The position numbers and the translations under genes were made by a program. The notes under the pieces are model-generated. The model had not been told where the DNA came from. It was given only the letters and a program-made list of their open reading frames with translations, and did not search any database. A stretch of 64,000 nucleotides of DNA, from contig OZ218950.1 of assembly GCA_965112735.1 (NCBI GenBank), positions 6,634,001 through 6,698,000 of the forward strand. The letters run 5' to 3'. Origin of the DNA: Phaeosaccion multiseriatum (taxonomy: Eukaryota > Protista > Ochrophyta, other classes). The stretch's first letter is position 1; the number at the start of each line of letters is the position of its first letter. This document shows positions 1 to 64,000 of this stretch, piece after piece.

Positions 1-3
1 CTT

Positions 4-1137
4 GTGCGTCACCCTGAGCTGAGCTTCGGAGCTCCTGATCACCAGCAGTGGCACCAACGACAGCAGACTCAGTACCGCTACCCGGTCGCCTCGAGGGCCT
101 ACCCTCTCCACCCGTACCCTCTCCCTAGTGGCCGGAGATCGACCCTCCCCCCTGGGGGACTCCCCCCGGGGGGAGCAGTGCGTGTCGGGCCTTCGCCTGA
201 AGAAGAGGAGCATGAGGAAGAGGAGGAGGAGGAGGAGGAGGAGGAGGAGGAGAGGGGCCATCTCCCCACTGCTGAGCAGCGACACCCTTCCGCCCCCCCC
301 CCCGACTACTACCCACCAACGGGTGGCAAGTATGGTGGCGGTGGTGGCGGCGGTGGTGGAGATGATCCTCCCCCTGGCTACTTTGACGCCAGGGGACGGC
401 ACCAGCATCCGTACCCGTCGGCTTCTGCCCCTCCTCCTCCCCCCTATCAGCCCCAGGCGGAGCAGCAGCAGCAGACGCCTCAGATACGTGTGGTGCTGGA
501 TGGGTCGCACGGTTATCGCGACTCGGTTACGCGGATACGCGAGTACGACCGGCAGCGACGCTTGCAGCAGCAGAGTCAGCGCTTGGAGCAGCAGCTACAG
601 GATGAAAGGCAGACCGTGTTGAGGCTGCAGCAGGAGCAGCAGCAGAGAGAGAAGGAGCAGGAGAAGGAGCAGCAGCGGCAGAGGGAGGAGCAGCAGCAGC
701 AGAGGGAGCGAGACGAGAGGGTACCGCTGCACGGGGGGGTGGGGGTTGGCTGGGCGGGAGGGTGGTCAGGCCAGGGCCGCAGCGGCAGTGGCAGAAGGAG
801 AAGGGGGGGGCGGGGAGGGGACTGGGAGGAGGCAGAGGCGGAGGCTGAGGAGGAGGCTCAGGAGGAGGCTGACTTCCAAGGGAGCTCTTTGCTGTCAGCT
901 CGGAGGCATTTGGAGGCCTTACGCGCAGATCGGCGGCGGCAGTTCATCGAAACCGTGCCTGGCATCCCGCACACACCTGCAGCGGGAGGGGCGGTGTTGT
1001 ATCTGCAGGGGCGGGGTGCCGTGGGGGCCACTTCCTCCTCCTCCTCCTCCTCCCCCGATGGGCGGCGCGAGCGGCTGGAGCAGCTTCGAGCGCTGCGCAG
1101 GCGGCATGAGGACGCTCTTGCTTCATCTGCTTCGTGA
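4..1137 (+). CDS. 3' part (probably terminal exon) of a low-complexity Q/E/P/G-rich hypothetical protein with a coiled-coil-like segment
   Basis: Long open frame running from the window edge to TGA at 1135-1137, with coding-like polyE/polyQ/polyG codon runs and an AT-richer region downstream. No recognisable domain; the start lies outside the window. Confidence 0.5.
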   Translation: MRHPELSFGAPDHQQWHQRQQTQYRYPVASRAYPLHPYPLPSGRRSTLPPGGLPPGGAVRVGPSPEEEEHEEEEEEEEEEEEERGHLPTAEQRHPSAPPPDYYPPTGGKYGGGGGGGGGDDPPPGYFDARGRHQHPYPSASAPPPPPYQPQAEQQQQTPQIRVVLDGSHGYRDSVTRIREYDRQRRLQQQSQRLEQQLQDERQTVLRLQQEQQQREKEQEKEQQRQREEQQQQRERDERVPLHGGVGVGWAGGWSGQGRSGSGRRRRGGRGGDWEEAEAEAEEEAQEEADFQGSSLLSARRHLEALRADRRRQFIETVPGIPHTPAAGGAVLYLQGRGAVGATSSSSSSSPDGRRERLEQLRALRRRHEDALASSAS

Positions 1138-2003
1138 AGGAGGGGACCGCAACTAGAGGTGCACTCGTATGGCACTGTTATATGTTATAATCCTCCTGAC
1201 TAAGGTTACAGTGTGCACCGGCCATAATCAGGCTGACACGATGTTTCAGTTTTAGTTTCAATTTATCCCTCTTTTTCCACTCACCTTCCTCGCTCCGTGA
1301 CCCTTCCTCCTCCCCACCAAAGGAGAGTGCACAACCGGAGGACCAAAAGACAGCAGGAGAAAATCAGTCTCACGAAAAGGAAGAGGATAGATATAGCTAG
1401 ACTTTGGGCGTCGTCTTTGGGCTCTTCCCCTCCTCTGTTGTTCTTCACGAAACTTGGAACGGCGCTCAGGGGCTGGCGTATCTCGTTCAGCGCTTGAGAG
1501 AAAGCGAAACGCGACTGGGGCCTACGCCAAGAGGACCATTGGGGACTTAAAGAGTCAGGGGGGGGGGCTGCGGAGAAGGAGCATGGTTGGTTCTAAAGGC
1601 TTGGTGAGGCCTGCTTCAGGTAGGTAGCGTGTTCCACCTCCGGTAAAGCACACAACTCAAAACAACGGAGCAGAAAGAGAAGAGAAGAGAAGAGGGGGAG
1701 AGAAGAGGGTGCTGAAGGGTGGAGGGGGGGATGTTAACCCTGCTTCTTGTTTAGTTGTTGCGCTCTCTGAATATTGGAAGGACATAGGTAGTCGCCTTCT
1801 TGAGAAGGGGGAAGGGGGGAAGGGAGGGGGGAATGGGCCGGGAGGGAGGGAAACCTCGTAGCACCACAGCTTTGCTCGTTGGTGCTGAAGATTGGATTGG
1901 ATCGTCTTCCTCTTCCACAATTGATGAACCAACCCTTCCCCGTGCCCTTTGAATCTCCGCTTTCCGCTCTTCCCCTTCAGGCGGAGGTGGAGCGGAGACG
2001 GCA

Positions 2004-4712
<2,709 letters not shown>

Positions 4713-4809
4713 ATTAGCGCAGAGCAGAGCGGTGACCTCCTCTCTATTGGGCTTCAACGCAGGCACAAAGACTTGTGTGGGGTGCCTTCTCTTCTCGGCG
4801 GGCGCTAGC

Positions 4810-4954
4810 GGCAATCGCCAAGGAGCAGCGGCAGTAGCGGTGCCGCTACTCCTTGGCGGACAAAATCGGATGCGGGACACAGACTGAGCCTTGGAGCCGT
4901 TGTCCGTCCCTCTGCTGCCGCTACTGCTGCTGCCGCTGCTCCTTGCCGATTGCC
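4810..4954. other. Inverted repeat / foldback about 100 nt downstream of the kinase-RING stop codon
   Basis: 4810-4833 is the reverse complement of 4931-4954 (23/24). 4816-4833 is also the reverse complement of 4841-4858 (17/18). Confidence 0.85.
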
Positions 4955-5820
4955 CGGTCCATCAACTGCTTCTATACGCGGCTTATTCGAGCCGTAAGAC
5001 CGCTGGGGGCGCCCACTGAGCGACCCGACGACGACCCTGTCTGTCTACCTGTTCTGTGTGTCTGTCTGTTTGTCTGTCCGGCATGCCCCTCACCCTCCAC
5101 ATCTCCACGACGGCTCCACCCCTACTCGAGAGCTCTTTGAAGGACGACGTGGCAGGGGATGGATGGGTGGCCGGAGTAGTGGCAAACAAAGCTGAAGTAA
5201 GAAAAAGTACTTCGTACACAATTATACTTGGGTATTAAGGGGGTTCCATTTATGTAGGGTAGGATCCTTTCTGGGGGAGAAGGGAGGACAATTTTGTGTA
5301 TTCATGCACACCTGTTTCTGTGGCTACAGTAGTATTTATATTTATATTTATTTATATAAAATGGTGGAGAGATGGCATCTTTGCTGTATGGCTTTTGCAA
5401 TTGGCATGCATGTATGGCGCTGAGTCTTATCCCTCGAGTACCGTCCAGTTCTTTCAAGACGGATGCAATTTTTACTCCCTTTCTTCTCTCCACCTTTAAG
5501 TATCCCTTTTTTCTCTTTTTTCTTTTTTCTTTTCTCTTCTCATACTTACACATGTCAAAACAAAAATCTCTCCTGCTACGTTGTACCTACTCCGACCGGG
5601 TAGGGAGCAAGGCACATAGCGAGTCAAGGCTCTCCCTCGCTCCCTCGCTCCCTCCCTCTTTCTCTCGTCCCCCCCCCCTCCCTCCCTCCCTCCCTCTCTC
5701 TCTCTCTCTCTCTCTCGTTTCTTCCCTCCCTCTCTCCCTCCCTCCCCCTCTCCATGTGTTTCTCTCTCGTTGCCTCCATACAGTAGTCCCTCCAGGATGG
5801 AGCTTCTCCTCTATACTTTC

Positions 5821-11053
<5,233 letters not shown>

Positions 11054-11382
11054 CCTTTCAATCTCTCCTTTGAGTATCCTCTGGCGCTGAAAGAAAGGCA
11101 AATGTACAGCCAAGGACAGGAAAGGAAATAAATGAAAGGCAGTGAAGAAAGGTGCTTCATCCAACTCTAACGTACGAAGTATCTCCACACTCTGTGTAGG
11201 GAGAGGGGTTTGTCTTCTTAAAGGGGGGTCATTTTTTTTTTTCCGTTCCGGCCGCTCAGGAAATCTGGCGACGCTTGAAGAATCAACACGTCAACATCCA
11301 ACGTCTTGACCTCCCGAATATATTTGACCTCCCGAATCCCCCTCTCCTAAAACCCTAAGAAGTCAGCTTACTCACAGTTCTT
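11054..11382. promoter_or_regulatory. Putative bidirectional promoter between cyclin Y-like (-) and Ric-8 (+), with a 14-bp direct repeat TTGACCTCCCGAAT
   Basis: The divergent ATGs are 329 bp apart and the region is AT-richer. Repeat copies at 11306-11319 and 11324-11337. Confidence 0.55.
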
Positions 11383-13287
11383 ATGGTTCAGCCAAAGGAT
11401 GAATCACACTCTGGCCTGATGGAGGATCTGCTTGTCGAGCTCGCAACCTGCAAGTCAAAGGATGAGTCGCACTCTCGCCTGGTGGAGAAGCTGGCCGGCT
11501 TCGTTGCTGCACACGAAAGTGAGTTGTCAACGTGTCGCAGTTCAGTTCATTCTGGAGCGCAGATTGCATAATGATGGGGAGATTTTGGGCCAGGGATTGG
11601 AGGACGATGAGAAGCAGGGTGGGACGGGGATGGGGGCGCACGCGCTCTCTCTCGCTTCCTTTCTACGCCGAGTGCCGAGGCACCGCAGTCTGGCTCTGGG
11701 CCGTGGAGCTTTTATAACCCCTCTTCCTGCTGTAGAAGCTACGGGGACTTAATCACCCTTCCCGCAACCCCCCCAAGAGCGCCCTCACCCACACCCATCC
11801 CTCTCTCGCATCGCAGAGGAGTGGGCAGTCGCGGCCCTCTATGGCGCGGCTACGAAGCGTCAGCTCATCGAGGGCTTACTAAAGCTGCTCAAGCCTCGCT
11901 TAGAGCAGTGCCGGAAAGAGGAGCAGGAGCAGCAGCAGGATCAACAGGGGGAAGGCAGCGATGCACAAGCGCCAGATACGTCGACAGGTGTGTGGGCACG
12001 CGTCCAACTGGCGAGGAGGCAGGACGGCCTTCTGCTGTAGGTCTGCAGCTTCTCTCATGTAGCCAGTGCCCCACCCTCGGACAATCACAGATTAGTGGAT
12101 GGATGGGCGCTTATTTTGGAGAAGCCTACGCTCTGGTTGGCCCTCTGTCTCTCCTTGCCACCTCCCGTCAAATCCACAGCCCTATTTATCTCACTGCCTC
12201 GGCTCTCTGCATGCACTTCCCATGGTGGCCCGCTTTCTCTCCTCGTCGCCGTGTGGCAACAGCAGTAGCAGCAGCAGAAGCAACGTGGACGTCCAAGTGG
12301 GGTCCCTCTGTGGAGGCCCAAGCAATGTGCTGCATTCGCATCCTGCTAAGGGAGCAGGAGGAGCTTCGCCTCCTCCGCGCCCAGGACGCTCTCAAAGTGT
12401 ACCTACATGCCTCACAGGAGGGGCGGGCAGTTGCGGACGGAGGCCCACGGGGGGAGAGAGGAGGAGGGGAGAGAGGAGGAGAGGGCGGCGGGTTCGATGT
12501 GGCGGTGCGCGGCTTGCAGTGTCTGGTCAACGCCCTGCACAACAACGCGGAGGGCAAGGCGACTTTCGTCAAGATGAGAGGAGTGGAGGCGCTGGTGGCA
12601 CTGCTTCAGGTGTGTGTGTGTGTGTGTGTGTGTGATGCTTGGGCTATGTTGTGGGACCGAAGGTAGTCATATCTTTCATTGCGGTTCCTCTTCTCGATCG
12701 ATGTGTCTCGCTTCCCAAGGAAGTACCCACCACCTGTGAGAGGCTTTCTTATGGGGCCAGGCTCCCTGTTGTCCTCCCCCACTACCGCCTTCTTCTTCTC
12801 CTCCACTACCACCTTCTTCTTCTCCTCCACTACCACCTTCTTCTTCTCCTCCACTACCACCTTCTTCTTCTCCTCCACTACCACCTTCTTCTCCTCCTTC
12901 TGGTGTGGGGTGCTTCCGAGCCGCCCATCCCTCCCTCTTTCTCCCTTTCTCCTCGTCTCTCTCTCTCTCTCTCTCTCTCTGTCTGTCTCTTTACTTCTCT
13001 CTCTCCGTCTCTCTATGCATGTGTGTTTTTGTGTGCATGCGGACCCATGTCTCGCTCTTCCCTTCCTCCCTCCTCTGTCTTTGATCTGCCAGGCGGAGCG
13101 GCCAGCGTCAGTATGCAGCTTCGCCACCCGCAATCTGTATCAGCTCCTCGCCACCACTCCCTCTGTGTACAAACGACTCATCAATGGCGACGGCTCTGAT
13201 TCAAAGCCCCAACTGTTAAGGTGCTTCATCGCCACTCTCGCCTGGTGTGTGCGAAGTACAGCGAACGGGTCGCTACCCGTACCACCA

Positions 13288-13336
<49 letters not shown>

Positions 13337-13618
13337 GAGGAGGAGGAGGAAGAGGGGCAGGGTCTTGTACTAGACCCTCTTTTTGTAACTGCCCGGCAAA
13401 GATCTCGCTGGCGGATCAGATCTTGAAGGTCCTCTACTTTATTGGTAGCGAAGTGGCCAAGCAGGGCAACGCCCGAGGGGGAGAGAGGGGGGAGGAGGGC
13501 GACTCAACGGGGTTGGCAAGGGTACTTGATGACCGATTAGCAGAAAGGTGGGTGAGGAGGGGGGGGGGGGGAGAGGGAGGGAGGGAGGGAGGGAAGGAGG
13601 GAGAGAGAGAGAACGAGA

Positions 13619-13649
<31 letters not shown>

Positions 13650-14795
13650 GAGGAGGACGAGCAGGAGGAGCTAGACCCTGACTCTAGCCCTGAACCCCTA
13701 ACCCTTGAACCCTAACCCTGATCCACAGCCTGGGGCAAATCCTCGTGGAAATGCTAAACCTGGAGAATCGAACCCGCGCCGTGTATGAGGTGAAGCTGCT
13801 TGTGGTGAACCTGCTCATGTTCATGCCTGCAGCGTTCTCGCTGGTGCTGCTCAAGGGAGGAGGGGTGGAGCGCCTCGTCGAGATACTCGACTTGCAGCTG
13901 CTTGAGATGGAGTACGAAAACGGGTGAGTGAGGAGGAGGGGGAAGGGGCGGATGAAGGGAGGGAGGGAGGAAGAGAGGGAGGAGGGAGGAAGGGAGGGAG
14001 GGTCTTGTTGCCTCTTTGTGTGTGTTTGTGTGAAACTCGCTCAGGTTGGCATGACCTTGAAAGAACCACAGAAGAAAAGAGGGGCAGAGCGAGCACATCT
14101 GTGCCGAATGTTCCATCCCCATCTCCCTCCCCCCCCCCCTTCATCCCCTTCCCTTCCACCGCCCCCTCCCCCTTCCCCTCCTCCCGCCTGTGGTGCCTCC
14201 TCTGCCTTTCTGTAAATGTGTTGTGCTCCTCACTTCCAGCAACCCTTCAACAGGCCTAACACCGCTGCTCATCGTCCTGACCACCATCGCCAAAGCCATG
14301 CCCTCCACCAAACGAGCCATCAAGGAGGCCATCTTCCCTCCTGCCGCCGACGCGGTGTGGAAGGCCCGCATTGAGGCTGAGGAGGCGACCTCAGCTGCGG
14401 CAGATGGTGATACAGAGTCAGCAGCAGCAGGAGGAGGAGGAGGAGCAGGAGGAGGAGGAGGAGGAGGAGGAGGAGGAGGAGGAGGAGGAGGAGGAGGAGG
14501 AGGAGGAGGAGGAGGAGGTGGGGTTCCGAGTGGACAAGCAAGCGCAGTGTCGTATGGCGGGTCACTGCCGGGTGCTTTGAAGGACGACAAACGTATGCAC
14601 CCTGTCGACGCACCGGCGTACTCGCTACGCGCTCGACTGATTGCTCGCATGACCTCGATTGAGACCACCTCCAAGCGTTACGTCAGCGAGTTGCTGTTTA
14701 GCTTGTGTGATAGCGAGGATGAGTTTGTGCTGCGGTGCGGCTTTGGTAACGCCATCTTCTTCCTTCGCCTCAAGACTCTCAATTTCATGGGCTGA
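11383..14795 (+). CDS. RIC8: Ric-8/synembryn family G-alpha chaperone/GEF
   Basis: Exons 11383-11518, 11817-11987, 12263-12609, 13093-13547, 13729-13923 and 14240-14795 join in frame. Motifs CIRILLRE, LQCLVNAL, LTPLL, SLRARLIARMTS...VSELLFSLC...FVLRCGFGNA match the Ric-8 C-terminal conserved block (LRNKLVRLMT...FLFVLC...TGYGNA). Confidence 0.82.
12779..12896. repeat. 24-bp minisatellite (CCACTACCACCTTCTTCTTCTCCT), about 5 copies, in Ric-8 intron 3
   Basis: Direct inspection. Confidence 0.9.
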
Positions 14796-15375
14796 AGGAG
14801 GGAGGGAGGGAGGGAAGGAAGGAGGGAGGGAGGGAGGAGGAGGGAGGGAGGGAGAAGGAGGGAGGGAGGAGGAGGGAGGGAGGAGGAGGGAGGGAGGGAG
14901 GGAGGGAGGGAGGAGGAGGGAGGGAGGGAGGGGGCACAGAGAACTCTTGTGGGGCTGACACTCACTGACACTCACTGACACTCACTGACATTCACCATTT
15001 CAGCAGGCAGGCAAGGCAAGTTCCCGCCCTCTCTTACGATGGTAAAAACAAGTTTCAAAGGTCTCCTCTGCGGGACGAAAGACATACATCATATTGCCAC
15101 ATCATACTAGTACGTACGGTCATCACACACAATTTTAGTTTTAGCCTGCGTTGCGGGGGTCTCTCCCTCCCGTCCGATGATTCCCCGAGAGAGAGAGAGA
15201 GAGAGAGACGCGGCTACGAACGAAGAGTAGCGAAGGAGGGGGGGCGTTCTTCGCTACGCTTCGAGCCTTGCGGCTGTGCTGTTGCTACTGCTACTGTTGG
15301 TGCAGGTCATTGTTGCTCATTGTTGCATACATACACACACCCACACATACACACACACATACGCGTCGGACTCAT

Positions 15376-17308
15376 TCATCCCTTCGAAAGCAAGTTGGCG
15401 ATCTGCTCGCTTTGCATGCTCCGCTGAGGGGCAGAGGGCTTGCAGCGAGCATTGCCACATTGCCAATGCCTCTCCACCCGCACGATGAGCTCTCCTCCCT
15501 GAATCACTCCCTGTACCCTGCCGCCCCTCTTCTTCACACCGGGGAAGGATCTCCAATCTCCGCCGCACTTTGCACAAAACAACCCTCCTTTGTATCCGTG
15601 CTCGGCGGCGTCAACCAAAAGGCCTTCGTAGGAGTTTCCTCGGCCGCTCTTTCTTCTCTGCTTGTTGTTCTTCCCACTGTCCCCCACCCCTCCCACCCCT
15701 CCTCCTCCTCCTCCTCCTCCTCCTCCTCCTCCTCCTCCTCCTCCTCCTGTATCACCAACTGCTGCTGCTGCTGCTGCTGCTGCGTTGGGGCGAGGAGGGG
15801 GAGCAGCGGCTTCTTCTGAGAGAGAACAGCAACAAGGGCGGGGTGGACAAATAACGTGTACCGTGTCAGGACTTGGGGGGGGGGGGGGGGACACAAGGGT
15901 TGCATTTCTTTACAGGGCCGTCACGGGGGTCGGCGTACATCAATTAGATGAAACGGTTCCAATCAATTCAATCTTGCCAGAACGGAATGGATGCCAGCTC
16001 TACGCTGTTCATGCCCACCTTGGCCAAGGGTCTGCAGTGGTTTGAAGAAAAGGGGAGACACCGACACAGACTCTTCTCCCTCGTCAAAGGCCTCCGCCCC
16101 CACAACTCACCTCCGTCGCTGCTTCCCCCCGCGTCCTCCGTGGTGTGCTCATCAGGCTCCACCCCCTCCCTTTCCTCTCGCATGAGGGCCCCCTCCTCGA
16201 AAGCTTCAATGCTCTCATCGTCGCTGTTGCCCACCTCCTCTATCTCCTCCACCTCCTCCATCTCCTCCATCTCCTCCAGCTCCTCCCCCTCCTCCTCCTG
16301 CTGCTGCTCCTGTTGCTGTTGCTGCGCGTTATCGAGGAAGAAGCCGTTCCTCTCGTTATAGTAGGCTGCTGCTGCTGCCGCTTCCGCTGCTTCCTGTCCG
16401 GGAACATGGCCAAATGAAAGTCTCGTAATGTCGCCTCCTTCCTGCACCTCGACACCGCGTTGCACAAGTGGTGACGAGAGGGAGGCATCACCCCTGACCT
16501 TCTTCCCCTTCCCCGCTGCCCCTCGCCCCCGCCCCCTCTCCTCCTCCTCCTCCTCCTCCTCCTCCTCCTCCTCCTCCTCCTCCTCCTCCTCCTCCTTCTC
16601 CTTCTCCTCCTCCTCCTCGCCTCTCTCCGACCTCTTGCGCCTCGCATCAACTCCAGCCCCACTCATGGCCGTTGCCGGGCGCTTGGCTGACGCCCCCCAA
16701 CTGCTGCTGCTCCTGCTGCTGCCGCCACCGCTGCCCAGGTCATCCATGTCATGGTCCTTGTATAACCGCCGCCGCCGCCGCCGCCGCCCTTGGAGCTGCT
16801 GTTGCTCCTGCTCCTGCTCTTCCGCCAGCTGCCGCTCAGTCTCCTCCAATGCTTGCCAGTGTGATGCACACACGCCCCCCATCTTTGCGAGCCTGGAGCA
16901 ATTGTCTACACTGCATATGGTCTTCTTACCTGCCCCGTCTTTCTGCTTGGGGGACTTGGGCCTGACTTCGCGAAGGCCAGCCACAGCGACCGTCCCCTTG
17001 TAACCTTCCTCCCTGGTTTCATCCCGTGCCTGGGCGTGGCGGATGCAGGTTCCTCCCACAACGCGCCCCTTGTCACACCCCTCAACAGAGCATAGCTTTG
17101 GGTCCCCGTCGACTTTGTGGGCAACAGGTGACCCACTTCGTGCCTTGGAATGGCGGATGCAGGTACCTCCTGTTACTCGTCCCTTTTCGCACCCATCCAC
17201 TTCGCACCTCTTCCGGAGCGCACCATGGGAAATGCACACGCCCGAGTTGATTCTCTGCTTTGTGCAACCCTCAATACTGCAGATACGAGAGGGTGGGATC
17301 CTTCGCAT
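15376..17308 (-). CDS. WRKY19-like C-x4-C-x9-C-x2-H zinc-finger repeat protein (4 repeats) with a possible C-terminal Cys cluster
   Basis: Repeats: CSIEGCTKQRINSGVCISHG, CEVDGC..CIRH, CSVEGC..CIRH, CSVDNC..CASH. The probable intron 16110-15816 (GTGAGT...CTCAG) joins to exon 15815-15376 (CAKC...CGNARC). The unspliced frame would stop at 15968. Confidence 0.78.
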
Positions 17309-17862
17309 CCTGTCTTTTTATCTCTTACCTAGCTACAGGGACTATGGTGACGAGCGAGAGAGAGAGGAGGATCAAATTAGGAGGAGGAGAGAGAGAGGGA
17401 AAGAGGGGGGGATGTGGTTTAGTGGGGGGGGGGAGAAAGGGCGGGGTATATATAGGGTGTAAGTAGACGGAAAGGGCGGGGTTAGCTAGGGGGCAGATGA
17501 TGAGAAGATCACGGAAAGGGAGAGGAGAAAAAGACCAGAGCTCCGTACCTAGAGATCCACAGTGCGCTCGAGACGGGTGTTGGAGAGTGTGAAGCCTCTG
17601 CACGCAAGACGGCTATCCTCCTCCTCCTCTTAATAAACGATAGTTGAGGGGGAGGCGGAGGGTGTTTTCCAATACGTAAGCGTACGTAAGGATATGATCC
17701 TTGTCAATTGTCACGCCCTGCGCTTGACCCCGCCTTTCACACTTTGTCTCAAGATGCTGCCCTTGCCCTTCCTCATAAGTGAGTCTGCTGTCCAAGTAAT
17801 GTTATGATGCTGAGATATGAAGGCTGAGAAACGAAGTTTCCCAAAGGGTTTAGAGTGGGAGA

Positions 17863-18075
17863 GGCCCTAGCAACAGGCCAGCCAGGGCCCAGCAGAGGAA
17901 TCCTCGGCCCTCTAGGCCAGGATCCAGTAGAGGTCTAGGCTAGAGGTCCTGCGCCCCCCCTGGGCCTAGGCCAGGGCCTGGGGCTCCTTTAGGCCGGCCG
18001 AATTTCGCCTCTAGGCCTGCGCCAATAGGCCGGTCTAGGCCGAGAGGTGATACTAGTAGACTACAAGTTTACTAG
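17863..18075. repeat. CTAG/TAGGCC-rich non-coding element, possible non-autonomous transposon remnant
   Basis: Nine CTAG sites (17867, 17912, 17935, 17940, 17966, 18011, 18035, 18053, 18072). CCTCTAGGCC and GGTCTAGGC each recur with a period of about 100 bp. Confidence 0.55.
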
Positions 18076-18782
18076 AAGTACATTTTTTTATACTACGAAG
18101 AACGATTGCAAGGCTGCGAACTGTTGTATGTGTGTGTGTTTGTGCACGTGCGTACATGTGTGTGCCTTACGCGCTACCCCTGCGAGCATTCTACACTCCC
18201 CCTGCCCCCCCCCCCCCCCCCCGGTTGGTCGAGACACGCACACAAGCATGCTCCCCGCCCAACCCCACCCCCGAGCAGCAAAGTGGCACTACCGGTGTCG
18301 ACCACACCAAAAAGACGAGAGCTGAGCACCCCCCCCTCCCCCCCAAACCCAACTCAATATAGGAGACAGAGGAAGAGGCCTGCCAACAATTTCCCCACAC
18401 CCCAGTCCCTCTCCCCGCCCGCCGCCCAGCGAGGTGTGTGGCGTTTGTGGCCGTGTTGTTCGGTCCACTCGCCTCCTCCCAATCGTATAGGCAGCCTCCG
18501 TCCGAGGCGAGTAAGTACTTTTGTAAGCAGCCTCAACAAGACAAAAACACAACGCTGATCCATCCGCTCTTGTGGCTGCCCGGTTTCCATCCAACCCGCC
18601 AACCAAGCTGCCATAAAAACACCGTAGCCCCTGACATCGCCTCCATTCCTCCCCACCCCCCAGCCCCTCTCGCCCACACCGCGTATCAATCAAATCAGTC
18701 AGGTGGGCAGACCGGCAGGCAGAAAGGCAGACAGGCAGACAGGCAGGCAGGAAGGCAGCCCCCCCTCAGCCTCAGATGCTCA

Positions 18783-19811
18783 TCAGATCTCGCAGTACCG
18801 CCTGCTTCCCTCCTGCCTCGGGCTGGTGGGTGGAGAAGAGAGGGACGTTCCGACCTTCGTCCTCTTATCGCTCTCCGCCGACCCCCTCCCCCCTTCCCCC
18901 CCCTCCCCCTTCCCCTCCTTCTCCTCCTCTTCTCTCTCCGGTCTCTTGCGCTTTGGACTCGCAGAGGAAGAGGCCGGGTCGCGCGTAGCACCTCCGGTAG
19001 TCCCGCTGACGGCCGGCGCGGCACGTTTGGCAGGAGCCGCCCCACTGTGGATGCTGCTGATGCCGCCGCCGCCACCCGCCACATCATCAATGGGACGCGA
19101 ATCCGGCTGCTTCTGCTGCTCCTGCTTCTGCTGCTCCTGCTGCTGCTGCTCCTGCTCGCCGGCAGGGCGAAGCTTTTCCCCCACGGCACCCGGAGAATCC
19201 TTCTTGGTGCCATCCTTCTTGGCCGCGCTCGCTGGGCGGCGGCGTGCCTTGACCTTTGCCTTTCGTGTGCCAACGCCGTTGTTCCGCCCTCCCTCTTCGC
19301 CTTCCTTCGCCTGCGTGGAGCTCGCCCCCGCCTCCGAGGAGGGCGAGGTGTCCCCCGGCTTGTCCCCCGGCTTGTCCCCCGGCTTGTCCCCCGGCTTGTC
19401 CCCCGGCTTGGGGTGCATGGCGAGGGCTCCGTGGGACACACACACGCCTCCGATGATGGCGCCCATCGTGCATCCTTTCGCGCTGCATCGTTCCACCTGC
19501 ATCTGATGCAAGGCGCACCACGCGCCCTCTTTCGTGGCCCAACGAGAGCAGGCGTCCACCGAGCAGCGCTTAATGTCCGCCCCGTGAGCCACGCAGACGC
19601 CCTTCTTGACGGCCTGTTTGGTGCATCCCTCCTCCTTGCAGCGCTTTGGGACGGCACCGTGCCTGATGCAGATGCCCCCCTTCACGGCCCCTTTCTGGCA
19701 TCCCTCCACGCTGCACCTCTTCACGATGGCTCCATGGGAAACGCAGACGCCCCCTTGCACGGCTTGTTTGGTGCACCCCTCCATGCTGCAACGCCGAGAA
19801 GTCCTCACCAT
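18783..19811 (-). CDS. WRKY19-like C3H zinc-finger repeat protein (5 repeats), tandem paralog
   Basis: ATG at 19811. Five CxxxxC-x9/10-CxxH repeats (e.g. CSMEGCTKQAVQGGVCVSHG), followed by (KPGD)5 from a 12-bp repeat at about 19350-19410. The 3' end may be spliced further. Confidence 0.82.
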   Translation of the reverse strand: MVRTSRRCSMEGCTKQAVQGGVCVSHGAIVKRCSVEGCQKGAVKGGICIRHGAVPKRCKEEGCTKQAVKKGVCVAHGADIKRCSVDACSRWATKEGAWCALHQMQVERCSAKGCTMGAIIGGVCVSHGALAMHPKPGDKPGDKPGDKPGDKPGDTSPSSEAGASSTQAKEGEEGGRNNGVGTRKAKVKARRRPASAAKKDGTKKDSPGAVGEKLRPAGEQEQQQQEQQKQEQQKQPDSRPIDDVAGGGGGISSIHSGAAPAKRAAPAVSGTTGGATRDPASSSASPKRKRPEREEEEKEGKGEGGEGGRGSAESDKRTKVGTSLSSPPTSPRQEGSRRYCEI

Positions 19812-20099
19812 CCTGCCCGTTTGACACCTTCCTACAAGCTTTCGCACAACAGCTACAAATGGAAGCCCTTATCGCTGCGGAAGTGCTGCAGGCGACACTA
19901 TAGAGGCACAGAGGAGGGGGGCGAGTGAAGGCGGCAAGAGTAAAGGACGGGAATAAGAGTAATGCTAGATGCGCTAAGAGTAACGAGGGGGAGGATCAGG
20001 GGGTTCCCCGGGGGGTAAAAGAGCAACCAACAGGGGTCGACGCCGTGAATCCCCACCATGGGAATGAGCCACACATATGCTGTTGATAATTGAAGACCA

Positions 20100-26179
<6,080 letters not shown>

Positions 26180-26636
26180 GAGCAGAGCACTTACAGTCAC
26201 ACAGTCAGTCACATTTACAGTTGCACATGCATGTTTTGTTTGGTTTTGTTGTTCATTTTTATCTCACTGAAAGAAGAAGGTGAATGGTGATTTAGGTGTA
26301 TGTTGTCTGCGTTTGCTTGCTTCACGTCCTCGCATCCATGTAGGGGTGGTCATGAACAACCTGATGAACAGTGATCCTCTATAACAATACACAATTCATC
26401 ACTTGCATTGACTTTACTCTATACGATTCACCCCTTGCACGACTGCACGAACCAAAGCTTCGCCGCCGGCCAATAATGTAAGAGATGAGGGGAAAGGAAG
26501 AGAAGCTGCAGCAGGGCCCCCCACTTGTGTACCACCGCTCGCAGGGCCTTCCGTCCGCACCTCTTCTTCTCACTCGCCGCCACCTTGCTCTCCTCCAGCA
26601 CCGCCCACTCCTCTTCTCGCTTCTCGTCATCCATAC

Positions 26637-26766
26637 CCCCTCCTCCTGAGCGATAGCGATGGTAGGCACACACAAAGTCTCTCCACGCTGACGCACAAAG
26701 AAGAAGGGGGGCCAGCGTGGAGACACTTTGTTTCTATGTACCATCGCTATCGCTCAGGAGGAGGGG
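26637..26766. other. 54-bp inverted repeat with 22-nt loop (pre-miRNA/siRNA-like hairpin)
   Basis: 26637-26690 versus 26713-26766: 48/54 complementary, with the outer 28 bp perfect. Confidence 0.9.
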
Positions 26767-27415
26767 CAGCAGCAGGACCTTACTGCGCACCACAGCTCCA
26801 TGTCCCGACGGCCGTAGAAGGCAGTGGCAACATCACGACCAGCATTACTACCTCATGGGCAAGGGCCAGCAACCCACACAAGCAGACCGTGAGCACGCCC
26901 AACGACGGGGCGCCACGCTCGCAACCGAGGCGACAGTGATAGCAGGCATCCCCAGCGGCACAGACGAGTACATCGAGGTACACCTCCGCCCCTTGGTGCA
27001 TCCTGTCACACTAAGACCCCACCGGACACCTCCAACTCGCTCAATAGCTACGGCAGCGAATGGGACAAACTAACACACAAGCGGCCACCCTCATGCTCAC
27101 GCCATGCCTCCCGCCCCGGCTTACACACCTAGCGAGAGCACTCGCCCCCCGCATCTTCCAAGAGGGCCCTGGGCATCAGAGTGGACCGCATCAACAGGAC
27201 CCCTCTCTCTTGACCTATCAATCGGTGTACTCCGTCTATTTCACCCTGGATGGCAGCCCACGGTCTTCGTTTCCTCTGTCCCCACTGTGGGCCCCGCTCG
27301 CTCCCCGCACAAGAGTGCGCTGCTTGCTACAGCTGGGCAAGTTGTCGGGCAGGCAACAAGTCAAGCAGTCAAGCAGTCGAGCAGGTATAGGGAAGCTTGG
27401 TTCCGTTGCTACCTC

Positions 27416-30107
27416 CTATTGGGGCCACAGGAGCCCATCCAGCCTCGCGAAGCCTCGAAAGCGCTGCCCCACTACCCCAAAGAATCCCTGCACCTGAGCA
27501 TCGACAGAGGCGAAGAGTCTTCTCTCCCGCTCGGAGCCCGAGCCCATGGCCGCCCCCCCTGCGCCGGTCCCTACCACTGCCGAACCGCCTCCGACCCCTC
27601 CCCCGCCCCCTCCCCCCGTAGGTGTCGTCGTCGTGGTGATCGTGGTGGTTCTGACGGTTGCTGCGGCTGAGCTTAGCCACCTTCGCTGCTCGTCGGCCGT
27701 GGGCACCACAAACACGACGAGCCAAACCCCACTCGACACGCGCCCACACCACACTCGGGCATTGCTGCTGGTGCTGGCGGAGGAAGAGGCACCGCTCCTG
27801 CCCCTGTCCCTGTCCCTGTCCCTGGTCCCGCCACTATTGCTGCTACTACCGCCAAAGGAGGCGCTGCCGCTGCTGCTACCGATGCCATTGGCGTTGCCAG
27901 GAGAGGCTGAGCAGGAGGAGGTGGCGGTGGCAGGGAGGGGCGCCCCTCCGTCCCCGCTGTCGCCGTCGCGGGTATTGCGTCGCGCCTTGTCGTTGTTGCC
28001 GGCCGTTGCCGACTTGCCGTTCTCGGTGTGGGGGCTGGTCGGGGCGGGGCTGTCCTCGCTGATGTTAATCTTACCCTCATTGATGTTACTAAGGTACTTT
28101 TTGAGGCTGTTGTACTTGCTGTCGTCCGTATCACCAACAGCCCCCCCTGCACAGTTCCCATTCCCGTTTCCAATCGGGTGATGCTGTGCGCCGCCATGGT
28201 CTGCTGCCATGTAGCTATGACCACCAAAGGAAGACGATGCCGCACTCTCGTTGGACAGGAGCTCCGGGCGTGAGAAGAAGCCGTCGTCGGAGTTGCTACC
28301 CGCGCTGGAACAGCTCCTCCCGTGCCTTATACTGCCATCCCCCCATCCCCCCCTAGAGCCGTCACTCAGCTCTTGCTTCTCCGCCGCCGCCACCGCCGCC
28401 GCCCTTGACCCCTGAAACGCCGCCGGAGCTGTACTTGAGAACGGAAAGTAAGAAGCGGAAGTGCTTCCTCCTCCTCCTCCTCCTCCTCCCGGTGCTGATC
28501 GTGTGATCAGTGGTAGCTCAGTCATCGCCGGCGCTCCTGCCCAACCCCCATTCGGTGCCATCTCCTGCTCAGCCAACACTGCCTCCACGGAAGACCAAAA
28601 CCTGTGAGGCCACCCCTGCCCCTGGTGCTGCCCCTGCTGCTGCCCCTGCTGCTGCCCCTGGTGGTGGTGGTGGTGGTGGTGATGATGATGATGATGGGGG
28701 GAGGTGGAGGCGCTACCGGCAGAAGTAGCGGTGGCGGCTGTCCCTGTCCCTCCCAACCTGCTGCTCCTCCTGTCCTGTCCTGTATCACCAACGGCCGCAC
28801 CACTTCTAACGGAGGGCGAAGAGTCGTACACAAGGAGCTCAGAGGAACAGTCCCTCGCCAACTGTGATCCTGCTGCTGCTGTTGGTGCTCCGGTCCTTCC
28901 TACATTGGACCCACCGACAGGACTGTCAAGGCCCATCCACCTCCTGAAAAGAAAGGGTCAAAGCAAGTTAGCAACAGGGTGAGCAAGTAACAGAGGTGAG
29001 AAAGCAAGAGCGTGAGAAAGCAAGAAGGTGAGTTAGCGAGAGGGTGAGTGAACAACGGGGTGAGGTAGTGAGGTAGCAGCCGCGTCAAAAGGTCCTCAGC
29101 ACCCCCGCACCTCCCACGCCCTCCCCTGAGGAAAGGAATGAATAAACGATAGCCTCTCGCCCTCTCATCTGCCCGCCCATAATACTGTACTTACCGCGAT
29201 GAGTTGGACCCGTAAGGGCTGCCCTCGACGTGTCCCTCCTCTGCCCGTCCGAGAGGGTTGGTCTCTCTCGGCGCCTCCGCAGCAGCAGCAGCAGCAGCAG
29301 CAGCAACACCCCCTCTGCTGCTCTCTCCTCCCCCTACTCCCACTCCAGGAGCGCCGAAGAAGGTCCTCGTCGCACTTTGCCTCTCTGTATACCTCATAAA
29401 AACGGCAGGGTAGCACCCACCACGACTAGTCGGATTCGAACCCTCGCCACCCCTCTCACCATCCTCGATACCACCGCGCCCGCCCCCACCTCCCTCCCCC
29501 CCCCCTTCGCCCCTGTCCTCCCACGCGCCCCAGCCTTCGCCCCCCCTTCGGGCTCTCTCGGACAGCGCTTGTCGCCCCTCTAACAATCCATCTCTACGAC
29601 GCCCTGCCCGGCACTCCGCATCCTCCGTTTGCGATCGCCTCCGACTGGACACAAAGGGGGCGTTGCTGTTGCCCGCGCCAACACCAACCCCGACACCAGC
29701 ACCAGCGCTAGTGACAGCAACACTCATGCTGCTTCTGCCACTCCCCGAAGCCGAAGCGCCCCCCACCGACTCCGGAAGATGATGGCCATTTCCATTGCCA
29801 TTCCCACTCCGACTCCCTCCTCCACCGAAGGAGAAGGACGAGTTTTGATGGTGTGGTATAAAGCTGCTGCTGCGCCTCGCTGCTCCGGTCAGTAGGCTGC
29901 TGCCGCGTCGACCGTACTCTCCCCCGCCCTCCCCTCTCTTGCCGGAAGTCACCCCGCCTGGGGACGGAGCGGGGAAGTGGGACTGCTGCGAGGCTACCGA
30001 TGATGCTGCCGATGCTGCTCCTCCTGCTGCTTCACCCCCAAGGCCAGGCATCAGCGGGGCCGGGACGTTACCGTGCGGCGGATAGGGGCGCTGCTGCTGT
30101 ATCACCA

Positions 30108-30148
<41 letters not shown>

Positions 30149-30287
30149 GTGCCTTGATGTGGCGCTCCCCCCGGTACTTTTCTGCTGCTGGAATCGTCTG
30201 GGAAGCCTCCTGGCTCCAGCGTGTAGTACAGAGACGGAGAGGCACGATGCTTCGTCTGCCTGGTCTGGGACTGCTGCTGTATCACCA

Positions 30288-30327
<40 letters not shown>

Positions 30328-33300
30328 CGGGGATGGTCGCGAATGACCGCCCTCGGAACTGGAACCAAAGCCACGCTGCCCAGAGCCCGTGGACGAAAGC
30401 GAAGGTGAAAGTACCGAGACTCTATTTCCGTGCTGAGTAGCGTCGCCCCTCGGGCCCTTGATACCCTTCGAACCCTTCTGAGCAGCACCGCCTACCCAGT
30501 GATACTCCCCCTCCTCCTCCTCCTCATCATCATCACTTCCATGGCTACTCCCACCGCCGACCACTAATTTGGCGTCCCTTCTGTCGTAGTGTGCGACGAT
30601 GCCCCTCCTAACGCCGCTGCCACTCCCCTGCCCACTCCCCTGCCCACTACCCTGCCCCAGGATGGCGAGGTCCGCAGGACAAACGTATCCCACTGCGCGC
30701 TCTTTGGCCGTCCCTGCCGCGGCCAAGAGAGAGGCGAGGGCTGGGGAAAGCACGGAGGAGGAGGAGGAGGAGGAGGAAGACGGACCCACGGCGGCCTCTC
30801 TTGTAGTCGAATGCTGGGGCGATGCAGCAACTTCTCCTGTGACCGGGCCTCCTGTTGCTGTATCACCAACTGCTGCGGTTGCTGTCGGAGCCGTCGCCGA
30901 GGCAATGACCGCGGCTGCTGAGGGCGGTAGAGGGCTCGAGGACAGAGCAAGGGCCACACACACGTGCACTCGGGGACCAAGCGACAAGATAAAGTCGTCA
31001 ATCTGCCCCGTCAGAGACCCACGAGGTGAAGATTCGTGTGGGCCTTGTGGGTGTGCATCCCCTGCCATCTTTGGACTCTCTACTGGTGTTCGGGACTGCT
31101 TCATCAGCGGCGGCATCAGACCGACAGTCCCACTGCTGCTGCTGCTGCTACCACGACCACTACCACCCGTAGCAGCGAAGAAGAAGAGAGGAAACACCAC
31201 CGCGGCCTCGGCGAGACAGGCCTGCACCCAGCGAGCCATTCGAGGCGCGAACACTCCATCCCTGCCCCAGCCCCCCCCCATCTGGTGGCTGCTCCTCCTC
31301 CTACTCTTGCTCAGTCTCGACGGGGAAACCCTCCTGCGGCTCCCACTCCTGCGCTGGCCGGTGGTCTGCAGGGCCGCATACTTTGATGCACCTTCCCTCT
31401 CTCTCTTCTTCTTCCGCTGGTCCAACAAAAAGGAGCCCCAGCCCCCATCCTCCGTGAGCGCTGTCGGCTCAATCGGAGGAGTTCCAGCGCTCGTCCCCGC
31501 AGCGGATGCACTCATCCTGGAGTCGCCACAGGAGCCATCGCCCCTCCTCCCCCCCCCCTCTTCTTCTTCCTCCTCCTCCTCCTCCTCCTCCTCCTCCTCT
31601 TCCTTCACCTCGCCCTCCTCTTCCTCCTCCTCCTCCTCCTCCTCCTCCTCCTCCTCCTCTCCCCTGCTCAGCCACTCCTGCCATTCGCTCAAGGCCTTCT
31701 TGGCTCGCATTGTAGCCACGACGGCCTCAAAATAATCACAGCGCCCAACGTGATGAACCAAAACGAGCGCCCCCCTCACCGCCATCAGCTCTCGCCTCAG
31801 TAAGGCCCGGAGCAGTCCGACACCACCGCGGCTGTTGCGACGGCTCATTAGCGCCTCCACCTGTGAGATAATCTCCGTCAATTCTGACACTTTAGGAACG
31901 TAGTCGTAGGGCTGCTGCTTGCGTAGGGCAGGGCTGCTGTATGTGGTGGTGGTGGTGGTGGTGGTGGTGTTAGAGCTAGTGGTGGTGGTGCTGCTGCTGT
32001 TGATGGTGCCAACACCACTGCGACTCCATCCTCCCTCGCTGAGGTCGAGCGCTGCCAAGGAGCCGTAGAAATCCGCCATGCACAGACGGACCTGCGAGCA
32101 AGAGCAAAAGAGGGGCGAGCCAGCGGAGCGAGGCAGCGGAAGGGGGAGGAAGTCAAGAGCCAAGCCAGCGCTGCCTTGATGCTGCACACCCCTCGTTGAG
32201 ACAGGCCTCCTCCTGTTCCTCTCTGTTCCTGTCCATGACTGCACATACTTCCTCGACTATCTTGCCTGTGGCATCTCCGCCTACCTACCCACTCATCCTG
32301 GTTACCTGTGCAAAGAGGATGAGCTGCGTCAACGCTTCCTCCACCTCCCGCCTTCTCCGCCTCCTCCGCTCCCGCTCCTCCTCCTCTTTCTTCTCTTCCT
32401 CTTCCGTCTTCGTAGCAGCAGCAACAGCGGCTTCCTCAGCCCTCACGTCAGCTGCTGTCGCTGCCTCTACCTCGCTCGCTGATAATGGCGCTGGCTCCGT
32501 CGGCGATGCCTCCGTCGAAGCAGCTGAGACCCCCTCGATACTCGCCCCTTCGACGCTCTCCGCCGAGTCAGCAGGCACTCTACGCGACGGCGACAGGTCC
32601 TCGCAGCCTGTGATCTCACTGCGGTCACCAGCTCGCAGGCTACCCTCCTCTCCCCTTCTATATCCCCTGCTACTCTTAGCGTCGCCATCGACATCATTGT
32701 TGTTGCTGGGGCTGCTGATGCTGGTGGTCACGGTGGTGGTGATGTTGGTGGCGTCCCCAGTTCCACGTCCACGCCCACCTCCTCTTCCGCTGCGTACATG
32801 AGCGGTAGCAGAGGAAGGCGGACAGAGCAGGCAACGCAACAGCTCTAAATCACTGACTACTTGCCCGTAGAGCTGCACCAGACCGAAGGACCTGGCCAGC
32901 ACTTCGGCACTCGTTCTAGTAGTGCTGGGAGAGGGGGTAGTACAAGTGGCAGTGGCAAGGGACGATGCGGGGAGGTGGGGCGCACCCGAAGTGGAAGCAG
33001 ACGACAGGGCCCCGGTGGCGGGAGGACACGTGACATCATGACCGGCGTCATAGCCGGTAGAGGAGCCTCTCCGAAGAAAGCCGCGAGAAGAAGACGACAA
33101 GTCGCCCCCCCCAACGGGGAGGAGGGAGGCTTCACCTCTGCTGGTGCTGCTTCCGGTGGTGCGGGTGCGGGCGCCAGGGGCACTGGTGCTGAGATGAAAG
33201 TCTCGAATCGGACCTTCGAGACCGTCAGGAGACCCGAGAGGCTGCCCATCGGCCTCGAAGGCAGAGCTGCCAAAATCTGGAGGGCTTGTGGATCCAGTGG

Positions 33301-33701
33301 TGGGGTTGGTGTTTGCGTCACTGCTGGGTTGGAGGTGGAGGTAAGAGAGGTCGCTGAAGCGTCGTTCGCAGGCCACCAAGAGAAGGAAGGGGCTGCTCAC
33401 ATTGTCCCAGACAGTGAGGCTGGCACGCGCACTGCAGAGAGAAGAGCGGAGGGGGCGCACAGCAAGAAGAAGAAAACGGCGGTGAGAGGTGTGTACCAAC
33501 AGTGGAGCAGCGAGCTTGCTTGCCTCACCTTGCATGGTCAGGGTTGATGCACAGCGCAGCCTTGTCGTGCTGCAGGGTTGAAAGGTGGCGAAGGTAGCTC
33601 GGTAGCCGCTGAGCCAACTCATTCAGAGCGCCTGCCTCTAACCCGGCTGCCGCTGCCGGCTCCAAGTACTTCCTACTGCTCCCCTCCAGGTTAAAAGCCA
33701 T
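27416..33701 (-). CDS. KICS2: KICSTOR subunit 2 (C12orf66) homolog, expanded to about 1907 aa by low-complexity inserts
   Basis: Exons 33701-33529, 33431-32306, 32091-29195 and 28943-27416 (5724 nt, in frame). Colinear blocks resemble C12orf66 as recalled: YLRHLSTLQHDKA, ACERRFSDLSYL, LTQLILFAQVRLCMADFY, AKKALSEW, FPLFF, GQIDDFI, GYVCP, YPAVF, WSSVEAVL, VWLVVF. Confidence 0.72.
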
Positions 33702-34021
33702 GTGTCCGCCGCTGCCGTCATGTTGTTGTTCCCCCTCCTCGTGCTATCCAGACCTCCTCATCTCACCCATTTCCCAGCGCATCACACCGACGGGGGTAAA
33801 CGAGGTGTCAGAGAGCAGGAAGAGAGAGAGGGAGCGGGAGAGGAAGGAAGGAGGGTGGAAGGAGGGGGAGAAAAGGAGGATGGCACCCGACGGGCGGAAA
33901 TTGGATTTCTGATCGAATCTCGCGATCGTTCTTCAACGGGGGCACGGGGCAAACATAGTAAAGTTAGGGATTACTTTGCGGCAGAGCCAAGATATGACGT
34001 GAATAAAGCTTAATTACAAGG

Positions 34022-38508
<4,487 letters not shown>

Positions 38509-39658
38509 AGTAGTGTTGATGTCCTGTTGATACTTCACAACACTTGGAAGCTTGCAAAGGCTTAAACGGCTTGTTGAAGGAAGGAGGAAGGAAGGAGGTG
38601 AGAACCTAAGGGCGAGACACAGGCAGAAACAAAGCGGGAAGGAAAGGGAGGGGGCGTACACGGCGTGCTTCGCTTTCCCTTGAAAGCTTCTCCAAGCTCC
38701 GAGCCGAGGGCGACCAATCACTCGCTCAACAAGGAGGATGCCGCCGCATTCCACTCACGCGTCAAGGGAAGGGGTCGGGGAGGGGAGGGGAGGGGAAGGG
38801 AAGGGAAGGGAGGGGAGGGGAGGGGAGGGGAGGAGGGAGGCTCACGGCGGCTGAGCGTTGGGCTGCTTTGATGCTTTGGTCGGGAGGGAAGGGACTTCGC
38901 CGGTGACAATGTTGTCCATGAGGGTGTGATATAGTGATAGAGGGGGAGGGAGGGAGTGAGGAGTGATTCAGAGAGTGAGTTTTGAAGTTAAGGGAGGGGC
39001 ATGGTTAAGGGTATGGACAATGGTGAGGAGATAGGGGGATACGCCATCCCGAGCAGCAGGCTAGTTGGTTGGTCGCCTACTCTGTGGGCAGGCATGGCGG
39101 TGTATATTTGCAGTGGAACAGGGTGGGGGGGGGTGAAGAGGTTGGCGGGTTGGAAGACAGACAGTCATGCATGCACTCACAGTATAGTAAAAGGAGGGAG
39201 GAGGGGGTTGAAGAGGAGGGAAGGAGAGGGTGGAGTGTATTTTGTATTCTAGTTGAAAGGGTTGGGGGGGGGGGGGGAGGTGGAGAGGCGATACCTTTTT
39301 TTTTTTTTGGCGTGATTGGCTTGTTTACCAAAAGGAACACCAAAATAGATACTGCACAATGGTAGAAAAGAAGATAGACGAAGACATAATAATGACACAA
39401 TTCAGATCCAATTCACGTCTTCGACCTCAGACGTGATACCATGTGGGGAGAAAAAAGAAGGAAGGGGAAAGAGGAAGGGGGGGGATAGGAAGGGTCATAT
39501 GTCATGAAGTGGCTTTTAACAACCGTCTGACCCTTTGTTCAAAATCTCTCTTCTCCCTTCCCCCCCCAAATCGGCTCGCTTCCCCCAAACGATAGCCCAC
39601 CTCGATATATTTAGAGGAAGGTAGTGTGCCTATCTCTATTGTCGGAACAGCAGCGGTC

Positions 39659-42081
39659 ATGTCTCTTCTGCGCGTTGGTTCTGCGCTGCCAGTAGCAGCA
39701 GCCCGAAGGAGGCTCTTTTCGTCGGGGTTGGTTGCAACTCAGGTGAGAAGGGTTACATTGTATAATAGAAAGAAAAGACAGCTTAGTCAGCGAGGGGGGC
39801 GTGTATACGTGCCCCCCACTGTTGATGGATTGCGGTGCAGATGGATAAATGGGGTGGGTGAGGATGGAACAAAAGCCTCTCTCAAAGATTCGCCACACCA
39901 TCATGTTGAAGCAATCGGTAGCCTCCTGGATGGGGTGGGTGAGGATGGAGCAAAAGCCTCTCTCAAAGATTCGCCACACCATCATGTTGGCAGAATTCAA
40001 TAGCCTCCCCTCCTACGCTTCCGCTCTCCAATACCCTGGGCCTTTCTCTCTCTCACGCAACCCTTTCGTGGATTGATTCCGTCCTCCCCTCCTCCCCTCC
40101 CCCTTCCTGTGGCGTGTAGAGCGCCACCTTCGGCGGCAGCACCAGCAGCAGCAGCACCGCCACTAGCAGCAGCAACTACAACAGGCCCAACAGCATTGTC
40201 CGCACCGTGGCAGCAAGGGGTTCCTCTAGCAGCAGCCATGGTGCCTCGCACTTCGCAGCGATGGTGATGGGAGTGGCAGTGACGGGGGCTGTGTTGGCGG
40301 CCAGTGACGACGAGGCTCGGCGGGTGCACGCCGCCGCGATGCCTCTGCCCTACAATGTTGAGGCCGTAAAGAAGGTTGGTACCACTTGCTTGCTTCCTTT
40401 GAGGGAGAGGGGACTACCAATTGGGGGAAGAAAGAGAGGGGAGGGAAGTACAAATTGTTGAGGGAATGAATGAAGAGAAGGAGGAAGAGGAGGGGATTTA
40501 CAGGGGGAGAAGGAAGTACCGCACTTCCTTCAGGGAAAGAGTACGGGAGGGGGAGGGGATTACCAATTGATGAAAGAAAGAGAGGACAGGGGAAGTATTC
40601 AAGTACCGGTGCGTAGCGAAGATGCCCGTCTACTCTTGCTTCTGCTCTTGCTTGCCACCCAGTCTTCCCACTCTTCTCGCTCCGTCTCATCTAAGTCTCC
40701 TCGCCTCCCTGCCTGGCTCGTGTGGGTGGGGCGTTACTTGCTGCCGGTGCTTGAGCAGGACATCATTAAGGTCATGGAGTCAATGGACGAGAAATCGGGC
40801 GACGGAACCTCCATCGCCGGCACCTTCGTGCGCTTGGCGTGGCACGCCTCAGGCACTTACTCTGCAGCGGATGGCACTGGAGGCAGTAACGGTTCCTGCA
40901 TGCGAATGGCCCCCGAATCAGAGTGGGGTGCCAACGCCGGCCTCAGTGTGGCTCGAAAGGCCCTCTGCCCGATACAGGAGAAGTACCCCGGCCTGACGCA
41001 CGCGGACCTGTGGACGCTGGCGGGGGCCACTGCCATTACATACATGGGAGGCCCCGAGATCAAGTGGTACGTGGGTCCCTCGGAGGTGGCGTAGGTGGGG
41101 CTGGTTGGGATGGTAGATTGCGTCTTCTTCTTGCAGGTAATAGTGGGGGTTGGTGAGGTCTGGTCGCCTGCTATCATGTCGTAGATTAGAAAGGTGGGTT
41201 GGGTCGTCTGCTACTTTTGTTCTGCAGCAGCAGCAGCGGCAGCGGCAGCAGCGGCAGCAGCAGCAGCAGCAGCAACACCAGTAGGAAGGAAGAGGGAAGA
41301 ATGGAAAGCAAGCGGAGAGCACTAGGAAGCAGAGGGAGCAGTACGAAACATCCACAGCTTTGGTTGTGTGACCATCGCGACACGCACCCCCTGACATGTA
41401 CGCACCCACCCGATCCCTCTCATGTGTGCATGGGACGCTCGTGGAACGGTCGTGGAACGGTCGTGGAACGGTCGTGGAACGGTCGACTCCCTCTCCTACC
41501 TTAGGCAAGGCGGCAGGACGGACAGCGACACGCCCACCACCGTGCCCGACGGTCGCCTGCCCGACGCGGACAAGGGATGCCTCAGGGGCACCGTGCAGCA
41601 TGTCAGGGACATCTTTGGGCGAATGGGGTGAGTGAGTGAGGGAGTGAGGGAGTGACTGGGTGAGTGAGTGAGTGAGTGTGGTGCGTGAGAGGGTGAGTGA
41701 GTGAGTGGGTGAGTGACTGGGTGGGTGGGTGGGTGGGTGGGTGAGTGAGTGAGTGAGTGGATGTGTGAGGGATTAGTGAATTTAATTGGTGCGTAAGTGA
41801 AAGAGTGAGTGCGTGAGTGAGTGAGTGAGTGAGCAAGCTGTAGGCTGTAGGGTGCCTGCCCAAGCTGTGTGGTAGAGAGAGGGGGGAGGTGGGAGGTGGA
41901 GCCGTCAGTGGAGGGGGAGAATATTCTCTGTCGCTCCTTCTTTGCTACTTTCCTCCCCCTTGACTAGATGCAGTCTCGCACTCAACTCTTTTTAGCGGCT
42001 GCACGAGGGCTACGCGCCTTTTGCCTCCTGGAAAAGAAGTTTTTGCCCGTCATTAACTTACCCTTACTTACTTACTTACTC

Positions 42082-42129
<48 letters not shown>

Positions 42130-42953
42130 GCCCCCTCCTTCCCCCCGACAGCTTCTCCGATCGCGAGATGGTGGCACTCATCGGTGCACACGCCGTTGGG
42201 CGCTGCCACCTGAAGGCCTCGGGCTACTGGGGCCCCTGGACCTTCGCTGAGACCACCTTCAGCAATGAGTACTACAGACTCCTGTTGGAGGAGAAGTGGA
42301 CCCTCAAGACCACTCACAACGGGGCTCCCTGGACCGGGCCAGGTATATGGGTATTGTGGCGTTTGGGATTGGGTGTTGTGGTGTGGAGTAAGTATGCCTC
42401 CTCACTCACTCTCTCACCCACTCACTCACTCTCTCACTCACCCACTCACTCGCCCCCATCACCCACTTGCTGTGACGGCCTGTAACCGTTCTGTAACCGT
42501 CTTGCGCTACAGACCAATACGAGGACCCAACCGGCAAGTTGATGATGCTTCCCTCTGACATGGCGCTCGTTTGGGACAAGGGTTTCCGAAAGATCGTGGA
42601 GGAGTACGCCAAGGACGAGGATCTCTTCTTCAAGGTAGGCAGGGTAATCGTACCTGCACTGTTGTTGGCTTATGGTGTGTGGGACGGCACGGTTGACATC
42701 AAGGAGGGTTGATGTTTCCCGGCACACATCCACTCACCCACGCACACTGCACCACCTCATCCTTCTCTCTCTTCCCCCCTCTCTCTCTCCCTCCCATTCC
42801 CCCTCTCTCTCGCTCTTCTCTTCTCTCTCTCTCTACCACCACCAGGATTTTTCGGAGGCATTTTCCAAGCTGCTTCACCTCGGAGTGACTCCTGCCGCGA
42901 CAGGCGGCGCGGGCGGAATCATCGCCTCGCTCCGTAAGATGGTCGGCCTCTAA
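39659..42953 (+). CDS. CCP1: Mitochondrial cytochrome c peroxidase (class I heme peroxidase)
   Basis: Exons 39659-39742, 40120-40374, 40759-41066, 41505-41627, 42152-42342, 42513-42634 and 42846-42953. Arg/Ser-rich presequence plus hydrophobic segment, [33 protein letters not shown] (Trp191 equivalent), LMMLPSD (Met230/231 equivalent). Confidence 0.92.
39849..39989. repeat. 60-bp direct repeat (81-bp period) in CCP intron 1
   Basis: 39849-39908 versus 39930-39989, 1 mismatch. Confidence 0.92.
41439..41485. repeat. 11-bp tandem repeat (TCGTGGAACGG)4 near the 3' end of CCP intron 3
   Basis: Direct inspection. Confidence 0.9.
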
Positions 42954-44781
42954 GGTCTAAGGCGGGTGTGTGCATGCGTGCATGAGTGCACGTGTGTATA
43001 TGTGTGTTGTGTGTGTGTGCAGGACAGACGGACGGAGGGAAGGAACGAGAGAGAAACAGAATGAAAAACAAGAAAGAAAGGGGGATAAAGGTCAGGGGCC
43101 AGAGCAGGGCAGGCGGGCAGGAGATTGCGCAGAGGGGGGTTACAGAATAACGTTGTTACGATAAGTGCTGGGCTCTTTTGAGAGAGATGGCCGGGGCCTT
43201 GCCTTGGGAGAGTGACAGAGAGGGAGCTTGTCTTGTCCCACGTCCAAGACGATCGTCCAATCGTACTCCTCAAGCGAAGCACTCGTTGTAAAATACTGAC
43301 GTGGGGGTTACACATCACAGAAACTCTTATCGTATGACCAATTTGGGTGGGTGGTGGATGGGTGGGATGGTGGACATTCGATGTGACACCGTCAACCGTG
43401 GGGTGCAGGCGGGCGAGAATTAACGCCACGCCGCTGCAACACACAACAGCGCCCTGAACTCCATCTATTGCCATCTGGTGTCTGTATGAGAGAGGCAAGG
43501 CGCACGCTTTACCATCAAAGCCGAGCAGTTCTTCGTCTTGTGTACATCATCATACCCACGAAGCCGAGCGAACTCTCTGAGGGCTCTCTGATCGCCGAGC
43601 AAAGTCTTGCGTATGTGTACATCAGAGCGGAGCTCTTGTCGGTCGCGCCGCCCGGCCCCTCCCATCTCCACCCTCTTCCTCTTCCTCTCTGGTCCACTGC
43701 CCTCGCCCCTCGGGCCTGCAGTGCCCCTGCTCCCCTCCCCACCCTGAGGGAATTCTATAGTAAATCCCTTTTTCTTTTTTTTTCTTTTAAAACCTCCACC
43801 ACCCCCCATGGGGGCGGTTGTCTTGTATTTGCGATTCTCAATGATTCTCTTTCCGCAATTCATGTTGACACAGCCCCCTCTCAAATCAGGACCTCTCTGT
43901 CCTCGCTCACTGTCTCTCTCACTGTCTCTCTCACTGTCTCTCTCACTGGATCCCTCTCCTCGCTCACTCGTTCAGCTCAAGACAAGACCCTGTCCTGCTG
44001 TCCACCCGTACACGACAGACACCTTAAAATCTGATACCCGAGAGGGCGCCTCCTCCCCTCGAGAGCTCTGTTAGGGCGCATCCGTCCCCCTGTCCTGGGC
44101 ACCCACCCATCCACCCGCCCCTCTGGCTCTTGTGTGTGCGCGCCCTGTCATCTCCCACATGCCCCCACCAGTGTGCAAATGGTCCATCACATGATTCGTC
44201 TGCGTGCCATGGGGCAGCTCTGCTCTGCTCTGCTCTGCGCTGCGCTGCCCGGTGTGATGGTGCGGGCCTCTCATCACCTCTGGCGACAAATCGCCTCTTC
44301 TCCCTGCGCTCTGTGTAGAACCAATGCCGTGCCCCTCTCCATCGCGTACGTCAAAGTCGAGTGGTGCTGAGGCTCCCTCTTCTTCCCTTCTCCCCTTCAG
44401 CACCGCCTCCGGAGAGGCATGGCCAAGCGGTAGCCAAGAATCTCCTCTCTCCTCTCTCCTGAGAGGCACGTAAGTCAGTGAGTGTCCTCGCCCCCATAAC
44501 TAGTCCCGCGCCCAACCCATCCACTGCCATCTCTCGAACCCACGACGCACAGCACCCCCGCCCTCCGTCATGGGCTCTGCCTCTCTGGGACGAGTCTCTC
44601 TCTGTCCGACAAGTATCTCTCTCCGGAGCATAGAGGCTGTTTTGGCCGCGTCCATGCTTATGCGCTGTAGGCCCCGCTCTCACCCTTCGAACGAATACTT
44701 CGAAACAATGAATGAATTCCTTCCTTCCTTCCTTCAGGAAGAAGAAGCAAAGCATCCAAGAAATAAAATTCCTTCCTTCCC

Positions 44782-46760
44782 TCACGTGGCCACCTTGTCG
44801 AAGCTCCGGTGCGCCTTGCCGTCGAGGAATGTAGTGAACTTCTTCCGCTCGTCGCAGGTAAACCAGAAAGACAGGACAAAGCGCGAGCCTGAAGCCACAC
44901 GGCGAACCTGGTGGGGATTTTCCATGCCTGCTGTGAAGCTCAGCAGGAGGCCTGGAGTGGGCGGTGAGGCAGAGCAGCAGGTCAGAGCAGTAGGAGGAGG
45001 ACTACACCCTGCCAGTAGCACTCTTCTATTCAGTACCTAAAGCCGGCTCAAGAAAGCAAGCCCCCCCCCTCTTCTTTTCACTGCCATACCTGGCGCCGGT
45101 TCAATGACCATGTCGACGTCCTTGGGGTCGGCCCCGAAGGCAAACAAGCCTCCTTCGAAGTCCTCCTCGTACTCCGACAGGTACAGCAGGCCACTGTAGT
45201 CGTAATGCTGCGTGTTTTGCTTGTCCACATGCACTGTCCAATACCTGGACGAAAGGGGAGGAGGAGGGGGGAGGCGGGGGAGCGTGAATCACTTCTGCCA
45301 CCACCCGGACGGCCGCTCACAGGGGGTGCGTTCGGAAGAATGCGCATCCTCGAGACCCAATGACAAGCACTTACTCGTCGTGCATGCTCTGCGGCGCCCA
45401 GCTGGAGTTGCCCACCAAGCGCCTGCAAAAGTCACAGCGCGGAGACAACAACACATAAAAGCCACGGACGCATGCACACGCACGCACACACACACGCACA
45501 CGCACCGCACACAAAGACGAAGACGGAAGTGGAGGGGTTAAAAGGATGAATACTCTGCCGTCGTATGCCCAACGCCCGAAGCAACTGAAGCGAGCGACTG
45601 CTGCCCACTCCTCTCTCCCATGCCGTGGTTGTGTTCTCCCCCTCCTTGTCTCACCCACCCTTCCCCTCTCCTCCTTACCACCCCTCCCCCCTCTACAATA
45701 CCGTAAAACAACAAATGCGCAGTGTGGGTAGGTAGACAGGTGGGAAGGTACATCAGTTGGTGATACATGTGGACGTACGTGATGAAGGTGGGCGCCGTGA
45801 AGTACAGGTAGTCAAGTCCGAAGGCGCCCTGCACGGATGACCTTATCCTGTCCATCACGCCCTTGTAGAAGGAGTACTCCTCCTCCGAGTACAGCGGAGG
45901 AGGACTTCCCTCCCCCTCCCCTGTCCCCTGCTGGTCGTAGATGTTGATCATGCCCATGGGGTCCCTCAAAAAGCCCGAGTTGAGGTCGAGGATGCAAGGC
46001 CCGCCGAGTGTGGACCTCCCCGCCATCCCCCGCTCCGCCAAGTCTTTTTTTGTTGAGTTTTGTTTTTGGTTTGTTGTGAGTAGTGTTCGATTCATTTGCC
46101 GGTCACCAGAACAAGAGACAAGGCAGGCGAAAAGTATTGTGGGATCGGAGAGAAGGTGGTGCCCAGATAGAAAGGGGCGACAGCAGGGAGGGAGGAGGAG
46201 ACGGAGGCAGTAAGGGTTAGAGCAAAGAGGGAGAGGAGTGGCCCTGCTGCTTGTCCCGGCCTTTCTCCGTCCCTCCTGCCCCTCCCCCCCCCCCTCTCTC
46301 CCTCTCCCTCTCTCTGGTCCTTCCACCCCCTCTCCTCACCTTTGAGCCTTTTGACATCCTCCCTTGGTACGAAGTCGCTCACCACCAATCTCCCGCAGCC
46401 CCTCTCTTTGGCAGGGTCGGGGTGGCAGCCTACCTTGTGAGGAGTGTACATCTGCTGGACGCAGGGTGTATCCCACATGCAGCCGTCTCTGCAAGACTCC
46501 GCATCGTCATGCTTCAACAAAATCGGGCCCTGTGCGCCATCATCACTGTCAGCAGCAGGGCCGAAGCGCTGCTCAAGCTTGGTGATGATCTTTCCCCGGA
46601 AGATCCAAGCCACGAGAGCGACGAACAACGAAAAAAGTTTCGTAGTGGAGGCCGCTCGCTGCTGCTGCGGCTGGCCCTCTGACGAAGTGCCAGTGGGTTC
46701 CTTTCGGCTGATCCCCTTCCCTCTCTTGTTTTTTCCACCCCCAGCAGCACCTTTTGCCAT
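44782..46760 (-). CDS. OGFOD3: OGFOD3-like type II membrane 2-oxoglutarate/Fe(II) oxygenase
   Basis: Exons 46760-46340, 46043-45779, 45422-45375, 45244-45090 and 44951-44782. N-terminal TM segment, [30 protein letters not shown] (HxD), [23 protein letters not shown] (distal His), GSRF...FTC. Confidence 0.85.
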
Positions 46761-47055
46761 CTTGTCGCGTCCAATTTGGTCTTTCCATCTCTCCCTCTCC
46801 CTCTCCCGCGATCCCGCTCTCTCATTGAGCTGAAATTTAAATTCTTGGCTTCGGGCGCCGCAGCCCTTCAGCCCCATTTCTATCTCTCCTCCCTCTCTTC
46901 ACCTACCCACCCACCTGCTGCTGCTTCGATCTTTATTAGGAGCTCCTATCCACCCTTTCTCTCCGGGGATTGAACTTTCTCCCTCTTATAAAGTTTTCTT
47001 GGTTTCTTGTTTTCTTGTTTGGGTTAATTTTCCCTCGCTTTTGGTGGCTTGAGAC

Positions 47056-48309
47056 ATGACAGATGTGGCAGGACAAGCAGCAGCAGTAGCAGCGGTAGAC
47101 GCACCCACAGGGATGCGTGTCCAAGACCGGCTGGAGATCGGGCCTAATGTCCGAATCTCAGGCGCTTCTGTGCAAGTGCAGGGCTCGAGGGGGGAGGACG
47201 CAGCTGCGACGCACCCCCTCCCATCTCGGCTGGCGGCGATATCTTCTTCTCGCTTGGAAGGAAACGAGTGGGGGGGTTCTTTACATATAGTGGACCTTGA
47301 TTCTCTCTCTCTTCTCAGAAGCATTCCTTTGGTGAGCGGCACCGCCGATCTGTGTTGGCTGCGAGGAGATGGTGGCAAGAGTAGCACGCTCGCCGTCGGC
47401 GAAGACAGCGGCGACATTAGACTGTACGAGGTGCAGCCGGTGGAGGCGAGTGGTGGCCCTTCCACCGCAGGAGCGCAGGTGATGATTTCACACACCATGA
47501 CTTTAGCAGAACACCACGACCTCGTATCTTGCGTTCGGTCATGTCGCAGCACCACCAGCAGCAGTGGCAGCAGTGGTAGCAGTGGTGGTGGTGGTAGCGC
47601 TGCCTTCCTGCTGGCCTCGGGGAGCTGGGACCGCTCGGTCAAAGTCTGGGATGCCTCCTCCCCGGCCAACGACGCTTCCCTCTGCACCTTCCACGGCCAC
47701 TCGGATCACGTCCTCGACGTCGACTGGGACCCCAGCCCAGAAGCGTGCAATAACATCCTCGCCTCGGTGTCTCGGGATGGGACTCTGCGGCTGTGGGACC
47801 GCAGCAAGTGCTCAGCTCCGCCTCCGTCTTCCGTCCTACCCAACTCCGCCGTGGGTGCGTGCGTAGGCTACATTCGGTTCGAGTGCACACCACAAGCCTT
47901 GTCGTGGCACCCTTCCGAGCCCTGGATAGCGGTGGGGTGCGAGGATGGGAGTGTGGTGGTGGTCGATGTTCGGCGTGTTGGGGGTGCAGAAGGTACCCCA
48001 ATTATAGCAAAGAAGCAGCTGCACCGCCGAGCGTGTGTGTCGCGAGTAAGGTATGGTCCAGCCGCCGTTTGCGAGGGAGGAGAAGGAGGACCCACCGGGC
48101 CCTGGACTGGACTGGCTTGTGCGGCACATGATGGGACCGTGGTGTATGCATCCTCGAGTGGTGCTGGAGACAACAAGGACAAGGAGGGCAGGGCTTTATC
48201 TACGGCTCCTGCGCACTCAGATGCGGCTGCTGCGTTGGAATGGACAGGCGATAGACTCATCAGCGGGGGGTGGGACGGGGTGATGCTTCGTCATGTGCTC
48301 GGGGACTAG
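47056..48309 (+). CDS. WDR77: WD40 protein, methylosome protein 50 (MEP50/WDR77)-like, intronless
   Basis: SSRLEGNEWGGSL, GTADLCW, DSGDIRLYE, EHHDLVSCV, SGSWDRSVKVWD, PQALSWHP and GCEDGSVVVVD are colinear with MEP50 motifs (SSLSGRCWAGSL, GVADLTW, DSGAVELWE, EHDDIVSTV). Confidence 0.75.
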   Translation: MTDVAGQAAAVAAVDAPTGMRVQDRLEIGPNVRISGASVQVQGSRGEDAAATHPLPSRLAAISSSRLEGNEWGGSLHIVDLDSLSLLRSIPLVSGTADLCWLRGDGGKSSTLAVGEDSGDIRLYEVQPVEASGGPSTAGAQVMISHTMTLAEHHDLVSCVRSCRSTTSSSGSSGSSGGGGSAAFLLASGSWDRSVKVWDASSPANDASLCTFHGHSDHVLDVDWDPSPEACNNILASVSRDGTLRLWDRSKCSAPPPSSVLPNSAVGACVGYIRFECTPQALSWHPSEPWIAVGCEDGSVVVVDVRRVGGAEGTPIIAKKQLHRRACVSRVRYGPAAVCEGGEGGPTGPWTGLACAAHDGTVVYASSSGAGDNKDKEGRALSTAPAHSDAAAALEWTGDRLISGGWDGVMLRHVLGD

Positions 48310-49440
48310 GGCAAGGGATAAGAGACTGAAGTGTGTCAACCCCCTTCGGGTCGTATGTCAATGGCCCAGGCTTAGCGCTGGCCTTGAGCCTAAGTGGTCC
48401 TTTAAGAGATAAAGCAGTGATAAAGCCAATTTGCCTGGGTACTGTATGTCTGTGCGTCTCGTTCTCCTTTAGGAGGAGGAGGGCTTTCGAAGGCGGAGGT
48501 TCGGGAGGGGGTCCTATTGTTAACTTTTGAAAAGAAGTTTGGCACTGCAAACGAAAAGAAAGACTTTTCTCAATGCACATTGGTCGTTCTGATTCGGTGA
48601 CCATTCGATCTGTATATATTAGTGGGTTCGAATTTGCCTTCGCCTGTTCGTTCTATACTCGCTACGCCGTAGCGCACCAGGTAGGGGGTTGGGCGGGGGG
48701 GCTGTTTGGCGTCTGGCTGCTCAGGTGGCAGAGTGAAGCGGTGACGACTGCACCGAGGCGGGCTCACTCCGCTTTTCCCATCCAAGTGAGTACTCTCACT
48801 CACTCACGCACTCACTCACTCATTCACTGAGCCGCCGGACCCACCGCTCTCGCCCCTCCCTGCCTTGCTCTCCGTAACGTCTTCGCGACGCGCTGACTGA
48901 TGCAGCCTGTCAGGGACATTGTCAGGCATGTGAAGCACCGACTCATCCCCTGTCTCCTCCCCTTCCCCCATGTTTGGCCTCTCGCCGCTTCCTTACTCGT
49001 TCGAGTCTATTCGCCCAATTCGTAAGTGTCGACGCGGGTCTCTCTCCGCTCCATCACCACTCTTGCTGTCACTCCACTCGCCCCCCCCCCCCCTCCCCTC
49101 CCTCCTCTTCTTCCATGAGAGGGAAAGACGACGAAAAGATCGCATTTACACTGCTCGCCGGCAGCTTCCTTCCTCCGACGCCGAACCCTCGCCCCATCCA
49201 ATGCGGGTTACGACCTCGGGCTATCGGGGAGATTGGCAGGGAAGGACGGGACGGAACGGAAACCTTCACCCTTACCTACTTGCAGCCTAGCCACCCCCTC
49301 TGACCTTCACTTCACCTCCCCATCCAGTGCCATCCTTCGCCCTCTACACATGCTGCTGCCCCTGCCCCTGTCCCTGCCTCTGTCTCTGCCCCCATCGCAG
49401 AGAGACACGCCATCACATCTACCCATATGCCCTTTGTCCA

Positions 49441-52136
<2,696 letters not shown>

Positions 52137-53021
52137 GCTGGCTACCGAGCAGAGAAGCCCCCCTCAGGGCGATCCTCTCTATGAACGTCCCCACTCCAAG
52201 AGCGCGTCCACCCACAGCGAAAAAGCCGGTTAACACCTCTGCGAAACCCTGCCTCCGCACACTTCCGGGGTACCCAGTGCGCAACAAGTCGTGGTTGTGC
52301 TCCTCCTGCTATTGTGCCTATACCTCTCTCGCCTGTTTTGTTGGTCTCCGTACGCTTGCGGATTTCTCACTGTCCCCCCTGGGATTTTGTCCACCAAGCT
52401 GAAATGCAAACTGACTTTCATCATCCTTCCGCCCAAGCCCCTCAGGCGCCTTTTTTTCCTTCTTGAGTATGCCTTGATAGCTGTTTGAATGAGTGTGTGA
52501 TATAAAAACCCCCGTGGAGGTCCTGCAGTCGACCTGTGTCGTGCGGAGAGGGCTTGAAGAGCAAAGTCGGTTTGTTGCCTTCCGTTACTCTCGTCGTAAG
52601 GTACGAAGGTGCGTTGTGTCTTGCTGCAGGTGGGGAGCTGCTGCTGGTGCTGCTGCTGGCTCTCTCTTGTCTATCTTTGCTCGTTGTTGAGTATCGAGCT
52701 GGGTAGAGTCTGTGGGAAGAAGAAGGAAGCGACTAACGAATTAATTCCTGTTTCCTCTCGCCTTCCCCTTCCGTGGAAGCTTACAGACATGGTGCTGCTT
52801 TGAAGCCAGCAGAAGAAGCTAGGAAACAAGGAGAGGGGCGGGGACAGAGAGAGAGCGCGAGAGAGAGGGAGGGAGACAAGAGGCGCGAAAGTGAGGAGCC
52901 GGAATGGGCGGGAGGAGGAGAAGATAAGAAGAGGAGGAGAAGGTAGAGGAGGAGGAGCCCCTTCGAGGGGCCATCTACTCGACCTGCTTCGCAACCCAAC
53001 AAATGGGTATCGCGTCGTATC

Positions 53022-54564
53022 ATGCGCCGTCAGTGCTGTGATCCGAATGGGGGCCTCCCCCGCACCACCCCAACGCCACTCGTGGGCGTCTCTTCGCGAC
53101 GGAATCCCCTCGCCGCGTGGGTAGTATTTGCGATCATGCTCTTGAGCCTGACTGTCTACCTCAATACCACCTTTACCCTCAAGGCGCGGGGCGAAGGGGG
53201 GTACGCAGAGACCGATGCCGGTGCACAGCGGCTGAGCATGCCAAAGGGCCAGCAGCAGCAGGGCCTCACGGGTGCTGTGTTGGAGGATTTCATCAAGGGA
53301 GCGGGGGCGGGCGGGGGAGAGGGAGGGGGAGGGGGAGGGGGTGGGGGAGGGCAGTCGGAAGAGCAGCAGTTGGTGATACAGCAGCAGCAAGAGGATCTCC
53401 AGGCACTACGCGCCGCTCAGAGCAAAACCGTCACGAAGCTCAACGAAGCGCTGGCGACGTTGCACAAGAGACTAGACACGCACGTCATGTGGGCGGGCAA
53501 GGCGGACGCAGTAGAAGGAGGAGCAGGAGGAGGAGGAGGGGTAACACAGGAGGTGAGGGGCAGTAGGAGCCAAGCCTGAGATTTAGCTTCCGACCACCAT
53601 GCTTGGGAAGGAGTTTGCGTGTCCATGCTGCGGCGAGGGCAGGCGTCTAAAGGCATTCCTCTCACCCTGGCTTGGCTGCGTGAGAGCGCAATTCGCGCAA
53701 TCGGGGGGGGGGGGGGGGCTCGTTTCATCAGAAAGCTGACTGCTTCCCTACTTCCCTCCTTCTGAGCCCCAGTGACTCCCGTCCTAACGCGCTTAATCGT
53801 CATGTTGTGTGTACAACTTGTGCGCGGTCTGTTGTCCTCTCCATGCCTCTTTAAGCAGCACCAGCAGCACAAGTCGGCCGGGAATCCAGCAACGGTAGCA
53901 GATGTAGCAGGTGGTGATGAGCCAGCAACAGTCCAGCAGCAGCCTCGTAAATCACCCTCCACGGGCACCGAGCAGCAGCAGGCGCAGCTTCTGCAGGGAC
54001 AGGAGCGGGGGCAGGGGTGGGGGAAGGCAGTGGAGGGCCTGCCCTTTGTGGTGTTGGGTATCCCTACGGTTCCTCGGCCTCAGAATGCCGAATACCTCCG
54101 ACGGACGCTCGAGGCCATAGTATCACAGATGCCCGAAGACCCAACACACCCGCTCTTTGGGGAGGTGAGCGTTTGATTGGATTGGTTGGATTGGATGGCC
54201 CTTTGTTTGTCTCTTGGGGGGGGGGAAGGGGTACGTAGCATATGGGCAGACCGAAAGAACCCATTTTTCTTGACACTCACAAATGGCTCTCTGTGGAACC
54301 ACTACTCGTTTGGCCTGTCTACTCCCCTGACTCTGATTCTGCTTGTCGCCTCCTCCCCCCTCCCCTCCCCTTTCCTCCCCTCTTTCCCACATGTATCACC
54401 AACAGGTCATGGTCGTTGTCATGAACATGGAACACGGCACGAGACACCAGGTGTTCGAAGAGGCCAAGGAGTTTTACGGCCCCGGCCATCCCCACGCCCC
54501 GTAAGTAGTAACGCCTCCTTTTGTCTGATTGCTTTCCCATGCTCACGTGGTAAGCACACGCGCG

Positions 54565-54615
<51 letters not shown>

Positions 54616-54898
54616 CCAACAAGGTTTATCTTTTTTCTGGAGGAGAAGGACGGAGACGCGGTGGACGGGGCGGCCATCGCAGACAAGCCTCGCCCCCCCG
54701 CCGTGGCCGTATCGGCCAAGGGAGCAAAGGTCAGAAAGCCTGTCAACCCACCCTCCCCACAGGCCGTCAAGCAGACACGGAATCTCGTGGCTCTGCTGCG
54801 AGCGGCGGCGAGTAAGGCCGAGCACTATCTGTTCATGGAGGATGACATGGAGCTTTGTGAGAAGGGGCTTGAAACCGTCATGTACATGATTGCCAAGG

Positions 54899-54930
<32 letters not shown>

Positions 54931-56278
54931 GGTGTGTGTGTGTGTGTGCGTGCTCGCGTGCGTGAGTCCGTCAGGACGCGCGTCCCCTTCCTGCTCTTCC
55001 TGCCCAGTCTCAGTCTACCCTCCCATTTGTTCTTGTTGCTTGTTGCTTGCTTAATTCGGTTTCATCCATTCTGTCCAATGTCTGTCTCTCTTGTCCATCC
55101 GCTGCCGTCCTTCCTCACCTTCTGTAACGCCCCCCATACCCTCCTCCTCCTCTTCTTCCTCCCCCATCCCCTCATGCGTGTGCACACACTGCCGTTGTGC
55201 TGCTTTGCTTCCTCTCATCTCTCGAACTCTGCCCCCCCACACAGACGCAAGCCTACCACCCAGATTGGATCGCCATGCGGGCATCCTACGGTATGAACGG
55301 CATCGTGCTGAAGGCCGAAGACGTGCTCCCCTTCGCCGACTACATGCTCAAGCACATTAAGCGAAGGCCCCCGGACCATCTCGTGGTGGAGTGGTTCGCG
55401 GGGGAGACGCAGGAGACCCATCGATACAAGGTCTGTTATATGGGTGCTTGGCTTCTCTTGACGCTTCTCTTGACGGGTGCTCGCTTGTCTTTGATAGCTG
55501 CTCTGCTCTGCTCGCTCAAGTTTGTGGGTGCAAAAATGGTCCTTCTTATCTTCTCTCTTCTCTGTGTCAAGCGTTGCCGGGCGGGGGGTGAAGGTGTAAT
55601 TTTGGCCTGGGCCTCTGATCTCACATGGGGGCCCTCCACTCCATTTACGCTCGCAAAGACACACACACACACACAACGCCACACAACGGTGCCTCAAGCG
55701 CCTTGGAGTTGCGACGCCTATATCTGTGTATGCTTCCATTGCCTCTCCTTGTCTGTGCCTAGACTCTGTGCACCCTTTTGCTTTGCAAACCAAAGCCTTG
55801 CTTTGACGATGCACAACTCAACCAAACCCTCCCTCTCCATGCCCCCTACCCCACCCCCCCCACTCCCCTCCTCCCTCCCCTTCCTCTCCCTGCCTGCCTG
55901 CCTCCCTGCCTCCCTCCCTCCTTGCCCATGCCATCACCGCTTGCGAACATGCTTGCGAACACACGGGGTCCACCCTCTCCTCCCCTCTTCTTCCCCACCC
56001 AACAGAGCAACCGCCCCAACACGGCGTTTCGCTACAACATCTTCCATCACATGGGCAAGCTGAGCACCCTTCGTGGATCCAAGTCACCAAGCTACCCCCT
56101 CTGCTACGAGGAGCTCGGTCCACCCGTGCTCTTCCCGGTTGAGTCTTTCGACCCCAAGCACTGTCCAAACGATGACGTGTGGCCGTGTCTGGGAAGGGGG
56201 GCTGCCCCCCCGGAGCCGCCGGCGGATTACAAGGCACTCAACGGCATGTATAAAAAAACACGACCCTCGCGGCATTGA
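53022..56278 (+). CDS. GT54 / MGAT4 (GnT-IV)-like type II membrane glycosyltransferase
   Basis: Exons 53022-53552, about 53856-54164, 54406-54500, 54624-54897, 55245-55430 and 56006-56278. TM plus stem, then [44 protein letters not shown], which match GT54 motifs (GIPTV, YLQLEDD, FQHVGxxSSL). The start codon is uncertain. Confidence 0.75.
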
Positions 56279-56296
56279 GTGATACCCCTCATCATC

Positions 56297-56350
56297 ATTT
56301 TACTTTAAAATTTAAAAAAAAAAATATAAAAAATAAAATAAAATAAAACA
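56297..56350. terminator. AT-rich tract with AATAAA repeats in the 212-bp gap between the convergent GT54 and PPR stop codons (putative polyadenylation region)
   Basis: TTTTACTTTAAAATTTAAAAAAAAAAATATAAAAATAAAATAAAATAAAAC in an otherwise GC-rich window. Confidence 0.45.
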
Positions 56351-56490
56351 CACGTTTGGCTGTGTGAATCGTCCGACTGTACCGACCCACTTCCCACAAA
56401 AGCATATCCGTTACCATCTCTCCCTTTGATCTCGGGATACTCGAATTTTCACATGGGGGTGGAGGGCTGCAATTGCTTGCCCTCGCCCCC

Positions 56491-57501
56491 TTAAGAGAGC
56501 CCTCCTTCCCCGTGTGCCCTGGCGCGCTCGACTGCGGCGATCAGAGCCTTGAGTGAGCGGGTTAGCCGGAGAGGCTCTTCTTCATCAGGTACCCCCCCCC
56601 CTCCAAGGCCCCGCACGACATCCTCCCCGCCCCCTCCTCCGCTTCCCCGTCCCCCTCCTCCTCTTCCTCCTTTCTCCGCCTCCGCCTCCTCCGCCTCCTC
56701 CTCCTCCTCCTCCAGCCTCCCCCTGAGCTCTTCAACCAGTTCCTCCGCTCGGTCCACCTCGTCCAACCGCAGCAGCGCTTCGCCCACCACAGCGTAGCTG
56801 GAGTGATCCGGCTGCAGGCCTGGACACAAGTTCGCGACAGCGTCCCACGCCCCTCCTCCTCCTCCTTCTCCTCCTCCTCCTCCTCCTCCTCCTCCTCCTC
56901 CTCCTCCTCCTCCTCCTCCTCCTCCTCCTCCTTCTCCTCCTCCTCCTTCTCCTCCTCCTGCTGCTGCTGCTCTTCCTCCACCCTGCTCTACCCTGGCCGT
57001 GTGCATACGGACATTCTTCCTGCCCTCCTCCTCCCCTCCGCTCTTCCTCTTCCTGCTCTTCCTCCTCCCTGCACTATCCTGACCGTGCGCATACGGACCT
57101 TCTTCCTGCCCTCCTCCTCCCCCCCGCTCTTCCTCCTGGCTCCGCAGCAGCGCCTGATCTGCCCTGAGCCACTCCCACACCATGACCACCTTCTCGTTCT
57201 GCCCCCCTCGGAGGCAAGCAGTCATTGCCCAGTTGTAGTGCTGGACGTTAGCCAACGCCCCTGTAACTTTCGCCCCGTCCACTGCCATCCCCGCCACCGG
57301 CTCCTCCTTCTCCTCCCTCCCTTGCGTCTGCCTCCACCCACCTGGGTTGGGTACCCCCCGTACCTCCGCGAGCAGGTCGAGCGAAGTGGCCCACTGTCCA
57401 GACTCTCCACACGCAATAATGGCAGCGGTGTACAAGCTGTGTCCCCAGCCCAACTCATCAAGGCCTTGCTTTCTCGTCCTCTCTTCCTCCTCCTCCTCCT
57501 C

Positions 57502-57542
<41 letters not shown>

Positions 57543-60024
57543 CCTTGGCCAGCCAGTCCAAGGCCTGCTGATACTGATACATCTTCCCGCACCAGTGAAT
57601 GAGGCTCGTGTAGGTGAGGCGACACGGCACCAAGCCCCACTCCTCCTTCATCTGTATCACCAACTGCTCCGCTCTGTCAAGTGCTCCCTCCTTGCCCAGC
57701 GCATCAATTGCCGCCCTGAATGACTGCACATTCGGCCGTAGCGCAGAAGTAGCCACGGCCCCTCCTCCTCGCCCGACCTCTTCACCCCGCTTCTCCTCCC
57801 CCTCTTCCCCCTTCTCTTCCTTCTCCTTGCCCCTTTCGCACAGCTCCTGGAGCAGCGCGACAGCTCCATCGGCGTCTCCACTCTGACGGTAACTCTCAAT
57901 GACAATATTGTACGTAATCACACAGGGATGAATGACGTCACCCTTACCCTTGCCCCTACCCTTGGCCTTGCCACTTCGCATCTCCTCAAAGAGCTCAAGA
58001 ACCATGCTTTGCTTCCCGACCTTTGCACAAGCGTCTATCAGACTGTTGTAGGTGACATTGTCCCGCTGCGCGACAACACCCACACCACCCATCCCTCGTC
58101 CTCCCTCTCCCTCATCCTGCCCCATGCCCACGCCTGCCCCTCCTCTCTCCCTCTCCCTCTCCCTCTCCTCCTCCCTCACGCCTCTGCCATCACCCATTTC
58201 CCTATACAGTGCCAAGGCTCTGTCCAGCCGCCCCATCTTCCCACATGCGTCAATGGCGGTGTTGTAGGCAATCGTCATGGTACTAGGGCCAATCCCTGCA
58301 GACGACCAACGCCCCGACTCGGCGAGACGCCGCAGCTCTGCCAGCAACTCAAGCGCTCTGTCCACCTCCCCGGCCTTGCCACAGGCGTCAATGGCAGCAC
58401 AGTACATGCGACCATCGGGCACATGACCTCTCCGGCGCACTTCCTCCAGCACCTCCATAGCCACCTCGAAGTGCCCCACCTTACCACACGCGTCCAAGGC
58501 GGCGGTAAAGCACGCCAGGTTGGGTACGATGCCTCTCACCTCCTGCATCTCGCGGAGTAGAGACAGCGCCATTTCGTACTCTCCGCACCGCCCGCACGCG
58601 TGAATGGCAGCGCTGTAGACGATCAAAGTTGGCTGCAGCTGCCAAGTTGCTGGAGCCGCCTGCCCATTCTTGCCTCCCCTCCGCCCCCTTGCTTCCCTTC
58701 CTCCTGCTCCCCCTCTCCCCTCTTGCCCCCCAACTCCCGATCTGGCTCCCCCCTGCCAGTGTGTGCCCAACGCCCCTACTAGAGGGCTTTGGAACTCTTC
58801 AAAGACCTCCATAGCAAGATCGAACTGCCTTCCTTTGCCACACGCGGATATGGCAGCCGTCCAGGCCACCACAGATGGGGGCAAACCGCGCCTCCGCATC
58901 TCATACAACAGATCCAACGCACGCACATAGTCACCGGCCGTGCTGCATGCGTGAATGGCGCCGCCAAAGCAGTACTCGTTGGCCCTAACCAAGCTGTTGG
59001 AATCCATCTCCTCCAGCAGGCGAGTGGCCCCCTGGACGTCGCCAACTCTCGCGCACGCATCAATGGCGGCGGCGTACATCCTCTCGTCGGGCACGATCCC
59101 ATCTTCTTGGCGAGCCTCTGCCAGCAGCTGCAGCGCGAGCTCCTTCCGCCGCGCCTTTGCACACGCGCGTATCGCAAGCGTGTACGTGCCAAGAGTCGGC
59201 CTCACCCCCCTCTCCCTCTGCTGCTGCTGCTGCATGTCCCGAAGCAGACGCACAGCCTCCAGCGAGAATTCTCCACTGCAGCAGGCCTGGATGGCCCCAC
59301 TATAGCAATACACATCGGGCGCCACCCCTCGTTCCTTCATGCCCTTGAACACCGCCAGCACCTCCCGCGGTCGTCCGGCTTTGGCACAAGCGCTAATTGC
59401 AGCGCTGCACATGGAGACGTTGGCATCCGGCTGTCCCACCACCATAGACTGCTGCTCCTGCTGAAGTTGTTGACGTCTGTGGTGAAGCTTCTCCTCTTCC
59501 AAAAAGTCTCGGAGCAGGGCCAGTGCTTCCCTCCAGCGCCCGCACCTCGTGGCCGCAATGATAGCAGCCTCGAATATAGATTGCTTGTCCTGAAAGGCGA
59601 GGCGCTGCTGCTCCCACGTCTGCTTCTGCGGAGGAGGGTTGTTCCTCACTTGTGCTTGCTTGATCTGCTGAAACACACTCTCCACGCCCTTCCACCGTCT
59701 TTCCGCACCGTGCCTCTTCATAGTGCGAATCAGCGACATGTATCCCGCTCGTCCTTCTCCCGGTGCAGCTCCTTTCGTCGCAGGAGCCGAATTTTTAGGG
59801 GGCGCGTCTCGTTCTCGTGTGGCATCCAGGCGAAAGGCTGCTGGCCTGGGCCGCTTCGATCCACCTCTCACGGGTTTGGTGTACCCGGAACTGTCGCTAC
59901 TGCTACTTGTTCTTCCACTGAGAGCCCTTGCCCTCCTGCAAGAAGCCTCCATGGCTTTCCTCATCTCTTTCGCGCCCAATTGATATAATAAGGTGGGGGT
60001 TTGGTTCATACCTTCAAGTGCCAT
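56491..60024 (-). CDS. Pentatricopeptide repeat (P-class PPR) protein, single exon, about 1177 aa
   Basis: More than a dozen 35-aa motifs (e.g. PDVYCYSGAIQAC, YAAAIDACARVGDVQGATRLLEEM, YNSLIDACAKVG) interrupted by low-complexity loops. First ATG at 60024. Confidence 0.93.
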
Positions 60025-60102
60025 CTCCCCCCTCCTCACTTCTCACTGTTCGCTGCTGCTCTTATCCAAGATCAAAGATCTTATCCTAAGGAGGCTCACC
60101 AC

Positions 60103-63097
60103 ATGGAGACATCCGCCCCGATCACTGCAGCGCAAGGCGTGAGGAGGAATTTGCTCGTTCCTTATCTGGATGGACTCCTCTCTGATCAGGTGAATTCCTT
60201 CCCTCCCTCGCCGTATCACGCCTCGTTGTAGTTGTACCGGCTACCTTCTCCCTCCCCACATTGTAGGGGGAGAGCTGTCGTGACGATAAATCGTCAAACT
60301 TACCCACCCACACACCTTACTCTGTCTTCTTTGTGGTGCTTTCTCTCTCGCTCAACAGCCGACCCAATGGACGAACCCCACCCCTGCTGGTGCTCAGTGG
60401 CTCTTCACGCCTCCTCCGTACGTGACGGGGGTGGACATGGAGAAGGAGACGGTGGAGATATTTAACCCCTCTTGGTACCGCACAGCAGACCTCACAGGGT
60501 GGTCGCTGAGGCTGGAGGGAGCTGCAGACGGGGGGGAGCGCTTCGTGTTTGAGGACGGCTACGGATTGCCTCGGAGAGCCTCCGTCACAGGTGAAGGCAG
60601 CAGAGAGGGGAGGAGACAGAAATGCAAGGCAGGGCTGCTGCTACCGCACATGCTTTCCTTCTCCCTTCTTTCTCTTGCAAAGCAAGGCAACGGGGCTGAT
60701 GAGTTCTTGGCGTGTCCTCTCCATCTCTTGAGTTTCTTTGCGTTGCCGGCACATCCCATCCCCATTTCCTTTTCTATTCTCAATTAGGCCTCTCCTCTCT
60801 ACTCGTCACCTTGCCCTCCTCTCCCCTCAGTGCGCTGCTCTGCTGAGGACCTTACGCTTCCCCAAAGGGAAGCGCTCGGCGGCCGCAACGTGAGCCACAA
60901 GGGGAGAGAGGGGGAGAGACAGGGGGGGGAGAAATAGCAGGGCGGGCGGGTCGTCGAATGGTCTCGCTTGCCCGCTTACGCTTGTTGTTGTAGTTGTTGC
61001 ATCTCAAAAGCTGTTCGAACCCTCTGCCTCGCTGGTCTCCTCTCAACCCCTCTCCTGCTGCCACTGGTGATTGCTTCCCTCTCCCGCCCCGGATCCCCCC
61101 CCCTTTTTAGCTCTTTTGGGAGCATAGCGGTAGTCTACAAGCTGCTTGCCAAGCCCTGGAAGAGCAGCAGCAGCAGCAACAACAGGAGGAAGAGGAGGAA
61201 GAGGAAGGGGAGGAGGAGGAAGAGGACGAGGAAGACGGGAGCGATGACGGTGGCAGGCGGGGGAGCCTTCGAAGGAGGAGGGCAGGCAACGACAGATGGA
61301 GGTCTGGAACCCGAGACGGCAAGCGGCAATCACCAAGGCGGCGCTATGCATGGGGCGTGTCTCTGCTGGACGGAGCGGGAAGAGTATCAGCGGGCCTATC
61401 TGCGGCGGTGGGAGGAGGAGGAGGAGGAGGAGAAGGAAGGGCAAACGGCCACGCCAATGGTCGTGGTCATGAGGGGCTGTGCTCTTCGGTGTTGCCCATG
61501 ATGCCCGGGGCGAGGCGGCTGCAGAGAGTGGCGCTGAGGAAGCTCACCCTGTGAGTACTTTAAATCTATGGAGGCAGCTGTAGTAGTAGAAGTAGTAGTA
61601 GTAGTTGTTGTTGTTCGTGGTGGTGGTGGTGTTGTTGTTGTCGTCGTTGTTTTTGTTGTTGTTAGTGCTGGTGTTGTTGTCGTTGTTGTTGTTGTTGGTG
61701 TTGGTGGTGGTGACGGTAACGGTGTCGTTCTGCTCTTGTTTGTTTGTTTGTTCGTTTGTTTGTTTTCCTGTATCTGAGTCGTTGGCTTCTTCAATGAGAA
61801 CGCCGATTTCCACACGGTCAAGCGCATACCCCGAGGCCTTACATGCCCCCCCCCCCTCCCCTCCCCTCCCCTCCCCTCCCCTCTCCATCTCGTAGGTTAC
61901 TGTGCTATATTCGTCTCGCCTGTCTGCTGAGCTCGGCCTTCTGGTGCCTTCGCAACCCTCTCGCCTTCCTCACCCTCACCGTCCTGTCCATAGCACTGGA
62001 CCTTTTGGCCCGTTGGACCGCTAAGCAGATTCTCCTCCCGATGGATGCTTTAGCCCTCGCGCTCTCAACCTTGGGAGATAGGTACGCTGAGTTAAGGGGG
62101 GGGGGGGCACGGAGGGAGGGAGGGAGGCGGCTAGAGTCTCAGTCTTGTTTGCCGATCGTTTCCCGTTTGCTGTCTGTTCTTCCTTTACTCACCCTTCACT
62201 CCTCCTCCTCCTCCTCCTCCCCCCTCCTCCTCCTCCACAGGCTGTCGTCGCTTGTGATGTTAGGCTGTCTGTCCATCCTCTACAGCGACTTCTACAACTC
62301 CTCCTCCTCCTCCTCCTCCTCCTCCTCCTCCTCCTCCTCCTACACGGGTTTCTTTGTGGGTCTGTTGGTGCTCGATGTGAGCTCCTTCTGGCTGCAATTG
62401 GCAGTGTACGCCCTCCTCGCCAACAAGCTCCGGCCGCCCACACGCAGAGAGGTGGAGACGGAGTTCATCGGGTACATGTGTGGTGCGTATCGTAACGTCA
62501 GTATTTATACGTAGCGGCGTTACGTTTCAATTTCACTTGATTGGCCCACCTTATGGATATCGTAGACACAATATCGCAGAGCTCGATGTCGTGGCTGCCT
62601 GATGCCTGGTGGGATCTCGTTCTCTGATTTGTTTCATGTTTGTTGTCCGTCCGCCATGCCCTCCCATGACGTTGTGATAGATAGTGATGTACTTCTACTG
62701 ATGTATGGGTTGTAGCAGTACTTGTTTCGGGAGGAAGGACCGACTGCGATTTGGCTGTGCCACACTAATGTGGGGTGCATTATCTGATAGCGAGCGCCAA
62801 CTTCCCTCCCTCCTTCTCCCTCCATCCTCTCCCTCCCCCCCAGCTCACTACCCCAAGCTGGTAACGGTCGTGTCCGTCTCCGGAGAGGCCTTCCTCCTGG
62901 TCATGTACGCTCTCTCTGCCACTTCCCGAGGGGCGCTCTTCCCAACCCCCCTGGAGCTGCAAGGGTGAGTGAGTCGCAGCCCTCGAATCCAACCCCTAAG
63001 AAGAAGAGCCAAAGGGATGCCCTCGGAGGCAACCCCCAATAAGACCCCCAATCAGAGGAGCCAGGGGGATGCCCTCGATGGTAACCCCCATATATAT

Positions 63098-63140
<43 letters not shown>

Positions 63141-63337
63141 ATATTATATATGACCCCCTTTATGACCCCCAATAAGAGGAGAGGAGAGACAAGGGATAGG
63201 CCTCGAATCAGCCTCGGGGGGGGGAGCTCTGGTCATGTTGCTGTGTGCTGCTCCACCTCTGTTGGCGACCTTGCCTGGCCGACCGACCGACCGACCGACC
63301 ACCTGCTCTGCTGCGCCTCTCTCTCTCCTTCCTCTCC

Positions 63338-63377
<40 letters not shown>

Positions 63378-63915
63378 CTCACTCTTCTCTTTCTTCTCCC
63401 TCCCTTCCTCCCCTCCCTCCGTCCCTCCCTCCCTCCTGTGTTCCCTTCTCGCCGTCGCAGACCATCACTGGGTGTGGATAGGGGAGGAGAAGAAGGAGAA
63501 GGGGCTGGAGATGCGAGCGGTGGGATGGGCCATCAGAGCGCCCCCTTGCCCGTGCTGCTTCACTATCGCTACCTCTTCTTTCTGATGCTGTGCTTCGTTT
63601 TGCGTCAGATGGCAGGCTTTGTGCAGGTGCGATGGAGAAAGGCAAAAAGGCCCAGTGGCTCGGCAGGGGCAGGGAGGGAGGGAGGGAGGGAGACGGAGAG
63701 GGAGGGAGAGAGAGAGAGAGGCATCTTCTGGTCCTTTTCACCCTCCTTTTCATGTCCCTTACCCTTTGCTCTCCGGCTACTGTATCACCAACTGCTACGA
63801 TCATGTGTCCTGCCGTGTGCCAACAAAACAGGTGCTCATCAGCCTGAGCCGCCTGAGCTACGGTGTCATGGCGGAGGAGGCAGCTCGGCAGGTCTTGCAA
63901 GGCAAGCAGCAGTGA
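60103..63915 (+). CDS. Lamin-tail-domain (LTD) fused to a degenerate phosphatidylinositol-synthase-like (CDP-alcohol phosphotransferase fold) membrane domain
   Basis: Exons 60103-60189, 60359-60590, 60831-60889, 61111-61550, 61896-62081, 62241-62471, about 62716-62964 (internal structure uncertain), 63461-63626 and 63832-63915 join in frame. LTD: ETVEIFNPS..ADLTGWSL..FVF..LPRRASVTV..LFW..VSLLDGAG. PIS-like: LLCYIRL, P-LAFL..LD, GDRLSSL..LSILY, LLVLDVSSFWLQL, GEAFLLVMY, FVLRQMAGFVQ. Confidence 0.7.
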
Positions 63916-64000
63916 AGGATGGCAGTGGACGGACGGAGGGAGGGCCAGATGGGGCAAGAGGAGGAGAGAATAAGAGAGAGGAGAGGGGAATAGAAAGGCC

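Follow-up and report, generated by a model that had tools for sequence, protein, structure and literature searches.

In the 64,000-nucleotide stretch of the Phaeosaccion multiseriatum genome analyzed here (the window; contig OZ218950.1), positions 60103–63915 of the + strand formed a single gene of nine exons, the predicted product of which was an integral membrane protein of approximately 540 residues. The sequence comparisons indicated that this protein is a genuine fusion of a lamin-tail domain (LTD) with a membrane domain, that the predicted six-helix domain is homologous over its full length to eukaryote-type phosphatidylinositol synthase (PIS), and that the gene belongs to an uncharacterized brown-algal family (Ectocarpus D8LHR1 and relatives). 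We regard the architecture and the PIS ancestry, taken together, as almost certain. On balance, the protein is best explained as a candidate PIS-derived, LTD-bearing adaptor of the ER or nuclear envelope.

All introns of the gene were canonical GT..AG introns with compatible phases, and the start and stop codons of the original prediction were confirmed. The features were as follows.

60103, + strand: ATG; stop codon at 63913–63915
60103..60189, + strand: exon 1, with the start codon and an N-terminal motif conserved in the family, V-[PR]-R-x-L-L-x-P-x-L-D; GT donor at 60190
60359..60590, + strand: exon 2, conserved W-L-F-x-P-P-P-Y segment and first LTD beta-strands; phase 1 at its end
60831..60889, + strand: exon 3, middle part of the LTD; AG/GT borders, phase 1 to 0
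61111..61550, + strand: exon 4, L-F-W strand, acidic and basic inserts and last LTD strands (about 61357–61401), in one frame
3' part of exon 4, + strand: Gly-rich linker, then juxtamembrane segment (61492–61550), in the same frame as the LTD strands
61896..62081, + strand: exon 5, TM1 and TM2 with the first part of TM3; altered CDP-alcohol phosphotransferase signature at 61999–62081
62241..62482, + strand: exon 6, remainder of TM3, (TCC)n poly-Ser loop insert (62299–62340) and TM4 with L-D-V-S-S-F-W-L-Q-L
62844..62964, + strand: exon 7, TM5 with G-E-A-F (PIS: G-N-E-x-F)
63461..63626, + strand: exon 8, variable loop and TM6
63832..63915, + strand: exon 9, C-terminal helix and stop codon

The window was searched with single exons or natural ORFs rather than with a joined spliced protein, and all nine exons were colinear with the brown-algal family, showing approximately 35–46% identity per exon to the family protein P0009. 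Exon 1 matched the N-termini of the family proteins P0007–P0010 in the alignment, and exon 2 showed 41.5% identity (E=3e-13) with the LTD exon of Discosporangium (L003:4146-4331). Exon 3 gave a weak match to positions 6152–6181 of the Discosporangium locus L003 and was placed by position at the C-C-P-G-K segment of the family. In exon 4, GSLRRRR lay opposite GSLRRKE and VSLLDGAGRVSAGLS opposite VKLLNARGREVASLT, and the segment before the membrane domain paired with L-P-G-V-K-R-x-Q. Exon 5 had phmmer matches in brown-algal proteins and an hhalign match to the PIS profile; exon 6 was alignable to the family, its TM4 pairing with the L-D-x-x-S-H-W motif of PIS; and exon 7 paired with V-S-x-G-N-E-A-F-L of the family and C-x-G-N-E-x-F of PIS. 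Exon 8 paired with W-M-x-L-M-V-C-C-x-x-R-Q-L, and exon 9, which paired with I-S-M-S-x-L-S-S-G-V-I, showed 56% identity to L002:4555-4629 (E=1.4e-6). The intron after G-D at the end of exon 5 was placed identically in the loci L001, L002, and L003, and the intron after V-Q in exon 8 was in the same place in L002. The window gene thus shares with D8LHR1 and P0001–P0010 the domain order (LTD, linker, PIS-like domain), the nine-exon colinearity, these intron positions, and a motif replacing the catalytic signature. It differs from its brown-algal relatives in having additional acidic, basic, and poly-Ser inserts and in lacking their Arg/Ser-rich C-terminal tail. Several of the public gene models of the family are split or truncated.

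The exon structure also bears on whether the LTD and membrane exons belong to one gene, as had been predicted, or whether a splicing model has wrongly joined two neighboring genes, one for an LTD protein and the other for a membrane protein starting at Met-Met in exon 4. In-frame Met codons do precede the juxtamembrane segment, both in the window and in L003, and the annotation of the Discosporangium locus cuts it into two models. Exon 4 is moreover open in a second frame, so that openness alone proves little, and we dropped it as coding evidence. Against two genes, the final strands of the LTD and the juxtamembrane segment both lie in exon 4, about 30 codons apart in one frame, and the matching exon of L001 lacks Met. 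Full-length proteins containing both the LTD and the membrane domain were found in several species (P0007–P0010 from Ectocarpus, Pylaiella, EukProt, and Logan; 519–562 aa). Among these, P0009 was encoded by an uninterrupted ORF of 519 codons in four independent transcript-like contigs of approximately 2.5 kb from four runs, which were intronless and coded for both halves. In P0004 the last LTD exon was spliced onto the membrane domain, and in L003 the LTD exon lay upstream of the membrane exons. We therefore consider the two-gene explanation hardly credible.

Exon 2 alone matched the Pfam LTD model (PF00932) with E=1.4e-4 and 22.6 bits; the score was low because the exon covers only model positions 22–66 of 109, and the family alignment located the further strands in exons 3 and 4. 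The brown-algal P0009 scored 46 bits (E=7.7e-12), over the cutoff of 34.3. When the LTD profile A6 was compared with PDB sequences, all of the best eight matches were lamin B1 or A/C tails (E=0.012–0.45); the lamin-tail E-values as a whole were marginal (0.012–0.9). The lamin tails (lamin B1, 3JT0/2KPW/3UMN; lamin A/C, 1IFR/1IVT) were the best solved relatives, aligned over nearly the whole domain with a common L-[IL]-W-K-N-Q strand. The acidic insert and the basic stretch predicted earlier were both present in exon 4, as an acidic run at about 61159–61248 and a basic run at about 61255–61344, and both were window-specific insertions within the LTD. The description of the basic stretch as an NLS-like RRRR needs correction: part of it is the conserved LTD strand GSLRR[KR], and what remains is an insert of low complexity that brown algae do not have. 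There was no conservation between this insert and the brown-algal Arg/Ser tail, and the positions of basic stretches were not conserved in the family.

Neither a central coiled-coil rod nor a C-terminal CaaX box, the criteria for a lamin, was present in the window protein, which has only about 45 residues before the LTD core and ends in G-K-Q-Q. Its LTD also differs from that of lamins in lying at the N-terminus and in being attached through membrane helices, not through a farnesyl group. Koreny and Field (PMC5630835), who listed Ectocarpus siliculosus D8LHR1 as an LTD-like protein in 2016, excluded the LTD family of this type from lamins, since it has no coiled coil. LTDs are found in many non-lamin proteins, including many non-nuclear bacterial ones; the LTD alone is therefore insufficient as the pointer to the nuclear envelope that it had been taken to be.

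The PIS-like character assigned to the membrane region was upheld by profile comparison. In hhalign, the family profile A4, built from an alignment of low diversity (Neff 1.8), matched the PIS profile A7 with 98.0% probability and E=2.6e-13 over 205 columns (PIS 20–226 of 230), and the membrane piece of the window itself matched with 83.7% probability and E=8e-6. A7 was the profile of nine Pfam-verified canonical PI-synthase-type proteins, which, from the yeast and human enzymes, we take to be PI synthases rather than another CDP-alcohol subfamily. Each of the six helices was matched, in the same order, and the landmarks in common were Y-x-R in TM1; D1, G, and D4-R of the signature; L-D-x-x-x-x-W in TM4; and G-N-E-x-F in TM5. 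The domain thus resembles PIS (yeast Pis1/human CDIPT type, PF01066) in homologous TM1–TM6 and a membrane core of similar size, whereas the long variable loop before TM6 and the N-terminal LTD set the family apart.

Could this similarity be no more than that of generic hydrophobic helices, in both the profile match and the structural ranking? PF01066, against which control ORFs scored 49–70 bits, gave no match at E up to 10 with any window exon or family member. The membrane half had no Pfam, NCBIfam, or PDB sequence match when single exons, the natural ORF 61843–62511, and family domains were searched, and the profile A1 had none among PDB sequences. A word search with the same ORF among proteins of 123–390 aa found no match, and an exhaustive phmmer search yielded three fragments from brown algae, with no canonical PIS among the matches. 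The hhalign comparison of the family with E. coli PgsA was also empty; PgsA itself aligned with PIS over only 84 columns, and the null result arises because PgsA and PIS have only the motif region in common, which is lost in the family. AlphaFold2 modeled the P0009 membrane domain with a moderate pLDDT of 67.7; a model of P0001 from four sequences (pLDDT 52) was discarded. No single Foldseek match with the P0009 model was significant (best E=0.73, probability 0.80, TM 0.50 by target), but CDP-alcohol phosphotransferases made up 11 of the 13 top chains and 22 of the top 50, and six subfamilies of them led the list with probabilities of 0.4–0.8 as against ≤0.18 for all others. Together with the match across six ordered helices, this ranking makes an origin other than PIS very improbable.

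In CDP-alcohol phosphotransferases, the signature Asp residues are essential, since they coordinate the catalytic metals. A regular-expression search for the signature D-x2-D-G-x2-A-R...G-x3-D-x3-D found none in the window and found it in E. coli PgsA, and the residue map likewise bore out the loss of the canonical metal-binding form. In the profile alignment to canonical PIS, the window motif retains D1, the A, a K in place of the R, D4, and the R that follows it; at D2 it has A, at the first Gly R, at the second Gly A, and at D3 S. These are the four losses (D2, D3, and the two Gly) that had been predicted. The predicted end of the motif (62081) was correct, and its start was at 61999 rather than about 61996. 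The family A-R could be equated with the canonical A-R by assuming a loop insertion of 5 residues; we rejected this idea, since hhalign sets the family R under the canonical Gly. D2 and D3 are missing in all family members, with an invariant Arg in place of the Gly after D2, and A-R is missing in most. The residues specific to PIS (H110, H125-K126, and Y139-Y140) are missing as well, whereas D1, D4-R, the Asp and Trp of TM4, and G-N-E-x-F are retained. Half of the four signature Asp residues are missing and, in the window, both Gly residues as well; CDP-diacylglycerol-dependent transfer is therefore most likely lost, and canonical catalysis has in our judgment probably disappeared.

The motif had been described as eroded; it was instead replaced. 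The replacement motif D-x-L-[ASG]-R-W...P-M-D...G-D-R is present in the window and is the best conserved segment of the protein (70% invariant versus 44% for the LTD), and its charged residues are invariant in every family sequence covering the region. This conservation points to a retained function of the pocket rather than to a mere anchor. The invariant D, R-W, Q, P-M-D, and G-D-R would also fit an active enzyme of altered chemistry, in which the replacement motif forms a new active site for another lipid or nucleotide transfer and the LTD regulates or localizes the activity, and the retained residues of the old site agree with this. Such an enzyme seems quite unlikely, as the required D2 and D3, together with the PIS-specific residues, are gone.

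To return to the adaptor, the protein runs from a short conserved N-terminus through the LTD and an acidic/Gly-rich linker to a basic juxtamembrane helix, which the six-helix domain follows. The protein lacks a signal peptide, and positive charge precedes TM1 (+2/+3 before TM1 and −1 after it); the LTD is therefore expected on the cytosolic or nucleoplasmic side, as is the former active site. Conservation is highest in the replacement motif and at several polar positions within the membrane, and the old active-site pocket was therefore probably kept. It probably binds a ligand or serves in regulation; a lipid head group or a nucleotide is the most plausible candidate. The PIS-derived domain would act as a membrane anchor and possibly as a lipid sensor, and the LTD would recruit a protein or chromatin partner. 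We propose this adaptor role at the ER or nuclear envelope tentatively, as somewhat short of probable.

The lamin B receptor offers an analogy to such an arrangement, with its soluble module facing the nucleoplasm and its multi-pass domain of a lipid-enzyme family, and an Arg/Ser-rich stretch occurs also in brown-algal members. There is no homology between the two: Pfam gave no Tudor or sterol-reductase match. The reductase domain of the lamin B receptor is catalytically active. IPCT-DIPPS (4MND) and AF2299 (4O6M), which were among the Foldseek matches, also combine an N-terminal cytoplasmic domain with a six-helix transferase core; in these proteins the extra domain is nucleotidyltransferase-like and the transferase is active, whereas the window protein has a predicted Ig fold and has lost the signature.

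PI synthase is an ER enzyme. The protein may accordingly be a general ER or chloroplast-ER protein outside the nuclear context, with the LTD as a cytosolic Ig-like binding module in an ochrophyte-specific lipid or membrane-contact role. The range of the family, seen so far in ochrophytes only, the occurrence of LTDs outside lamins, and the shifting positions of the basic stretches are consistent with this explanation. It is nevertheless unlikely, as the best structural relatives of the LTD by sequence are eukaryotic lamin tails, a likeness that extends to the L-[IL]-W-K-N-Q strand. The two readings also overlap, since the ER passes without a break into the outer nuclear membrane. A more specific form of the adaptor hypothesis, that ochrophytes use a membrane-integral "lamin tail" in which an LTD on a PI-synthase-derived anchor at the inner nuclear membrane faces chromatin and the remodeled pocket senses a lipid of the nuclear envelope, such as CDP-diacylglycerol or PI, is a speculative extension that we hold to be improbable.

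To our knowledge, no canonical lamin has been reported in brown algae. In the literature searched, we found no useful reports on D8LHR1 or W7TNN4, no paper describing the protein, and no description of a PI-synthase link for the D8LHR1-type protein. Nor did we find a described case of a PI-synthase descendant that lacks the canonical signature yet is strongly constrained, or a paper pairing "CDP-alcohol" with "pseudoenzyme". The protein may thus be the first of its kind, in which the evolution of an essential lipid enzyme has taken a new course. Ectocarpus and Nannochloropsis are genetically tractable, and with the family in Ectocarpus and apparently in Nannochloropsis, localization and knock-out tests should be feasible; Nannochloropsis gaditana W7TNN4 is probably a further member, as judged from its entry in a supplement listing. 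A lamin-type Ig domain tied directly to the membrane bears on the evolution of the nuclear envelope, the proteins of which are almost unknown in this algal group, where lamins are absent or highly divergent (PMC5630835). If the inner-nuclear-membrane reading were true, the protein would couple the lipid state of the membrane to nuclear organization.

The LTD (lamin-tail domain, Pfam PF00932) gene of the window has nine exons on the plus strand, from the ATG at 60103 to the stop codon at 63913–63915, all with AG/GT borders and compatible phases.

Exons of the LTD gene (window positions)
60103–60189, plus strand: exon 1, carrying the N-terminal motif of the family (alignment with full-length relatives)
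60359–60590, plus strand: exon 2, Pfam LTD match
60831–60889, plus strand: exon 3, remaining LTD strands, together with exon 4
61111–61550, plus strand: exon 4, remaining LTD strands and juxtamembrane segment
61896–62081, plus strand: exon 5, within natural ORF 61843–62511
62241–62482, plus strand: exon 6, within natural ORF 61843–62511
62844–62964, plus strand: exon 7
63461–63626, plus strand: exon 8
63832–63915, plus strand: exon 9, ending in the stop codon

Single exons or natural ORFs of the window served as queries, and structure prediction and profiles were built from natural database proteins of relatives. Intron 5 (62082–62240, 159 nt) is open in frame, so both exon 5 and exon 6 fall within the natural ORF 61843–62511. 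Once translated and aligned with the family, this intron stood out as a clean insert separating the conserved G-D from R-L, which confirmed the exon 5/6 splice; retention of the intron would add 53 residues after the motif G-D, within TM3, without truncation. A second frame of 177 codons (60968–61501, plus strand) is also open across exon 4, which is purine-rich and of low complexity, and therefore ORF openness there is no evidence of coding by itself. The introns were rich in microsatellites, with (GTT/GTG)n in intron 4 (61590–61720) and (TA)n, (GACC)n, and (CT)n in intron 7 (63090–63150, 63279–63300, and 63336–63376). A coding microsatellite, (TCC)n at 62299–62340, gives a run of 14 Ser in the TM3–TM4 loop that was absent from all brown-algal relatives. 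Identity to P0009, a full-length brown-algal protein, was 35–46% for most exons and 23–26% for exons 3 and 4, which are short or insert-rich; introns were shorter than in the brown-algal relatives. These features suggest that the lineage lies outside the brown algae sampled or at their base.

The window has the character of eukaryotic, algal DNA: spliceosomal introns were numerous, a large PPR gene and WRKY19-type zinc fingers were present, and G+C was 55–62%. The intronless PPR gene (56491–60039, minus strand; 1182 aa; PPR repeats E=1e-77) lies head to head with the LTD gene, its 5' end about 65–80 bp from the ATG at 60103, implying that the two genes share a very short promoter region or have UTRs that overlap.

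Neighbouring intronless ORFs (window positions)
2769–4709, plus strand: protein kinase with a C-terminal RING finger
15971–17308, minus strand: protein with three WRKY19-type zinc fingers
47056–48306, plus strand: WD40 protein

Across 1.84 billion proteins, an exhaustive phmmer search with exons 5 and 6 yielded just three representatives, all of them brown-algal fragments (Hapterophycus, Choristocarpus, and Discosporangium). On the Discosporangium contig (L003), the membrane exons were preceded, on their own strand, by an LTD exon (4146–4331, E=3e-13 to window exon 2), and the exon encoding TM1 had no in-frame Met in this contig or in the brown-algal contig L001. Profile word searches recovered full-length proteins of 519–562 aa from Ectocarpus sp. 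6, Pylaiella, EukProt, and Logan, each with an LTD and a membrane-profile match of about E=1e-110; the LTD of P0009 scored 46 bits, over the Pfam cutoff. Four sequencing runs gave four contigs of ~2.5 kb, assembled independently, with the uninterrupted 1560-nt ORF of P0009. Because brown-algal genomic copies have many long introns, these contigs were read as transcripts, and they are direct evidence for one mRNA carrying both halves. A single window exon encodes, in one frame and about 30 codons apart, the final strands of the LTD and the juxtamembrane segment, and two introns, one following G-D and one following V-Q, occupy positions common to the window and brown algae. The fusion of LTD and membrane exons in one gene, as originally predicted, is thus real.

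Public gene models of the family were often wrong. The Discosporangium locus was split into two models (L003, 2744–7395 and 9393–10870); the Choristocarpus model (L002, 347–3745 and 4555–4629) was missing TM1 as well as the conserved final exon and read into an intron; and the Scytosiphon model (L004, 470–576) began at a Met within the final LTD exon, as the contig goes no further. The brown-algal members reaching the C-terminus (P0004 and P0006–P0010) had an Arg/Ser-rich basic tail with a near-invariant terminal S-R-S-R-x-R, possibly serving as an Arg-based ER signal or as a chromatin or kinase site of the RS type. The window protein ends earlier (G-K-Q-Q), without this tail.

Exon 2 by itself matched Pfam LTD at E=1.4e-4 (22.6 bits), below the cutoff because only model positions 22–66 of 109 were present. 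Against PDB, the top matches of the family LTD profile were lamin tails only (lamin B1 3JT0 at E=0.012, then 2KPW, 3UMN, and 7DTG, followed by lamin A/C), with marginal E-values and a consistent ranking; the aligned region took in the L-[IL]-W-K-N-Q strand. When exon 4 was aligned with full-length relatives, GSLRRRR paired with the family GSLRRKE and VSLLDGAGRVSAGLS with VKLLNARGREVASLT, and two low-complexity insertions specific to the window, one acidic and one basic, fell between these LTD strands. The basic stretch previously described as NLS-like was therefore in part a conserved beta-strand, and its remainder was a species-specific insert. An invariant W-L-F-x-P-P-P-[YF] preceded the LTD core (window 60398–60421; residues about 40–47 of P0007–P0010); it resembles a PPxY WW-domain ligand but may be no more than the opening strand of the domain.

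The membrane half was not recognised by HMM libraries or PDB sequence searches. AlphaFold2 gave a moderate model of the P0009 membrane domain (pLDDT 67.7; helices 70–87), with which Foldseek found no significant single match (best E=0.73, probability 0.80, TM 0.50 by target). CDP-alcohol phosphotransferases of six subfamilies accounted for 11 chains among the top 13 and 22 among the top 50, with probabilities of about 0.13–0.8 (best PgsA and PIPS chains, 0.4–0.8) against ≤0.18 for all others. For a canonical set, metagenome contigs were scanned with a degenerate PI-synthase (PIS) motif pattern, and intronless ORFs with the full signature were kept; nine were verified as PF01066 members (49–70 bits). 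We take this set to be PI synthases rather than another CDP-alcohol subfamily by reference to yeast Pis1 and human CDIPT; no eukaryotic PIS was found among its PDB matches at E≤0.001. By hhalign, the family profile matched the set with 98.0% probability (E=2.6e-13) over 205 columns, positions 20–226 of 230, spanning TM1 through the C-terminal helix, and the exon 5–6 piece of the window matched at 83.7% (E=8e-6). In a control, the alignment of the PIS set with E. coli PgsA was confined to 84 columns surrounding the catalytic motif, and the family had no hhalign match to E. coli PgsA. The family is thus specifically PIS-like, having lost the superfamily-wide part, and this profile comparison bore out the predicted PIS-like nature of the membrane half.

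Signature D-x2-D-G-x2-A-R...G-x3-D-x3-D (D1–D4, its four Asp) as aligned by hhalign
D1: kept in the window; kept in brown algae
D2: A in the window; S/G/A in brown algae
G of D-G: R in the window; R, invariant, in brown algae
A-R: A-K in the window; S-S or S-R in brown algae
Second G: A in the window; mostly G in brown algae, A in early-branching Discosporangiales
D3: S in the window; A/S in brown algae
D4-R: kept in the window; kept in brown algae

The PIS-invariant H110, H125-K126, and Y139-Y140 were likewise lost, and only 9 of 30 PIS-invariant positions were retained in all long members. Among the four full-length brown-algal proteins, the motif segment was the best-conserved part, 70% invariant versus 44% for the N-terminus and LTD and 9% for the variable loop. 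Its consensus, D-x-L-[ASG]-R-W-x-S-x-Q...P-M-D...G-D-R, was also true of the window. The pattern of losses was as the original prediction described, and a gene joining an LTD to a membrane domain with an altered signature was confirmed; the structural interpretation held apart from the term "eroded", since the segment has been replaced and conserved.

Ectocarpus D8LHR1 and Nannochloropsis W7TNN4 were listed as "LTD-like domain-containing proteins" and excluded from lamins for having no coiled coil, without comment on their membrane half (Koreny and Field 2016, PMC5630835). In the printed, OCR-noisy W7TNN4 sequence, a hydrophobic half follows with an L-D-x-A-A-R-Y...A-D-R pattern, which suggests that the family may reach eustigmatophytes. 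Our literature search found neither a link between an LTD and PI synthase nor a description of a CDP-alcohol-transferase pseudoenzyme.

A hydrophobic N-terminal signal was absent, and the charge was basic before TM1 (+2/+3) and −1 beyond it. As the N-terminus and active site of canonical PIS are cytosolic, the LTD should face the cytosol or nucleoplasm, adjoining what was once the active site. Metal binding in the CDP-alcohol phosphotransferase superfamily depends on the signature Asp, and hence canonical catalysis has probably been lost. That the new motif is under strong constraint suggests that the pocket is retained for a ligand; the main rival reading is that the protein is a neofunctionalised enzyme. 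We favour the hypothesis that it would act as a membrane adaptor or sensor, with a predicted location in the ER/nuclear envelope.
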